The position numbers and the translations under genes are program-made. Below are positions 1 to 64,000 of a DNA stretch of 64,000 bases, piece by piece. The notes beneath the pieces are model-generated. The model saw nothing but the letters and a program-made list of their open reading frames with translations, was not told the origin of the DNA and searched no databases. Within the stretch, counting starts at the first letter, position 1, and every line of letters begins with the position of its first letter. The stretch is taken from contig JACOXU010000001.1 of the NCBI GenBank assembly GCA_016182185.1, positions 274,915 to 338,914 of the forward strand. Direction: 5' to 3'. The stretch comes from Candidatus Levyibacteriota bacterium. Its GTDB lineage: Bacteria > Patescibacteriota > Microgenomatia > Levybacterales > UBA12049.

Positions 1-1300
1 CCTTTGCATTGAAATAATTTTGCTGAACAAAATACTGATTTAAGTAATATAAAAAATTAAACATAAAAAATAAAAAACAAAAAGAGTATATAAAATATTT
101 TATTTGTATATTTGATATTTTATATTTGATATTTGATATTTTTTGTAAAGCAAAAAGAATTCCTATTGCTGTAAAAATTTGAAATGTTGGTAGAAAGTTA
201 AGTGTTCTGACAGCATGTGGTACTCCGCTTGTGACAGAAGCAGGAATCGGTGCTATTAAAAACCAGGCTAAAACTAAGAACTTTGTCTTTTTATCAAAAT
301 TTCCGAAAATTAAGCAGTATATTCCAATCAAAAGAAAAGGTAATTCAAAAAGATACAAAAGTCCCATATTGGGTGCATGATGCCTCGCAATATCACCTGT
401 GATAAAAAGCCAATTTAGATCAAAATGCGAAACATATCCAGAAACTACTGATTTAGCAAAAGCAATTCGTCTATTATCAAATAACAATCCTAACGTATCA
501 TTATTTTTTTGATCTTCTATTAGTTTTTTGGCATTCTCTTCAAGAAGATTGGTAGTTTCTGAAAAAACACTAACCCCCTTGGCTCTTCCCAGCGCGTTTT
601 TATCAGTTATCGTATAAGACACAATCGGAATCGAAATTAATAATCCAGCTATTGCTGCCAGGAAAATATATTTTTTGGGTATTGAAAAAAGTTCTTTTCT
701 AAAGATTATAATCATGGCCAAAAGTAGAATTGGGGCAAAAACTTTTTCGCTTTGATAAATGTATAGATTTATTGCCATAAAAAATGCCGAAAATACTAGA
801 AACCACGGTTTTTTGAGACCCTTAATAAAAAACAGCACTGAAAAAACATTGAAAGAAAGACCCACGTTTGACTCGAATGCAATTCTTGAAAACTGGATAT
901 GCCAAGGCGAAATAGCAAGCAAGAATGAAGATAAAAGTGCAATTTCTTCTTTTCTGAACAATTCTTTAATTAAAAAATATATTGCAAAAACTGTCATAAC
1001 TCCAAATACTGCAGAAGGAAAACGAACTGAAAAAACAGTCAGATCAAATATTGCAATTGAAGGAATAGTAAAGTAGGTGTAAAATGCAGGCTTATAGTCG
1101 TCAAAGGAACGTAAAATAACAGGAAATAGTTTTCCATATTCATCGCGCCCAGTTTGCATAATTGAGTATGCATTATACCCAAGAGCTACTTCATCCCAAT
1201 CTGGAGATATTGGAACCTCCCCAAGCTTCCAAAGTCTTAGAATTGTAGCTAGAGCTATTATTCCGATTAATAAAATTAAAATAACCTTTTTATTCATAAG
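1..1300 (-). CDS. ArnT/PMT-like (GT39/GT83-like) GT-C fold membrane glycosyltransferase, family A paralog; partial, C-terminus runs off window start
   Basis: Reverse-strand translation from ATG at 1300 is open through position 1: MNKKVILILLIGIIALATILRLWKLGEVPISPDWDEVALGYNAYSIMQTGRDEYGKLFPV...LLAISPWHIQFSRIAFE. It is collinear with the paralogs at 1316-2989, 2986-4650 and 4661-6331. It is absent from the ORF track because it has no stop inside the window. Confidence 0.65.
102..144. repeat. Heptanucleotide tandem repeat (ATTTGAT-like, about 6 units) inside the partial family A gene
   Basis: atttgta tatttga tatttta tatttga tatttga tattttt. It encodes ...QKISNIKYQISNIKY... on the minus strand. 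Confidence 0.7.
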
Positions 1301-1315
1301 TCATAAGGCTTACAC

Positions 1316-2989
1316 CTATCTTGTAAACGCCGCTAGAACAGGCTTACCATTCAACAAATAAAACGTTTTAAGCTGTTTAGATTTACTTGGAATTTTATCT
1401 GGCGTACTGATGAAAAGTATTTTTTTCTTATCATTATTTACCAAATCAAGTCTATCCATAAAACGGTATTTATCAAAGGAAAAAACATCAACAAAACCAT
1501 TTACATCTCTATTAATCTCTGCTGTTTCTCTAAACTTACTAGGATTGTAATTCGTGTAAAATAAGTAATATATGTACGGTCTTCCAAGTGAAGATATTAT
1601 TCTTACCTCATCATAGTTATCGTATTGCTGAGAAACGTAATGAATCGATTCCTTATATCCATACTGCCACTCACCAGAATAAATTCTTGGATAATGGACT
1701 ATATAATCACGGAAGAAATATAAAAAATTGAGAAATAATAGCGATAATAAGAGTAAAATTATAGCAATTCTATATTTTTTTACAAAACTTATTAAATTTA
1801 TAAAACCATAGGCAGTAATAATCTGAAAAGTTGGTAACGTCGCTTCAATTCGCAGAGCATGAGGAGTTTCCCGAGCCGTTCCTGCCGGAATTATTCCTAA
1901 AATCAGCCACAATGGAATAATCCACCAAAATCCTTCCTTTTTTTTTATCAGTAAAAATATTCCAGAAATTAAAAAGACTAAATCCCATAGATACATTTGA
2001 CCTACTGTTTGTGTGGAAAACTTGGGATTGCCATCGCCTTTTATGAAAAGAAAGTTAGGGTTTAAATTGTCAAAATAATGCTTAAGATATGAAACACCAT
2101 ATGCTAAGCGGCGATTATGAAGAATTTTTGACCAAAAGGAATTGTTGTCGTTTGCTATTTCTTGGTTTGTATTGGTAATAATTCCAATATCTGAGAAGAT
2201 GTTTACTTCCCTGAACCTAAGACTTGCTTGAGGAGAAAGTAAAAAATTGACTGATGGGATTATTAATAAAATGCCAAGAATAACTGCAAAAATAACTTGC
2301 TTCTTAATCTTGAATAACTCCTTTCGAAAACCTATTGCCAATGCCAAAATTAAAAGCGGGGAAACAATTCGTGCAGTGTTGAAAGTGTATAAAGAAATTG
2401 CAAGCGAGATTATTGAAAGGATAATAAACCATCTGCTTCCTTTAACCGCCCAGAGAAAAAAGATTACTCCCGCAATGATAAAAAACGTTGCGACATTTGC
2501 TTCAAAGGCGGCGCGGGAAAGCATAATATGCCAAGGACTGATTGCCAGAATTAAAGCTGAAAACAAAGCATATAACTCAGTATTTAGTATTTTGTATTTA
2601 GTATTTTGTATTTGTTTAGGATTTAAGATTTCGGATTCAGAATTTGTTTTGAATAGCGTTTTTACTAAAAAGTATGTCATCAATACAGTCAAAACTCCGA
2701 AAAAGGCAGATGGAAAGCGAACACTAAATTCCGAAAGACCAAAAATTTTCACAGGAATTATAGCAAGATATGCATAAACCGGAGGTTTAAAATCGCCAAA
2801 TGACTCCAGATAATCCAAGGGCAAAAATCTTCCGAATTCATCTCGGGCTTCTTTGCCCAGCGAATAAGCATTATATCCCCACGCTGCCTCATCCCAGGTT
2901 AGAGATGGCGGGTTCTGTCCCAGCTGATAAAACCGTAAAAAAGAAGCAATTAATAATATAAAAAATAGAAATATGTAAATTTTTTTCAT
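1316..2989 (-). CDS. ArnT/PMT-like (GT39/GT83-like) GT-C membrane glycosyltransferase, family A paralog
   Basis: 557 aa, multi-TM. The N-terminal loop carries the conserved D-E (WDEAAWGYNAYS) and ISPWH motifs typical of 4-amino-arabinose/dolichyl-P-mannose protein mannosyltransferase-like enzymes. Confidence 0.7.
   Translation of the reverse strand: MKKIYIFLFFILLIASFLRFYQLGQNPPSLTWDEAAWGYNAYSLGKEARDEFGRFLPLDYLESFGDFKPPVYAYLAIIPVKIFGLSEFSVRFPSAFFGVLTVLMTYFLVKTLFKTNSESEILNPKQIQNTKYKILNTELYALFSALILAISPWHIMLSRAAFEANVATFFIIAGVIFFLWAVKGSRWFIILSIISLAISLYTFNTARIVSPLLILALAIGFRKELFKIKKQVIFAVILGILLIIPSVNFLLSPQASLRFREVNIFSDIGIITNTNQEIANDNNSFWSKILHNRRLAYGVSYLKHYFDNLNPNFLFIKGDGNPKFSTQTVGQMYLWDLVFLISGIFLLIKKKEGFWWIIPLWLILGIIPAGTARETPHALRIEATLPTFQIITAYGFINLISFVKKYRIAIILLLLSLLFLNFLYFFRDYIVHYPRIYSGEWQYGYKESIHYVSQQYDNYDEVRIISSLGRPYIYYLFYTNYNPSKFRETAEINRDVNGFVDVFSFDKYRFMDRLDLVNNDKKKILFISTPDKIPSKSKQLKTFYLLNGKPVLAAFTR
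2581..2615. repeat. Heptanucleotide tandem repeat (TATTTAG/TATTTTG, 5 units) inside the family A gene 1316-2989
   Basis: tatttag tattttg tatttag tattttg tatttgt. It encodes QIQNTKYKILNTE in the loop before the ISPWH motif. Confidence 0.7.
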
Positions 2990-4650
2990 GATATAAGTTT
3001 TACAATATAATAAACAGATTTTGAATAAACTCCGTCAATCTTTTTCAAAACTTCAAACTTGTATTGTCTTTTTTCAGATTGAATTAAATTATTTTGAGAA
3101 TTAAAATCCTCAGAAGACAAAATAAATATTGTATTTCCCTTTATATATGATGACAAATCTGAAGTTGCAAAATTTATTCCCTCTCCCCTATCCCACTGTG
3201 AAATGCCAAAATGAATATTTTCAAATCCATCAATACTTCCACTTTTCTGGTATAAAGATGGCTGGTATTTAAGATAAAACAGCATATAAATATAAGGGCG
3301 CCAAAAGTAGCCTGTCACATAAATGTTATCGTACTTACTTTTATTTTCTTTTACAAACTGTGCCATTTGTTTATGCCCGTCGCCCCAAACTAGAGATGTA
3401 TGATATGGCTGATAATCAAAGTAAAGAACCAGAAAACGGATGAAAAAGAAGATAAAAACAATTACAAATAGGCTCAAATAAAATTTAAAAAATCTATTTT
3501 TTTTCAAAATATTATATAAATAATAAATTCCCATTGCTGAAAACAGAACTACGACAGGAACGTTAGGCAAAGTTCTGAATGGATTAGGCTGCTGCGTTGT
3601 AAGCCCTCCTACGATTGGGACTGCGAAAAACCAAGCAATAAAAATCCATTTCCATTTTTCTTTTATTCTAAATAAGAAATAGATTCCCAGAAGCACAAGG
3701 GGAGCTTCCCAAAGATACATAAGACCCATGGGTCCTGTACCAGTGGCAAAATAAAAATCCGGAGCCAAATTCTTAAGATAATTTTCTGAAAATTGCTGGA
3801 GATAGGCAATGCGCCTGTTATATATAATCTTTGAAAGTAAAGAATTATTATTTCTTAAAATTGCCTGTGAGTATGGATTAGTATAACTTTTATCCTCAAG
3901 AATGCTGACTGTATTTACTCTCGTTAAACCAACAGGATTAAGAATATTGAAAAGAATAGGAATAGAAAATATAACTCCCAGAATAATACCTGCTGTCACC
4001 CATTTCTTAATTTTTAAAAATCTGTCTTTATAGATAAGAAAGAAAACCAAAAAAACAATTGGGATTAAAATTCTTGAAGTATAGTAAAAATAAAACGAAA
4101 TAACTGCTGACATTACAGAAGCTATAAAGAAAGATGGATTTTTAAATGTTTTAACAAGAAGCAAAATTGAAAGTACAATAAAAAAGAGGCTTCCATTTGT
4201 TTCAAATGCTGCTCTTGAAAAATTAATATGCCAGGGAGATATAGCCAGAAGTAGAGCCGCTACTTCTGGAATTTCTAATTTCCAATTTTTAATTTCTAAT
4301 TTAAGGTTTGTATTACGAAATAATTCTTTGAGTAGAAAATAAAAAGCGATAATCGTGAGAACTCCAAGAAAGGCGGAGGGAAACCGAACACCAAATTCAT
4401 TAAGGCCGAATATTTTCTCGGAAATCGCAACTGAATAAATCATTCCTGGAAGCTTTGAATCATCAAAAGAACGAAAGAAAATCGGCCAAGGATTGCCGTA
4501 TTCATCTTTTCCCGTAGTCAATATTGAGTAGGCATTATAACCTATGGCAGCCTCATCATGTGAAACACCGGGAGGAATCTGACCTAAATCCCAAAACCGC
4601 AAAATAATACCTATAAAAATAATAACAGTCAGAAATATATATTTTTTCAT
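2986..4650 (-). CDS. ArnT/PMT-like GT-C membrane glycosyltransferase, family A paralog
   Basis: 554 aa with HDEAAIGYNAYS and ISPWH motifs. It overlaps its neighbour by 4 nt, consistent with translational coupling. Confidence 0.7.
   Translation of the reverse strand: MKKYIFLTVIIFIGIILRFWDLGQIPPGVSHDEAAIGYNAYSILTTGKDEYGNPWPIFFRSFDDSKLPGMIYSVAISEKIFGLNEFGVRFPSAFLGVLTIIAFYFLLKELFRNTNLKLEIKNWKLEIPEVAALLLAISPWHINFSRAAFETNGSLFFIVLSILLLVKTFKNPSFFIASVMSAVISFYFYYTSRILIPIVFLVFFLIYKDRFLKIKKWVTAGIILGVIFSIPILFNILNPVGLTRVNTVSILEDKSYTNPYSQAILRNNNSLLSKIIYNRRIAYLQQFSENYLKNLAPDFYFATGTGPMGLMYLWEAPLVLLGIYFLFRIKEKWKWIFIAWFFAVPIVGGLTTQQPNPFRTLPNVPVVVLFSAMGIYYLYNILKKNRFFKFYLSLFVIVFIFFFIRFLVLYFDYQPYHTSLVWGDGHKQMAQFVKENKSKYDNIYVTGYFWRPYIYMLFYLKYQPSLYQKSGSIDGFENIHFGISQWDRGEGINFATSDLSSYIKGNTIFILSSEDFNSQNNLIQSEKRQYKFEVLKKIDGVYSKSVYYIVKLIS
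4271..4305. repeat. Heptanucleotide tandem repeat (ATTTCTA-like, 5 units) inside the family A gene 2986-4650
   Basis: atttcta atttcca attttta atttcta atttaag. It encodes LKLEIKNWKLEI in the same loop position as the tract in the neighbouring paralog. Confidence 0.7.
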
Positions 4651-4660
4651 AAGCTTTCCT

Positions 4661-6331
4661 CTATTTTACCTTAAGAACCGAAAAAACATCTGAATTGTCA
4701 CCCCTTTTAATTTTTTTAAGTAATTTGAAACTATCTATATCTTTGCAAAGGAAACTGTTTACGTATAGAACATTTGTTTCTCCAACAAGAACCTTGCTAT
4801 CATTTTTCTTTTCTATTCTCAAAGGACATTCGTCTTGAGAGAAAACGTATTTTCCAAATCCAATTCTATCAAAATCATTAATCTTGGGGTTTCTTGTTTC
4901 CTCTTGAAAGGCAATAGGATCGTATTTGCTGTAAAACAAGAAAAAAATAGCCGGAGCTGATTCTCTGTCCGTAATTACTGCCCTTTTGTAGGTAGGTAAA
5001 AGATTATTTACGACAGCAACTAGCTCCTTATACCCATCTTGCCTATACCATGGTCTATAGTGACTAAGATGGACATAATACTGATGTAAATAGCTCAGAA
5101 GCCCAAAAAGAAAAAATATAAAAATAATCACTATTAAAAAAAGCGAAAAAAATGTTTGCTTTTTAAGTAATGAGTATAGAGAAAAAAATCCATAAGCACT
5201 TATAATTGAAAGAGCGGGAAAGAAAATTAAGGTTCTTTGTACATTGGGAACATCATCCGAAGTAAGCGCGCTTCCAACAGGAACAAGAAAAATCCATCCA
5301 AGCAAAAAGACACCCTTTCTAAAATTGTTTTTAAGAAGCATCCATATTCCGAATAGTAAAAACGGCAATTCTATTAAATAGATTGGACTTATCTGAGGAA
5401 CTCTATACCTATCAGGGAGGCCTTGGTCTTCGAAAAGAAAGTCAAAGGAAAAGTGAGCGAAATAATTTTGGAAAAATTGAGAGGTATAACCTATAACTTT
5501 ATTATGAAAAGTACGAGAAAGAAATATCGGAACATTCGAAACACCATCTTCTCTGATCTGCTGATTTACTTCAAGTTGTGTTTGACTGCTTGAAAAAATA
5601 CTTACAGTTTTTATTCGTAAAGTCAAACTATCTGAAGAAAGAATCAGAAAAACCGGAATAATTATAGTTAATATAAACAGAAAAATTGAAGTTTTGAATC
5701 TCTTAAGCTCTAATTTGGACCAAAATGAAATAATAAATAATAATGGTATGAAAAAAGGAAGAAAAGCTCTAGGCGCCTGGTAAAAAAAGAGCGTTAGGCT
5801 GAAAATTAAAAAGGAGGCTATTAATAAAATTAAATTCTTTTTTCTGACCCATAAAAAAAATAAAAGTGTTGTAACTGAAATCAAAAAAACAACAATTGTA
5901 TTTTCTGTCGCAGTTCTTGCCAGATTTATATTCCAGGGAGAAACTGCAATAAATAAAGAGGCAAGGAGTCCAATTTCGGATTTGTGTTTTTTCTCTCGAA
6001 AAATTTCCATCGTAAGGAAATAAGTTATCAAAATAGTCAGACTTCCAAAAAGAGCAGAGGCAAAACGCACAGAAAAAACCGATAATCCAAATAAATATAT
6101 AAATGGAATTGACAAGTAAGAATATCCCGCAGGGCTATATAGAAATGATTTGAGATGTAAAGGTAGAAAATTTCCCGTAATATCTTTACCCGTTAAAAGA
6201 ATTGAGTAGGCATTATAGCCTAGAAATGCTTCATCCCTATGAAGTCCAACAGGAATTTCTCCAAGCCTATAAAGCCTCAGCACTAATCCCAGAATGAAGA
6301 TTAAAACTAGAAAGAAAATATATTTTTTCAA
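4661..6331 (-). CDS. ArnT/PMT-like GT-C membrane glycosyltransferase, family A paralog
   Basis: 556 aa with RDEAFLGYNAYS and VSPWNI motifs and the same multi-TM architecture. Confidence 0.7.
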   Translation of the reverse strand: MKKYIFFLVLIFILGLVLRLYRLGEIPVGLHRDEAFLGYNAYSILLTGKDITGNFLPLHLKSFLYSPAGYSYLSIPFIYLFGLSVFSVRFASALFGSLTILITYFLTMEIFREKKHKSEIGLLASLFIAVSPWNINLARTATENTIVVFLISVTTLLFFLWVRKKNLILLIASFLIFSLTLFFYQAPRAFLPFFIPLLFIISFWSKLELKRFKTSIFLFILTIIIPVFLILSSDSLTLRIKTVSIFSSSQTQLEVNQQIREDGVSNVPIFLSRTFHNKVIGYTSQFFQNYFAHFSFDFLFEDQGLPDRYRVPQISPIYLIELPFLLFGIWMLLKNNFRKGVFLLGWIFLVPVGSALTSDDVPNVQRTLIFFPALSIISAYGFFSLYSLLKKQTFFSLFLIVIIFIFFLFGLLSYLHQYYVHLSHYRPWYRQDGYKELVAVVNNLLPTYKRAVITDRESAPAIFFLFYSKYDPIAFQEETRNPKINDFDRIGFGKYVFSQDECPLRIEKKNDSKVLVGETNVLYVNSFLCKDIDSFKLLKKIKRGDNSDVFSVLKVK

Positions 6332-7965
6332 ATTTTTTGGATATACGTATTTATTCTTTCTCTAAATATAAATATTAAACCTACTATTACTATTCCTATT
6401 AAACTGACATAATCTGCAAAGAGTCTTATTGGAGATTCTCCGAATTCAACTTTTACAAAGTGGTGTCCTCTTGGAACATTGAAAGTAATTAATCCTCTAT
6501 AATTAATATCTTGAAATTCAATGGGCACTTTTTTATTATCTACAAAAACTCTCCATCCCGGAAAATATACGGTACTATCAAGAATTTCAAGATTTTTTTC
6601 CGCTTGAACCTCAAAACTATGAAAATTGGATTTTCTGAATACATTATAAACTCTTCCTTTGCCTGATACTATCGTAATTGGAGCCTTTGGGTATGATGAT
6701 GCGTCTCCTGCAACCCAAATTGTTGTTGCCTCACTGTGATATGCAGCAGTGCCTGGGTAATTAAAATAATAACTATCAAGCCTGTCTTGATATGCAGCTA
6801 CCTTTGCCATGGGAATAGACAGGATAAATAAGAAAAGCAAAACAGTGAGTATTAATATTTTATTTTTAACTTTGGTAAAAAAGTAACCAGTAAGAACAGC
6901 AGTTGCAAAACTTGATATAGCAGTGAAACGCCAGGGAAACTGAAATTGCTGCAGGGTATGAATGTTTTTCCACAAAAATTCTGATAGCGGAGTCGAAAGA
7001 AATATAGCAAGTGATAAAATAACAAACCAGTATCCTACATGCAATTTATCTTTTATTTTTTTTCTGAGAAATAGTAAAAAGACTAATACTGAAAAAATCA
7101 TATGCAAAGGCCCTATTTGAGCAGATAAACCTCCTTGTGTATTAATATTACTTCCGAACCCCCAGCTTGAGTAGATTAATCCCTCAAATTTCAAAAAATG
7201 TTCTTTATACCACTCGCCAATCAGTAGTTTGCTGTTTATATATTTTGCCTCTATCAATGCAGGCAGCCAGAAATAAACTGTGATTATTAATCCGATTAAT
7301 AAGATGCTTGTATTCGCAAGTATTAACTTTTTATCTCTTAAGCTTTTAACTACAATGTATCCAAAAATAATAATTGAAAAAGAAAAGCTTAAAATATTAT
7401 GAGAAAGAATCAAAAATGCGTAAGATAATCCACCAATTAGAATATTGCCAACTGAAATTTTATGGCCGTTTTTTTCGATCGCGTATAGTATAAGAGGTGG
7501 AAAGATAAAAGCCAATGATTCTGCCAAATGTCCTCTGACAAATACGTCTAAAAAACTATATGGAGCAAGTCCATAAAATAAAGAAGAAACCAGAGCTGCC
7601 CACTCTTTAAAAATTTGCTTTGCCCATAGATAAAAGGACAAAGGTGCCAAAATAAATGTTGCTCCCATTAATATTTTATAACTGTCTTGCAGATTAAATC
7701 CGAAAAAGTGAATAATACCTGTGATGTAATTACTTAAAGAATAAAAAAATATCAGTCCGGGGTTCCCATAACCATAATTCAAACCTCCTGCCCATCGCGC
7801 GGGAAACTGTCCATCTGATACAGCTTTTATACTCGCGGCAATTCTGGCAATTTGAGGAATACCATCATGAGATGTATACAATCCAGGTTGCATAATTGGT
7901 AAAAGATACAAGGAGGAAACGATAATGATAAAAAAAGGAAATAACCAAATTGATAATTTTTTCAT
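6328..7965 (-). CDS. Uncharacterized polytopic membrane protein, family B (GT-C-like, 'HDG...DGQFP-RW' family)
   Basis: 545 aa with an N-terminal TM and the loop TSHDGIPQIARIAASIKAVSDGQFPARWAGGLNYGYGNPGLIFFY, then 10 or more TM segments. Paralogs lie at 25726, 27456 and 33108. Confidence 0.55.
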   Translation of the reverse strand: MKKLSIWLFPFFIIIVSSLYLLPIMQPGLYTSHDGIPQIARIAASIKAVSDGQFPARWAGGLNYGYGNPGLIFFYSLSNYITGIIHFFGFNLQDSYKILMGATFILAPLSFYLWAKQIFKEWAALVSSLFYGLAPYSFLDVFVRGHLAESLAFIFPPLILYAIEKNGHKISVGNILIGGLSYAFLILSHNILSFSFSIIIFGYIVVKSLRDKKLILANTSILLIGLIITVYFWLPALIEAKYINSKLLIGEWYKEHFLKFEGLIYSSWGFGSNINTQGGLSAQIGPLHMIFSVLVFLLFLRKKIKDKLHVGYWFVILSLAIFLSTPLSEFLWKNIHTLQQFQFPWRFTAISSFATAVLTGYFFTKVKNKILILTVLLFLFILSIPMAKVAAYQDRLDSYYFNYPGTAAYHSEATTIWVAGDASSYPKAPITIVSGKGRVYNVFRKSNFHSFEVQAEKNLEILDSTVYFPGWRVFVDNKKVPIEFQDINYRGLITFNVPRGHHFVKVEFGESPIRLFADYVSLIGIVIVGLIFIFRERINTYIQKI

Positions 7966-8036
7966 TTACAAATGCCAGCAACTTTGAATTTAGGATTATT
8001 ATAACCCATCATAAGATACTTATGCTTTCTAAATAG

Positions 8037-9740
8037 TTATTTTATGTAGTTTTTTTGAAGCAAAATTTTTACAACCTGATCGACGCTATCTTTGCGAATG
8101 TACAGTATGTCTGCTAAATTACCGGGATATAACCGATCAGGAAAAAAATAAATTAAATCACCTCTCTTTTTAACATCGGACAACTTTATATAATTCTGGT
8201 TTAAAAAATCTAGAAAAAAATCACTATATGTATAAGCTTTGTACGTAATGTAGGTAAAATCTTTATCAAATAATATTACTTTTGGCATATTCGTATTAAA
8301 ATCCGAAAGCATCTCGTTTCTCATTTTTTCAGACAAACCAATTCCTCTTATTAGGATATGGTATTTGGACGGGATTTTACGATTAAGATGAAATAATTCT
8401 TCGAATTCAAAAGGCCCTATCCAGGCATAATCGTCTTTGTCTGTAACCGTCTCAATAAGAGGTGTAAATCTAGGTCGATCGTAAATAAGAGGCATTTTAC
8501 CCATATATTTGGGAAACACTTTTTCATTAAATTTTCTAACTATAAATAATAAGGAAAAAACAAAATAGAATGAGGTCAGTAAGAGTAAAACAGAAAATAT
8601 GATTTTCTTACTTAAATCATTAATTTTATTAATATCCAAATACAAATTTGGCAGTACGAAAAAAATATTTAAAAATGAAAGATAAATGTATACTGCGGAC
8701 TGATAATCTGTTTCTCTTGAGGTAAGAGGATTGCTTCTGACATTTGAATAAACAAGGATCAAAAGAATAAGGATCGTCAATTTGTATTGTTTTTTAAAAA
8801 TTAAATAAAGTAGCAGTACTGTATTGCCGACTGCCATAGTCACATTCAAAGGATTACCAAAATTAAATTGATTAAACCCGGCAAGCAACGCATGAAAATT
8901 ATTGTAAAAATCATTAAATATTAATATTGCGTAACGAACTGGATTGATATTGCTTGAAATATCCCGTGGATAATTGTAGATATAATATCTTACATTAAAG
9001 GTGAAGTTTTGAAAATAATAATCCCCGAAACTTTTCGTTAATATCAGGTAAAAAATAAATAAAGCATGAGGAATTGCAAAAATAAGAATTGGCAATATAA
9101 ATTTTTTTGAAATCATAAATTTTATAGATTTAATTTGTTGTTGATAAACCAGATACATAACCGCTGGAAAGATTATCAAATATAAATAAGTATAAGTAAG
9201 AGAAGAGTAAAGTCCTATTGCGAAGAGAGAAGCAATAATTATAATATCTGCGGTGCTCAGTAATTTTTTATAAAAAACCTTAAAGACGATGAGGATATAA
9301 ACAGGCAAATAAACAAAAGCCGCAATATTATCTGCCAATAGCATATGGCTCCAATAATATGTAGCCAAAAAACCGATAAAAATTATAAAAAGTAAATAAA
9401 TTTTTCTTATTTGTTCTCCTAAAGATTTTCGAAGAAGATAATATGTAAAAATAAACCATCCTATCAGGAAAAGAGAGTATAGGATCCGAAATCTCACAAA
9501 TGACTGACCTGAGAAAATTTCAACAAGTGCCGCTATAAAATAGGGTATTGGACCGTGATGAGTAAAGAAACCTGTAAATGGAAGTTTTCCTTGCAGTATA
9601 AACCAGCCGCCAAGAATATTGTCAAATTCGTCCGGATAGCTTTCGTGAAAGGTATTCGCTAAAAACAAAAAAATTATAAAAACTCCAAAAAGTGCCTGCT
9701 GGAAAAAATTTCTATTCAATAATTTAATAATTCTTTTCAT
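8037..9740 (-). CDS. Polytopic integral membrane protein (possible GT-C-like glycosyltransferase)
   Basis: 567 aa, highly hydrophobic, embedded in the glycosylation operon. No recognisable catalytic motif. Confidence 0.4.
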   Translation of the reverse strand: MKRIIKLLNRNFFQQALFGVFIIFLFLANTFHESYPDEFDNILGGWFILQGKLPFTGFFTHHGPIPYFIAALVEIFSGQSFVRFRILYSLFLIGWFIFTYYLLRKSLGEQIRKIYLLFIIFIGFLATYYWSHMLLADNIAAFVYLPVYILIVFKVFYKKLLSTADIIIIASLFAIGLYSSLTYTYLYLIIFPAVMYLVYQQQIKSIKFMISKKFILPILIFAIPHALFIFYLILTKSFGDYYFQNFTFNVRYYIYNYPRDISSNINPVRYAILIFNDFYNNFHALLAGFNQFNFGNPLNVTMAVGNTVLLLYLIFKKQYKLTILILLILVYSNVRSNPLTSRETDYQSAVYIYLSFLNIFFVLPNLYLDINKINDLSKKIIFSVLLLLTSFYFVFSLLFIVRKFNEKVFPKYMGKMPLIYDRPRFTPLIETVTDKDDYAWIGPFEFEELFHLNRKIPSKYHILIRGIGLSEKMRNEMLSDFNTNMPKVILFDKDFTYITYKAYTYSDFFLDFLNQNYIKLSDVKKRGDLIYFFPDRLYPGNLADILYIRKDSVDQVVKILLQKNYIK

Positions 9741-10956
9741 TTGGCCAAAAATAAGCTGTTATAAATACCATCGACAGATACCCCAGATGACTATTGTTTA
9801 AGTATCTTGAAAAATACCAGAAGACAATAAGAAATATTCCATATGCTAATAAAAGTTTTTGAATAGTATTTTCTTTTCTCTGCCATTTTATCAAAAATAT
9901 AATTAGAGGTAATCCAACAGCAACTTGCCAAATCCAAAAGGGATAATAAGAGTAAACATCTGAAATTATGCCGAATTCTTTCAATACTGATCCAAAACCA
10001 TATCCTGATATCGGATAGCTATGGAGAGTATTTCCGGAAAGATAAAAAATAGTACTATCAAGATAGGCTCCCGGGTTCCAGAAAAAAAAGGGCAATACTA
10101 CTGTGGAAAAAGTGATTGCAAAAGGAATAATTTTAATAACTGTTTTTTTGAAATTTTTATTTTTGAAATAAAAGTAGGCAAAGTAAAAAGGGAAAATAGG
10201 CCAAACTGATTGCTTAACTGCAAAAGCAAGAGCTAACAAAATTCCTGCAAGTAAATCTTTCTTTTTATAAAATAAATATAAACCTGCAAGTAAAAACGAG
10301 AACATAAAAATATCATCTCTGCCTTCCAAAAAGTAGCCAAGTGTTGCGGGATTAAATGAAAGTAGTATTAAGAATTGCCGTTTTTTATCCTCATCTTTTA
10401 CCAGTCTTCCTGCTGTAATAAGCATTACAAAAAATAAGAATAAAAGCGGAATTCTCGCATCAAAAAAACCAGGATATCCATGTGCGGTAGCTAAATAAAA
10501 CGGTATAGCAAATAATATATAAAACGGTGGCGTGACAAAATGATAAAGAGCAGGGTTTATCTCCTTATCGGAATAGTTCCATCTTTCAAGCGGAGTTCCA
10601 AAGTATGTGGTTGCGTACGGATTTTTTCCATGCAAAAGGAAACGAATAGCTGATTCCTGCTGAAGTGGCATATCATGAATGCCATATTCAGGAACAGTCT
10701 GATGCCGGACAACAATTGCTGAATAAAAAGCACTTCCTATAATAGTAATTATCAAAATCCACAGTAAGCTATGCTTAATAATATTTAGAATCTTTTCTCT
10801 TAGATTGATTAAGTCAAAAATAATATATAACAAAAGCCCAAAAAAAATTAATCCGAATAACCAGTAAGGGGTGCCTCCGGGGCTTATTCTGTAAGTCATT
10901 ATAAATGGAATAACAAGAGCAAAAAGCAAAATGCTGTCAAGTTTTATATTTTTCAT
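9724..10956 (-). CDS. Polytopic integral membrane protein (possible GT-C/mannosyltransferase-like)
   Basis: 410 aa with 9 or more TM segments. It overlaps its upstream and downstream neighbours. Confidence 0.4.
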   Translation of the reverse strand: MKNIKLDSILLFALVIPFIMTYRISPGGTPYWLFGLIFFGLLLYIIFDLINLREKILNIIKHSLLWILIITIIGSAFYSAIVVRHQTVPEYGIHDMPLQQESAIRFLLHGKNPYATTYFGTPLERWNYSDKEINPALYHFVTPPFYILFAIPFYLATAHGYPGFFDARIPLLFLFFVMLITAGRLVKDEDKKRQFLILLSFNPATLGYFLEGRDDIFMFSFLLAGLYLFYKKKDLLAGILLALAFAVKQSVWPIFPFYFAYFYFKNKNFKKTVIKIIPFAITFSTVVLPFFFWNPGAYLDSTIFYLSGNTLHSYPISGYGFGSVLKEFGIISDVYSYYPFWIWQVAVGLPLIIFLIKWQRKENTIQKLLLAYGIFLIVFWYFSRYLNNSHLGYLSMVFITAYFWPNEKNY

Positions 10957-13361
10957 TATTTTTTAATCTTATGTAAAACAACAGCTAAAAATGAAAATAA
11001 CATTAAACCCAATAAGGTTGATGCTAGTCCAAGCTTGAATGATAATGGTTCGTATTTAAAGGTTACCATATGATTACCCCCCGGAACAACCACGGCTCGG
11101 AAAGAGTAATTAGCTCGATAAATTTTAGTTTTTTGATTATCTATATAAGCATTCCAACCAGGATAGAAATTATCTGAGAGAAAAAGAATAGAATTATTGT
11201 TAGTTTTTGTTTTAACTGAAATTAAATTTGGAGAGTATAAATTAATCTCAGAAGTTCCCTGAAAATCTTCAACCGAACTAAAATTAATTGGATTTTCTTC
11301 TAAAATTACTATTTTGGAAAGGTCTATATTTGGATCAAAAAGAGTATTTAAAATTTCTTGCGGCTTTTCTTTTTTTTCGAATTTCCCTACCAAAAAAGTC
11401 CTTGGCAAAGCAAGTTTATTTCTATATAGCAAAAATTTACCGTCGGACCATATTCTGTTTAAATTACTTCCAACATTATCCTCCTTAGGTTTTAAATCCC
11501 TATCTATTATGTAAGCCACAGAAAGAAGAGATAGTAATCTGTTTCTATAATGATCGCTCTCAATTGTCTCCATGTTCTCGGCAAAAGGGAGTTTGGCATC
11601 TGCCCTTGGTATCTCTTGTGAATATTTTCCTTTATTTGTTCCTGCAAAGAGCAATTCACCATATCTACTGATATAAAAGGAGTCATAACCCTCAGGAGAA
11701 TAAAGATTATAATAAGTTAAAAGATTGGATTCGACATAAGATTTTCCAACACTCCATACCCTACTAACACCGGCTACTCTTTTGGCTTGTTCCAGGATAG
11801 GCAAATTGGGAAAAACAAACTCTCTATCTGAAAAGTACAAATATTTATTTGCAAAGTATAAACTTCCAAAAAGCGAAATTATAATCATGAAATAGGCAAC
11901 ATGATTTGTGATTTTTTTAAAAAAGGCACTAATTAAAATAATAATTATTGACACTAGATAGAAAATAGAAGGAAGAATGAGATTCCTGAAACTTCGAGTC
12001 GCAAACTCACCGGAAGGATCGATAATTCTTTTATAAAAAACAAATCCCCAGGCAGCGATAAAAACAGAAGTTAAAATTAGAATTACTAACATAAAACTTT
12101 TTTTTGATATTTTTTGGGTTAAAAAATAATTTAGACCAAAAGCAGAAAGTACCGAAATCGAAAAAGTACTGATCAAAAAAATTCTTGATGGAATAATAGC
12201 TGATAAAAAGGGCATTTTTGAATAATAAAGCAAGAACCAGCTCGTTGGGAGAGACAGCCCTAAGGATAGCGTTACCAAAAAAACAATTCTAAAAAAAATT
12301 GAATATTTATGAGTTTTCGTCAGTAATGCAAATAAGCCGAAGATTAATCCTGGAATGCCAATATAGAGAACCCTTTCGTAAAAAAATCCTCCCCCAAAAT
12401 AATTATGGACTCCCGGATTCCCAAAAAAATCTGAAGAAATAAAAGTAACTAGTCTGTTTAAGGGGAGAAGGTATAAATCGAAAATAAATTTAGCATCAGT
12501 TGTTCCCCTGGCTGAGTAAATATATGCTTCAAGACTTGGGATTAAATGAATCCCTGCAATCAACAAAGAGATCAAAAATCCTGACAGAATCCAGACTAAT
12601 TTTTTAAAAGTAATTTCCTTTTTAACAAATAGATAAAATAACCAAAGAAAGGAAAAAAGAAATACATATAGACTCGTCTGAAACCAACCTGACAATATCG
12701 ACAAGGTTAATCCGGCAATTAAAATTGAAAAAGAAAAAGCTGAAAGTTTTTTTCTAAAGTTTAATATTGCAAATAGTACGATCGGAAGAAACACTGCCGA
12801 GTAAGTACTCATCAAAGACTCTTCCCACCACGCAATCATGAATCCTGAGAAAGTAAAAACAGTTGCCCCAAAAAAACTAGCTTTTTTATCCAAGGATAAT
12901 TCTTTCAAGAAAAGATACATAAAAACTCCTGTAGTAAGAGGTGTTAAGATAATAATTATTGACCACGCGTCAATTTGAGGCAAAAAAAGAAATAAAAAAC
13001 TTAAGGGATGGAAAGCTGCTGACTGATATGTAGCAAGGAGAGTATTTCCCGAAAAATAATAAGGATTCCAAAGAGGCAATGTAAAATTTTTTATTTGATC
13101 TGTGGTTATTTTTCTTAAAGGATAGAAAATTCTCAAATTATCAAATCCAATGGGCTTGCTGGGAGGACCAGACACATATCCCTTCCACTTATAGGAAGAA
13201 AAAGGTTCATAATAGGAGACAAGAAGATTGCCTGGAATAGGTACTTTTTTTTCAAAAAAATAAGGTTTAAAGAAAAGAAAAGTTAAAGTTATAAAAATAA
13301 GAATAACGAAAAGAATATCTTTCCTCATTATTGGGTAAAGCGGTATTTTAAAAGAGTCCAA
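10956..13361 (-). CDS. YfhO-like GT-C membrane glycosyltransferase, family C paralog
   Basis: 801 aa with an N-terminal TM, an LPLWNPYYFSGNTLLATYQSAAFHPL loop, about 14 TMs and a large C-terminal extracytoplasmic domain, the architecture of YfhO family proteins. Confidence 0.6.
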   Translation of the reverse strand: MDSFKIPLYPIMRKDILFVILIFITLTFLFFKPYFFEKKVPIPGNLLVSYYEPFSSYKWKGYVSGPPSKPIGFDNLRIFYPLRKITTDQIKNFTLPLWNPYYFSGNTLLATYQSAAFHPLSFLFLFLPQIDAWSIIIILTPLTTGVFMYLFLKELSLDKKASFFGATVFTFSGFMIAWWEESLMSTYSAVFLPIVLFAILNFRKKLSAFSFSILIAGLTLSILSGWFQTSLYVFLFSFLWLFYLFVKKEITFKKLVWILSGFLISLLIAGIHLIPSLEAYIYSARGTTDAKFIFDLYLLPLNRLVTFISSDFFGNPGVHNYFGGGFFYERVLYIGIPGLIFGLFALLTKTHKYSIFFRIVFLVTLSLGLSLPTSWFLLYYSKMPFLSAIIPSRIFLISTFSISVLSAFGLNYFLTQKISKKSFMLVILILTSVFIAAWGFVFYKRIIDPSGEFATRSFRNLILPSIFYLVSIIIILISAFFKKITNHVAYFMIIISLFGSLYFANKYLYFSDREFVFPNLPILEQAKRVAGVSRVWSVGKSYVESNLLTYYNLYSPEGYDSFYISRYGELLFAGTNKGKYSQEIPRADAKLPFAENMETIESDHYRNRLLSLLSVAYIIDRDLKPKEDNVGSNLNRIWSDGKFLLYRNKLALPRTFLVGKFEKKEKPQEILNTLFDPNIDLSKIVILEENPINFSSVEDFQGTSEINLYSPNLISVKTKTNNNSILFLSDNFYPGWNAYIDNQKTKIYRANYSFRAVVVPGGNHMVTFKYEPLSFKLGLASTLLGLMLFSFLAVVLHKIKK

Positions 13362-14038
13362 AGAGCAATTGTTCCATCTCTTACAGTATTTAGTTTTTTC
13401 CCCTCACCATAACCCCTTGGTTTAGTTTCTATAGGTATCTCCAAAATTTTATAATCTTTTTTAAGTAATTTTGCCGTAATTTCTGGCTCAAAATCGAAGC
13501 GGCGAGAATTAAGTTTTATATTTTCTAAAGCTTTTTTGGGAAAAAGTTTATAACAGGTTTCCATGTCTGTAATCCACTGACCGTATAAAACGCTTGTAAT
13601 AAGACTTAAAAATCTATTACCAAAATAGTGAAGGAGAAAAAGTGGGCTTTTTTCGTCCTTTGTCAGATTAGGTAACCGGTTAAGTCGTGTGCCATACACG
13701 ACCTTTGCCATTTTTTTTTGAATAGGGATAAAAAGTTTCTTAATATCATTGGGATCATATTCAAGGTCTGCATCTTGAATCACTATATAATCCCCTGAAG
13801 AGTTTTCGATTCCTGTTCGAACCGCAGTGCCTTTTCCTAAATTTTTTTTATGATGAATAATCTTAAGACCCGATATATTAAAGCCTGAAAGTTTTGCTGC
13901 TGTTTTATCAGTTGATCCATCATCAACGACAACAATTTCTTTTTCAGCGTTCGGAATCTTAAGTTTTGTAACTTTTTCAAGAATCTTAGATATTGTCTTT
14001 TCTTCATTAAAGACTGGTATTACAATAGATAATTTCAT
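13328..14038 (-). CDS. GT2 glycosyltransferase, polyprenyl-phosphate sugar synthase-like (DPM1/GtrB/CsbB-like)
   Basis: MKLSIVIPVFNEE...VVDDGSTDKT...IQDADLEYDP. A short GT-A fold enzyme that overlaps the downstream YfhO-like gene by 34 nt. Confidence 0.7.
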   Translation of the reverse strand: MKLSIVIPVFNEEKTISKILEKVTKLKIPNAEKEIVVVDDGSTDKTAAKLSGFNISGLKIIHHKKNLGKGTAVRTGIENSSGDYIVIQDADLEYDPNDIKKLFIPIQKKMAKVVYGTRLNRLPNLTKDEKSPLFLLHYFGNRFLSLITSVLYGQWITDMETCYKLFPKKALENIKLNSRRFDFEPEITAKLLKKDYKILEIPIETKPRGYGEGKKLNTVRDGTIALWTLLKYRFTQ

Positions 14039-14079
14039 AAATTAATCAGCTCGCAATGGCTTTAAGCTAAATCAACGGG

Positions 14080-15009
14080 TCATTCAATAAATTCTGTAAT
14101 TTCTCTATCGGTTTTGCTAAATAATTTTTGAGCCCTGAAACTTGATTTTATAATTTTTGGAAATAAAATTAAAGCCCTAAAAAAACCTAGAAAAAAAGCT
14201 GAGTCTAATCTCAATATTGCCATGATCAAATGATAAGGTAGCCACAATATATGAAGTATTTGTAAATCAAAATCTGTCGCATTTTCCCATACGAAAATAA
14301 ATTGATTTCTGTATGATACTACTTTTATTTCATAATCTGAATATTTACTCTTTATTGATCCTTTTTCATGCTCGTGAACAACGATACTTTTAGGTTCAAA
14401 TTGTATTTTGTATCCTGATTTAAGAGCCCTATAGGAAAGATCAATGTCCTCCCAGTAAAAAGGTGAATAAAGTTCATTAAATCCTGAAAGTTTATCCCAA
14501 ATAAATTTTCTAAATGACCCGCTTCCGCCGCTTACCCAAAGAGTGTCATTTTTACCTACTTCTCCTCTTTGATGGACTAGAAACCCTTTCTGCCATCTGC
14601 CTATGCCTCTACCCCGAAGCACTGCTTTACTCTTCTCAATACTTTTATCCATACAACCTACTGCAAAAATCCTTTCATCATCAAAATGCTCTATCAATGG
14701 CTCAAGAAAATTCTTTTCAGGAGCAACATCCGTATTTAATAGTACTAAAATATCCCCACTTGCATCTTCTACCCCACGATTTACACTTCTTGCAAATCCC
14801 AAATTCCTTTCATTCTTAATTAGTTTGAGGTTTGAGATTTGAGGTTTGAGATTTGAGACTGTTGATATACTTTCATCAGTTGATGCATCATCAACTATTA
14901 TTATTTCCACATCCCCATGATAAAACTTTGCAGCCTCTATAACCCTTGGTAAATTTTTTTTTAGAAGAACTTCTCCATTATAATTTGGAATAATAATACT
15001 TAGATTCAT
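14080..15009 (-). CDS. GT2 family glycosyltransferase
   Basis: MNLSIIIPNYNGEV...IIVDDASTDES...NTD (DXD). It contains a heptamer repeat tract at 14824-14858. Confidence 0.65.
   Translation of the reverse strand: MNLSIIIPNYNGEVLLKKNLPRVIEAAKFYHGDVEIIIVDDASTDESISTVSNLKPQISNLKLIKNERNLGFARSVNRGVEDASGDILVLLNTDVAPEKNFLEPLIEHFDDERIFAVGCMDKSIEKSKAVLRGRGIGRWQKGFLVHQRGEVGKNDTLWVSGGSGSFRKFIWDKLSGFNELYSPFYWEDIDLSYRALKSGYKIQFEPKSIVVHEHEKGSIKSKYSDYEIKVVSYRNQFIFVWENATDFDLQILHILWLPYHLIMAILRLDSAFFLGFFRALILFPKIIKSSFRAQKLFSKTDREITEFIE
14824..14858. repeat. Heptanucleotide tandem repeat (TTTGAGR, 5 units) inside the GT2 gene 14080-15009
   Basis: tttgagg tttgaga tttgagg tttgaga tttgaga. It encodes SNLKPQISNLK. 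Confidence 0.75.
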
Positions 15010-17285
15010 AATAAAGAATTAGAAAAAACTACCTCGTGTTTTCCCTCTTCAATCACAATGCCTCTAAAATCGAAGTTTGTGAGATATATCTTGGTAGATA
15101 CACCATCAATCTCCGCACGCCAAGTTGGATAAAAACTATCAGTCAAAACCAGGAATCCTTTATTCTCATTTTCTGTATTGATAATAATTTTATTAGAACG
15201 ATATTCAACAATATTTACTTTTCCGTTTTTATTACCAACCTGTGAATCTTCAAAGTTTTCAACTATTGCTGTTTTGAAGGGATCGAAATCGGATCTAAAT
15301 ATCTCATTAATTGCCTCTGTTTTACCAGCAACATTTTTCACTTCATTGACAAAAAAAGCTCGAGGTAGTACATTTTTATTTTCATAAACTCTTGCTTCTC
15401 CTTCCTGAAAAACTTTAACTAAAGCACCTGATTTAAGATCAGCCAAACTTAGAATATATTTAACTCCCAAAAGATCTATAATTTTCGAAGAATAATTATA
15501 CGGAGTAATAATTCTATTGAAGCCAAACGGAGGTTTGATGTTCGGCACTCCTCTTTTTGATGCAGTAATTAATTCAGCATATCTGCGTAAATATAAAGGG
15601 TCATAACCTTCTATGCTCTGGATTTTATATATTATCGAAAAGTTAGGAGGCAAAATTCTTGAATCCGTACTCATAACTCTAAAATTATCATTTTTTTCTT
15701 GAAGGAAGGACAAAATTTTCGTTTGTGGAAATAAATAATCTTTTTTTGTAAAAGGCGTGAATTTCCAGCCGGCTCTAAACAAATCAAAAATAGTTATGGA
15801 TAATACTAGAACGGAAAAAACAAGAAAAACATTTTTGTTTTTTTTATGAAAAAAAATATAAAAAAATATTGATAAACTAGACAAAAGAAAAATTAGAGTC
15901 GGTAAGACAATATTTCTTTTTGCAACGAGTAAGTTATCAATAATTAAATTTTTATCGATGTTTCTTCCGTAATAAACAAATAACCAAAGACAAATTAATA
16001 TTATCAAAATAAATATGATCGGATGGAAAATTTCCTTCTTATTTTTCATTTTCAAGAAGTAGTCAAAACCAAATGAAGCAAGAACTGCCAAAGAAAAATC
16101 AGTCAGAAATAGCAATCGCGTAGGTTGGGTTGTATTTATAAAAGGAATGTTTAGAATAAAAGGAATTTTCGCAAATATTGTTGGGAGTGCAAGAATAAGT
16201 GAGAGAAAAAATATTGTACCAAAAAATAGAGTTTTCCTATCGCGACGAAAGAAAAGAGAATACAGGGAAAAAATAAGCGGAAAGACACCGATATAACCTA
16301 AAAATTCTCCATAATTCCATTCTCCCCAGTAATTAAGCGTCGTAGGGTTTCCAAAAAAATCAGGAGCAATAAATTGAATTAAATTCTGCCAGGGAATAAA
16401 CCAACCGGGGTTTTGCCATGGAATTTGATCAACGCTTCGCGCTGAAAATAAAATAAATTGAAAGAGCGGATACCACTGAACGAAAGTTAATATAAAAAAT
16501 AAAAGATAAAAAATCAAAAAAATAAACAAAATTTTTTTTATTCTACCGTACTGAGCCCATCTTACAATTAAGTACACCGTAGAAGTAATAAATAAATAGA
16601 AGAATGTTTGCAAATGTCCCGCAAAGAATGCTGATGTCAGAGAAAGTACGAATATTAAACCCCAAATTAAAAAATTTTTATTTTTGATACTTAATACTGA
16701 ATACTTAATACTGAATACTATTTTATCCGTCGCTAATAATATAAGGGGTAGCCAAAGAGCGGTATGCAGGATTGTGTTCCATTCCATCCAAGCAATCGAA
16801 AATCCGGAAAATGAGAATGTAATCGAACCTATTATACCTGCCCATCTATTTAATTTAAAATTATTTAGATATAAAAATAAAAATATTCCAGCTAAAAGAG
16901 GCTGGAGAATAATTAGAATACTCCAAGAGAAATTAAATGGGAGTATAAAAAATAATAAATTTAACGGATAAAGTGCTGCCGATTGGTGATTTGCCAAAAG
17001 CGGTGTTCCTGCAAAATTATACGGATTCCATAATGGCAGCTCTAAGTTCTTCTCAAGATTAATTGCTAAATACCTCCATGGGTATTGCTGCCTCACTGGA
17101 TCCGTAATCAGGAAATTTTTAAATGGCACTCCTCGAGGAAATTCTTTTGAGTATAAATCGCGGAATGGATGATAAAGCCCTACAATTGTGTCGGATGGAA
17201 TAGGATACAAACTTTTAAAAATAAATTGCCAAAAAAATGTAAAAGCAATAAAAATTATAAAAAATATTGGTAATAATCTTTTCAC
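15006..17285 (-). CDS. YfhO-like GT-C membrane glycosyltransferase, family C paralog
   Basis: 759 aa with LPLWNPYNFAGTPLLANHQSAALYPL and the same architecture as 10956-13361. It overlaps the GT2 gene by 4 nt. Confidence 0.6.
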   Translation of the reverse strand: MKRLLPIFFIIFIAFTFFWQFIFKSLYPIPSDTIVGLYHPFRDLYSKEFPRGVPFKNFLITDPVRQQYPWRYLAINLEKNLELPLWNPYNFAGTPLLANHQSAALYPLNLLFFILPFNFSWSILIILQPLLAGIFLFLYLNNFKLNRWAGIIGSITFSFSGFSIAWMEWNTILHTALWLPLILLATDKIVFSIKYSVLSIKNKNFLIWGLIFVLSLTSAFFAGHLQTFFYLFITSTVYLIVRWAQYGRIKKILFIFLIFYLLFFILTFVQWYPLFQFILFSARSVDQIPWQNPGWFIPWQNLIQFIAPDFFGNPTTLNYWGEWNYGEFLGYIGVFPLIFSLYSLFFRRDRKTLFFGTIFFLSLILALPTIFAKIPFILNIPFINTTQPTRLLFLTDFSLAVLASFGFDYFLKMKNKKEIFHPIIFILIILICLWLFVYYGRNIDKNLIIDNLLVAKRNIVLPTLIFLLSSLSIFFYIFFHKKNKNVFLVFSVLVLSITIFDLFRAGWKFTPFTKKDYLFPQTKILSFLQEKNDNFRVMSTDSRILPPNFSIIYKIQSIEGYDPLYLRRYAELITASKRGVPNIKPPFGFNRIITPYNYSSKIIDLLGVKYILSLADLKSGALVKVFQEGEARVYENKNVLPRAFFVNEVKNVAGKTEAINEIFRSDFDPFKTAIVENFEDSQVGNKNGKVNIVEYRSNKIIINTENENKGFLVLTDSFYPTWRAEIDGVSTKIYLTNFDFRGIVIEEGKHEVVFSNSLL
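16687..16721. repeat. Heptanucleotide tandem repeat (ATACTKA, 5 units) inside the YfhO-like gene 15006-17285
   Basis: atactta atactga atactta atactga atactat. It encodes SIKYSVLSIKN. Confidence 0.7.
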
Positions 17286-18349
17286 AATTCAAGAATATGC
17301 CTAAGATCAGAGCAAAATCTATCTCCTCCGAAAAAATTTGCCCTTTTTATTGCCTCTTTAGACATCTTACTCCACAAATCTTGATCTTCGGTTAATATTT
17401 TGGTCTTATCTATCAATTCTTCCAGCGTATTCCAGAGGAATCCATTTTTTTTATCCTCTACTATTTCTTTTTGACCACCAGCATTTATCACAACGGGAAC
17501 ATTTCCTGCGCCCATTGCCTCAACTGTCGATATACCGAAGTGCTCAGCGTATTCAGGATGCCTTAACAAATCTTCACCAAGCCCTGAAGCATGCCAATAA
17601 ATCTTGGCTTTTGAATATATATTCCAAAGATGATCGTTTGTATTATTGATTGAAAACTCAATCGGAAAATTTTCCGTTCGTTTTTTAAATTCATTAAAAA
17701 TTTTTTCTTCGTTCTTCTTAACACTTACTGCAAGCACAAATTTCCAATTAAGAAGCCCTCTCTTAATCATTTCTTTAAAAGCTTCAATCATTACACCTTG
17801 CTTTTTATAATCATCCGCATTTACGTTTCGCACCCTAAATCTTCCTACATGAAGAATAATATTTTCCTTGTTGTCTTTCGTAGGTCTTAGGCTAACAGGA
17901 GGATACAGAATCGAACTATCAATATTCAAAGATCTATCAATGTAAGATTTTGTATATTTTGAATTACAAAAAAATTTGGTTATTTTTTTAATTTTAAATT
18001 TATCTTTAAAATTTAATCGGAGTTCTGAAATTGGCTGCTGAAAATGAATAAATGTTTTTTTTGATAGAGTTATGGGAATACTCCCATCGCTGAGTAAAAT
18101 GATTACATCGTATTTCTTAGTTATAAGAAGTCTCCGAAAAGTACTTACTTTTGGTGAAAATATGTTTTTTGCAAAATTTATTCGTGATAAATTAAACGAA
18201 AATCTTCTTTTAAGCTCTTCTACATCATTATTATTGTCCCAGAATACATCCACGTTATGATTGGAGGCCAAACACTGGGCTACCGTCATCATGTACTTCT
18301 CTCCACCGCCTAAATCATCAAAGTATGGATCAAAAATTCCAATCTTCAT
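17282..18349 (-). CDS. GT4 (group 1) glycosyltransferase
   Basis: C-terminal EAMGAGNVPVVINAGGQKEIVEDKKNGFL, the EX7E-type GT-B motif. 355 aa. Confidence 0.65.
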   Translation of the reverse strand: MKIGIFDPYFDDLGGGEKYMMTVAQCLASNHNVDVFWDNNNDVEELKRRFSFNLSRINFAKNIFSPKVSTFRRLLITKKYDVIILLSDGSIPITLSKKTFIHFQQPISELRLNFKDKFKIKKITKFFCNSKYTKSYIDRSLNIDSSILYPPVSLRPTKDNKENIILHVGRFRVRNVNADDYKKQGVMIEAFKEMIKRGLLNWKFVLAVSVKKNEEKIFNEFKKRTENFPIEFSINNTNDHLWNIYSKAKIYWHASGLGEDLLRHPEYAEHFGISTVEAMGAGNVPVVINAGGQKEIVEDKKNGFLWNTLEELIDKTKILTEDQDLWSKMSKEAIKRANFFGGDRFCSDLRHILEL

Positions 18350-18412
18350 GAGTTAATTCTACCAACTTTTATACTCCTTGCAAAGTTATTTGAGCTATGA
18401 TATCGTCAGAAT

Positions 18413-18664
18413 ATGAATTATTTTGATTCGCTTAATCAGATTTCACCCCTTGCTCTCTTTGCAGTATTCCTCTGGTCACTCTTGTGGAAAGGCGTTGCCT
18501 TGTGGAGAGCTGTAAAAAATGATCAAAGAAATTGGTTTATTGCAATCCTTGTTATCAATTCAATTGGAATACTCGAAATTACTTACCTTTTTGGATTCGC
18601 GAAAAAAAAGATGAAATTAGAAGAACTTAAATTTTGGGAATTACTTCAAAAATCTTCTTCTTGA
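18413..18664 (+). CDS. Small 2-TM membrane protein of unknown function, plus-strand ORF embedded in the minus-strand cluster
   Basis: 83 aa with two hydrophobic helices. It is convergent with the 3' end of the YfhO-like gene at 18641-21004 and overlaps it by 24 nt. Confidence 0.35.
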   Translation: MNYFDSLNQISPLALFAVFLWSLLWKGVALWRAVKNDQRNWFIAILVINSIGILEITYLFGFAKKKMKLEELKFWELLQKSSS

Positions 18665-21004
18665 TAATACTGTACTTACTATAGTAATTAATATTAAACC
18701 CGTAAAAAAACTATATATTCCAACTCTAAAACTTAGCGGATTATAGGTAAATTCAACAGTGTGTTTTCCCTTTGATACAGGAACTGCCCTAAAGATATAA
18801 TCTGCCCTATAGACTTCTGATTTTCTTCCGTCAACGTAAGCCTCCCAACCCTTGTAATAAACGTCAGATAAAAACAGCAGGCCATCGTCATTTGTGTCAA
18901 CCGATATTTTTATCTTATTTGGAGTATAACTTATAATTTCTGCATTACCAATCTCTCCTTCAGACTGCTGAATACTTGGATTTTTCTCAAGAATAATTTC
19001 GTTTCTTAAATTAAAATTGTCGCTAAACATAGTACTTAAAATTTTTTGATCGTCCTGAATAACTCTGTACTTTCCAACCATAAATACTCTTGGAAATACC
19101 TCTTTATTTTCAAAAAATTTATAGTGTTTATCAGCGTAAACCAATTTAAATCTATCTTGAGGGTATTTCCAGACTGGAAATGTCCAACCCATATTGTCAT
19201 CAGAAATTTTATGAATGATATATTTTATTCCCAATAAATTAATAGAATCGGATGTGGATTTTCCATCTCTTGAGAAAATAACTACTGATGCCCATAATTC
19301 ATCTCTTAATCCCGCATTTATAAATGAAATAAACTCTCCATATCTTTTTATATAAACTGCATCATAACCCTCAATAGACGGAACTTTATAGTAAACCAAG
19401 GCCTCGGCTCCAAGATTTCCCAAGACCCTTTCATAGCCCGAAATTCTTTTAAACTCCTGCGTTGTTTTCGTATCTGGAAAAACTAAATGTTTTGGATCAA
19501 ATGCTTGCCATTTTATGGCAAAACGAAGCATGTCAAAAGAAACAATAAAAAGAAAAAATAAAGATAAAAATGAAAGTATTAATCCTTTATTGTCTTTAGT
19601 CTTTTTAAGATATAAAACGGAAAAAAGAACAGATATAGATACCAGAATAAAAAGCCCTGTCGGAAGAATTAAATTTTGCCGTGCCACCACCAGCCTGTCT
19701 TGGGGGATGTATATCCTGAAAACAACTATCAACCAAAGTAATGAAAAAACAACAGTAAAAGATCCTATCCAAATTAAAATTTTTTTAATCTTATATTTTT
19801 TTATATCAACTAATAGTTCCTCTAATCCAAATGCTGCAAGAATTGCGAATAAAAAACTATAAACTACGATAATTCTGCTTGCGGCACTTGTTGATAAAAC
19901 TGGAATATGAAGATTTACCAGAAAAGTTAATAAGGGTGTGTTAAAAGCCAAAAGTAAAATAAAAATACCAAATATGAATAAAAAAAATGTTTGAACTTTT
20001 TTTTTACTTGTTAATCCATAAATAGAGAGGATTAAAGGCAAAACTCCAATATAACCATTCCACTCAGCATAGTGGCCAAACCAATCATTCCTAGTTATTG
20101 GGTTACCAAAAAAATCAGGTGCAATAAAAGTTGCAATATATTCCCAAGGAATTATCTCTCCTACCCTGAATAGTCCACTCCTGAAAGTTTGAAAATATAA
20201 TTCTATAGAAGGAAAAAGTTGGGGTGATGACAATAATACTCCTAAAAAAGTGTAAGATATTAAATACAGTGCATGATAGATATTTTTACTAACAATTGAT
20301 TTGTAAAAAATATAAATTACAACTGTCAGCAAGAAATATAAACTCATTTGAAAATGGCCACTAAAAAATGATAAAGGAATTGTAATGCTTAAAAGTGCAA
20401 GGAATATAATTTTCTTTTCCTTAATATAATTTTCTATGGCAAATATAGCCAGAGGTAAAAATAAAATTGCGTAAGCAAGTGTTCCATATCCCATCCAAAC
20501 TGTAATAAACCCGCAAAACATAAAAGAAATCGATGAGATCAGGCCTATTAACTTACTAAAATTAAAAGCTCTAATGAGCAAATACATAAATAACCCTGCC
20601 AGTAGAGGTTGAAGAAGTATTAAAATACTCCATGCATCAATAAAGGGCAAGATAAAAAATAAAAAGTTAAATGGAGAAAAAACAGCAGACTGGTAATTTG
20701 CAAGATGAGGCGTTCCTGAAAAACTGTATGGATTCCAAAGAGGAACTTGTCCGCTCTTCAAAGTATCGATAGTAAAATATTTCCAAGGATAAATTTGCGT
20801 AATAACGTCTGGCATTGCACCATTTTTGACTGGCCCCCAGAATTCTGGATATGCGCTCCAAGGCGCAAAATTATTTACTTGATAAGTCGAAGTAAACGGA
20901 ACTCTGTTTTGCAAAAAATACGGACTTGCAAATATAAACCAGATTATTACGAGAACTAACAATGGCCAAGTTTTTAGCAAAAATTTTTGAATTTTAAATT
21001 TCAC
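18641..21004 (-). CDS. YfhO-like GT-C membrane glycosyltransferase, family C paralog
   Basis: 787 aa with VPLWNPYSFSGTPHLANYQSAVFSPF and a multi-TM region followed by a C-terminal domain. Confidence 0.6.
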   Translation of the reverse strand: MKFKIQKFLLKTWPLLVLVIIWFIFASPYFLQNRVPFTSTYQVNNFAPWSAYPEFWGPVKNGAMPDVITQIYPWKYFTIDTLKSGQVPLWNPYSFSGTPHLANYQSAVFSPFNFLFFILPFIDAWSILILLQPLLAGLFMYLLIRAFNFSKLIGLISSISFMFCGFITVWMGYGTLAYAILFLPLAIFAIENYIKEKKIIFLALLSITIPLSFFSGHFQMSLYFLLTVVIYIFYKSIVSKNIYHALYLISYTFLGVLLSSPQLFPSIELYFQTFRSGLFRVGEIIPWEYIATFIAPDFFGNPITRNDWFGHYAEWNGYIGVLPLILSIYGLTSKKKVQTFFLFIFGIFILLLAFNTPLLTFLVNLHIPVLSTSAASRIIVVYSFLFAILAAFGLEELLVDIKKYKIKKILIWIGSFTVVFSLLWLIVVFRIYIPQDRLVVARQNLILPTGLFILVSISVLFSVLYLKKTKDNKGLILSFLSLFFLFIVSFDMLRFAIKWQAFDPKHLVFPDTKTTQEFKRISGYERVLGNLGAEALVYYKVPSIEGYDAVYIKRYGEFISFINAGLRDELWASVVIFSRDGKSTSDSINLLGIKYIIHKISDDNMGWTFPVWKYPQDRFKLVYADKHYKFFENKEVFPRVFMVGKYRVIQDDQKILSTMFSDNFNLRNEIILEKNPSIQQSEGEIGNAEIISYTPNKIKISVDTNDDGLLFLSDVYYKGWEAYVDGRKSEVYRADYIFRAVPVSKGKHTVEFTYNPLSFRVGIYSFFTGLILITIVSTVLSRRRFLK

Positions 21005-21006
21005 TT

Positions 21007-21795
21007 TTAATTTTTTTTTGGGTTAATTTTAACTTTATTCTGAAACTCCCAAAGTCTTGCATAGGTAATAAAAATGCTAAAAGCCTGATAAATACTCTCA
21101 ATGATCCCTGCGGTGCCTGCTTTCCATCCGCTTTGTTTTATATAAGAATCTAAAAAGGCAGAAAGCATCACTCTGGGAAAACGCCACCATGTCATTTTGG
21201 GATGATTGTTGCTAAATTTAAGACCCGCCTCAATTTCCGACCAGCTTAATGTTTTTGTAACCATTGATGATAGGTCATGATGAGTAAAGTGGAGAAGAAA
21301 ACCCTCTAATTCTTTTATATCTCCATCAAAGATTGGACTCTCATGAAGCTTACCTTTCCATGATTTCAATTTTTTCCTTAAAAATAATCTTTCCATTTTT
21401 TCTATATAGGGCCATTCATGATTTCCAAAGTAAAAATTCTTTCTCTTGAATCTATAGGAAACAATGCCATTTCTAAAATTATTCACTGCCAAACTTATTT
21501 CTTCCCTAAGTTTTTCCGATACTCTTTCATCTGCATCAACATACAAAATCCACTCAAAAGATGCTTTTTCAAGACCAAAATTTCTAAGATCAGAGAAACT
21601 ATCTGATTTTAAACTGAAAACCTTAGCTCCCATCTTATGAGCTATTTCACAGGTTTTATCCTGAGAATTGTTGTCAACAATAATAATCTCGTCGCAGAAA
21701 GAAATTGACTCTATGCAATCTTTAATCTTCTCTTCTTCATTTTTGGTAATTACAACAGCAGATATCTTACTCATATTGAAAACTTCCTTTTCCAA
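21007..21795 (-). CDS. GT2 family glycosyltransferase
   Basis: MSKISAVVITKNEEEKIKDCIESI...IIIVDNNSQDKT...VDADE. A paralog of 22689-23588. Confidence 0.65.
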   Translation of the reverse strand: MEKEVFNMSKISAVVITKNEEEKIKDCIESISFCDEIIIVDNNSQDKTCEIAHKMGAKVFSLKSDSFSDLRNFGLEKASFEWILYVDADERVSEKLREEISLAVNNFRNGIVSYRFKRKNFYFGNHEWPYIEKMERLFLRKKLKSWKGKLHESPIFDGDIKELEGFLLHFTHHDLSSMVTKTLSWSEIEAGLKFSNNHPKMTWWRFPRVMLSAFLDSYIKQSGWKAGTAGIIESIYQAFSIFITYARLWEFQNKVKINPKKN

Positions 21796-22687
21796 ATTTA
21801 CCCGAATAGAAATCTCTTACTCCCTTTTTTTGCCATTTTCTTCCTTTTGTCAAGAGTATAATACTTTCTTTCAAAAGAGCTAGTTTTGATCTATATGGAG
21901 CATATTTCATTCCAAACAGCAAACGATTTCGAGTCAAATAATAATCCTGAAGTTCTGAACCTGATCCACCCGCAGACCCGGCGTTCTTGTGCCATAAAAT
22001 TGCGCGAGGAGCATATATTGTTTTATAGCCCGTCTTTTTGCTTCTTTGACAAAAATCGGCATCTTCATAGTACAGAAAATATTTTTCATCAAATTTTCCA
22101 ATTTTTTCAATTAACTCTCTTTTTATCAACATACAAGCACCGCTTGCAAATTCGGTTTCTAAAATATGATTGTATTGTCCATTATCTACTTCATCAACAC
22201 CAGTATGTTTTCCTATAATATTGTTCCAATCAATTTGTCCTCCGGCATACCAAATCACTCTTCCTAATTCATCTTTTTTGTATCTGTCTTTATGAAATTC
22301 GAAACCCGGAAAAAAATAAATTTTTGGCGTAGCAATTCCTACTTTACTATTTTTCTCTAATTCTCTTAACAATTCTTGAACTAAATTTGAATCAACAATA
22401 GTGTCATTATTTAAAATCAATATATAATCTGCATCCTTTGAGAGTGCAAAATCTATTCCTACATTATGGCCCCCGGAAAACCCTAGATTTTGCTCATTTC
22501 TTATTATTTTAATTTGATTTTTAAATCGTAAATCACGAATAGTAAATTTTTCTTTTGAATTGTTATCAATCACAACTACATTCAATTTTGGGCCAGCTGA
22601 GTTAAGTTTCTCTATGGACTCTAAACAATCAATAGTATTTTGTCTTCCATTGAAATTAATCAGGGAGATAAAGATGTTTTTCATCAA
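21767..22687 (-). CDS. GT2 family glycosyltransferase
   Basis: FISLINFNGRQNTIDCLESI...VVIDNNS...YYEDADF. GT-A fold with a DXD-type motif. Confidence 0.6.
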   Translation of the reverse strand: MMKNIFISLINFNGRQNTIDCLESIEKLNSAGPKLNVVVIDNNSKEKFTIRDLRFKNQIKIIRNEQNLGFSGGHNVGIDFALSKDADYILILNNDTIVDSNLVQELLRELEKNSKVGIATPKIYFFPGFEFHKDRYKKDELGRVIWYAGGQIDWNNIIGKHTGVDEVDNGQYNHILETEFASGACMLIKRELIEKIGKFDEKYFLYYEDADFCQRSKKTGYKTIYAPRAILWHKNAGSAGGSGSELQDYYLTRNRLLFGMKYAPYRSKLALLKESIILLTKGRKWQKKGVRDFYSGKFGKGSFQYE

Positions 22688-22688
22688 T

Positions 22689-23588
22689 TTATTTATTCAA
22701 AAAGCGGTAGATAATTTTTTTGATTGGACTTTTTGTTTGATTTATTTTTACCTCCAAAAACCAATGCTTAAACTCGATACCAAAATTCTTTAACTCTTTT
22801 TCTAATTCAGTTAATAAATTATTATCTGAGATATCTTTAAAACCGAGTTTTTGCCAAATATTTATAAATATAACTAAATGATAAAAAGCCATAAGTATAG
22901 ATAAGGCAATGCCATGTAAACCGTCTTTATATCCTTTTCTTGCAAAAAACCTGCTCAAAAATTCCTTAATCGGAAATCTTATTATATCTTGCCATTTTAA
23001 TTCGTACCCATTCTTAATAAGTTGAGTTGCTTCATTTTCTGTATAAATAATTAATTTTTGCAAAAACTGGGTAATAGTTTCATAATTTCTATGAATCATT
23101 GGGTTTTTAAGATATTCAGACTTTCCCTCAAGCTTTATCATCTCATGAACATGTTTCTCCTCAAATTTCCCTTTATTTCTTCTAAATAATCTTAATTGAT
23201 GATCAGGGTACCAACCGGTATGTTCAATCCATTTCCCGAAAATTATGTTTTTTCGAGGAACCCAATAACCATTTATTTTGGCATTCGATGCTTTAAGCGT
23301 GGATTTAATTTCACCAACTAAATCATCTGAAATTTCTTCATCAGCATCTAATGACAGTATCCAATCACCGGTTGCCTTTGTGAAACCGAAGTTTTTATTT
23401 ACATTAAGCATCGGATTATTGGGTCTTTTAAAAATTTTAGAAGTAAATTTTTGGGCAATTTCTACTGTTCTATCAGCGGACATATTATCTACCAGGATAA
23501 TCTCATCGGCAAACCTAACTGATTCAAGACAATCTTTAATCTTACTTTCTTCATTAAACGCTGAAATTACTACAGAAAGTTTTGTCAT
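22689..23588 (-). CDS. GT2 family glycosyltransferase
   Basis: MTKLSVVISAFNEESKIKDCLESV...ILVDNMSADRT...LDADE. Confidence 0.65.
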   Translation of the reverse strand: MTKLSVVISAFNEESKIKDCLESVRFADEIILVDNMSADRTVEIAQKFTSKIFKRPNNPMLNVNKNFGFTKATGDWILSLDADEEISDDLVGEIKSTLKASNAKINGYWVPRKNIIFGKWIEHTGWYPDHQLRLFRRNKGKFEEKHVHEMIKLEGKSEYLKNPMIHRNYETITQFLQKLIIYTENEATQLIKNGYELKWQDIIRFPIKEFLSRFFARKGYKDGLHGIALSILMAFYHLVIFINIWQKLGFKDISDNNLLTELEKELKNFGIEFKHWFLEVKINQTKSPIKKIIYRFLNK

Positions 23589-23593
23589 ATAAT

Positions 23594-25045
23594 TTATGTT
23601 AAGTTTTCTTTTATTAGATTTATATCTGCTATCAATTCTTTCTTTGCAATTAAGAATATTAATCCAAAATATAGTATAGCACCCATCATGATCATTATCA
23701 GTAAAGTTACAATATTCCTTACTATCAATGGGCTAAGAAAATAAATAACAACACCCATTACCAATGTGCAGAATGCAGGATATTTAATTATTGTGAAGAT
23801 GTTGAAATCTATGTGTTTTTTTGCTAAATAAACAACTACTCCTAGTGAAAGAGCAATAAAAGCTGATGCTGCTGATACACCATTGAAACCAAAAATAACT
23901 ATAGCTATGGGGGTCAATATCCAGGTTGCAATAGTCCAAAAAACCATCAAATATAATGTAATTTTAATTTTTCCTATCGCGTTTAAAGCGTTTGTCAATG
24001 GCGTTGAGATTGATGACAAGACTGCGTTTAAAGAGAAAAGAGATAAGGATATTAATGCGGGTTCCCATTTTGTATATTTAGGAATAATCTTAACAAAATA
24101 AGGAAATAAAACTATAAGCCCCATGAGAGAAGGGAAAATTAAAAAGCTGGAAGCAAAAATTGATTTCTCTAGTGCCTTACTAAGAATATTTTTATCATGC
24201 TGAAGTCTTGAAAAAGACGGAAATGTTATACGTATTACGTTATCCATTATCAAGCGCAGTGGAGTAAATGCCCATTTTTGGGCAAAACCTATGTAGCCTA
24301 CCTGAGCAATGGGTAGAACTTTTCCAAGATATGCTATCAAAAGATCATCCTTAATAAGAGCCAGAAAACTATTCATCTGAAAAGGGACTCCAAATGATAA
24401 AAGTTTCGAGGCTGATTTTTTTGAAAATCCAAATCTTATTCTCCAGGGACTAATGATATAGATTGTTATAAGTCCCGATAGTCCCCTTGCCAAAACTGCC
24501 AAGGAAAAACTGGTCACCCCGAACCCATTTATAGCAAGCAGAACTACAATAACGTTAAAAAAAATGTTTTCTACTATTTGAGGGACAACTAATTTTTCAA
24601 AATTTAAGTTTCTTTCAAGAATAATCGAAGGAATTGTCTTAAGCGAAGAAAGAAAAAAAGAAACAATCAACGCCTGAAATAAAAACACTCCATCATTCCC
24701 CAGATTATAAAAAGACTTAATAAAATTAGAAGAAAGTAATGCAATCACGACAAGAGTTGCAACAAGAATTTGCTGGATTGTAAACGTTGTTGAGAGATCC
24801 TCATCCGTTATTGCTTCTTTCTTTTGAATTAATGCTGCGGCAAGTCCAATATCTGAAAAGTATGAAAGAAAGGCAATTGCGGCAGAAACTACAAAAAATA
24901 CACCAAAAACAGACGGGGAAAGAAAAATTGTAAGAAGAAAGTTTGCACCAAATCCCAAAATTTGTATTGCAAAAGTACGATAAACCAAGGCAAAAATTCC
25001 ACGAACTGATCTTTTTGTGATTAGAGCAAGATCAACTTCTTCCAT
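23594..25045 (-). CDS. Wzx-like polysaccharide/oligosaccharide flippase (MOP superfamily)
   Basis: 483 aa with about 12-14 TM segments and no soluble domains. It sits between GT2 genes, as flippases typically do in glycan clusters. Confidence 0.5.
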   Translation of the reverse strand: MEEVDLALITKRSVRGIFALVYRTFAIQILGFGANFLLTIFLSPSVFGVFFVVSAAIAFLSYFSDIGLAAALIQKKEAITDEDLSTTFTIQQILVATLVVIALLSSNFIKSFYNLGNDGVFLFQALIVSFFLSSLKTIPSIILERNLNFEKLVVPQIVENIFFNVIVVLLAINGFGVTSFSLAVLARGLSGLITIYIISPWRIRFGFSKKSASKLLSFGVPFQMNSFLALIKDDLLIAYLGKVLPIAQVGYIGFAQKWAFTPLRLIMDNVIRITFPSFSRLQHDKNILSKALEKSIFASSFLIFPSLMGLIVLFPYFVKIIPKYTKWEPALISLSLFSLNAVLSSISTPLTNALNAIGKIKITLYLMVFWTIATWILTPIAIVIFGFNGVSAASAFIALSLGVVVYLAKKHIDFNIFTIIKYPAFCTLVMGVVIYFLSPLIVRNIVTLLIMIMMGAILYFGLIFLIAKKELIADINLIKENLT

Positions 25046-25745
25046 AATTCAGATCTTTCCATAAAATAAAACTCTCTTTTATTGCTCGCAAAATTACTCT
25101 TAGATTCCCTCCGCTTTGATCTCCATAAATTCTAGGATAGTGAGATACATTCACCTGACTTATTTTAAGTTTTTCTTTTTTGGCCTTGGCTAATATCTCT
25201 GTCGTAATCATTGCGCCCTCTGATCTTAGAGGGGTAATTCTTTCAAGTGCCTGTTTTTTAAACATTTTAAATCCGCAATCAATATCTCTGAAAACGAAAC
25301 CAAAAAATACGAAATCCCAAATCTTGAGTAGATTCATTAAGATATGTCTAATAGGATGATCGTGTCTTTTCTGCCTGTAGCCAATTACTATATCCGAGTT
25401 TTTAATTTTAGGAAAAAATCTTGAAACTTGGGAAAAATCAAATTGACCGTCACCGTCCGTAAATACAACCAGGTTATATTTTGCTGCCTCAAAACCTGAC
25501 CTGAGTGAGGCACCGTAGCCACGATTTATTTTATGAGCAACGACCTTAAGATTAGAGTCTTTTCCTGCAATGCTTGTGGCAATTTTTAAAGTATCATCAG
25601 ATGAACCGTCATCCACCATGATTATCTCCCAATCCTGAGCACTTTTTTTTGCAACTCTAATTGCACTGTCAACAACCTTTTCAATATTTTTTTCTTCGTT
25701 CCAAAAAGGGAAAAAAATAGAAAGTTCAGCGATTTTTTTGTCCAT
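25032..25745 (-). CDS. GT2 glycosyltransferase, GtrB/DPM1-like polyprenyl-phosphate sugar synthase
   Basis: LSIFFPFWNEEKNI...IIMVDDGSSDDT...VFTDGDGQFD. Confidence 0.7.
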   Translation of the reverse strand: MDKKIAELSIFFPFWNEEKNIEKVVDSAIRVAKKSAQDWEIIMVDDGSSDDTLKIATSIAGKDSNLKVVAHKINRGYGASLRSGFEAAKYNLVVFTDGDGQFDFSQVSRFFPKIKNSDIVIGYRQKRHDHPIRHILMNLLKIWDFVFFGFVFRDIDCGFKMFKKQALERITPLRSEGAMITTEILAKAKKEKLKISQVNVSHYPRIYGDQSGGNLRVILRAIKESFILWKDLNYGRS

Positions 25746-27459
25746 AGACTATTTTTCTAGTAGAAAAGATTATACCAATAATAAATACAAATAAGCCAGT
25801 AAGTGAGAGGGCATTGGCGAATTTCTCAATAGACGTTTGAACAAATTCTGCATACAATTCATGCCTTCCCGGCTCAATTATCAGGCTTATTCCATTCTCT
25901 AAAATGCTGGGTGTTGTTTTTTTACCATCTATGTAAAATTGCCACGCAGGAAAATAAGCTATATTTAATTGTATTTCTGATCGCTTTGAAATATCAAAAA
26001 AATAGCGAAGAGTTTTCGAATTTTCTAATTCAAAAAGTGTTCTTCCCTCATCCTCCTTAATTTCAATGATTTTACTGGGAATATCTTCTCTATTCCTAGG
26101 TTTGTTAAAGCCTTTTGGCATGTATTCATCTGAAATCTTTGATATTCTCCATCTTAAATTACTAGGACTTGTATAATCTTTTTCTGTTTTAAACTCTGTT
26201 GTTTGGGGATTAAAGAGTTTTGCATTAAAGAAGATAAGAGAAAATAACAAAATAGATACAACGAGAGGTATAATAAATTTGTTGGTCTTAAGCGTTTTGA
26301 GCTTTTTTTCCGTAAACCATAGAAAAAATCCTGTAAGAACTGCTGAAAAGAACGAAGTCAACAAAAGAAATCTCCACGGATACTGAAAAAATGCCATAAG
26401 AGGAATCTGTTCCCAAATAGGCTTTGAAATCTCAAGCATCAAAAAAATTGATAATAGTATTCCGGCTGTAGAAAAAAATGTAAATAATATCGTATTTTTG
26501 TACTTATCATTGTCAAATTTTGTTTTTAATACAAGCCATATTAAGCTTAAAAAGCCAAGAAGAGACAGTAGTAAATGCATCTTGCCAATCTTAAATGATA
26601 ATCCGTCTATGCAACCGGGTGCTGACCCTCCAAAGCCCCAGGGACTTTGCCAAAGCTGCTCAACACAAACAAAGTGATCTCGAAAATCCGCTCCTCCTCC
26701 AATTTGAGAAATTACATTTGTATATTTCATCTCAAAAAGTGCAGGAATCCAGTAAAATGCAGAAATCATTAAGCCTAGAACTATAGCAATTAGCGGATTG
26801 ATGAAAGTATTTATTCTTTTTTCTCTATAATAATTTAAAAAATAAAATAATATGAAAACCAATATGAAAGGCGTGATCATCATTGCGGTTAAGTTATGTG
26901 AAAGAATGACCCCTGCGTAACTTATTGCACCAATTGCGATATATTTCCATTTTTTTTCAAAAGCACTCCTCAAGAGTCCATAAAAAACAAGTGGAATAAA
27001 AGTATATGCCCAGGATTCTGAAATATCCCCTCTAATATAAATGTCTAAGGCGTGGAATGGGGCATACATATAAAAAAGAGCTGATGTGACACCTGCAATT
27101 TTCCCAAATAGGTAAGATGTTAATATATACATAAAAATTCCAGAAAGGATAATTCCTAAGCCCATTATAATTTTTGTTGAAATTAAAGCATCAAAACCAA
27201 AAATATTTATAATTGACCCTGCATAATATGTAAGGGGTGCATAGAAATTAAAAATCGGATAACCGTATCCGTATCCAAGATCAGGAACCCATCTGACCGG
27301 AAACTGTCCATCTAGAAGAGCCAGTTTCATTTCAAATACCCTTGCCACTTGAGTATCATCGTGTATGGGAAAGAATCCGGGATTAAAAAGAGGTTTTATT
27401 GTCAAAAAAGAAAGTATAATAACAAACAGAAAAGGTGCAATTTTTTTAAAAAAAATCAT
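25726..27459 (-). CDS. Family B polytopic membrane protein (GT-C-like)
   Basis: 577 aa with PIHDDTQVARVFEMKLALLDGQFPVRWVPDLGYGYGYPIFNFYAPLTYY. Confidence 0.55.
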   Translation of the reverse strand: MIFFKKIAPFLFVIILSFLTIKPLFNPGFFPIHDDTQVARVFEMKLALLDGQFPVRWVPDLGYGYGYPIFNFYAPLTYYAGSIINIFGFDALISTKIIMGLGIILSGIFMYILTSYLFGKIAGVTSALFYMYAPFHALDIYIRGDISESWAYTFIPLVFYGLLRSAFEKKWKYIAIGAISYAGVILSHNLTAMMITPFILVFILFYFLNYYREKRINTFINPLIAIVLGLMISAFYWIPALFEMKYTNVISQIGGGADFRDHFVCVEQLWQSPWGFGGSAPGCIDGLSFKIGKMHLLLSLLGFLSLIWLVLKTKFDNDKYKNTILFTFFSTAGILLSIFLMLEISKPIWEQIPLMAFFQYPWRFLLLTSFFSAVLTGFFLWFTEKKLKTLKTNKFIIPLVVSILLFSLIFFNAKLFNPQTTEFKTEKDYTSPSNLRWRISKISDEYMPKGFNKPRNREDIPSKIIEIKEDEGRTLFELENSKTLRYFFDISKRSEIQLNIAYFPAWQFYIDGKKTTPSILENGISLIIEPGRHELYAEFVQTSIEKFANALSLTGLFVFIIGIIFSTRKIVYGQKNR

Positions 27460-29009
27460 AACTTTATTAAATATTTCTTTTTACTAATTAGAAGAAAAAT
27501 AATAAATAGTAAACTGATAATAGAAATTACATCACTTAAAAACCTAATTCTAGTTTCGGAAAATTTAACTTCAACGTGATGATTGCCCGACGAAACATTA
27601 AATCTGATCAATCCATTCTCATCATAAATAATTGGTACGGACCTTCTGTTTATTTCCAACATCCATCCCGGAAAATAAACTGTGTTTATCTGAATTTGAC
27701 TTTCCTTATTTGAAAAAAAATTAAAAATAAATTTATTTCCGTTTGTTGAAAAATTACTTATTTCCCCTTCCCCGCTTATTATTTCTATCTTTTTTTCAGG
27801 CATCTTAGCAGGAACCTGTCTGATCCATCTTGGCATATATTCATTTTTAACAGTTGTGGTATCTTGATTGGTAGAATAATAAGAATCGGGATAATTCTCG
27901 AAATTTTGAGGTTTCAAAAAATCCTTTGCAGAAAAAAATATTGCTAGAAGGTATATAATCCCAATTATTATCTTTGCTTTATTTTTAAAATGACTCAGTT
28001 GCGATGCGGAAAGAAATGCAATGCTTAAGGTAATTAAAGATAAAAACCTAAAAGGAAATTGAATTAGAGCAACAAATGGTAAATTTCTCCACAAAAATTC
28101 ACTAAATGGAATTATTAAAAATAAAGATACAACAGTTATTGATAGAAAATAAATATCAACCTTATTTCTTCTTTTATAAAAAGGGGTAAGGCTAAGTACT
28201 AATACTAAAATAAAAATAAATCCGAGTAGATTATAATTACTCAAAGACACAAAATAATCTGAATAATTTGAAACGCTTACAGAATCAAATATTGTAAATT
28301 GTTTATCATATATGGCTGGGATCCAAAAGAATGCACCAAGACCCAATCCAAGAATTAAAGGGGATAGTATCTTTAAAAAAACTTTTTTATTAATTTTTGG
28401 GCTTGAGAGAATATGATATAAAAAAATTATAGGTAAAAATAATAACGCAAGTGAATTATGCGAGGTTATCAAAAGCCCATATCCAATTCCGGCTAGTATT
28501 AAATTTTGTTTTTCTATCGACCATAAAATAAAAGGAACAATTGCAAGTGCAAGCACTTCTCCAACTGATCCTCTTTTATACACATCCCACAGGTGGTATG
28601 GAAAATATAAATATAAAAGCGATCCCACAAAAGATGCAAAATAATCAAATCTCTTTCTCAACCACAAAAAACAGAAAACAGCTGAGAATATTAAACTAGT
28701 GCCTAATATTACTTTTATCGTATCAACGAAACTTGCACCCAAAATATGAATCGGTACGCCAATATACATGAAGAGAGGGTAAAGGAAATTCGAGACTGGA
28801 TAACCATATCCGTTGTTGAGGCGCGAAAGAAAACGCACAGGGAACTGACCATTCCTCAACGATTCATAAAATGCTGAAAATCGTATAACCATCCAGTTTC
28901 CGTCATCACTCTGAAAATATCCCGGTTGAAAAAGATAAAATATTGCAGGAATTGAAAATAAGATTAGTAAAATTATTGAAATTTTTTTGAAAATATTTAA
29001 ATATTTCAT
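27456..29009 (-). CDS. Family B polytopic membrane protein (GT-C-like)
   Basis: 517 aa with SDDGNWMVIRFSAFYESLRNGQFPVRFLSRLNNGYGYPVSNFLYPLFMY. Confidence 0.55.
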   Translation of the reverse strand: MKYLNIFKKISIILLILFSIPAIFYLFQPGYFQSDDGNWMVIRFSAFYESLRNGQFPVRFLSRLNNGYGYPVSNFLYPLFMYIGVPIHILGASFVDTIKVILGTSLIFSAVFCFLWLRKRFDYFASFVGSLLYLYFPYHLWDVYKRGSVGEVLALAIVPFILWSIEKQNLILAGIGYGLLITSHNSLALLFLPIIFLYHILSSPKINKKVFLKILSPLILGLGLGAFFWIPAIYDKQFTIFDSVSVSNYSDYFVSLSNYNLLGFIFILVLVLSLTPFYKRRNKVDIYFLSITVVSLFLIIPFSEFLWRNLPFVALIQFPFRFLSLITLSIAFLSASQLSHFKNKAKIIIGIIYLLAIFFSAKDFLKPQNFENYPDSYYSTNQDTTTVKNEYMPRWIRQVPAKMPEKKIEIISGEGEISNFSTNGNKFIFNFFSNKESQIQINTVYFPGWMLEINRRSVPIIYDENGLIRFNVSSGNHHVEVKFSETRIRFLSDVISIISLLFIIFLLISKKKYLIKL

Positions 29010-29011
29010 AA

Positions 29012-30742
29012 TTATTCTCCTGATTTAATTAAAACATAAGCATTTTCCTCTACCGGGTACTGGATGATTTTTTGTTTCAAGGAAAAAACTACCGGTCGGC
29101 TTGGGAAATTAAAAACTTCAACTGTTGAGACTTCCTTCGGCTTTCTATTTTCTGAAGTTATGATCAATGTCCTTTGGAGGCTCAGATCTTTTCCCCAATC
29201 AATATCTCTGAATTCATATTTACCAAACGACTTGACTTCGCTGAAACCCTCTGAATCATCAGGAAGACGTTCTGTTGTTTTCTGAAATTCCCAAGGAGAA
29301 TAAGGTATATAAAAAAGAAGTGAAGTATAAATAAAACCTGCATATTTATCGAAAATAATTTTTTCATATTCTGTCTCATGTTCTTTAATAAAAAGGGCTA
29401 CTTTCTTATCTTCTGATCTCCATGCTTTTGCATAAATTACTGGAAACCGAATATAGTAAGATGTAAAGTAAAATATTAGATTGTAGATGATGATAGACCC
29501 AATAACAACAAATAGAGCAACCTTTAATTTGTAATTTTTAATATCATTAAGCCATTTGGTAAAAAAGATAAACCCATAAGCTGAGAAAATTACAAATGGT
29601 GCAATAAGAAAAAAACTGCGCGTTGCGTGAGGTGATTCGCGCGTTAAAGCTGCAACCAGAATTGTTAAAACTGACCAACCAAACAAAAGAAAACCCCATC
29701 GGTATTTTTTATTAAATATTTCAATAGCACCCAAAGATATAAAAAGAATTTCAATTAAATAGAATTGTCCAACGTTCCCAATACCATGATTTCCATGTGT
29801 TGATCCAGTAATAAAGAAGAAAGAAGAAGAGAGATACGAAGCAATATTTTCAATATATTTCCAAAGAGTTAATAATTTTAAATTGAAAAATATTTTTGTA
29901 AATAAACTCGATAAATCAACAAGATAAGCTCTAAACTCTAAAAGATTTGCCTGTATTTGGGCGCTTGTAGTAATAAGCGTTCCGCTTGAGGAAGAAATTC
30001 CTCCGCCTGAAAAAAATGTTTTTAAGAATGGCACGAGAAAGATAAAAGATATTATAAATGTCGATATTATTTCGATTTTTTTTATGTTGCCCATTTGTTT
30101 CTTGTAAGTCATTACGAACAACAAATAGAGTGCAGGGGCCAGTAATCTTGTCAAATTATAAGAATAAAAAGATATGATAAAGCATATTGTACCCATTAAA
30201 AACGCACCTTTACTTCTTTTATTAAAAGATTTCAATAGCAGGAGTCCGCCAACTATAAATAAAAATAGCGAGATGCTAACCTCAAAAGTTGCCCTGCTGT
30301 AATGCAGATGCCAGGGATTTATAGCCAGTATAAAAGAACTTATTAGAGCAAAATAATTTGTATCTATCTCCTTTCCTCTTATTGTTAATCTTTTTTCGTT
30401 TATTAATTCTTTTATAAAAAAATAGAACATAATTACTGTCAGAAATCCAAAAAATGCAGAGGGGAAGCGAACTGCAAATTCAGTCAACCCAAAAATTTTT
30501 ATAGATAAAACTGTTGAATAAATATAAACAGGGAGCTTCCAATCACCAAATGATTTAAAGTAAAGAGGCATAAACTTACCATATTCATCTCTTCCAGTCT
30601 CGAGTATCGAATAGGCATTATAACCAATGGCTGATTCATCTTGATAAAATCCGTATGGAATTTCACCTAGTTTATAGAATCTTAAAAAAAAGGAAGTAAA
30701 AATGATCAAAGTAAAAAGTATAATTTCAATCTTTCTATTCAT
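29012..30742 (-). CDS. ArnT/PMT-like GT-C membrane glycosyltransferase, family A paralog
   Basis: 576 aa with YQDESAIGYNAYS and INPWHL motifs. Confidence 0.7.
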   Translation of the reverse strand: MNRKIEIILFTLIIFTSFFLRFYKLGEIPYGFYQDESAIGYNAYSILETGRDEYGKFMPLYFKSFGDWKLPVYIYSTVLSIKIFGLTEFAVRFPSAFFGFLTVIMFYFFIKELINEKRLTIRGKEIDTNYFALISSFILAINPWHLHYSRATFEVSISLFLFIVGGLLLLKSFNKRSKGAFLMGTICFIISFYSYNLTRLLAPALYLLFVMTYKKQMGNIKKIEIISTFIISFIFLVPFLKTFFSGGGISSSSGTLITTSAQIQANLLEFRAYLVDLSSLFTKIFFNLKLLTLWKYIENIASYLSSSFFFITGSTHGNHGIGNVGQFYLIEILFISLGAIEIFNKKYRWGFLLFGWSVLTILVAALTRESPHATRSFFLIAPFVIFSAYGFIFFTKWLNDIKNYKLKVALFVVIGSIIIYNLIFYFTSYYIRFPVIYAKAWRSEDKKVALFIKEHETEYEKIIFDKYAGFIYTSLLFYIPYSPWEFQKTTERLPDDSEGFSEVKSFGKYEFRDIDWGKDLSLQRTLIITSENRKPKEVSTVEVFNFPSRPVVFSLKQKIIQYPVEENAYVLIKSGE

Positions 30743-33104
30743 TTTTTACTAAACGGGGAATTAGTATTAAAAACCCCGATAATGCAATTAGACTTATTAT
30801 ACTAACTTTTATACCTAAAACGAAGGAATCAGGTGTATAACTGAAGATAACAGTATGTTTCCCGGATGGCACAATAATTGCTCTGAAGGCATAATTTGCG
30901 CGATAAATTTTTGTCTCTTTTCCATCAACAAATGCTTTCCATGAGGGATAAAAAACATCCGAGATAAATAATAGCTGTTTTCTTTCAGTCTTTGAGTTAA
31001 GTATAACCTTATTGGGGTTGTAAGAAATGAGTCCTACTTGCCCAGAAGATCCCTGATCAATATTTTCTGCAAGATTTTCCTCGAGTAAAATTGTCCTTCG
31101 AGGATCAAAATTTTCTGAAAAGAAATTGTTTTCGAATTCCTGATCAGTTTTAAAAACTTTATAATTTGACGCCAGGAATACCCGGGGCAGAGCTTTTTGA
31201 TTTTCTAAAACTAGCCAATTGTTAGTTTCATGAATCAGCTTGAATCTTTCTTTGGGAAATGTGATTTCCGTACTCCCATTTTCTACCCTATCAAGAATAT
31301 ATTTAATACCGAGAATATCTAAAATTCTTAATCTGTAAATATTTGACGGCAGATCTTTTTCTCCAAAACCAGGAGCAATTATTGCATCAGAACGATTTTC
31401 ATTTATAAAAACTTTTTTAATTTTTCCGTTTTTTGAACTTTGAATAAATTCACCATATCTTTTGGGATAAATGGGGTCATATCCGTCTGGGGAGAAAAAC
31501 TCAAACTGCGTTGCAAAATTCGCTTCAATTGCCGCTCCCCCATATCCCCAAACTCTGTCTATTCCTGCTGTTTTTTTTAGATAATCTATTATAGAGGCTT
31601 GAGGGAAAACCAAGTTTTTGGGAACAAAAGGATTAAATTTTTGAAAAAAATAAAAAAGGTCAAAAACTGTAACGATAACAAAAATCAGAGCAATAAACTT
31701 GCGGTTTAATTTGAATATCTTAGCAATTAAAATAAGGAGTATAAATGTTCCGAGAATTAAACTTGAATAAATAAAATTCTTTGTGCTAGTTTGGGAATGA
31801 ATTGCCAAAATATATATCCATAAAAATAAAAATAAAAGTCCAATGAAAGTAGCTACTCTATATAATTTACCTTCATTTTTAATAAACCTTTCTATTCCAA
31901 AACCTGCCAAGATACTCAAGGAAAATGAAAGCAGAAATAAAGCATTCGTCGGAGATCCAGTTGAAAAAAATGGAATATTAACTGAATAAAGTAATTCTGT
32001 TAAAAAAGATCTTGTTAGAAAGACCAATAACACAATAAAAGCTATTAAAAAAAATTTAATCTGGTACTTTTTTTTAAAATCAAAGAGGGAGAAAATAGCA
32101 AAGATTAAAGGAATTAAACCAACATACATCGCATTTCCGGGATACGAATCTGATAAAAGATAATTTTGAGAAGCTGGATTACCGAAAAAATCCGGGGACA
32201 CAAAAAGAATTAGTTGATTGAACTGAATAAGTAAATTTTCTAGTAAAAATTTGTAATCTTGACTCGTACGCGCTGACAGATTTATCAGTTCTATTGTTGG
32301 AAAAAGCTGAAAGGAAGAAATTCCCCAAAAAAGAATAATTAAAGAAAAAAAGACTGCTAAAAGTATATTTCTTCTATTATTTTTAAAGTCGTTATAAATA
32401 ATTCTTGTTGTTGCGTAAATTACAATAAATATTAATGAGAAAACGAAAATTTGAATATGTCCTGCTAAAAATGAGAACAAAAGTGAGACAATAAAAAAAA
32501 TAATATTCCAAGAATTTATTTTTTTTATTAGACGTTCAACAAAATACAGGCTTAAGGGCAGCCATAGAATTACATGCCCGATCGTATTGTATTGACTAAA
32601 GACAGTCATAAATAATGAATAAGGAAAAATGATGGCCGAAAAAATTGAACCATATTTTCCCATCTTTATTTCTCTTGCAAAAAGATAACTAAAAATTCCA
32701 GCAAGAAGCGGTTGAAGCATCACCAACAGGCTCCAGGCAGTCACTTGTGAAAAAAAGAAATATAATATAGTAAATGGATAGAATACTGCAGACTGAGAGT
32801 TAGCAAGAATAGGAGAGCCTGAAAAATTATATGGATTCCAAAAAGGAATTTCTCCTTTTTTTAAACTATCGATGGAAAGAGTCCTCCAGGGATAAATTTG
32901 CTTAAGCGTATCAAAATACTGAGCCTTATCAGGATATGTTCCTGGATTATAACCAAGATATGAATATGTCTTCCAGGGAGAATAATGAGTTATTAAATTA
33001 TCTGCGGGAAAAGGAATAAGTCCATTTAAAAAGGATTTATAGAAAAAAAATATTAGTATAAAAAGAAAAATACCGATTGCAAAAATAAATTCTCTAATTT
33101 TCAT
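30735..33104 (-). CDS. YfhO-like GT-C membrane glycosyltransferase, family C paralog
   Basis: 789 aa with IPFWNPYNFSGSPILANSQSAVFYPF. Confidence 0.6.
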   Translation of the reverse strand: MKIREFIFAIGIFLFILIFFFYKSFLNGLIPFPADNLITHYSPWKTYSYLGYNPGTYPDKAQYFDTLKQIYPWRTLSIDSLKKGEIPFWNPYNFSGSPILANSQSAVFYPFTILYFFFSQVTAWSLLVMLQPLLAGIFSYLFAREIKMGKYGSIFSAIIFPYSLFMTVFSQYNTIGHVILWLPLSLYFVERLIKKINSWNIIFFIVSLLFSFLAGHIQIFVFSLIFIVIYATTRIIYNDFKNNRRNILLAVFFSLIILFWGISSFQLFPTIELINLSARTSQDYKFLLENLLIQFNQLILFVSPDFFGNPASQNYLLSDSYPGNAMYVGLIPLIFAIFSLFDFKKKYQIKFFLIAFIVLLVFLTRSFLTELLYSVNIPFFSTGSPTNALFLLSFSLSILAGFGIERFIKNEGKLYRVATFIGLLFLFLWIYILAIHSQTSTKNFIYSSLILGTFILLILIAKIFKLNRKFIALIFVIVTVFDLFYFFQKFNPFVPKNLVFPQASIIDYLKKTAGIDRVWGYGGAAIEANFATQFEFFSPDGYDPIYPKRYGEFIQSSKNGKIKKVFINENRSDAIIAPGFGEKDLPSNIYRLRILDILGIKYILDRVENGSTEITFPKERFKLIHETNNWLVLENQKALPRVFLASNYKVFKTDQEFENNFFSENFDPRRTILLEENLAENIDQGSSGQVGLISYNPNKVILNSKTERKQLLFISDVFYPSWKAFVDGKETKIYRANYAFRAIIVPSGKHTVIFSYTPDSFVLGIKVSIISLIALSGFLILIPRLVKNE

Positions 33105-33107
33105 ATA

Positions 33108-34766
33108 TTAACTTCTATATTTCCGAAGTATTTTTTTGAAATTATTAGACGCTACTCCGATAAGAATGATTGCTATAAACGAAAAGAGGCTTAATAAATT
33201 CGCGAATAATCGCAACCTAGTCTCAGTAAAAATAACTTTTATATTATGTTCTCCTTTTGGAACTTTAAATTCTATCTCTCCTCTATAATTTATGTCTTGA
33301 AATTCTATCTCAACAGGCTTTTCATCAACATAAGCCCTCCATCCCGGAAAATATTGAGTATGATCAACTAGAGTCGTATTTGATTTAGCATCTACTTCAA
33401 ATATATGCAAGTTTGATTTCTTAGAAAAACCTTTTATTACTGCACTACCGTCAATAACTTCTACTCTTTGCTTGGGATACGACTTCGCCGGACCAGCCGA
33501 CCAAATAACATCAGCCTCTCCATAATAAGTAGTATTAAGAGGGAAATTCCAGTAATATTTCTCATCAATTTGATCGTATCCCTCCTTAGTCTGCCAAAAG
33601 GGAATACTTAAGGCAATTATTATAAAAATCAATGATAAATATATCCATTTTTTTTTAAAAAAACTAAAGGATAGAAAACTTGAAGCCGCAAAAGATGTAG
33701 AAAAAACTATACCAGACAAAAATCTCCATGGAAATTGAAATTGTCGAAGTAATGAAATTTTTCTCCAGACAATATTTGAAATGGGGCTCATAAACAATAA
33801 AGAAATCCCGAATATAAAAAGAGAGAAAATAAGTATTTTTTTTATTGTCGGATCTATTTTTCTTCTAATAATTATAAATATCGAAAAAATAACCGTTAAA
33901 ACATGAGGAATTCCAATTTGAACTGGCACATTTCCAGTCCAGAACATTGGGCTATTAATGATATTGGGAGTAAAAAGATTTTTAAAAGAGGGAAAATTAT
34001 TAAGATACACATCTTTCATAAATAAATCTCCATAGGTATACTTATGTTCCAAAATTGCAGGCAGGGAGTAAAAAGCAGACGAAGAAATTCCAAGAGAAAC
34101 AGCAATAAATGCCCAAATTAAATCTTTTTTTCTTTTGGCAAAAAATAAAATGTAGCCAACCGAAATTACAAAAAATATCAAGCTTATCGAATTATGAGAA
34201 ATAATAAGAAGAAAAGTTGCCAAAGAAGTGATGACCAAACCTCTTCTGTAAAATTTTTTAAAGATAAGCGTAATTCCGTACAAAACAAGAGGTAAAAAAG
34301 CATAAGTATATGTCTCTCCAAATGCTCCACGAGTTGTTATCTCAACGATTCTAAAGGTTGCAAACTGATAAAAAATAGTAACCAAAAAAGCTCTCTTGAG
34401 ATCCTCAAAAAACTCTTTTGCGAACATAAACATAAAAAGCCCCGAAAGAATATAGCTTAATGATATTGTTAGCTTAAAGGTGCCCACAAGCCCGAAGCCT
34501 AAAAATAGAAAAATTGATGAAAGTAAATAAGGTAGCGGATAAATAAAATTAAAAAGAGGCATGCCATATCCGTAATTCAAATCCCCTGCAAATCGTACTG
34601 GAAACTGACCATCTTGTAGTGCTTTAAAATATGCCGCGATTCGAGGCAAATGCACCAATCCATCATGAGTATGAACTAATTTATCCGTCAGAAAAATGTT
34701 TATTAGAGGAAGGATTGATAATATTGTGATTAATAAAAAGGGGACTGCGGTATTTCGGAATTTCAT
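33108..34766 (-). CDS. Family B polytopic membrane protein (GT-C-like)
   Basis: 552 aa with VHTHDGLVHLPRIAAYFKALQDGQFPVRFAGDLNYGYGMPLFNFIYPLPY. Confidence 0.55.
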   Translation of the reverse strand: MKFRNTAVPFLLITILSILPLINIFLTDKLVHTHDGLVHLPRIAAYFKALQDGQFPVRFAGDLNYGYGMPLFNFIYPLPYLLSSIFLFLGFGLVGTFKLTISLSYILSGLFMFMFAKEFFEDLKRAFLVTIFYQFATFRIVEITTRGAFGETYTYAFLPLVLYGITLIFKKFYRRGLVITSLATFLLIISHNSISLIFFVISVGYILFFAKRKKDLIWAFIAVSLGISSSAFYSLPAILEHKYTYGDLFMKDVYLNNFPSFKNLFTPNIINSPMFWTGNVPVQIGIPHVLTVIFSIFIIIRRKIDPTIKKILIFSLFIFGISLLFMSPISNIVWRKISLLRQFQFPWRFLSGIVFSTSFAASSFLSFSFFKKKWIYLSLIFIIIALSIPFWQTKEGYDQIDEKYYWNFPLNTTYYGEADVIWSAGPAKSYPKQRVEVIDGSAVIKGFSKKSNLHIFEVDAKSNTTLVDHTQYFPGWRAYVDEKPVEIEFQDINYRGEIEFKVPKGEHNIKVIFTETRLRLFANLLSLFSFIAIILIGVASNNFKKILRKYRS

Positions 34767-34780
34767 ATTCTGTCATGAGC

Positions 34781-36298
34781 TCAAATTTCTACTCTATAAA
34801 GTCTCGTGTAAGAATCTCCAACGCCCTTTTTATACTCAAGAATCAATTTAAGCGGCCAATCTTTCGAAGCATCTTCAAATTCATGCTGGTTTGATATCAA
34901 TACATACACTGGTATAGTTTTGGCTCTTTCAATTAGATCTTCAGGAATTTTTGAAGGTACAGGAAAAATTCCACGCTTACCAACATTTTTATTATCACCG
35001 AAATATATTTCAATTGAATAAGTTGGGAGAGATCCGAAGGTTCCCAGTGAAGCCACGTAGATTTTGCCCTTTTTGACTTCTTTATCAAGATAACTAACAA
35101 CCTCTTTTATACCTCCGCCTGCCGGCCAGTCATTAATATACTGACCAAGGTCTGCCTTTGGAATTGGAGCATTAGCAAAATCAGTAAGAATAAAATAATC
35201 ACTACGTATGGCTGCAAAAGAAAATAAAAACAGTAGCACATAAAATATATATTTGTTGTTTAACCTATTGAAGATTTCATAGGTTAAAAAGGCAATAAGA
35301 GGAAGTAAGGACAACGTCATGAAGAAAATAAATCTCGGATAAAGAACTCTCCCAAATAGTGCGAGCGCAACAAAGGGAATAATAAACCAAAGAAAAAGAA
35401 GGATTTTTTCCTTTGTAAATTTTAGGGAAATAAAGAAAGACAATACGATAAGAATAAGAAATGGCCAGGTCATGTAATTAATAAACCAATCAAAAATACC
35501 CTTTATATTTCCAATAAGATAAGTAAAAGGGTGACCCAGCCAATCTCGAAGTGGATAAACAAAAATTGAATTTTTTTCTGCTATAACATGAAAAAGTGGT
35601 GAGAGACGTTGAATTGAATAATAGCCGTAAGAAGCTATAATGACTATAACCGCAAGCCCTATCCATTTTAGCAGTCTCTCCAAACGTCTTTTTTTCGACC
35701 AATCAAAAATTATCAATACAAATGGCGCAAGATAAATATTGAAAAATCCTGACGTCTTAGTAAGAACTCCTCCACCTATTACCATTCCCAGAATAAGAGC
35801 TACATCAAGTCTTGGTTTTTTTACAAGAAGTATCCAAAGATACAAACTCCAAACAGCAAATGCACCTACTAAACTGTCGTAAAGAGCCATGCGATCATAA
35901 ACCAAGGCAAAAGGATAAATTATATAAAGCCCCGCGGACAAAATTCCAATCCATCGATTTTTAAAAATTTCTTTTCCCAAAAGAAAGAGCCCGATCATTG
36001 TAAAAAAACCTGCAACTGTAGAAACCATTCTTCCAGACAATAAGGGATCTTGAATAAAACGCATTAAAATCATATCGAACCAAACAAATAGAGGTTGCTT
36101 TCCATCACTTAGTGAAATAAATCTCCAGTTTGCATCATATCGGGCTATTTGAGACCAGCGGGTATAGATCGCCTCATCTGTAAAAATCGGGAGCGACATT
36201 ATATTGTAAAGTCTGAGGAAAAAATAAGAAACGACTCCTAGAAAAGAGGCAATTATCTCTGTCTGGAATTTTTTGATATCTTTAAAAAAAACTTTCAC
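34781..36298 (-). CDS. ArnT/PMT-like GT-C membrane glycosyltransferase (divergent family A member)
   Basis: 505 aa with an N-terminal loop PIFTDEAIYTRW (the D-E motif) and a multi-TM region. Confidence 0.55.
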   Translation of the reverse strand: MKVFFKDIKKFQTEIIASFLGVVSYFFLRLYNIMSLPIFTDEAIYTRWSQIARYDANWRFISLSDGKQPLFVWFDMILMRFIQDPLLSGRMVSTVAGFFTMIGLFLLGKEIFKNRWIGILSAGLYIIYPFALVYDRMALYDSLVGAFAVWSLYLWILLVKKPRLDVALILGMVIGGGVLTKTSGFFNIYLAPFVLIIFDWSKKRRLERLLKWIGLAVIVIIASYGYYSIQRLSPLFHVIAEKNSIFVYPLRDWLGHPFTYLIGNIKGIFDWFINYMTWPFLILIVLSFFISLKFTKEKILLFLWFIIPFVALALFGRVLYPRFIFFMTLSLLPLIAFLTYEIFNRLNNKYIFYVLLFLFSFAAIRSDYFILTDFANAPIPKADLGQYINDWPAGGGIKEVVSYLDKEVKKGKIYVASLGTFGSLPTYSIEIYFGDNKNVGKRGIFPVPSKIPEDLIERAKTIPVYVLISNQHEFEDASKDWPLKLILEYKKGVGDSYTRLYRVEI

Positions 36299-36313
36299 AA
36301 ACTAATTCTATCA

Positions 36314-37519
36314 TTATTTTTTAGCTCTTACTATATTATTTAAAGCATATACTGCTCCTGTTAATGCCAGTGATAATATTATCCCAGCTGAGGTAAGCCA
36401 AAACAATATTTGAGGAACAGGATAATTCCAGTCGCCTTTTAATAAAAATGGGATATATTGTGAAAGCGAGAAAAAAGACATAGTCAAAACAGGAATTAAA
36501 ATATAATATTTTTTGCTTGTTAGACTTACAAAAGGAATTACCAGAAGTAAATACCACGGTTGAAAATTCGTTCTGATAGATACAACAACTACCGCCCCTA
36601 CCATCATAACAGTAATTAAATTTATCAAAAACACGAAATTAATTTGTCGTTTTTTGTAGAAAAAGTAACTTGCTAAATAAACTGGGAATATTAAACCGGT
36701 GGCAAATTTAATTCCTGCCGATAATCCAAGTCCGATCCATGAAAAAATATTTTTTTTATTCAAAAAAAGAAATAGGGAAAAAATTGCAAAAAACATCATG
36801 AGAATATCGTTATGAGAGGAGACTAATCCTTCAATAATTATCAATGGGTTAAATGCGAAAAAAGCAAGTCCAAAAAGACTTTCCTTTGGAGAAACCTTAA
36901 TTAAAATCTTTTCAATAAAATAGGCTGTTCCTAAATAACCTAGGCTCATTAAAAATTTAAAAAGAAAAAAAGTGGGAAGAAAAAAATTGAGTCCGATGAA
37001 TGAAAGTGGAATCGTCAATACCAACCAGAAGGGGCCATATGGATAAAATCTGTGAGTCCAATGCATAAATGAAAGCATGGGGTCATTGGGAAAATCCAAT
37101 GCTTTGTGGGTATATGGATTTTGCTGGTAATAAGTTACGATCTTTGCATCAAAAATATAGTTGAATAAATCATGAGAAAACGCATTGTAAGAAAAGGATA
37201 GAATTATACCTGTAGCAATAATTAAAATCCACAACTGCTGCCTTTTGAATCTATGACTATTAATAAATATCAAATGTAATCCATAGAAAACAAACAACAA
37301 AAATATTATTAAACTGTAAAATCCCGTAGATAATGGACGGTTGAAATATCCAATTTGCTGAAAAAATTTTTGTACTACCTGCCAATATGACCATTGAGAC
37401 AAGGTAAGACTTAAATCGACTTGGGTAAAAGAGTAAAGGAATAATCCGACAATGGTTAATAAATATCCAATGCTAATAAATTTTAAATTTGAAATTTGAA
37501 ATTTGAAATTGGACATCAT
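36314..37519 (-). CDS. Polytopic membrane protein (possible GT-C-like mannosyltransferase)
   Basis: 401 aa with about 10 TM segments. The N-terminus carries a heptamer repeat (MMSNFKFQISNLKFISIG). Confidence 0.4.
   Translation of the reverse strand: MMSNFKFQISNLKFISIGYLLTIVGLFLYSFTQVDLSLTLSQWSYWQVVQKFFQQIGYFNRPLSTGFYSLIIFLLFVFYGLHLIFINSHRFKRQQLWILIIATGIILSFSYNAFSHDLFNYIFDAKIVTYYQQNPYTHKALDFPNDPMLSFMHWTHRFYPYGPFWLVLTIPLSFIGLNFFLPTFFLFKFLMSLGYLGTAYFIEKILIKVSPKESLFGLAFFAFNPLIIIEGLVSSHNDILMMFFAIFSLFLFLNKKNIFSWIGLGLSAGIKFATGLIFPVYLASYFFYKKRQINFVFLINLITVMMVGAVVVVSIRTNFQPWYLLLVIPFVSLTSKKYYILIPVLTMSFFSLSQYIPFLLKGDWNYPVPQILFWLTSAGIILSLALTGAVYALNNIVRAKK
37478..37512. repeat. Heptanucleotide tandem repeat (AAATTTG, 5 units) at codons 3-13 of gene 36314-37519
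   Basis: aaatttt aaatttg aaatttg aaatttg aaattgg. It encodes SNFKFQISNLKF immediately after the start codon. Confidence 0.75.
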
Positions 37520-38283
37520 TATCTGTAAGTTCCTTTTATTGAATTTATTTTTATTTTAATAAGATCAAAAAATCCATCTATTGAATCCCTGAGAGGGCTG
37601 ACTCTTCTTGTTTCAACATAAAGCCAATTTACGGGAACTTCCTTTATCTTATATTTCATTTTCTGGGCAAGAAATAAAAGTTCTACATCAAAACCGGCAG
37701 AAACTTTTGATCCGGAAACTTCAGAAAATCCTTTGTTAATTCTATTTATCTTTTCAAAAAGTTTTTTTGCAACATCATGACGGAATGCCTTAAATCCGCA
37801 CTGAGTATCAGAAATGCCTTTTATTCCTACTATTATACTTCGCAATAACATCATTCCTCTTGCCATCACAAGTCTTGTCCAAGGGGCTCCCTTTCTTTTT
37901 GAATTTCGAGATCCAATAACAATATCAAAACCCTTATCTAAATACGGCATGATTTTGTCAATTTCCTCAATTGGTGTTGCTTGATCCATATCAGTAAAAA
38001 CGACGTATTCTCCTGAAGCTTCAAGTACTCCTTTTGTAACCGCTCCTGCCTTGCCGAGATGGTTATTCTTAATGATTCTAAACTCTGGATTATCTTTTAC
38101 AAACTTTTCCGCAAAATCCACACTTCCATCGGTTGATCCGTCATCTACAATGATAACTTCGAAGCTGTATTTTTGTTTTGTCAGAAAATGTAAAACTTTA
38201 TCCAAAACACCCTTTTGTAGATTGGCCATCTCGTTATAAGAAGGAATGACTACCGAGAGAAAAGGATTATTCATCCTATCCAT
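37519..38283 (-). CDS. GT2 glycosyltransferase, dolichyl/polyprenyl-phosphate sugar synthase-like; first gene of the array
   Basis: LSVVIPSYNEMANL...IIVDDGSTDGS...VFTDMDQATP. TGTATAAT lies directly upstream of the ATG, suggesting a leaderless or near-leaderless start. Confidence 0.7.
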   Translation of the reverse strand: MDRMNNPFLSVVIPSYNEMANLQKGVLDKVLHFLTKQKYSFEVIIVDDGSTDGSVDFAEKFVKDNPEFRIIKNNHLGKAGAVTKGVLEASGEYVVFTDMDQATPIEEIDKIMPYLDKGFDIVIGSRNSKRKGAPWTRLVMARGMMLLRSIIVGIKGISDTQCGFKAFRHDVAKKLFEKINRINKGFSEVSGSKVSAGFDVELLFLAQKMKYKIKEVPVNWLYVETRRVSPLRDSIDGFFDLIKIKINSIKGTYR

Positions 38284-38342
38284 TATACAAAACTACACTT
38301 TCTTTTAAAATAGAAGCTGAAAAAGATTATAGGCACGTTATC

Positions 38343-38371
38343 TTGTTTTTTGACTTAAAATATCCTATAAT
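38343..38371 (+). promoter_or_regulatory. Putative sigma70-like promoter (TTGTTT-17-TATAAT) for the cmk-like gene
   Basis: -35 TTGTTT at 38343-38348 and -10 TATAAT at 38366-38371, 8 nt before the GTG at 38380. Confidence 0.35.
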
Positions 38372-38379
38372 GTGTCACC

Positions 38380-39081
38380 GTGAGCAGAAGGTTGGAAGCC
38401 AGAGGGCAATCTGAAGACATCGTCCCAAAGGAAAGATGGGGGGTTTCTTTTTGCGTGGTTACAATTTCTGGAAAACCCGGTTCCGGAAACACTGCGCTTG
38501 GGCAAGGGCTTGGAGACAAATACGGAGTCGAAGTTAGCCATGTAGGAGAGGCGTATAGAAAAGGAATTGAAGAACATAATATTCCGGTTATAGACTACTC
38601 CAGAAGACCGGTAAAAACAGATGAGGAAATTGACGAGATGCAGGCTCAAGCTATTAGACGCGCGATAGAGATGACCGGTCATCCGATTATAAAAGAATCA
38701 AAACTCGCAGGAGTTATAGCCACAGAGGTTTTGGACAAAACCGATGCAGGACAAAAAGCCTTATCTCCTGTTGCCAGAATTTTAGTGGTGGCAGATGAAA
38801 ATGTGAGAGCAGAAAGGATTCAAAAAAGAGAAAGCGAAAAAAATCCAGGACTTGAGGTTACGCAGGAAGAGATTCAGGACAGAACAAAAAACCGTTGGAA
38901 AAGAGACCTTACAAGATACAGAATTATACATCCTCAACTGGCGGATATTGACCCTTGGGATCCGGAAAGCGCGGATAAATTTTATGATTTTGTAATTGAT
39001 ACGACCGATTTAACTCCTGAAGAGGCAGTTCAAAAAGTACATGAGTTTTTAGCAAGCCGCGGGATGGTTAACTTAACTTAA
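38380..39081 (+). CDS. Archaeal-type cytidylate kinase-like P-loop NMP kinase; true start may be the internal GTG near 38455
   Basis: Walker A VVTISGKPGSGNTALGQGLGDKYGVEV resembles archaeal Cmk (ITISGxPGSGKTT). The ORF is visibly higher in GC than its surroundings. Confidence 0.5.
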   Translation: MSRRLEARGQSEDIVPKERWGVSFCVVTISGKPGSGNTALGQGLGDKYGVEVSHVGEAYRKGIEEHNIPVIDYSRRPVKTDEEIDEMQAQAIRRAIEMTGHPIIKESKLAGVIATEVLDKTDAGQKALSPVARILVVADENVRAERIQKRESEKNPGLEVTQEEIQDRTKNRWKRDLTRYRIIHPQLADIDPWDPESADKFYDFVIDTTDLTPEEAVQKVHEFLASRGMVNLT

Positions 39082-39468
39082 AATCTTCCCCGCCCATTTT
39101 TACCAAAAGACGGATTTGTGCCTATCGAGATAAGATCATGCTCTATCTTTTCTCTCATGAAACGGGTGTGTTTATTACCACAAGAAAGTTTTTGCTCAAG
39201 CTCCCCTAAAACATCATAATCTAGTGTTTCTACTCCTCTGGTACCACATCCCGGCTTAAATTCACAATTATTCCCTCTGGCAACAAGTCTAAATGCAGTC
39301 CTGCCCGCATTGCCCGGACCAAAGTTTCTTCTCCATTCTTTAAAGTTATTGAATCCTCTTCCTTCAATCTTTGACATATTTAATCGAAAATTATATCCTA
39401 TAAACCAAAAATTATCAAGTTCAATTCCTTGTATTTTGAGGTCATTTTGAGTAAAATAAGAAGGCTGC

Positions 39469-39476
<8 letters not shown>
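39078..39476 (-). CDS. Hypothetical protein (Cys-containing, possible Zn-ribbon); doubtful
   Basis: 132-aa ORF in the GC-rich island. Its start codon overlaps tRNA-Glu by 8 nt on the opposite strand. It has no recognisable motifs apart from CEFKPGC...SCGNKH. Confidence 0.25.
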
Positions 39477-39544
<68 letters not shown>

Positions 39545-39583
39545 AACAATCCTCCTCTTAATATTATTTGAAATTGAAGGTGG

Positions 39584-41278
39584 TTGTGCTATCATAATTT
39601 TATGGTCCTGCCCAATGAACAAGTAAACGATCTTTTGACCAAAGTCGGCGTTGATCAAAAAACCCTCAATGACCTTATAATCTTCACCGACAATGCCAAG
39701 ATCTCGCTTCAGGAAGCGGCAATTGAAAAAAATGTAATTACAGATGAAAAGCTGGGAATGTTGATTGCCGCTTCCCTTAAAATGCCCTTTATTTCTCTGT
39801 CAAAAGTCAGTATCCCTGAACCTGTCTTTCGTATCATCCCTGAAAGAATTGCAAGAAAATATAAGGTCCTTGCATTCGGCCGTGATGGCACCGGAATAAA
39901 ACTTGCTATGGCCAATCCCAAAGAAACCCAGCTTCAGGAAATGGTTATAAAAAAAACCGGACAAAAAATTGTTCCCTATTATGCAACTGAAAGAGACATT
40001 GAAAATTCAATGCAGCTTTATAAAAAAAACCTTCAAGAGCTATTCGATGACCTACTCCAGACCGAAGTTCCCACCAAAACTACCTCAGATGATGCCCCGA
40101 TTGTAAAAATGATCGAAATTTTAGTAACTCGCGCTTATCAAGATAAGGCATCAGATATTCATATAGAACCCCAGGAGAAAAATATTATAATCAGATTTAG
40201 AATTGACGGCATTTTGCACGATGTCTTAAGCCTTGAAAAAAGACATCATGACAGGATTGTTACTAGGATAAAAATACTTTCCAAATTAAGAACCGATGAG
40301 CACCTGAGCCCTCAGGATGGAAAAATGAGAATGCAGGTGGATGACGAAAACTTAGATATTAGAACTTCGATTATTCCAATTGCAGACGGAGAAAAAGTAG
40401 TGTTAAGACTTCTTTCCTCCCACTTTAGACAGTTCTCTTTGCAAGATCTTGGAATGAGTGATACAGATCTTAAAAAAATTAATAATGCAATCAATAAATC
40501 ATATGGAATGATTCTTTCAACCGGTCCTACAGGGTCTGGAAAAACAACTTTGATCTATTCGATACTTAAAATTTTAAACACCAGACAAAAAAACATTACT
40601 ACTATCGAAGATCCGGTTGAATACCGAATAAAAGCCGTCAACCAAATCCAGGTAAATACCAAAACAAAACTGACATTTGCTAACGGATTAAGGTCTATTT
40701 TAAGACAGGATCCAGATATTATTTTTGTGGGGGAAATACGTGACAGCGAAACAGCGGGAATTGCTGTAAATGCCGCCCTTACAGGCCATCTGGTCCTTTC
40801 AACAATTCATACCACCAATGCTGCAACTGCACTTCCCAGGCTTATTGATATGGAGATTGAACCATTTTTGGTTGCTTCAACTGTTGATATTATTGTTGCA
40901 CAGAGACTCGTGAGACGAATCTGCGAATCTTGTAAGATAAAGGCTTTGGCGAAACGAAGCGACCTTCTTAAAAATTTTCCGGAAAAAAGCATTACTAAGT
41001 ATTTCGGTTCGCAGGACAACATCAAGGTGATGCAGGGACAAGGATGTAAGATGTGTCACTACACGGGCTTTTCAGGTCGAATAGGCATTTTTGAAGTAAT
41101 AGACGTCTCAAACACGGTTAGAAAACTTATAACACAAAAGAGTGATTCAGATGTGATAAATAAAGCGGCTATTGAAGAAGGTATGACAACTATGCTTGAG
41201 GACGGACTCGAAAAAGTAGCAAAAGGAGTAACAACAATAAGTGAAGTACTAAGGGTTACCAAAGTAGAATCTGCATGA
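39584..41278 (+). CDS. pilB: Type IV pilus assembly ATPase PilB (GspE family)
   Basis: N-terminal GSPII_E-like domain, Walker A GPTGSGKTT, the tetracysteine motif CESCK...CKMCHYTG, and Asp/His boxes. The start may be the ATG at 39603. Confidence 0.85.
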   Translation: MCYHNFMVLPNEQVNDLLTKVGVDQKTLNDLIIFTDNAKISLQEAAIEKNVITDEKLGMLIAASLKMPFISLSKVSIPEPVFRIIPERIARKYKVLAFGRDGTGIKLAMANPKETQLQEMVIKKTGQKIVPYYATERDIENSMQLYKKNLQELFDDLLQTEVPTKTTSDDAPIVKMIEILVTRAYQDKASDIHIEPQEKNIIIRFRIDGILHDVLSLEKRHHDRIVTRIKILSKLRTDEHLSPQDGKMRMQVDDENLDIRTSIIPIADGEKVVLRLLSSHFRQFSLQDLGMSDTDLKKINNAINKSYGMILSTGPTGSGKTTLIYSILKILNTRQKNITTIEDPVEYRIKAVNQIQVNTKTKLTFANGLRSILRQDPDIIFVGEIRDSETAGIAVNAALTGHLVLSTIHTTNAATALPRLIDMEIEPFLVASTVDIIVAQRLVRRICESCKIKALAKRSDLLKNFPEKSITKYFGSQDNIKVMQGQGCKMCHYTGFSGRIGIFEVIDVSNTVRKLITQKSDSDVINKAAIEEGMTTMLEDGLEKVAKGVTTISEVLRVTKVESA

Positions 41279-42321
41279 GTAGTCTAACGCTTTCCGGAAA
41301 TGATAAATTAGGCCTTATCAGTAACCTTGCTACGATGATCGCAGCAGGTATTCCCATACTTGAAACTATTGATTCATTACTCGAAGACGCAAAAGGAAAT
41401 ACAAAAAAAATCCTTGAAAAAGTTCGAGAGGACCTGACTCAAGGAAGATATTTGTATAGTTCATTTGCAAACTTTCCGAATGTTTTTGATAAGGTAAGTG
41501 TAAATATAATTAAGGCAGCTGAGGAGGCAGGAACTTTGGACGTAACTCTTAAAGACTTGAAGGAGCTTATCAAAAAAGAACTTGAGTTTGCCGATGAAAT
41601 AAAAGGCGCCCTTTCCTATCCTGTTTTGATTATTATTGTATTTGTAATAATTCTATTTCTTATACTCGTTGTAGTTATCCCTAAGATTTCTGTGGTATTT
41701 CTGCAGCTTGGAGTTTCTCTTCCTCTTCCGACAAAAGTTCTGATTTATTTGTCTAATCTGTTAACCAAAAATACACTCCCCGTCATGGGGATAATTATAC
41801 TTTTTCTCGCCGGGTTGTTTTTCATTTATAAATTTAAAAAGGAATGGTTTCATTCGATCCTATACTCATTGCCTATTGTCTCTGGACTTATTAACTATAT
41901 TGATCTTATACGCTTCTCAAGAAGTATGAATTTACTGCTTTCTTCAGGAATCACCATTACAACAGCACTTGAATTTGCAGAAGATGTTGTAGTAAAGAAA
42001 GATATGGTCAAAGCAATTCATGCAACTAGAAAATCTATACTTGTAGGAAAAGATCTTTCAGATGGATTCAAAGAAAATAAAAAAATTTTTCCAAGTATTA
42101 TGATAAAAATTATTGAAGCAGGCGAAAAAACAGGAACTCTTGAAACATCCATGCAGGACATTTCAGACTATCTTAATTATCAAATAACCAACAAGCTTAA
42201 AACTCTTACAACTCTTCTTGAACCAATAATGCTTATCGTTATTGGCGTGATGGTTGGAGGAATGATGTTGTCAATTTTCGGTCCGATGTATGGATTAATA
42301 ACCAACATTGGCGGCCGATAA
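41275..42321 (+). CDS. pilC: Type IV pilus platform protein PilC (GspF family)
   Basis: 348 aa with three TM segments and a T2SS-F-like cytoplasmic domain. It overlaps pilB by 4 nt. Confidence 0.7.
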   Translation: MSSLTLSGNDKLGLISNLATMIAAGIPILETIDSLLEDAKGNTKKILEKVREDLTQGRYLYSSFANFPNVFDKVSVNIIKAAEEAGTLDVTLKDLKELIKKELEFADEIKGALSYPVLIIIVFVIILFLILVVVIPKISVVFLQLGVSLPLPTKVLIYLSNLLTKNTLPVMGIIILFLAGLFFIYKFKKEWFHSILYSLPIVSGLINYIDLIRFSRSMNLLLSSGITITTALEFAEDVVVKKDMVKAIHATRKSILVGKDLSDGFKENKKIFPSIMIKIIEAGEKTGTLETSMQDISDYLNYQITNKLKTLTTLLEPIMLIVIGVMVGGMMLSIFGPMYGLITNIGGR

Positions 42322-42323
42322 CT

Positions 42324-42812
42324 ATGGTATCTTCAAAGCAAAAGGGATTTACCTTATTAGAAATTCTAATCAGTCTAACAATATTTGCTACTCTATTAGG
42401 CTTTGCTACGGTAAGCTTCTTAAACACTCGACAGACGAGTTCAATTAACAGTTCTTTAGAAAAGATAGTCTCAGACATAAAGAGCCAGCAGCTTAAAGCA
42501 ATGGCAGGCTCATCCGATGGGGGTGAAAGCGGTTCAAGTTACGGAATCTATTTTGCGGTAAGTAGCTACACTCTTTTTCGGGGAAGTTCATACAATCCTT
42601 CAGATTCAACAAATTTAACTATTGACTTAAATGAAAATATCAATATGACCAGCATTCTACTGCCTAGCAATTCGGTTGTCTTCTCCCAGCAAAGCGGAGA
42701 GATCTTAGGTTTTGACAGTAATAATAATTCCATAACTCTTAAAAATATTTCAGCAAATGAACAAAAAACCATTACCATCAATCGATATGGTGCAACTTCA
42801 TTATCGCCTTAA
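42324..42812 (+). CDS. Type IV pilin / pseudopilin (prepilin-type N-terminal cleavage/methylation domain)
   Basis: MVSSKQKG|FTLLEILISLTIFATLLG, a class III signal with F at +1 and E at +5. Confidence 0.8.
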   Translation: MVSSKQKGFTLLEILISLTIFATLLGFATVSFLNTRQTSSINSSLEKIVSDIKSQQLKAMAGSSDGGESGSSYGIYFAVSSYTLFRGSSYNPSDSTNLTIDLNENINMTSILLPSNSVVFSQQSGEILGFDSNNNSITLKNISANEQKTITINRYGATSLSP

Positions 42813-42816
42813 TTTA

Positions 42817-44745
42817 ATGAAAAATCGATTTTTTGAAAAGGGTCAATTTATAATAGAACTTCTTATAACCATAGGTCTTACTTCAATGATTCTTCCTGCC
42901 ATTCTCACGGGTTTTTTTGCTGTAAGATCAGGAAGCATCAATCAGGATCAAAAAATTCAAGCGATATCTTACCTTAAAGAGGCGGCAGAAGCTGTTCGAA
43001 TTGTACGTGATGCAGATTGGGCTCAAATTGCGACAAACGGAACCTTTCATCCAGTAGTGTCTGGTTCATCCTGGTCACTTGTATCCGGGAGTGAAACACT
43101 AAGTCCTTATAACCTTACTCGGCAAATTGTAATTAGTGATACCTATCGGGATTCAAACGGTGCTATAGTCACAAGTGGAGGAACCCAAGATCCCTCGACT
43201 AAGAAAATTACTATTACTGTTTCGTGGAATAATCCTCTTCTTTCATCCGTTGAATCTATAATGTATTTAACTCGTTATCATGAAAATGCTTCATTTATTC
43301 AATCATCGGAAACTGATTTTAATTCGGGAACTTTATCAAGCACTGTAGTAACAAATACAGATGGCGGGGAGATTACTTTGGGGGCTGGGGGAAGCGGGAG
43401 TTGGTGCAGTCCGAATTTATCAATAACTGCTCTTGATCTTCCCAAAAATGGAGTTGCAAATGCAGTATCGGCCATCGAGGGCGGTGCTTTTACGGGAACC
43501 GGAGAAAATGCATCCGGGGTTTCATTTGCAAATGTATCAATAAGTAATACCAATCCTCCAGTAGCAAGTATTTTAGGAACTTTTGACGGATACAAAACTA
43601 ATGGGGTTTTTGGCGAAACAAACTATGCATATCTTGCTACTGATACCGGATCAAAAGAAATCGTAATCATCGACCTGACTCAATTAACAAACGGGAAATA
43701 TGCAGAAGCCGGATATTTTAATGCTCCGGGAAACGGCAGGGGAGAAAGTATTTTTGTCTCAGACAATATAGGCTACATGAATGACGGAAATAAATTATAC
43801 ACATTTGATCTCTCAAGTAAGTCCGGTTCAAGACCACAGTTGGGAAACGTTACGCTCGCCGCAACCGGAAGCAAGGTTGTTGTTATGGGAAATTATGCGT
43901 ATGTTGCTATCGCCGGTGCCGCACAAGAGCTTCAAATTATCCAAGTCAGCAATGGAGGACGAACTTTATCTATAGTTGGATCGGCAGATGTAAACGGTCA
44001 GGCCGCATTTGATGTCTTTGTTAATTCAACTGCTACCCGAGCTTATCTTGCAACAGGAGCCTCCTCATCCCAAAGAGAATTATTCATTGTGGATATCTCA
44101 ACCAAGACTGGAAGTAGACCAAGTATAGGAAACTACGATTCGAATGGCATGAATCCAAGAGGAATTACTGTTGTTCCCGGCAACAAAGCAATTCTAGCTG
44201 GGAGCGGGGGTCAGGAGTATCAAGTTATAGATATAACCAATGAAGCAAATCCCGTAGAATGCGGAGGTCTTCAGATCGACACGGGAGTACGGGGAGTCTC
44301 AGGAGTCACCGAACAAGACGGTGATGCCTATGCATATATAGTTACTGGAGATGCGACCACAGAATTTAAGATAATTGAAGGCGGACCGGGCGGACAATAT
44401 TCAAGTTCTGGAACATTCACCTCAGCTGCCTTTGATGCAGGTTCAACTGTAACCTACAATCGATTTATTCCGACATTTTCACAACCCAGTCAGACAAACA
44501 TTCAGTTTCAAGTTGCAGTGGCCGATGCCGTAAACGGATCATGCACCGATTCAACCTATTATTTTGTCGGACCGGATGGAGCCTCCAACACTTATTTTTC
44601 CCAAGAAGGTCCAATTCCGCTTCTTACCAACGAGCAGGGTTACAAAAATCCAGGAAGATGCATAAAATATAAAGCGTATTTGTCAACTACTGATTTAAGC
44701 CAGGCGCCCATCCTATACGATGTAAGCTTTAACTATTCACCATGA
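42817..44745 (+). CDS. Large pilin-like protein with LVIVD-like beta-propeller repeats (candidate tip adhesin); ORF-track start 42757 is probably too early
   Basis: From the ATG at 42817, MKNRFFEKG|QFIIELLITIGL is a prepilin signal. The body carries repeated motifs AYLATDTGSKEIVIIDL, AYVAIAGAAQELQIIQV, AYLATGASSSQRELFIVDIS and AYIVTGDATTEFKIIEG, which are LVIVD-repeat-like. Confidence 0.6.
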   Translation: MKNRFFEKGQFIIELLITIGLTSMILPAILTGFFAVRSGSINQDQKIQAISYLKEAAEAVRIVRDADWAQIATNGTFHPVVSGSSWSLVSGSETLSPYNLTRQIVISDTYRDSNGAIVTSGGTQDPSTKKITITVSWNNPLLSSVESIMYLTRYHENASFIQSSETDFNSGTLSSTVVTNTDGGEITLGAGGSGSWCSPNLSITALDLPKNGVANAVSAIEGGAFTGTGENASGVSFANVSISNTNPPVASILGTFDGYKTNGVFGETNYAYLATDTGSKEIVIIDLTQLTNGKYAEAGYFNAPGNGRGESIFVSDNIGYMNDGNKLYTFDLSSKSGSRPQLGNVTLAATGSKVVVMGNYAYVAIAGAAQELQIIQVSNGGRTLSIVGSADVNGQAAFDVFVNSTATRAYLATGASSSQRELFIVDISTKTGSRPSIGNYDSNGMNPRGITVVPGNKAILAGSGGQEYQVIDITNEANPVECGGLQIDTGVRGVSGVTEQDGDAYAYIVTGDATTEFKIIEGGPGGQYSSSGTFTSAAFDAGSTVTYNRFIPTFSQPSQTNIQFQVAVADAVNGSCTDSTYYFVGPDGASNTYFSQEGPIPLLTNEQGYKNPGRCIKYKAYLSTTDLSQAPILYDVSFNYSP

Positions 44746-45239
44746 TAAAAAACAAAATAAAACAAAAGGGATCGTCATTTATAGAAATCATTTTATATAT
44801 GGCTATTTTTTCAATGCTTTTGGTAATTCTGCTTCAGATGTTTACTTCAATTATTGACATCCAGCTTGAATCCCAAACTAGATCAAGTGTGCTTCAGGAT
44901 GAAAGATTTATCCTTCAGAGATTAACTTTTGATATAAGGCGTGCCCAGAGCATAAATATTCCCGCAGCACCCGGAGAGCAAGGATCCACACTGCAGCTTG
45001 TTATTGATGGAATAAACTATACTTATAGTTTGGATGGAAATGATTTGACTCTTAATAATAATTTGGGTACTGATTCTATAAATAGTTCCGAAACAGCAGT
45101 TTCAAGCATCAATTTCACAAGACTCGGAGAAGCAAGCGGCAAAAACAGTCTTCAGGCCTTATTCACTCTGACGAGTAATGCAAAGAGAAGATCAGGGCCG
45201 GAGCAGGAAGTGTTCAGCGCAACGATTGGAACAAGATGA
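44742..45239 (+). CDS. Type IV pilin-like protein
   Basis: MIKNKIKQKG|SSFIEIILYMAIFSMLL with E at +5. Overlaps its neighbour by 4 nt. Confidence 0.65.
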   Translation: MIKNKIKQKGSSFIEIILYMAIFSMLLVILLQMFTSIIDIQLESQTRSSVLQDERFILQRLTFDIRRAQSINIPAAPGEQGSTLQLVIDGINYTYSLDGNDLTLNNNLGTDSINSSETAVSSINFTRLGEASGKNSLQALFTLTSNAKRRSGPEQEVFSATIGTR

Positions 45240-45619
45240 AAAAGAGAATTCAAGAACGCGGACAAGCATTGATAACATTTCTGTATATTATGATTATTGG
45301 CATGACCATCTCTTCGGCCTCGGCGGTAATTATGTTGATAAATTTAATGGGAGGGGGAACAATGGAAAGAGGGGAAATTACTTATTATATTGCAGAATCA
45401 GGAATTGAAAATGCAATTCTTAAGCTCTTACGCGATCCTGATTATTCGGGTGAAACTTTGAGTGTGGGTGGAGGAAACGTAACTACGGAAATAACGAGCC
45501 AAAACCCCCTAACAATTGTTGCCACCGGAAGATATAATAATATAGTACGCAAGATTGAAGTACAGACGTTGTATAATAATAATGTATTAACAATTTCATC
45601 ATGGAGGGAAATTAATTAA
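45236..45619 (+). CDS. Minor pilin-like protein (PilX/ComGF-like N-terminus without E at +5)
   Basis: MKKRIQERG|QALITFLYIMIIGMTISSASAVIML. Overlaps its neighbour by 4 nt. Confidence 0.5.
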   Translation: MKKRIQERGQALITFLYIMIIGMTISSASAVIMLINLMGGGTMERGEITYYIAESGIENAILKLLRDPDYSGETLSVGGGNVTTEITSQNPLTIVATGRYNNIVRKIEVQTLYNNNVLTISSWREIN

Positions 45620-46282
45620 ATGGATTTTTCCGCAAAACAATCAGGAATTTTTTATATTGAAAGGGTAAGAGCCTTCTATTATGACAACAGTCTTTCATCT
45701 CCTCTTAAAATAGAATTTCCCGAAGATGTATTTATCCATTCTGAAGTTATAGACAGAAAAAAATTTTATGTCTTGATTCATGATTTTCTTGTAAAAAACA
45801 AGATAAATTATCATAAGGTTATCTATATAATCCTTTCGCCTCAAATTACTTTCGAAAAAGATTTCGATAAGAAAACCGTTATTTCGGAAGCTGAATTTGC
45901 GGAATTACAAGATATGATTCCGTTTGAGGAAGTAATTAATAAAGAATATCGTCTAGGTAATAAGATAAAAATTGTAAACGCCAATAAACATTTGTGTAAT
46001 GTATTATTTGGTATTTTTGAAGAGGGTAAATTTCTGGTGGGGGGAATTACTCCCCTTTCTATTTTGAAAGAGTTAGTTTCAGGGCTTGACAAAAATCTTA
46101 ATTTAGATCTTCTTATCGGTAAAACTGAACTTTTAAGATCCTACAGTTTATTTGATGTAGAAGATCCAAGTGCTGCAAATCAATCCAGGAAAAAGAACGC
46201 TTTAAATATCCGCTATATAATTTTACTGGGAATTCTTGGCTCCTTAATAATTCTTCTGACCGCGCTTCTACTTCTTCGATAA
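45620..46282 (+). CDS. Pilus-operon-associated hypothetical protein with C-terminal TM anchor
   Basis: 220 aa, immediately following the pilin genes, with C-terminal TM IILLGILGSLIILLTALLLL. Confidence 0.4.
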   Translation: MDFSAKQSGIFYIERVRAFYYDNSLSSPLKIEFPEDVFIHSEVIDRKKFYVLIHDFLVKNKINYHKVIYIILSPQITFEKDFDKKTVISEAEFAELQDMIPFEEVINKEYRLGNKIKIVNANKHLCNVLFGIFEEGKFLVGGITPLSILKELVSGLDKNLNLDLLIGKTELLRSYSLFDVEDPSAANQSRKKNALNIRYIILLGILGSLIILLTALLLLR

Positions 46283-46311
46283 TAGCTGGTTAAGAGGGTC
46301 AAAATAGGATT

Positions 46312-48690
46312 TTAGTCAACTTGATATGGGGAGGGGGCGTGAAGAACAGGACGCGGAGGAGTTTGGGCCTCATGTTCTTTTACGCGTTGCAATTGTTTTA
46401 CTAAGGCAATATTTAATACCTCATCCATATGATTTACAAAAACAAATTTCAAATCCTTCAATACTTCTTTAGGCACATCCTCAAGGTCTTTCTTGTTGTC
46501 TTTTGGCAGAACCACAGTCTTAAGCCCTGCACGGTGAGCCGCAATTACCTTTTCCTTTACTCCGCCAATTTCAAGCACTCTTCCTCTTAGAGTCACTTCT
46601 CCAGTCATCCCAACTTTTCTATTCACGGGGATTCTGGTCAGGGCCGACACGATTGCAGTTGTTATGGCAATTCCCGCAGACGGTCCGTCCTTGGGAACTG
46701 CTCCTTCTGGAACGTGCACATGGACATCAATTTTCTGATAAAACTTTTCAGGAAGACCTAATAGTCTTGCTCTTGCTCTTATGTAAGACATGGCTGCCTG
46801 ACAAGATTCTTTCATAACTTCACCAAGTTGTCCGGTGAGAATTAAATTCCCCTTCCCCGGCATGAGCGCCACTTCTATAAACAGTATGTCTCCTCCTGCC
46901 TCAGTCCAGGCAAGCCCAGTAGACATTCCTATCTCATCCTTTTTCTCAAGAATATTTGACCTTATCTTAATCGGTCCCAAGAATTTTGGTACATTTTTTT
47001 CAGTTACGATAACTTTTTTTTCTTTTCCTTCTGCAATCATTTTGGCAATCTTACGGAATATCTTTGCGATCTGTCGTTCAAGACTTCTTACCCCTGCTTC
47101 TCTTGTATAGTGCTGAATTATAAATCTTATTGCCTCATCTTTTATTTCAGATGTCTTTTCCGATAACCCGTGGCTTTCCATTTGCTTCTTCATCAAGAAA
47201 TTCTTGGCAATTTTAAATTTCTCAAATTGTGTATATCCGGCAAAGTGAATTATCTCAAGTCTATCTCGAAGTGCAGGAGGAATAGTATCAAGCACATTTG
47301 CAGTCGTGACAAACATAACGTCAGAAAGATCAAAGGGAACTTCAAGGTAATGATCCGAAAATTGATTATTTTGCTCAGGATCCAATGCCTCAAGAAGAGC
47401 AGACGATGGATCGCCTCTAAAATCTGTCCCGACCTTGTCTATCTCGTCCAGCATAAACACCGGGTTTTTCGTGCCTGAATCTTTTATGCCTTGGATTATT
47501 CTTCCAGGCAGTGCGCCGACATAAGTTCTCCTGTGTCCTCTTATTTCTGCCTCATCACGAATTCCGCCAAGTGAAACCCGGATAAACTTTCTGCTAAGAG
47601 ATCTTGCGATTGATTTTCCGATCGATGTTTTTCCTACTCCGGGCGGTCCGACAAAACAAAGAATAGGACCCTTCATTTTTCCTGCTAATTTGTGGACTGC
47701 CAAATATTCAACGATTCTTTCTTTTACCTTCTCAAGTCCATAGTGGTCTTCATCAAGAATCTTCTCAGCAGACTTAATATCAATATTGCTCTTACTTTCA
47801 AGACTCCAAGGAAGACTTATCAGCCAATCCAAATAATTCCTGATATAACCTGCCTCAGGATTAAATTGATTCATCTGTCTTAATTTTCTTAATTCTTTTC
47901 TGGCTTTTTCTTCCACGTCTTCGGGCATTCCTGCCTTTTTGATTTTTTCAGAAAGCTCTCTTATTTCACTGTCTTCATCGCTTTGACCAAGCTCTTTTTC
48001 GATGGTTTTGAGCCTTTCTCTAAGAAGCGCCTCTCTTGCACCTTTTTCAAATCTTTCTTGAGTTTTTGAAGAAAGTTTCCTTTCAATCTCCAAAATTTTT
48101 ATTTCCTTGGTAAGAAAATCAGAAACTTTTCCAAGTCTTATCTTTGCACGTGTCTCTTCAAGCATTTCCTGCTTATCTTGAGGCTTAATATCCAAAACTG
48201 AGGCAATAAGATCTGACAATTCAGAAGGGGAGTTGTCTGACATTATATTCATAAAGGTTAGAAAATCTACAGACTTTCCCAAATTTATGGCTTTTCTGAA
48301 TTGATTTGTTACGTGATTACAGAGCGCTTTAACTTCGGCAGAATCGTCAGTTATCTCAGGCATTTCTACAACTTTGGCTACCAGAAATTGATCGTGCTCC
48401 TCATAGGAAATAATCTTGACTCTTGATATTCCCTTAACTTGAGCATTTATCTCTCCATCTGTCCTTATCATTCTCTCAATTCGGGAAAGTGTACCAATAT
48501 CGTATAAGTCTTCGGAAGTAGGTTCATTTAACTTTGAGTTTCTTTGAAGAACAAAACAAACGATTCTTTCATGCTGAAATGAACTCTCTAGCGCGGCCAG
48601 GCTTTTGGGTCTCCCAAACGTAAGAACAGAATCTATATTGGGGAAAATTATTCCGTCTCTGATCGGTATAACTGGTACAAGTTTTTCCAT
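46312..48690 (-). CDS. lon: ATP-dependent Lon protease (LonA)
   Basis: N-terminal LON substrate-binding domain, AAA+ Walker [10 protein letters not shown], and the Ser-Lys dyad region [10 protein letters not shown]...K. 792 aa. Confidence 0.9.
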
Positions 48691-48706
48691 ATTTCCTAGC
48701 GCAACA

Positions 48707-48733
48707 TTAGCACTCTATCAAAATATCTGCTAA
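48707..48733 (-). promoter_or_regulatory. CIRCE-like inverted repeat (candidate HrcA operator) in the lon 5' region
   Basis: TTAGCACTC-N9-ATCTGCTAA against consensus TTAGCACTC-N9-GAGTGCTAA: the left half is perfect and the right half matches 6 of 9. It overlaps the minus-strand promoter TTGACA(48735-48740)-17-TAGAGT(48712-48717). AGGAAAT lies 2 nt upstream of the lon ATG. Confidence 0.5.
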
Positions 48734-48758
48734 TTGTCAAGACCCTGTAGTTTTGGGG

Positions 48759-48788
48759 TTGACAGCCTCATCTTAAGGCGCCTACAAT
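48759..48788 (+). promoter_or_regulatory. Sigma70-like promoter TTGACA-18-TACAAT for the MgtE-N/CBS and NRAMP genes
   Basis: TTGACA at 48759-48764 and TACAAT at 48783-48788. The ATG at 48798 is only 9 nt downstream with no SD, indicating a leaderless or near-leaderless transcript. Confidence 0.5.
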
Positions 48789-48797
48789 TAAAATAAC

Positions 48798-49985
48798 ATG
48801 ATCTATTTCAGCCAGCTGGTAAATAAAAATATATATTTTAATAAAAAGATTTTCGGCAAAATTATTGATGCGGCTGTGTTTGAGAACTATCCTATGCCCT
48901 CTTTATCAAAGATTGCCATCAAAAAGAATAATAAAAAGGTAACAATTACGCCTGAGGCTATTAATTTTTCTCACAAATTTCCTATCTTAAAGTCCGCACA
49001 TGCACCGCTTTTGCCCTTTGATGAAAAAGATTTCTATTTGAAAGAAGATCTTTTAGACAAACAGGTTATAGATATTGATGGAAAAAGGCTTGTCCGAGTA
49101 AATGACATAATTTTGGAGAGTAACGGTGAACTTAAGGTGATCGGGATCGATATAGGCCTGTCTGGAATCTTAAGAAGACTTGGAGTGGGAAAATTAGCAA
49201 AATTAAAAGATAGAGTCTTGCCATGGCAGATGATTGAGGCATTTGACTACGAAACTGGCAATATAAAAATAAAGTTAACTCAAAATAAATTAAATTCTCT
49301 CCATCCGGCAGAGCTTGCAGATATTCTTGAGGAACTCGGAACCAAAGAAAGACTTGGTATTATTGAAGTTTTAAACCCGGATACGGCTGCCAAAGCGATT
49401 GAGGAGGCAAATCCTGAAACGCAGGAGGCAATTCTTGAACAGTTGCCAACATCGCCTCTTAAAACAATCGTTGAAAAAATGCATTTGTCCGAGTTTGCCG
49501 ATATTTTTTATAAGATTAATCCTTTGAGAATCAGGGAAATTCTCGGTCTTTTGGGAATTGAAAAAGCAAGACGTGTAGAAAAACTTCTTGACTTTGGCAT
49601 GGATACGGCAGGAGGCATAATGACACTAGACTTTTATACAGTAAGCGGCGACAAAACTGCCAAAGAGATACTTATTGAGCTTTCCAATCTTAGTCATAAA
49701 CCCGAAGCCATATTAATTACAAACGGGCATGAGAAACTAATCGGCACTCTTCTTACAAAAGATCTTGTTAATTGCGACCAGCTGTCCGTTGTGAAAGACA
49801 TTGTAAGCGACAGAAAATTTACATATGCCAATATAGATTTCTCCCAAATCTTGAGAATCTTTTCTCAGTATCACTTAAGACTTCTTCCTGTCGTTGACAA
49901 GGAAAAAAAACCAATCGGAGTGATATCTATCGACTCTGTTCTGGGCAACATAGAAGAAAGACAAGAGGAAAATGAATCTATTTAG
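48798..49985 (+). CDS. Soluble PRC-barrel + MgtE-N + CBS-pair protein (stand-alone MgtE cytoplasmic regulatory module, no TM domain)
   Basis: PRC-barrel-like VIDIDGKRLVRVNDIILESNGELKVIGIDIG. MgtE_N-like helical region LHPAELADILEELGTKERLGIIEVLNPDTAAKAIEEANPETQEAILEQL. C-terminal CBS-like repeats. No hydrophobic segments. Confidence 0.6.
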   Translation: MIYFSQLVNKNIYFNKKIFGKIIDAAVFENYPMPSLSKIAIKKNNKKVTITPEAINFSHKFPILKSAHAPLLPFDEKDFYLKEDLLDKQVIDIDGKRLVRVNDIILESNGELKVIGIDIGLSGILRRLGVGKLAKLKDRVLPWQMIEAFDYETGNIKIKLTQNKLNSLHPAELADILEELGTKERLGIIEVLNPDTAAKAIEEANPETQEAILEQLPTSPLKTIVEKMHLSEFADIFYKINPLRIREILGLLGIEKARRVEKLLDFGMDTAGGIMTLDFYTVSGDKTAKEILIELSNLSHKPEAILITNGHEKLIGTLLTKDLVNCDQLSVVKDIVSDRKFTYANIDFSQILRIFSQYHLRLLPVVDKEKKPIGVISIDSVLGNIEERQEENESI

Positions 49986-51219
49986 AAGACACTTTCGTAG
50001 AATTCTTCCCGTTCTCGCAATCATCGGACCCGGAATTATTTCAGGATCTGTTGATAATGATGCGGGTGGAATCACAACTTATTCAGTTGCAGGAGCCAGA
50101 TTTGGCTATTCTCTTTTGTGGGTTTTATTTTTAACCACATTTTCCCTGGCAATTACACAAGAAATTGGAGCAAGGATGGGACTTGTTACAGGAAAAGGTC
50201 TGGCTTCCTTGATCCGGGAAAAATTTGGCCTTAACTGGACCGCAATTGTTATGGTAATTTTGTTTATTGCCAACATGGGAACAATTGCTGCTGAGTTTGC
50301 GGGGATCGCAGGGGCTTTGGAAATATTTAATGTTCCACGATTTGCCTCTGTGCTTATAGCAATTACTGCCGTTTATTTTCTGGTCACAAGAGGAAATTTT
50401 AAAAGACTGGAAAGAATCTTCTTAGTTATTTCGTTTTTTTATATTTCTTATATTATTTCTGCATTTATCATTAATCCTAGCTGGGGAATCGCAGTCAAAA
50501 GTCTTGTAATGCCGAGCTTTCAGCTAAATAATGCATATATTTTAACCCTCATGGCAGTAGTAGGTACGACAATCACACCTTGGGGCCAGTTTTTTATACA
50601 GGATTATGTCGTGGATAAAAAGCTTTCGAAGGAGGATCTAAAAATAGAGCGAGGCGATGTATTTTTAGGTTCTTTTCTGACGAATTTTATCGCTTTTTTT
50701 ATAGTTGTTGCTACAGCGGGAACACTTTTTGCTCAGGGAATTAATATCACTGAAGCAAAAGATGCGGCAATTGCTCTGAAACCATTAGCAGGAAATTTTG
50801 CGGCCGTACTTTTCTCATTTGGACTTCTAAATGCTTCTCTTTTTGGCGCTGCTTTAGTACCGGTTACTACTTCCTACGTAATTACCGAAGCATTTGGAAT
50901 GGAATCGGGGCTCAATTTTAGAGTCAGGCAAGCTCCGTATTTTTATGGTCTTTTTGCCTTTTCTCTTGTCTTGGGAGGTCTTATGGTAATAATTCCCTCA
51001 TTTCCTCTTCTCACGATTCTTATAGTCTCTCAGGCCTTAAATGCAGTGCTACTTCTTCCTATTTTTATATTTCTCTACCTCCTTTCAAATGACAAAAAGA
51101 TTTTGGGCAATTACGTAAACAACAGGCTAATAAATGCAGTTCTTATAATTACCTTTACAGGGGTCGCAATTGCCTCATCTATCTATCTCTTCTCCCTCTT
51201 CTTCCCAAAGGGATTTTAA
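49972..51219 (+). CDS. NRAMP (SLC11) family transporter with non-canonical metal-site residues (NRMT-like candidate Mg2+ transporter)
   Basis: TM1 GPGIISGSVDNDAGG against canonical GPG...DPGN. The TM6 region GTTITPWGQFF against canonical A-x-MPHN: Met is replaced by Thr and His by Trp. 415 aa with about 11 TM segments. Overlaps the upstream ORF by 14 nt. Confidence 0.65.
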   Translation: MNLFRRHFRRILPVLAIIGPGIISGSVDNDAGGITTYSVAGARFGYSLLWVLFLTTFSLAITQEIGARMGLVTGKGLASLIREKFGLNWTAIVMVILFIANMGTIAAEFAGIAGALEIFNVPRFASVLIAITAVYFLVTRGNFKRLERIFLVISFFYISYIISAFIINPSWGIAVKSLVMPSFQLNNAYILTLMAVVGTTITPWGQFFIQDYVVDKKLSKEDLKIERGDVFLGSFLTNFIAFFIVVATAGTLFAQGINITEAKDAAIALKPLAGNFAAVLFSFGLLNASLFGAALVPVTTSYVITEAFGMESGLNFRVRQAPYFYGLFAFSLVLGGLMVIIPSFPLLTILIVSQALNAVLLLPIFIFLYLLSNDKKILGNYVNNRLINAVLIITFTGVAIASSIYLFSLFFPKGF

Positions 51220-51282
51220 TCGATCATATCAAGCCCTACGCATTGTCTGTTAGCTTCTACATCTGGTAACGAATCTTTAATA

Positions 51283-52371
51283 TTGATTAATTGTAAATCA
51301 TGTAGTATATTGCGAGCATTGTTTATGGGCAATGCCTTAGAAGAAAGAGAAAGAAAAGAACAAAGAAGTTTTGGTGTAGTGCAAGTTGTAGTAGACGGAT
51401 CACCCTTGTTTAAACCCGATTACGCTGCAGATCTTTCTGATAGAAGTTTCATAAATTATCTTAAGAACTCAGAGTCGGTGTGGAAATACGGTTCGGCAGC
51501 TTGGATGGACAGAAAACCAGAAGATATAAAACTGCTTGAAAGAATTGCGAAAGACAAGAGATTTCCTGAATTCTTAGCAGGCGTTATTAGAAACGGAGAA
51601 GACTATTTTGCAACACAAGCTGCCTCAGATTTAGCCGATATGATTGCGGGCAGCAATCAAGCTCTTGAAATCATTCCCTCAGAAGATTTAAGGCTACCTG
51701 AAAAAACTCCTGAGGATCCTGAGAATAAAGATAATTCTTTAGACAAGATAACAAAATCTATCAGGAGATTGGGATTATTTTTAAGAAAAGGGATGATAAT
51801 TTGTAGAGGAAATGTCGGCGAGGTAGAGGCCCTGCGAGGAGGAACTCTGTATATTGACGGGGATGTAGAGAAATTATCTCAACCCGAATACGGAATAGTT
51901 TATATAAATGGCGATCTTCATCATCTTGGAAATTCAGATAAAATCATTTTGATTGTAACTGGAAAAATTCATGAGTATGTCCAGCCGAAATACTCAGCGG
52001 GTGGTCTTGGATTAGAAATAACCCCTTCTCCTTTTATTTTCACTTCTGAGGAAATTAGAGGACATCGGGTCGGAGTAAAAGATCATCACGGAGGAACTCA
52101 ATTGACACACGCTGAAGAATTTTCCGGAGGTTTGGTTGTCTCTCCTGATTCTATATCTGGATGGCAACCTCAAGATGTGAAAAGAAGAGCCATGGACCTT
52201 TGCAGGAAGCGGGTGGATACGGATCTTGAAAGCATTCGAAAAATCGCAGGAAACATAAGCGACCCAAAAAATATGGCGGAATTTTACGAGAAGTATATTT
52301 TGGGATACATAACAGCTCGAGTTAAAGGAAACTATGAAGGAGCGAGCCGTCACGCTATATCTTTTGACTAG
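51283..52371 (+). CDS. Hypothetical protein with a central beta-helix-like (bactofilin-reminiscent) repeat region
   Basis: 362 aa with higher GC than neighbours. The segment ICRGNVGEVEALRGGTLYIDGDVEKL...GIVYINGDLHHLGNSDKIILIVTGKIHEY has alternating G/V/I periodicity. The start is uncertain. Confidence 0.35.
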   Translation: MINCKSCSILRALFMGNALEERERKEQRSFGVVQVVVDGSPLFKPDYAADLSDRSFINYLKNSESVWKYGSAAWMDRKPEDIKLLERIAKDKRFPEFLAGVIRNGEDYFATQAASDLADMIAGSNQALEIIPSEDLRLPEKTPEDPENKDNSLDKITKSIRRLGLFLRKGMIICRGNVGEVEALRGGTLYIDGDVEKLSQPEYGIVYINGDLHHLGNSDKIILIVTGKIHEYVQPKYSAGGLGLEITPSPFIFTSEEIRGHRVGVKDHHGGTQLTHAEEFSGGLVVSPDSISGWQPQDVKRRAMDLCRKRVDTDLESIRKIAGNISDPKNMAEFYEKYILGYITARVKGNYEGASRHAISFD

Positions 52372-52423
52372 TGCTGGGCATACCGCTCTAGACCCATTTA
52401 GTCATTATAGCAATCAGCTGCTC

Positions 52424-52848
52424 TCACTTATTCAAAATAACTATAGATACGTTAAGAAGGGTTGCAAATGCAACCCACAAAGCATAAGGTAAAAGAAGAT
52501 ACATGGCAAACTTGGATATTTTATTAAACTTAATCATAGTTAAAATTAGTGCGACAAATAGAACAGTAGTAAAAATAAATATAGTGCTATTTTTATTTTT
52601 TTGCTTTTGGAATCCTCTCTCCAAATTAAATAAGCTGATAAGCCCATCAGAAAATATAATATTATCCAGACCGGACCAAAAATCCAGTTGGGTGGAGAAA
52701 ATGGCGGTTTTATAAGTTGTGCGTACCATGTAGGTATTGAACCAATAGTAAATGGAGTACCCGCTAGTCCTACTAACTCACAACCTATGATTGAAATTAT
52801 AACCTTGTAAATATCTCTCACATTTTTAGTATGAGAAATGATTGTCAT
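52424..52848 (-). pseudogene. tspO: TspO/MBR (tryptophan-rich sensory protein) gene split by a frameshift
   Basis: The N-terminal part (ORF 52546-52848) reads GSIPTWYAQLIKPPFSPPNWIFGPVWIILYFLMGLSAYLIW. The C-terminal part (ORF 52424-52729) lies in another frame and reads LLPYALWVAFATLLNVSI. The two overlap in an A/T homopolymer-rich stretch, so this is either a true frameshift or a sequencing error. Confidence 0.6.
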
Positions 52849-53063
52849 TATGTCAATTAAAAAATTCTTAATTAAGGGACTAAACGGTCTGGAACCATTT
52901 GATCATTATAACTGCATTAATTCCGCTTTTTATCAAATAAATTCCTATTTTCCCAGTAATTTGCTAAGGATTATAAGCTTCGCAGGAGTGGTGAATCGAA
53001 GCTTTAGGGTTATAGTCCGCGTGTGCTGAGCATATCGGTCTCGAACCGTTTGAACTTTATAGC

Positions 53064-53693
53064 TTAATGTCGTCTGTCAATAAAATCTTTCCACGAACGC
53101 ATTTTTAGTTTTGCAAACCCTTTTGGTTTAAAATGAACCTTCTTGTGAGAATAAATAAATTTTAATCTCTGATAACCAATATAGCTCAAGATAATACCAG
53201 TGCTCGTACCCAAATTTAGACTCTCAACAATGCCACCCATTGGTATTTGAATACACATATCTGAGCTATTAACTGCTTCATCAGATATGCCTCCAGATTC
53301 ATTACCAAACCAGATAGCAAGACGCCGTTGCGTGAATGTCTCTTCATATAAATTTATATTATTCTTCCCCTTTTTATGTGATGAAGTTACAGCAATGGTA
53401 TAAAGATTTTTCTTAAGATGATCTATGCACTCACTAGTAGAATTAAAATATTTTACGAAAACCCATTTATTTGCCCCAACACTAATATTTGATAAATGTT
53501 TATCTTTTCGAGACGTTTCAAAATCTTTTAAGATATCTGCGCCACCAATAACATATAGTTTTTCAACACCGAATGCTGAAATATTCCTTATTGCAGAAGC
53601 AATATTGACTAAGTTGTCTGGATTTTCTAATACGCAAATGAAATACTTATTTTGCAGATGCTTTACTTGTCTAATTCTTTCTCTTATGGCCAT
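53064..53693 (-). CDS. SpoU/TrmH-family RNA 2'-O-methyltransferase
   Basis: 209 aa with the C-terminal SPOUT motifs IQIPMGGIVESLNLGTSTGIILSY. Confidence 0.7.
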   Translation of the reverse strand: MAIRERIRQVKHLQNKYFICVLENPDNLVNIASAIRNISAFGVEKLYVIGGADILKDFETSRKDKHLSNISVGANKWVFVKYFNSTSECIDHLKKNLYTIAVTSSHKKGKNNINLYEETFTQRRLAIWFGNESGGISDEAVNSSDMCIQIPMGGIVESLNLGTSTGIILSYIGYQRLKFIYSHKKVHFKPKGFAKLKMRSWKDFIDRRH

Positions 53694-53749
53694 ATTTATA
53701 CTTATAATTTTGCTGCCGGAGTTGGATTTTTTTTATCTTCTTGCCAGAG

Positions 53750-53820
53750 CTGCTGGGTTTGGATTCGAACCAAAATAAACGGATTCAGAGTCCGTTGTCC
53801 TACCATTAGACGACCCAGCA
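53750..53820 (-). tRNA. tRNA-Gln (anticodon CUG), U1:A72, no encoded CCA
   Basis: The minus-strand reading is TGCTGGGTCGTCTAATGGTAGGACAACGGACTCTGAATCCGTTTATTTTGGTTCGAATCCAAACCCAGCAG. It has a 7-bp acceptor stem, anticodon stem ACGGA/TCCGT with loop CTCTGAA, and T-arm TTTGG-TTCGAAT-CCAAA. Confidence 0.8.
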
Positions 53821-53888
53821 ATGTCAAGCTAATTTTATCAGATTTTCCAAGGCATAACAAACTTAATTATTAATGCTATAATTACTCT

Positions 53889-54671
53889 ATGAAATCAGAT
53901 AATATTAATAATTATAAAAGGGTTGCATTAGGTCTTGCACATCAAGCTGGGAAAATTATGCGGAAAAATTTCTCACTTGGTAGCAAAAAGACCTGGAAAA
54001 AAGACAATACTCCAGTTACCGAAACCGATATTACAGTCAACAAACTAGTAATAAAAACTCTTTCAAAAAATTTTCCAGAGTACGGAATAATCGGAGAAGA
54101 AGAGAGTCTTAAAAAAAACTCCCAGTATCAATGGGTATGTGATCCCCTTGATGGCACAGTGCCCTTTTCTCACGGTTACCCAATGTTTACTTTTGTACTG
54201 GCATTGGTTAAAAATGGCGATCCTATATTGGGAGTAATTTATGACCCAATTTTAGACAGGCTTTTCTACGCTGAAAAGAGGAAAGGTACTTTTCTTAATG
54301 GCAAAAGGATCAGGGTTTCCGATCAAAAAACACTTGGCAAATATTCAGTCGTAGAAGTAAATGCACGCAATAGATATAAAAACCTTCAAGATATAATTTC
54401 GGAAAGAGCACATTATACTGTTAACTTTATTTCAGCATCTTACGCTGCAAGCCTGGTTGCATCCGGAGCTTTCGTTGCCAATGTTTATGAATATGAGAAT
54501 CCATGGGATGGAGCTGCTGCAAAAATAATTGTTGAAGAGGCAGGTGGAAAGGTAACTGACATTACCGGAAAAGAACAAAGATATGACCGCGATATAAACG
54601 GCTTTATCGCAAGTAACGGCCTAGTCCACAAAGAACTTTTAAAACTTTGTGAAATCGCCCGAGAGAATTAG
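53889..54671 (+). CDS. Inositol monophosphatase / FBPase-family phosphatase (SuhB-like)
   Basis: Metal-binding motifs EEE (GIIGEEES), WVCDPLDGT, and a C-terminal WDGAAA region. 260 aa. Confidence 0.75.
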   Translation: MKSDNINNYKRVALGLAHQAGKIMRKNFSLGSKKTWKKDNTPVTETDITVNKLVIKTLSKNFPEYGIIGEEESLKKNSQYQWVCDPLDGTVPFSHGYPMFTFVLALVKNGDPILGVIYDPILDRLFYAEKRKGTFLNGKRIRVSDQKTLGKYSVVEVNARNRYKNLQDIISERAHYTVNFISASYAASLVASGAFVANVYEYENPWDGAAAKIIVEEAGGKVTDITGKEQRYDRDINGFIASNGLVHKELLKLCEIAREN

Positions 54672-54751
54672 AAAACAATCTCCTCTCTGTTATAATTAAC
54701 ATCTAATATTTCTCTTCACCTTTTTGTCTCCAATAGGACTATAATGTATTT

Positions 54752-55123
54752 ATGGATGGCAAAACCCAACCAAGCTTAATTCTTCTGACATATAAAAATA
54801 AGGTTCTCCTCATGCATAAGAGTGATAATTCAATTGACAAAGAAAAACATCCGTGGTGTCTTATCGGCGGAATTAAAGAAGAAAAAGAGTCTTTTGAAAA
54901 TGCGATGACAAGACGGGTAGAAAAAGAAATGGGTATAAAAGTTGATAAAGTTGAATATGTCTCTGAATCTTGTTATCATGCCAGACTAACCGATGATAAT
55001 GTCAATAAGATTCAAAGGGCAGAAAATCAACTGCTTGATTTTTTTACTCTTGGAGAAGTGAAAAAGCTTTTTCTTTCAAGCACAACAGCGCAATTTATTT
55101 CAAAACACAGCGCCCTTATATAA
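54752..55123 (+). CDS. NUDIX hydrolase
   Basis: Nudix box GGIKEEKESFENAMTRRVEKEMGI, fitting GX5EX7REUXEEXGU. Confidence 0.7.
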   Translation: MDGKTQPSLILLTYKNKVLLMHKSDNSIDKEKHPWCLIGGIKEEKESFENAMTRRVEKEMGIKVDKVEYVSESCYHARLTDDNVNKIQRAENQLLDFFTLGEVKKLFLSSTTAQFISKHSALI

Positions 55124-55147
55124 AAAGGGGGGAAGCGACCCTCAGTA

Positions 55148-55167
55148 AACGGAGGGTTATTTGGATA
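55148..55167. terminator. Hairpin between convergent NUDIX and dgkA genes (candidate bidirectional terminator)
   Basis: ACCCTC-agtaaacg-GAGGGT, a 6-bp stem followed by TTATTT on the plus strand. A T-run also follows on the minus side at a distance of 11 nt. Confidence 0.35.
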
Positions 55168-55169
55168 GT

Positions 55170-55538
55170 TTATCTAATTAACTTCATTATGTGGGGGATG
55201 AAGATGAGGAGGCCGACGATCACAGCGCCCATTGAAGCGACAAGCACCATGCCCGCTCCGACATCTTTGGCGATCTTGGCTTCTTTTCGATGCTCACTGA
55301 TAATAAGATCTACCATCTCTTCAAGTGCTGAATTGATCATTTCTGTACAAATAACCAAAACTATCATAACGCCTAAGATTCCCATTTCAAATGGAGTAAC
55401 TTTAAAATAAACGCTCGCAACAACTACAACAACTGCGGCTGCCAAATGAATTCTTAAGTTTCTGTTGTGTCTTATTGAGAAAAATATTCCCTCAAAGGCA
55501 TACTTGAATGATTGAATAAGTGTAGTATTTGTATTCAT
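55170..55538 (-). CDS. dgkA: Diacylglycerol/undecaprenol kinase (DgkA family)
   Basis: 122 aa with 3 TM segments and signature EMINSALEEMVD (family consensus ExxNSAIEAxVD). Confidence 0.75.
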   Translation of the reverse strand: MNTNTTLIQSFKYAFEGIFFSIRHNRNLRIHLAAAVVVVVASVYFKVTPFEMGILGVMIVLVICTEMINSALEEMVDLIISEHRKEAKIAKDVGAGMVLVASMGAVIVGLLIFIPHIMKLIR

Positions 55539-56122
55539 TTTAAATAAGTTTTTGCAATTATATAAACTATTATAGTTATAATTGTACCCAGAACTCCACC
55601 CGTTACTGCCTCTGTCGGCGTATGTTTTTTAATTTTAATCCTTGACCAAGCCATAATCGGAATAAGAACAAGCGAAAGAATAAACCACCCGCCATAAAGA
55701 ATTGCCAAAGAAATACTAAGGGCAGAAACAGTTGCCGTATGAATACTTACTTTAATCCATTGATTGGCAATTCCAAGTACGATTATTCCCAAAATAATAG
55801 CAAAGATGGCAATAAAAAGTATTTTTGGACCATTTAATACAAAAAGAGAAGCAAGGTAAAAAAAGGTAACAAGTCCTGAAAAAAAGAACAATAAGGGCCT
55901 TTGCTCCTTTTTGGAAACATCAAAATCAGAAAAAACTCCCAAGAAGGTTCCGGCAATCACGAACAAAACTACTGAAAAAAGGAAAATATAAGAGAACAAT
56001 GCCCATTTGAGAGCATAAATATCATTATTGCTTACCTTATCTACTAGGATGTATGGCGCAGGCAAAAGAATTATCAGAGGACTCGAGAATAAAGATATTA
56101 TCCTTGCAATAAAATTACTCAT
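55535..56122 (-). CDS. PAP2-family membrane phosphatase (undecaprenyl-diphosphatase/PgpB-like)
   Basis: 195 aa with 5-6 TM segments, motif 2 VSIHTAT (PSGH-like), and motif 3 WSRIKIKKHTPTEAV (SRx5Hx3D/E). Overlaps dgkA by 4 nt. Confidence 0.55.
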   Translation of the reverse strand: MSNFIARIISLFSSPLIILLPAPYILVDKVSNNDIYALKWALFSYIFLFSVVLFVIAGTFLGVFSDFDVSKKEQRPLLFFFSGLVTFFYLASLFVLNGPKILFIAIFAIILGIIVLGIANQWIKVSIHTATVSALSISLAILYGGWFILSLVLIPIMAWSRIKIKKHTPTEAVTGGVLGTIITIIVYIIAKTYLK

Positions 56123-57425
56123 TTAAATTCTTGAAAAAAAATTCTTTTCCGTAAATTTGATTAAGCTCCAAAACGCCTATTCCGTGCTCTTTTCCCGTCA
56201 AGAGAAAATATATTTTTTTAAATGAGATGTTATTTCCCTTACTGAAATTTTTAAGAACCTTGAGAAGTTTCTCATCCTGCCAGGAATCCTTTAATTCATT
56301 TTTAAGATAAACCGATAAATTATTGGCAATTCTTTTTTCTTCCGAGGTCATTTTTCTTTCTCTTCTGATACTCATTAAATTTTTAAAATCTTTTAAAGTT
56401 TTTATTCTTGATCTTGCAGAATCAACTACCAGATCTCCTTTTGACGAATTAAGAAGAGATATTATATCTTTATCTTTGGAATAAAAATCAGTCAATCTTT
56501 GCTTGAGATCCTTAATCTCTCTAATCCACATTCCATTTAACCATTCAAGCTTTTTAAGATCAAAAATCGGATTTGCAGTATTAATATCTTTAAGATCAAA
56601 CAGTCGGATTAATTCCTTAATAGAGAATATTTCTTTATCTCGCCCACGCCTGTCTTCGCTTGCGCTCCGCAGGCGAGATCCGTCGCTTCGCTCGTCCGCT
56701 CCAGGATTCCAGCCAAGAAGCGCCATGTAGTTTAATAAAGTTTCTTTAAGATATCCTTCATCTTTATAATCCAGTACTGCTTTTGCACCGTGCCTCTTAG
56801 AAAGCTTTGTCTTATCAGTTCCTAAGATGATGGGCAAATGACACCAAACAGGTTCTTTCCATAGGAAAGCTTTATATAATTGAACATGTTTTGGTGTCGA
56901 GGAAATAAATTCCTCACCTCTAATTATATGGGTTATTTTCATAAGATAATCATCAACTACATTGGCAAAATTATAGGTTGGATATCCGTCAGACTTCATA
57001 ATTATGAAGTCTTCCTGTGTATTATTTTTAAACACAATTTTTTTATTTCCTACCGCGTCCTGCCAAAAAGTTTCGCCTGTCTTTGGCATCCTAAATCTTA
57101 GAGCGCCTTCTTCTCTATAAGCTAACTTTTTCTTTTCCAAAATATCTGCATATTCTTTGTAAACAGACAGTCTCTCGGATTGAACATATTTTTCATCAAA
57201 GGAAAGACCCAGCCATTCTAAGGTTTTAATTATTATAGTTTCTGCTTCTTTTAAAAATCTAGTTCTGTCTGTATCCTCAATTCGCAGAATAAATTTCCCG
57301 CTGTTATGACGTGCAAAAAGAAAATTAAAAAGCGCAGTTCTTGTATTTCCGATATGAGGGATGCCTGTCGGACTCGGCGCAAACCTTACTCTAATCATAG
57401 TTATTATTCCCGCGGGGTATTTCAA
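56115..57425 (-). CDS. gltX: Glutamyl-tRNA synthetase (class I), short form, with a GC-rich internal insertion
   Basis: HIGH motif (FAPSPTGIPHIGNTRTALFN) and KMSKS-type KLSKRHG. 436 aa. Insertion ADERSDGSRLRSASEDRRGRDK is encoded by a GC-rich patch at about 56640-56710. Confidence 0.85.
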   Translation of the reverse strand: MKYPAGIITMIRVRFAPSPTGIPHIGNTRTALFNFLFARHNSGKFILRIEDTDRTRFLKEAETIIIKTLEWLGLSFDEKYVQSERLSVYKEYADILEKKKLAYREEGALRFRMPKTGETFWQDAVGNKKIVFKNNTQEDFIIMKSDGYPTYNFANVVDDYLMKITHIIRGEEFISSTPKHVQLYKAFLWKEPVWCHLPIILGTDKTKLSKRHGAKAVLDYKDEGYLKETLLNYMALLGWNPGADERSDGSRLRSASEDRRGRDKEIFSIKELIRLFDLKDINTANPIFDLKKLEWLNGMWIREIKDLKQRLTDFYSKDKDIISLLNSSKGDLVVDSARSRIKTLKDFKNLMSIRRERKMTSEEKRIANNLSVYLKNELKDSWQDEKLLKVLKNFSKGNNISFKKIYFLLTGKEHGIGVLELNQIYGKEFFFKNLNE

Positions 57426-57575
57426 AATTTTGTAAAATCAAAGCGAGAAATAAATTTTTTCGCTGGACGCAAGCGAACTGCGTTTTCCTTGAAAAAATTT
57501 GATTTCGAGCAAATATTACAATTGACCTCAGCGGTACACTTGCATTGTACCTTAAGTTTTTCTTATACTCAAGAC

Positions 57576-58619
57576 ATGCTCACTTTGGGCCAAGCTTCAG
57601 CTATTACCAAAACTTTTGCCAAGTGGACAATAGGGATAATTGGCGCAATTCTGTTAATCCTAATTGCCTTCAGAGTCGGAAAAATAGTAAAAGAAATTAT
57701 TTCGCCTACTCCTCCTGCGCCGCCAACAGTTACATTCGGAAAACTACCCAAGATTGCATTTCCTGAAAAAAATATAGAAGGTCAATTCAGCTTCAGAATT
57801 GACACGCTAACCGGGGCTCTTCCTTCTTTTTCTGACCGGGCAAAAGTATTCAAGATGGTTCCTGACAGACCAGATCTTCTTGCAACTCAAAGAGCAAAAG
57901 ATAAAGTTACAAAGGTAGGATTTAAAGCTGATAGCATTCAAGTTTCAGAAAACATTTACGAGTGGACGGATGATACCCCTCTTGCCAGAAAATTGGTGTT
58001 AAACACTCTTACTTCCAATTTTACGCTTACATCTTCTTTTTTTACCGACCAGACAATTCTTGCCGCTACCAACCTTCCCGATCAAAATAAAGCCGTGTCA
58101 CTTGCTCAATCCTTTTTATCAAACATGTCGTCTCTCCCTGTTGATCTTGACGCTGAGAAAACAAAAGCTACTCTTTTCTCGATAAGAAACGGGACATTGG
58201 TTCCCTCAACAAGTTACTCAGAAACACAAATAGTCAGGGTCGATTTTTTTCAAAAAAATATAGAAAAAATGCCGATCTACTATTCAAATCCGGTAGTTCC
58301 AAATATAAGCTTTTTGGTCGGAGGCGGAGAAAATGATCCTCAAATTGTTCAAGCAAATTATACATATCAAGGAGTAACAGAGGAAAGTGCCACCTATCCG
58401 ATAAAAACTGCCCAAGAAGCCTACTCAGAGCTTGAGGAAGGAAATGCTTATACTGCCTCAAATAATAAGCCCGGGACCGTATCGATAACTAATATTTTTC
58501 TTGCATATTATATAGGAGAAGAAAGACAAGAGTATCTTTTGCCAATCGTTGTCTTTGAAGGAGAAAATAATTTTGTTGCTTATATTTCAGCCGTTAAGGA
58601 CGGATGGTTAAGTAATTAA
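57576..58619 (+). CDS. Hypothetical N-terminally membrane-anchored protein (ORF-track start 57306 overlaps gltX; ATG 57576 preferred)
   Basis: MLTLGQASAITKTFAKWTIGIIGAILLILIAF is a TM anchor, followed by a Pro-rich linker (SPTPPAPPTVTFGKLP) and a roughly 300-aa domain with no recognisable motifs. Confidence 0.4.
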   Translation: MLTLGQASAITKTFAKWTIGIIGAILLILIAFRVGKIVKEIISPTPPAPPTVTFGKLPKIAFPEKNIEGQFSFRIDTLTGALPSFSDRAKVFKMVPDRPDLLATQRAKDKVTKVGFKADSIQVSENIYEWTDDTPLARKLVLNTLTSNFTLTSSFFTDQTILAATNLPDQNKAVSLAQSFLSNMSSLPVDLDAEKTKATLFSIRNGTLVPSTSYSETQIVRVDFFQKNIEKMPIYYSNPVVPNISFLVGGGENDPQIVQANYTYQGVTEESATYPIKTAQEAYSELEEGNAYTASNNKPGTVSITNIFLAYYIGEERQEYLLPIVVFEGENNFVAYISAVKDGWLSN

Positions 58620-59541
58620 TATTTCCGGAAATAAAATCAATGAGTCTTAAGGTATCGGAAAATCTATCATCGCTTCTTAAAACTACAATAATTAAAGTGT
58701 GATCTTTCTCAACTTTTGAAGTAATAAGTACACCGCCTGCCTCGTCTGTAAATCCGGTTTTTACCCCGTTGACGCCGTAGGCTCCCAAAAGTTTGTTTAA
58801 ATTCGAAATGTCATAGATATTCACGCCATCAATGTCTGAGATTATCTTTCTTTTGGTAGCAACAATTTGGGATAAGGTTTTATTATCAAGAGATATTGAT
58901 GCAAGCCTGGCCAGATCAATTGGGCTCGCGTAATCCTCATAATCCAGAAGGCCGGCAGGATCTTCAAAATGCATATTGTAAAGATGGAGCCGTCTGGTGT
59001 TCTCATTCATCTTGTCTATAAATGCTTTTTCTCCTCCTGGAAAGTTTTGAGCAATAACGAAAGCGGCATCATTGGCAGATGGCAAAAGCATCGCATATAA
59101 TAAATCTCCGAAAGTCATTCTCTCGCCCTCTGATAAGCCAATCACTGATCCTTCTATTCCGGTTGATTTGACAGTTAAAATATCAGTCAAATCAAAATAT
59201 TCAAGAGCAGTCAGTGCCGTCATTATCTTCGTAGTTGAGGCCGGTGAGAAACGTAAATTTGGATTTTTGCTAAAAAGAACAACAGATGAATCCTTATCCA
59301 TGATAATTGCAGCTTTGGCAGAAATTTCGGGCGGATTTGTATTTTTTAAAAGCGGATAACTATTTACCTTTGTTGTAATTGGGATCGGCAGTATTTGATT
59401 ATTTAATAAAACCTGCTGAATATAGATATCATAGACAGAAATCATAATTAACAACACTACTACAAAAAGAGGGATTAAGAATATATTGGGTTTTGTGAAG
59501 TTTAATACTGCGTGGTCAACTGACCTGAGAATATCTTTCAT
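58594..59541 (-). CDS. D-alanyl-D-alanine carboxypeptidase (S11 peptidase, PBP5/DacA-like)
   Basis: SxxK (SPASTTKIMTA), SxN (LPSANDAA) and KTG (VKTGFTDEAG) motifs, with an N-terminal TM/signal. Confidence 0.8.
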   Translation of the reverse strand: MKDILRSVDHAVLNFTKPNIFLIPLFVVVLLIMISVYDIYIQQVLLNNQILPIPITTKVNSYPLLKNTNPPEISAKAAIIMDKDSSVVLFSKNPNLRFSPASTTKIMTALTALEYFDLTDILTVKSTGIEGSVIGLSEGERMTFGDLLYAMLLPSANDAAFVIAQNFPGGEKAFIDKMNENTRRLHLYNMHFEDPAGLLDYEDYASPIDLARLASISLDNKTLSQIVATKRKIISDIDGVNIYDISNLNKLLGAYGVNGVKTGFTDEAGGVLITSKVEKDHTLIIVVLRSDDRFSDTLRLIDFISGNINYLTIRP

Positions 59542-60871
59542 CGACTCTCTCCATATCTCTTGGGAAAAGACTTGCCTCTCTAATATTTGACAGTCCTAAA
59601 ATATCCTTAGTCAATCTCTCAAGTCCCATGGCAAATCCTCCCTCAGGCGGCATACCATATGAGAATGCCTGAAGATAAATCCCAAAATTTTCAGGCTTGT
59701 TTTTCCATTTGACAATATTTTCCATCAGTCTGTTATAGTCATTGATTCTTTGACTTCCTGTAACCCATTCCTCATTTATACCCAAAAGATCAAAACTTAA
59801 AGTGTAATCGGGGTTTTCTGAATCAGGCATGGTATAAAACGGTCTTTTTTTAGTCGGATAATGAGTTATAAATACAAATGGCGCACCGTATTCCTCCTTG
59901 GCCCATTTGCATATTTCTTTCTCATCAAAGGGGTCAAGATCCATTTCCTTTCTGTGATCAGTTTTGGTTCTCTTGAAAATTATTTCTTGGGCTTCCTGCA
60001 TCTTAATTCTTGGGATTTTCTTTTTTATCTGAAAGACTGAAGTATTGAATAGTCTAAGTTCATTTTGATTCTTGCTATTAACCTCTTCAAGCATATTTAA
60101 GACTATTTTTTCTGCCATATCCATAAGTTCTTTCCATGAATTGATAAACCCGAATTCCGCATCAAGACTTATGTATTCTGATAAATGTCTGGTTGTCACC
60201 GAAGGTTCTGCTCTATAGGCATGTGCGATTGTAAAAACCCGTTCATAAATTGAAGTCATGATTTGCTTATACATTTGAGGTGATTGAGCAAGATAAGCCT
60301 TGTGATTATAATAGTCAACAGGAAATACTTCCGCTCCTCCTTCAGTTGCAGTTGGAACAAGGGTAGGAACAAAAATTTCTGTAAAATTTTCCTTCTTCAG
60401 CGTTTCCCTAAATGATCCAACAAGTGTTTCCTGAACTTTAAAAATGGCTGAGACTTTGGGATGGCGAAGCGTTAAAGAACGATTATCAAGAAGAGTAGGC
60501 AGTTCAAGATTTAATTCTTCTCCCCCCATGTCAAAGGGCAATGGATTTGCTTTTGCGATAACCTTAATATCTTTTACTTCGATTTCTATTTCTCCGGTCG
60601 GTAAATCCTTATTCACCGTTCCTGATGGTCTTGCTTTTACATTTCCCATTATCTCTATTACAAATTCCGGTTTTATATCCAAGGCAGTTTTATAGGTATT
60701 TTCGGCTATTTTAGGATTTACAACCAATTGAACGATTCCACCTCTGTCTCTTAAATCAAAAAAAATAAGTTTTCCATGATCTCTTCTGGTCTTAACCCAG
60801 CCTTTTAGTAGCACCTCTTTACCTATCAACTCAGGGGCTCCAGAGGAAAGACTTCTTTTTAATTGTTCCAT
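59516..60871 (-). CDS. aspS: Class IIb aspartyl(/asparaginyl)-tRNA synthetase, archaeal/eukaryal-type AspRS-like
   Basis: N-terminal OB-fold LLKGWVKTRRDHGKLIFFDLRDRGGIVQLVV, AQSPQMYKQ, motif 2 AHAYRAEPSVTTRHLSEYISLDAE and motif 3 GGFAMGLERL. 451 aa. Confidence 0.7.
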   Translation of the reverse strand: MEQLKRSLSSGAPELIGKEVLLKGWVKTRRDHGKLIFFDLRDRGGIVQLVVNPKIAENTYKTALDIKPEFVIEIMGNVKARPSGTVNKDLPTGEIEIEVKDIKVIAKANPLPFDMGGEELNLELPTLLDNRSLTLRHPKVSAIFKVQETLVGSFRETLKKENFTEIFVPTLVPTATEGGAEVFPVDYYNHKAYLAQSPQMYKQIMTSIYERVFTIAHAYRAEPSVTTRHLSEYISLDAEFGFINSWKELMDMAEKIVLNMLEEVNSKNQNELRLFNTSVFQIKKKIPRIKMQEAQEIIFKRTKTDHRKEMDLDPFDEKEICKWAKEEYGAPFVFITHYPTKKRPFYTMPDSENPDYTLSFDLLGINEEWVTGSQRINDYNRLMENIVKWKNKPENFGIYLQAFSYGMPPEGGFAMGLERLTKDILGLSNIREASLFPRDMERVDERYSQVS

Positions 60872-60901
60872 TAGCTCTCATTTTACCTTGATTTTACCCT
60901 C

Positions 60902-60930
60902 TTGACAAGGTATATTTAACTTGATATATA
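60902..60930 (+). promoter_or_regulatory. Sigma70-like promoter TTGACA-17-TATATA upstream of a candidate leader peptide
   Basis: TTGACA at 60902-60907 and TATATA at 60925-60930. The ATG of a 16-codon ORF lies at 60943. Confidence 0.45.
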
Positions 60931-60942
60931 TTGATATAGAAC

Positions 60943-60993
60943 ATGAAATTATCTTTGCACACAATTAAGCCTATTTCCCTCTTTATTGTATAA
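60943..60993 (+). CDS. Candidate leader peptide (MKLSLHTIKPISLFIV) of an attenuator
   Basis: 16 codons plus TAA. The stop codon lies inside the loop of the first of three overlapping alternative hairpins. Confidence 0.3.
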   Translation: MKLSLHTIKPISLFIV

Positions 60994-61016
60994 GAGGGAG
61001 GAGGTTTTGTGAAAAT

Positions 61017-61050
61017 CCTCCCAATATTTAAAAACGGGAGGTTTTTTATT
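61017..61050 (+). terminator. Intrinsic terminator-like hairpin (CCTCCC-N13-GGGAGG + TTTTTTATTT) with an upstream competing antiterminator pairing
   Basis: Segment 60996-61004 (GGGAGGAGG) can pair with 61017-61022 (CCTCCC), which alternatively pairs with 61036-61041 (GGGAGG) followed by a T-run. Hairpin 60977-60983 / 60992-60998 (CCCTCTT/AAGAGGG) overlaps the first segment. Confidence 0.4.
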
Positions 61051-61059
61051 TAAGAAACT

Positions 61060-61359
61060 ATGAATAGACAAGAGAAAATAAATGGTTCAAGAAGAATCTC
61101 TGTGCATGATATGCCTGATTTTACTGCCGCACTGGAGCAGTACGGAGAGATATTAAAAACGACAGGGGTGCCTCCTGCCCGCGCAGAAGCATGTACAATG
61201 GGTATTATAGATAAAGCATCAACAAAAAGAGAAGAGGCTAATAGGTTTATTAATTTTGTTGCAAAATTATCTAAAGAAATTCAGAATGGAAATGGAAATC
61301 ACCAAGAAGAGGTCGTCGTTTTCAGCGCTAAAAATGGTTCAGGGAATGGATCGGCGTAA
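61060..61359 (+). CDS. Hypothetical 99-aa protein downstream of the attenuator-like leader
   Basis: ORF with higher GC than neighbours and no recognisable motifs. It overlaps the recJ 3' end convergently by 21 nt. Confidence 0.35.
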   Translation: MNRQEKINGSRRISVHDMPDFTAALEQYGEILKTTGVPPARAEACTMGIIDKASTKREEANRFINFVAKLSKEIQNGNGNHQEEVVVFSAKNGSGNGSA

Positions 61360-63135
61360 ATCCTTGATCTTAAGCTGGAGCTTGCTGTTTCCATTCCATT
61401 CATTTTTTTCAATTTGATAGACAAGATCAATTCTGTCGCCTATTCGAATTTCATTTGAACGCTCACCCATCCCAAACCCTATGCCTTCAATTTTGAGATT
61501 TGAAATTTGAGTTTTGAGATTTAATTTTAGGTGCCTCCCATCCATTCCGACCAGTCTCATATCTTCAATAATTATATTTTTACTCACAAAGGCAGGTTGG
61601 GAATTCCCCATTCCAAACGGAGCAAGTTTTTGCAAAACATTATAGAATTCTTCATTCAAATAATTAATATCAAATTCACAATCGATATAAAGACTTCTGA
61701 CAAACAAGTCTTGAGTTAAAATTTTATCCGCGAGTTTTTCAAGTTTTTTTTGAAGAAGCTCAAGGTTTATTGTTTCGACTGTAAATCCTGCAGCCATCGG
61801 ATGGCCTCCGACATCGACTAATAAATCTGATGCGCTTCTGATAAACTCGACTATATTGAATCCGCTGATCGACCTTGCTGATGCCTTAGAATAAATTTCT
61901 CCTTTTGAGATAACAATAGAGGGTCGATAAAATTCCTCAACTAATTTTCCTGCTATCAATCCGATGACTCCCTGCTGGTACGATTTATCTGCTATTAAAA
62001 GAAGTTTTGGAATTTGTGATTTGGAATTTGTGATTTGAAGTCTTGCGTGTTCAAAAGATTTAAGTGTGATTTCTTGTCTTTTTCTATTGGTATGCCCTAA
62101 TTTGTAAGCCAGATCTTTCGCTCTTTCTTTACTCTTAGTACAAAGGAGTCTTAAGCTATCCATTGCGTACTCAAGCCTGCCCATGGCATTAAGACGCGGA
62201 GCAATAATATGTCCAATTTCATATACGCCAATTAAAACTTGATCGATTCCCGTTTCTTCAATTATTGCCAAAAGGCCGGGTCTTTTGGTTTTCCTTAATT
62301 CCTCAAGACCGAATTTTACAAAAGTCCTATTTGCACCCTTTAAAGGAACCAGATCCGCAATTGTTGCCAAAGCAACAAGTTCAAGATGTCCAAGCGAGGA
62401 GTCCACAAAATTTTCGTTGTGAGCTTTTGCGCCACCTGCGTTTCGGGTTGAGGGAGATTTGACCGCACTGCGAACACGAAAATTTTTGCGGGCGACTTCA
62501 GCATTTATTTCTTGCGCCAGCAAGAATGCTACTCCTGCCCCGCAGACTTGTGTAGTATGGACAAAACTGTAGGCTTTGGGCAATTTTTGTGCCGATACAT
62601 GATGATCTGTAATAATTACATCAATCCCCTCTCTATTGGCAAGATCGACGGCATCATTTGCTACAATTCCATTATCAACAGTGATAATCAAAGAACAATT
62701 TTTTCCGTCCAACTGGCGGATTAAATTTTTAATTCCTGTCTTCGACAGTCCGTACCCTTCATCCATTCTGTGAGGAATATATGGCAATACTTTTGCACCT
62801 AAATCATTTAAGGTTTCCCATAAAATAGCAGTCCCGCAAATTCCATCTACATCATAATCACCATAAATAACAATTTCCTCCTTGCTTATAATCGCTCTAT
62901 TGATTCGGGCAATCGCTTTCTTAAGCTGTTTTTTATCGATGCCAACACTTGAAATCGTTACATCTGAAAGCTTTGGATTTAAAAATTTTTCCTTTTCTTT
63001 TTCGGTTTTAATTCCCCGATTTTCAAGAAGAACGTTTAAAATTTCTTCGATCTTTAATTTTTTATTTTTTATTTTGCCCGCCCCGCTTCGCTTGTCGAGG
63101 CCGGGGAATTTATTTACGATTTTCCATTTTTTCAT
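61339..63135 (-). CDS. recJ: Single-stranded-DNA-specific exonuclease RecJ (DHH/DHHA1)
   Basis: DHH motifs IYGDYDVDGICGTAIL and VIITDHH, a DHHA1-like region (GGHPMAAG) and a C-terminal OB-like domain. 598 aa. It contains two heptamer repeat tracts and GC-rich insert patches. Confidence 0.85.
   Translation of the reverse strand: MKKWKIVNKFPGLDKRSGAGKIKNKKLKIEEILNVLLENRGIKTEKEKEKFLNPKLSDVTISSVGIDKKQLKKAIARINRAIISKEEIVIYGDYDVDGICGTAILWETLNDLGAKVLPYIPHRMDEGYGLSKTGIKNLIRQLDGKNCSLIITVDNGIVANDAVDLANREGIDVIITDHHVSAQKLPKAYSFVHTTQVCGAGVAFLLAQEINAEVARKNFRVRSAVKSPSTRNAGGAKAHNENFVDSSLGHLELVALATIADLVPLKGANRTFVKFGLEELRKTKRPGLLAIIEETGIDQVLIGVYEIGHIIAPRLNAMGRLEYAMDSLRLLCTKSKERAKDLAYKLGHTNRKRQEITLKSFEHARLQITNSKSQIPKLLLIADKSYQQGVIGLIAGKLVEEFYRPSIVISKGEIYSKASARSISGFNIVEFIRSASDLLVDVGGHPMAAGFTVETINLELLQKKLEKLADKILTQDLFVRSLYIDCEFDINYLNEEFYNVLQKLAPFGMGNSQPAFVSKNIIIEDMRLVGMDGRHLKLNLKTQISNLKIEGIGFGMGERSNEIRIGDRIDLVYQIEKNEWNGNSKLQLKIKDLRRSIP
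61492..61526. repeat. Heptanucleotide tandem repeat (TTTGARA-like, 5 units) inside recJ
   Basis: tttgaga tttgaaa tttgagt tttgaga tttaatt. It encodes KTQISNLKIEG. Confidence 0.7.
62005..62039. repeat. Heptanucleotide tandem repeat (ATTTGTG/ATTTGGA, 5 units) inside recJ
   Basis: ttttgga atttgtg atttgga atttgtg atttgaa. It encodes QITNSKSQIPK. Confidence 0.7.
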
Positions 63136-63146
63136 CTGATTTCTTC

Positions 63147-63163
63147 TGCTATACTATAGCAGA
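63147..63163. promoter_or_regulatory. Perfect 8-1-8 palindrome CTGCTATA-C-TATAGCAG in the recJ/cca divergent intergenic region
   Basis: Exact inverted repeat lying 12 nt from the recJ start and 23 nt from the cca start. It contains TATACT/TATAGC -10-like hexamers on both strands. Confidence 0.35.
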
Positions 63164-63185
63164 CACTTTCAAAGCGTGGCAAGGT

Positions 63186-64000
63186 ATGAATATTCCAGCT
63201 GAAATTATCAAAATCTATAAAAAGTTTGAAGAGGCTGGTTTTGAAATTTATCTGGTCGGTGGCTGTGTAAGAAACCTGCTTCTCAAAAAACATGTAAAAG
63301 ACTGGGACATGGCCACAAATGCAACCCCTGAAGACATGCTAAAGCTCTTTCCTAATGCTTTTTACGACAACCAGTTTGGGACAGTTGGAATTCCCCTTAA
63401 AGACTTCAGAATTGCAGATACACCTGAACATCCAGGAGTAGTTGAAACAACAACTTATAGAACTGAGCATGGTTATATAGATCGTAGGCATCCTCAAAAA
63501 GTCTCCTGGGGAAAAACAATCGAGGAAGATCTATCTCGTCGTGATTTCACGATCAATGCAATCGCTCTAAAGATTGAAAATGGCACTACCTCAGATAAAA
63601 TAATTGATCCCTTTGATGGGTCATCTGATTTAAAAAAGAAAATAATTAAAGCCGTTGGCGACCCTAAAAAACGCTTTAAGGAAGATGCTCTCCGCCTTAT
63701 GAGGGCAATAAGATTTGCCGCACAGTTATCGTTTACGATAGATGAGCAAACGTGGATTGAAATTACAAAAGATGCATCTTTGATAAAGGAAATTTCAAGT
63801 GAACGAGTAAGAGATGAACTCTTAAAAATAATAGGAAGTAACTTTCCTTATGAAGGCATTATTCTTCTTAGGAATAGCACTCTTTTGGATCATATAATGC
63901 CTGAGCTTATCGAAGGAATTGATGTTTCGCAAGTCCGCCCTGGAAGGCATCATACAACTGATGTTTTTACTCACAATCTTTTATCTCTCAAATTTTGTCC
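63186..64000 (+). CDS. cca: CCA-adding enzyme / tRNA nucleotidyltransferase (PolyA_pol head domain), partial at window end
   Basis: YLVGGCVRNLLLKKHVKDWDMATNATPEDMLKLF (GG-x-VRD, D-x-D) and RRDFTINA. Open to position 64000. Confidence 0.8.
   Translation, partial: MNIPAEIIKIYKKFEEAGFEIYLVGGCVRNLLLKKHVKDWDMATNATPEDMLKLFPNAFYDNQFGTVGIPLKDFRIADTPEHPGVVETTTYRTEHGYIDRRHPQKVSWGKTIEEDLSRRDFTINAIALKIENGTTSDKIIDPFDGSSDLKKKIIKAVGDPKKRFKEDALRLMRAIRFAAQLSFTIDEQTWIEITKDASLIKEISSERVRDELLKIIGSNFPYEGIILLRNSTLLDHIMPELIEGIDVSQVRPGRHHTTDVFTHNLLSLKFC

Follow-up and report, generated by a model that had tools for sequence, protein, structure and literature searches.

A candidate family of ribosome-mediated transcription attenuators conserved in uncultivated Microgenomates (CPR bacteria)

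Introduction

CPR bacteria (Patescibacteria) have tiny genomes and are usually called regulation-poor. The locus described here raises the question of whether such a bacterium lets a ribosome decide if a gene is transcribed. It lies in a 64,000-nt stretch of DNA from a Levyibacteriota bacterium, hereinafter designated the window, between aspS and a divergent ORF for a 99-aa protein, hereinafter designated the cargo gene. The first-pass annotation of this DNA, made from the letters alone, proposed a leader-peptide transcription attenuator at the site. We conclude from sequence comparison and predicted folding that the element probably is a ribosome-mediated (leader-peptide) transcription attenuator (probability about 0.65), and our verdict is that it represents a new candidate family conserved in uncultivated Microgenomates. 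Most likely, the position of the ribosome would decide the transcription of a small, rapidly replaced downstream gene.

Results

Architecture of the element

The features of the locus are listed in Table 1. The TTGACA-17-TATATA promoter, the 16-codon ORF starting 12 nt past the -10 element and the 99-aa ORF starting at 61060 were all claimed in the first-pass annotation and lie at exactly those positions, as do GGGAGGAGG (60996-61004), CCTCCC, and GGGAGG followed by TTTTTTATTT. Its description of the downstream ORF as compositionally distinct did not hold, with a GC content of 0.41 compared with 0.33-0.46 in neighbouring genes. The leader promoter is, judged by its motifs, a strong promoter of the sigma-70 type. 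A TG one base 5' of TATATA makes the -10 element an extended one. If this element functions as such, transcription would start at approximately 60936-60938, which would leave only about 5-7 nt of transcript before the start codon. The -35 element overlaps the -35 element of the minus-strand aspS promoter (TTGTCA, 60908-60903). aspS itself is outside the control of the attenuator element.

Table 1. Coordinates of the features at the aspS-cargo locus (positions in the window)
Feature	Position	Strand	Description	Basis
aspS	59516-60871	-	aspartyl-tRNA synthetase; divergent neighbour	
-35 box	60902-60907	+	TTGACA	sequence
Extended -10	60922-60930	+	TG-a-TATATA; TATATA at 60925-60930; 17-nt spacer from -35	
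Leader ORF	60943-60993	+	MKLSLHTIKPISLFIV + TAA; 16 codons	
Segment 1	60960-60983	+	5' strand of the long 1:2 hairpin (CACAA, AGCCU, UUUCCCUCUU)	folding, covariation
Hairpin 1 stem	60974-60983 / 60992-61001	+	10 bp; includes CCCTCTT/AAGAGGG	
Segment 2	60992-61011	+	purine-rich 3' strand of the 1:2 hairpin (AAGAGGGAGGAGGUUUUGUG)	
Antiterminator 2:3	60996-61022	+	GGGAGGA (60996-61002) pairs with UCCUCCC (61016-61022)	
Predicted intrinsic terminator 3:4	61012-61051	+	CCUCCC (61017-61022) / GGGAGG (61036-61041)	
Cargo gene	61060-61359	+	99-aa protein; predicted three-helix bundle (pLDDT 70.5)	

Hairpin 1, proposed earlier as CCCTCTT/AAGAGGG, is present at its proposed site but is just the apical part of a longer hairpin that spans 60960-61011. 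Specifically, segment 1 of this hairpin lies wholly within the leader ORF, the apical loop is 8 nt long and ends with the T of the leader stop codon, and the first two bases of segment 2 are the last two bases of that codon. The predicted terminator hairpin has a 13-nt loop, is lengthened by flanking AAAA/UUUU and leads into a U-tract (61042-61051).

The predicted folding energies in the window are -22.6 kcal/mol for 1:2, -12.3 kcal/mol for 2:3 and -9.2 kcal/mol for 3:4. The three predicted helices are mutually exclusive, the predicted terminator is directly upstream of a gene, and the 2:3 antiterminator is the MFE structure whenever segment 1 is blocked. In the footprint scan, that is, folding with and without a ribosome footprint as the first-pass annotation had proposed, the terminator probability was 0.99 both for ribosome-free RNA and for a ribosome positioned at the stop codon, and it fell to 0.1 or below only with the A-site at codons 8-10. 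These predicted critical stall positions encode I, K and P in the window, and the Levybacteria group keeps I-K-x. At -34.6 kcal/mol, the MFE of 60937-61062 lies below the -20.9 ± 3.3 kcal/mol of 200 dinucleotide shuffles, none of which folded as well (z = -4.2). The predicted fold exceeds chance, and the shuffle score together with the conservation and covariation in relatives places the element as a whole beyond chance.

Conservation and covariation in relatives

Conservation and covariation in relatives had been set beforehand as the test on which the attenuator reading could fail, and both were found. With aspS as the anchor, we collected relatives of the locus from the aspS-divergent site of Levybacteria, Gottesmanbacteria, Roizmanbacteria and other Microgenomates (34 + 5 distinct sequences). 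At least 36 distinct Microgenomates sequences have the promoter, the small ORF and the 1:2, 2:3 and 3:4 helices at the syntenic site. The shared unit consists of a TTGACA promoter, a short ORF, a long hairpin of approximately 50-90 nt with the small ORF as its 5' strand, and a terminator with a U-run. TTGACA does not vary in any aligned relative, and the -10 element follows it at equal spacing. The hairpin and the U-run are kept in all complete relatives, and the downstream gene starts 10-40 nt past the U-run. The element is present in one copy per locus; searches of the window and of the relatives' loci with nhmmer and with the models R1 and R2 found no further copy.

MAFFT combined with RNAalifold on the full set recovered the apical stem alone because the low-complexity helices slip in register, and covariance-model (CM) alignments were used in its place. 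Across 18 CM-aligned sequences, the share of paired cells is 88.9%, compared with 75.3% in shuffles. Counted in these model-fitted alignments, double (compensatory) changes occur in 28 of the 32 pairs. The corresponding count is 14.0 for shuffles, of which none in 500 equalled the native figure, and 5-14 for slid controls. The covariation covers both the 1:2 hairpin and the terminator 3:4 (helices 5-6).

The antiterminator was assessed by exchanging its two strands between lineages. Native segment 2/segment 3 duplexes have a mean energy of -12.75 kcal/mol, compared with -9.31 kcal/mol when partners are swapped, and none of 10,000 permutations was as low as the native value. Lineage-specific extensions of the 2:3 helix are seen in L020 (GGUCGC/GCGACC), L132 (GGAGGUAAU/AUUACCUCC) and L104 (GGGAGAUAUUG/CAAUAUUCUCCC), and in L131 and L027 a 2:3 + 1:4 fold is the MFE structure. 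The sequences thereby indicate that 2:3 complementarity co-evolves lineage by lineage and that the antiterminator is under selection. The proposed 1:2 / 2:3 / 3:4 logic is supported by the energy order, the covariation, the co-evolution of 2:3 and the recurrence in relatives.

The predicted switch is not uniform among relatives. A mid-ORF dip of the terminator is predicted in 17 of the 26 four-segment relatives, and for 9 of the 26 the equilibrium model shows no clear window of antitermination. Five relatives (L007, L009, L096, L021 and L099) have a two-segment version, in which the 3' end of the small ORF just reaches the 5' arm of the sole hairpin or lies within it. For these, the opposite logic is predicted, namely that a ribosome finishing the ORF keeps the terminator from forming and translation leads to read-through.

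Leader ORF

The start codon is kept in all 34 elements, being ATG in every case except L021 and L099, which have GTG. Across relatives it is located 8-18 nt past the -10 element, without a Shine-Dalgarno (SD) sequence, and opens an ORF of 10-28 codons. With this spacing from the -10 element, the mRNA is short-leadered, not strictly leaderless, at the predicted start site. The peptide consensus of the Levybacteria group is M-x-[LF]-S-[LF]-N-x-I-K-x-x-x-L-F-I-K, and conservation is loose beyond this group. Changes at Ile8 (ATT/ATA/ATC) and Lys9 (AAG/AAA/AGG) are mostly synonymous or conservative, and the stop codon of the group is fixed at the junction of the loop and the 3' arm of hairpin 1.

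The MAFFT alignment has five 3-nt gaps and one 1-nt gap within the leader ORF, while 3' of it the gap lengths are not multiples of three. Entropy within the ORF is lowest at the second codon position (0.78), followed by the first (0.96) and the third (1.09), a modest signal in a region where base pairing also constrains much of the sequence. Translation of the SD-less leader ORF is plausible, because two relatives that have no leader (L100 and L110) place the ATG of the cargo protein itself at the same distance from this promoter, and because only 8 of the 43 long ORFs of the window have an SD-like motif.

None of the 34 leader peptides contains a tandem run of any one amino acid, and amino-acid-sensing logic of the classical kind is therefore not demonstrated. 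Phe occurs once in the window peptide and 2.0 times on average over the 34 peptides, never in runs, and Cys makes up 0.8% of leader residues.

Cargo genes

Conservation is far stronger in the leader than in the genes that follow it. These encode unrelated small proteins that are replaced even between close relatives, and in two pairs (L003/L089 and L085/L088) near-identical leaders precede unrelated cargo proteins. Because of these pairs, autoregulation by the cargo protein is unlikely, and we rejected it. The cargo protein of the window has no Pfam, NCBIfam or PDB match. Its homologues form six clusters with the motif PVHDMPDF..AAL..Y..L...VPP.D...RR.GN.FINFV..LS, and its gene has no SD. Foldseek gave weak matches of the cargo model to AroQ chorismate mutases (E = 5-9). 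Phe sensing with a chorismate mutase as cargo was rejected on the hhalign probability of 0.4% against the chorismate-mutase domain of E. coli PheA and on the lack of Phe runs.

Comparison with known systems

Neither the element nor any of 10 relatives reaches the gathering threshold of a family in Rfam 15, and the Rfam scan of the 64-kb window returns two tRNAs only. The best sub-threshold match is RF01859 (Phe_leader; full length, 27.5 bits, E = 0.0098, gathering score 55). The same family gives 31.1 bits with L082 and no match at E ≤ 1 with eight other relatives. This family comes out best because the pheA leader shares the type of hairpin, pyrimidine-rich against purine-rich, and a CCUCCCAA...GGGAGG-U6 terminator. 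The window element has neither consecutive Phe codons nor pheA downstream.

The element is organized like the classical enterobacterial attenuators (trpL, pheL/pheA, pheM, hisL, leuL, ilv; Rfam RF00513, RF01859). In both, a short 5' ORF covers segment 1 and stops just before segment 2, the helices 1:2, 2:3 and 3:4 exclude each other in the energy order 1:2 > 2:3 > 3:4, and an intrinsic terminator, in the element a predicted one, is located just 5' of the gene. Other than that, the two differ. The element is not homologous to these attenuators (27.5 and 31.1 bits compared with the gathering score of 55). It has no tandem regulatory codons by which segment 1 alone would be masked, no SD and a 5' UTR of probably a few nucleotides; its gene encodes a small, fast-replaced protein instead of an amino-acid biosynthesis enzyme or a tRNA synthetase; and its host is a CPR bacterium.

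In mycobacteria, a ribosome stalled on a leaderless polycysteine sORF is reported to remodel the downstream RNA and control the next gene (Canestrari et al., bioRxiv 10.1101/834739). The likeness is an SD-less sensory sORF at the 5' end of the transcript. The sORFs described there start exactly at the 5' end, carry Cys runs and unmask the RBS of the next gene, whereas the present element has a predicted intrinsic terminator as its platform, probably starts translation a few nucleotides from the 5' end, has no amino-acid run and, in the window, precedes a cargo gene without an SD.

Antibiotic-responsive attenuators of Firmicutes and Actinobacteria (vmlR, msrD, lmrC, yxjB and the like; examples in PMC8546547, PMC6851288, 10.1101/2021.11.29.470318) are described as likewise having a short ORF without amino-acid runs followed by a terminator. 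Ribosome stalling within the ORF leads to read-through, so that they are general translation-stress sensors. They differ in that they control resistance factors (ABC-F proteins, methyltransferases), whereas the cargo of the element matches no family. On reading the leader peptides, no known drug-arrest motif stood out. The two-segment relatives resemble pyrBI-type coupling, or ribosome occlusion, in that a ribosome close behind RNA polymerase would block the terminator; the window element differs in being of the four-segment type. A literature search found no paper linking CPR/Patescibacteria to leader-peptide attenuation.

Discussion

In the mechanism that we propose, the sigma-70-type promoter would start an RNA with an SD-less AUG a few nucleotides from its 5' end. 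The 16-codon leader ORF would act as segment 1 and pair with the purine-rich segment 2 in a very stable long hairpin. As long as the leader ORF is free of ribosomes, 1:2 would form and segment 3 would be available to pair with segment 4. With a ribosome at the stop codon, the footprint would cover segment 2, and segment 3 (CCUCCC) would again be free for segment 4 (GGGAGG). The 3:4 hairpin and the U-tract would then end transcription approximately 10 nt before the downstream gene. A ribosome held at about codons 7-11 (Ile-Lys-x in the Levybacteria group) would mask segment 1 and leave segment 2 exposed. Segment 2 would pair with segment 3, no terminator would form, and RNA polymerase would read into the cargo gene. 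The stall signal could be a shortage of an amino acid or tRNA, or general translation stress.

Three other readings have to be weighed against ribosome-mediated attenuation. The unit could be a stand-alone small gene, whose product is a structured RNA of about 105-110 nt (a trans-acting sRNA) and/or the 16-aa micropeptide, with downstream ORFs reached only by leaky read-through and no conditional switch. We regard this as unlikely. The unit is framed by a near-consensus promoter and a terminator, termination is predicted as its default state (P = 0.99), a consensus can be recognised in the peptide, and the leader outlasts downstream genes that are swapped even in close relatives. However, such a gene would have no need for a co-evolving 2:3 helix stronger than the terminator, and the peptide is conserved just loosely outside the Levybacteria group. 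Cargo ORFs also have a strong SD of their own abutting the U-tract, which leaves no space for a separate promoter, and they consequently depend on read-through. A chance arrangement, or a mere (bidirectional) terminator or insulator between recJ and aspS, is highly improbable. Low-complexity purine-rich and pyrimidine-rich segments do form helices readily, termination in both directions could come from the A-tract 5' of CCUCCC and the U-tract 3' of GGGAGG, and opposite-strand model matches overlap the terminator. Yet wide divergence has left the plus-strand U-run, promoter, start codon and long hairpin in place, with compensatory changes, and two relatives that have lost both leader and cargo (L095 and L098) have no equivalent hairpin after recJ.

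Less likely again than a stand-alone gene is a translation-independent attenuator governed by a factor or ligand, in which a protein (e.g. a chaperone on the pyrimidine-rich segment 1) or a metabolite shifts the balance of 1:2, 2:3 and 3:4 and the ORF is incidental. PyrR-, TRAP- and riboswitch-type attenuators use equal three-helix logic, the long hairpin is strongly conserved and covarying, and the weak sub-threshold Rfam matches include the PyrR binding site (19.8 bits). Such an attenuator would leave the invariant presence of a start codon with its ATG-to-GTG replacement, the 3-nt gaps within the ORF and the fixed stop codon unexplained. Moreover, Rfam yields no match at threshold, the helices contain no conserved pocket of unpaired bases, and the pairing of near-identical leaders with unrelated cargo speaks against the cargo protein as the factor.

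Other identities were rejected. A minus-strand aspS leader or T-box conflicts with the U-run, promoter and start codon, all of which are on the plus strand; in addition, the aspS promoter is located between the element and aspS, and Rfam shows no T-box. 6S RNA, which in B. subtilis presumably occurs as 6S-1 near aspS, was rejected together with SRP and other housekeeping RNAs, as there is no Rfam match and the two-hairpin architecture of about 105 nt is unsuited. A second small ORF running through the terminator (GTG, 61009-61053, preceded by GGAGG at 61000-61004) is not conserved. Specifically, its frame relative to CCUCCC varies among relatives, and it shrinks to 2 codons in L082 and to a start-stop in L031.

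If ribosome-mediated attenuation is the correct reading, CPR bacteria use ribosome-sensing transcription control, an SD-less ORF very near the 5' end can act as a sensor, and the sensor can stay constant while the regulated gene changes. The locus would then offer a testable handle on the stress that these uncultivated symbionts monitor. The models R1 and R2 would define an RNA family for the annotation of Microgenomates genomes. More speculatively, and rather doubtfully, the element could be a portable translation-stress gate behind which unrelated small proteins, maybe host-interaction, defence or toxin-like ones, are swapped; or the RNA of about 105 nt and the 16-aa peptide could form a dual-function gene. 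Either one would add a regulatory architecture that is not described for symbionts with reduced genomes. The last 21 nt of the cargo gene overlap the 3' end of the convergent recJ gene, and read-through transcripts may run antisense into recJ.

Architecture and conservation of the aspS-linked leader

A sequence check recovered every feature that the first-pass annotation had named in its proposed leader-peptide attenuator, each at its original coordinates. The element occupies the divergent intergenic region between aspS and the 99-aa ORF. The only exact database match is labelled Candidatus Levybacteria (CPR/Microgenomates). The minimum free energy (MFE) of the region is −34.6 kcal/mol (z = −4.2), and none of 200 dinucleotide shuffles is equally stable.

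Features of the leader and its flanking genes in the window
Feature	Coordinates	Strand	Basis or remark
aspS	59516-60871	minus	tRNA-synt_2 and OB-fold domains confirm identity
aspS-side promoter, TTGTCA-17-TAAAAT	60908-60880	minus	promoter scan; its −35 overlaps the plus-strand TTGACA
−35 box, TTGACA	60902-60907	+	sequence check
−10 box, TATATA	60925-60930	+	17-nt spacer after −35; TG one base upstream of −10
Small-ORF start, ATG	60943	+	12 nt after −10
16-codon ORF, MKLSLHTIKPISLFIV, and stop	60943-60993	+	sequence check
Segment 2, GGGAGGAGG	60996-61004	+	sequence check
Segment 3, CCTCCC	61017-61022	+	sequence check
Segment 4, GGGAGG, then TTTTTTATTT	61036-61041 (GGGAGG)	+	sequence check
99-aa ORF	61060-61359	+	ORF call
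recJ	61339-63135	minus	convergent with 99-aa ORF

Using AspRS as anchor, we collected 160 loci of relatives from genomes and metagenomes. A promoter-leader unit in the orientation of the window lies directly upstream of aspS in 34 distinct sequences, and five more were found later. Specifically, the unit contains (C)TTGACA(AG), a −10 box 17 nt on, an ATG 8–18 nt past the −10 box without a Shine-Dalgarno (SD) sequence, a 10–28-codon ORF, a long hairpin, and a GC-rich hairpin with a U-run; the downstream ORF starts 10–40 nt past the U-run. Among the carriers are Levybacteria, Gottesmanbacteria (locus L020), and Roizmanbacteria (L023, L029), as well as Patescibacteria without further classification. 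Searches by sequence and by covariance model indicate exactly one copy per locus, always at the same site, and detected no second copy in the 64-kb window.

RNA structure and covariation

Per-sequence folding shows that hairpin 1 of the first-pass annotation is present as described. It is not the whole structure, being just the apex of a long imperfect hairpin, whose 5’ strand is entirely small ORF and whose 3’ strand comprises purine-rich segment 2 and a conserved linker, e.g. UUGGAAAGAA. In the window, this 1:2 hairpin spans 60960-61011 (CACAA/UUGUG, AGCCU/AGGUU, and UUUCCCUCUU/AAGAGGGAGG; −22.6 kcal/mol). A simple promoter/terminator scan scored hairpin 1 as terminator-like, and likewise a U-rich stretch (UUUGUUGG / UUUUGUG, 61002-61011) directly 3’ of the 1:2 hairpin, homologous positions of which are conserved in relatives. 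By analogy with the trp leader, RNA polymerase might pause at this stretch and so keep transcription in step with translation.

Because low-complexity helices slip in register, plain MAFFT alignments are structurally inconsistent. Therefore, a covariance model was built instead, seeded from two gap-free sequences and their common fold, with one iteration. The first model scores the window at 33.8 bits, the second at 67.4 bits (E about 1e-11). Covariation was counted on an 18-sequence model alignment (an earlier 14-sequence version was also made), in which 88.9% of cells are paired, compared with 75.3% in column shuffles and 44–64% with partners slid by 1–3 columns. The conservation and covariation in relatives on which the first-pass annotation had made its proposal depend were both found, with changes on both sides at 28 of 32 pairs (14.0 ± 2.2 in shuffles, 0/500 reaching the observed value; 5–14 in slid controls), counts that lean towards structure because the alignments were fitted to the model. 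The outer helix differs by lineage, reading UUCUUUCCAA/UUGGAAAGAA in L003, GCU-UAUCU-CAAACG/CGUUUGAGAUAGC in L090, and GUCACACG/CGUGUGAG in L005. The slid controls and these very different helix sequences argue that the helices are real.

Coding potential of the small ORF

The start codon is kept in 34/34 sequences, with GTG instead of ATG in two lineages, and the AUG is unpaired in most predicted folds. Frame 0 stays open longest in 24 of the 34. In the structure-blind MAFFT alignment, the ORF contains five separate 3-nt gaps and one 1-nt gap, the latter in L094, whose ORF ends early; gaps in the non-coding remainder have lengths not divisible by three. The Levybacteria group always has its stop codon at the junction of apical loop and 3’ arm. 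The codon alignment gives a peptide consensus of M-x-[LF]-S-[LF]-N-x-I-K-x-x-x-L-F-I-K, with column entropies of 0.96, 0.78, and 1.09 at codon positions 1, 2, and 3, and changes at Ile8 and Lys9 are mostly synonymous or conservative. Judged from the alignments, codon periodicity is modest, and base pairing explains part of the conservation.

An SD-like motif lies within 20 nt of the first ATG in only 8 of the 43 long ORFs (≥150 aa) of the whole window, and in several of these 43 ORFs a −10-like box precedes the ATG by a few bases. Although start assignments were crude, this suggests that SD-independent or leaderless initiation is widespread in this Levybacterium. In the leader-less relatives L100 and L110, the cargo gene (the small gene otherwise behind the leader) has its own ATG at the same distance from the same promoter. 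Because of this matching distance and the scarcity of SD-like motifs, SD-less translation of the small ORF is plausible.

Ribosome position and alternative helices

The 2:3 helix of the window (GGGAGGA, 60996-61002/UCCUCCC, 61016-61022) has a predicted energy of −12.3 kcal/mol, compared with −9.2 kcal/mol for 3:4, and becomes the MFE structure once segment 1 is unavailable. The modelled ribosome footprint reached 15 nt upstream and 14 nt downstream, counted from the A-site codon's first base. The predicted terminator-stem probability is 0.99 for ribosome-free RNA and also when the ribosome has reached the stop codon, where the ribosome covers segment 2. Placing the A-site at codon 8, 9, or 10 lowers this probability to 0.05, 0.00, or 0.10, respectively, in agreement with the 1:2/2:3/3:4 logic originally proposed. 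In this equilibrium model, a mid-ORF dip is predicted for 17 of 26 four-segment relatives and no clear dip for the other nine.

Purine/pyrimidine composition could in principle yield a 2:3 helix as a by-product. Private complementary extensions of 2:3 occur in many lineages: L020 (GGUCGC/GCGACC), L104 (GGGAGAUAUUG/CAAUAUUCUCCC), L122 (AAAUUC/GAAUU), L132 (GGAGGUAAU/AUUACCUCC), and L082 (AUUUA/UAAAU). In a partner-swap test of 19 lineages, native duplexes average −12.75 kcal/mol and swapped ones −9.31 kcal/mol, with 0/10,000 permutations as low, and in L131 and L027 a 2:3 plus 1:4 conformer is the outright MFE structure. Together, these sequence comparisons and predictions indicate that 2:3 is more than a compositional by-product.

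A simpler form in L007, L009, L096, L021, and L099 has the ORF end at or inside the 5’ arm of a single terminator hairpin, and a ribosome at the last codons abolishes the predicted terminator. Ribosome position on the small ORF would thus decide whether the terminator can form in four-segment and simpler forms alike, and the two forms may respond with different sign.

The cargo gene and regulation by its product

Among 1.84 billion representatives, six clusters are real homologues of the 99-aa product, with the common motif PVHDMPDF..AAL..Y..L...VPP.D...RR.GN.FINFV..LS. Structure prediction gives a three-helix bundle for this product (pLDDT 70.5). It has no match in Pfam, NCBIfam, PDB sequences, or PDB folds. 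Seven stretches of P0005, a 695-aa protein of ~80-aa tandem repeats, match it (E = 2.5e-5), which looks like a compositional or repeat artefact.

The leader could alternatively serve autoregulation by the cargo protein. The cargo slot is hypervariable (61060-61359 in the window), with at least three unrelated BLAST clusters and many singletons across loci L001-L145. In close relatives, DNA homology covers aspS, promoter, and leader, stops just past the terminator/SD, and resumes in the 3’ end of recJ. The cargo is thus exchanged behind a leader that stays conserved, which argues against autoregulation and disfavours that reading.

Relation to known attenuators and the signal sensed

The best Rfam match of the element, the enterobacterial pheA leader (RF01859), scores 27.5 bits in the window and 31.1 bits in L082, compared with a gathering score of 55. 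The two share architecture, including a CCUCCCAA...GGGAGG-U-run terminator, but the defining Phe run and the pheA context are absent; the resemblance is architectural, not homology. At gathering thresholds, Rfam detects only two tRNAs in the whole 64-kb window. The mycobacterial leaderless polycysteine ORF attenuators (10.1101/834739) have an SD-less 5’ sensory ORF in common with the element and differ from it in acting on the RBS and sensing cysteine. For CPR bacteria, literature searches turned up no account of leader-peptide attenuation.

Conservation, covariation, and energetics support the leader-peptide attenuator interpretation, and we assign a ribosome-mediated mechanism a probability of roughly 0.65; within it, we infer leader translation, transcript ends, termination, and the inducing signal. 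The element and its counterparts in relatives probably represent a previously uncatalogued family of such attenuators in Microgenomates, distinguished by an SD-less 5’-proximal leader ORF, by the lack of a regulatory codon run, and by a cargo gene that can be swapped.

Phe, Leu, Ile, Ser, and Lys are abundant in the leader peptides, and acidic residues are scarce; every peptide has Phe (mean 2.0 each), and none has a tandem amino-acid run. In the Levybacteria group, the predicted critical codons are the conserved Ile-Lys-x. With low confidence in detail, we infer a sensor of ribosome stalling caused by amino-acid/tRNA limitation or general translation stress.

Shared promoter region and further observations

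The divergent promoters stand back to back (minus 60880-60908, plus 60902-60930), with −35 boxes overlapping in palindrome-like CTTGACAAG, and this overlapping −35 is invariant among relatives. Because the aspS ATG (60871) is only 8 nt past the TAAAAT −10 box, aspS mRNA is probably leaderless or nearly so. In many relatives, tandem heptamers of variable copy number, (GTCAAAT)4 or (GATAAAT)4 on the aspS strand, form the aspS 5’ UTR between the shared promoter and the aspS start (L003, about 3960-3990; L001, about 2100-2140); the window has no array, just two GGTAAAAT copies.

The 3’ ends of the 99-aa ORF and recJ share 21 nt (61339-61359). No terminator-like site follows the 99-aa ORF on the plus strand before 62267, so leader read-through transcripts would run antisense into recJ. 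The simple scan also gave an antisense promoter-like TTCACA-17-TACAAT inside the leader (61013-60985, minus strand).

In 7/7 sequences (window 61000-61053, plus strand; L081, L082, L001, L003, L004, L031), a start codon lies 4–7 nt past the purine run of segment 2, which resembles an SD. This codon is GTG 61009 in the window and UUG, AUG, or GUG in the others. The ORF from this start (61009-61053 in the window) crosses the terminator in some, with 14–17 codons, has two codons in L082, and is start-stop in L031; its frame is not conserved, and it may have arisen by chance in U/G-rich sequence or serve as a coupling site.

In L116 (about 1500-2300, minus strand of the locus), two promoter-leader-small-gene units stand in tandem, both complete with a TTGACA, a small ORF (MVFSCRHFIKQYILLPE and MNLVVKHGMYFITLLI), four segments, and a U-run of their own; here the whole module is duplicated.
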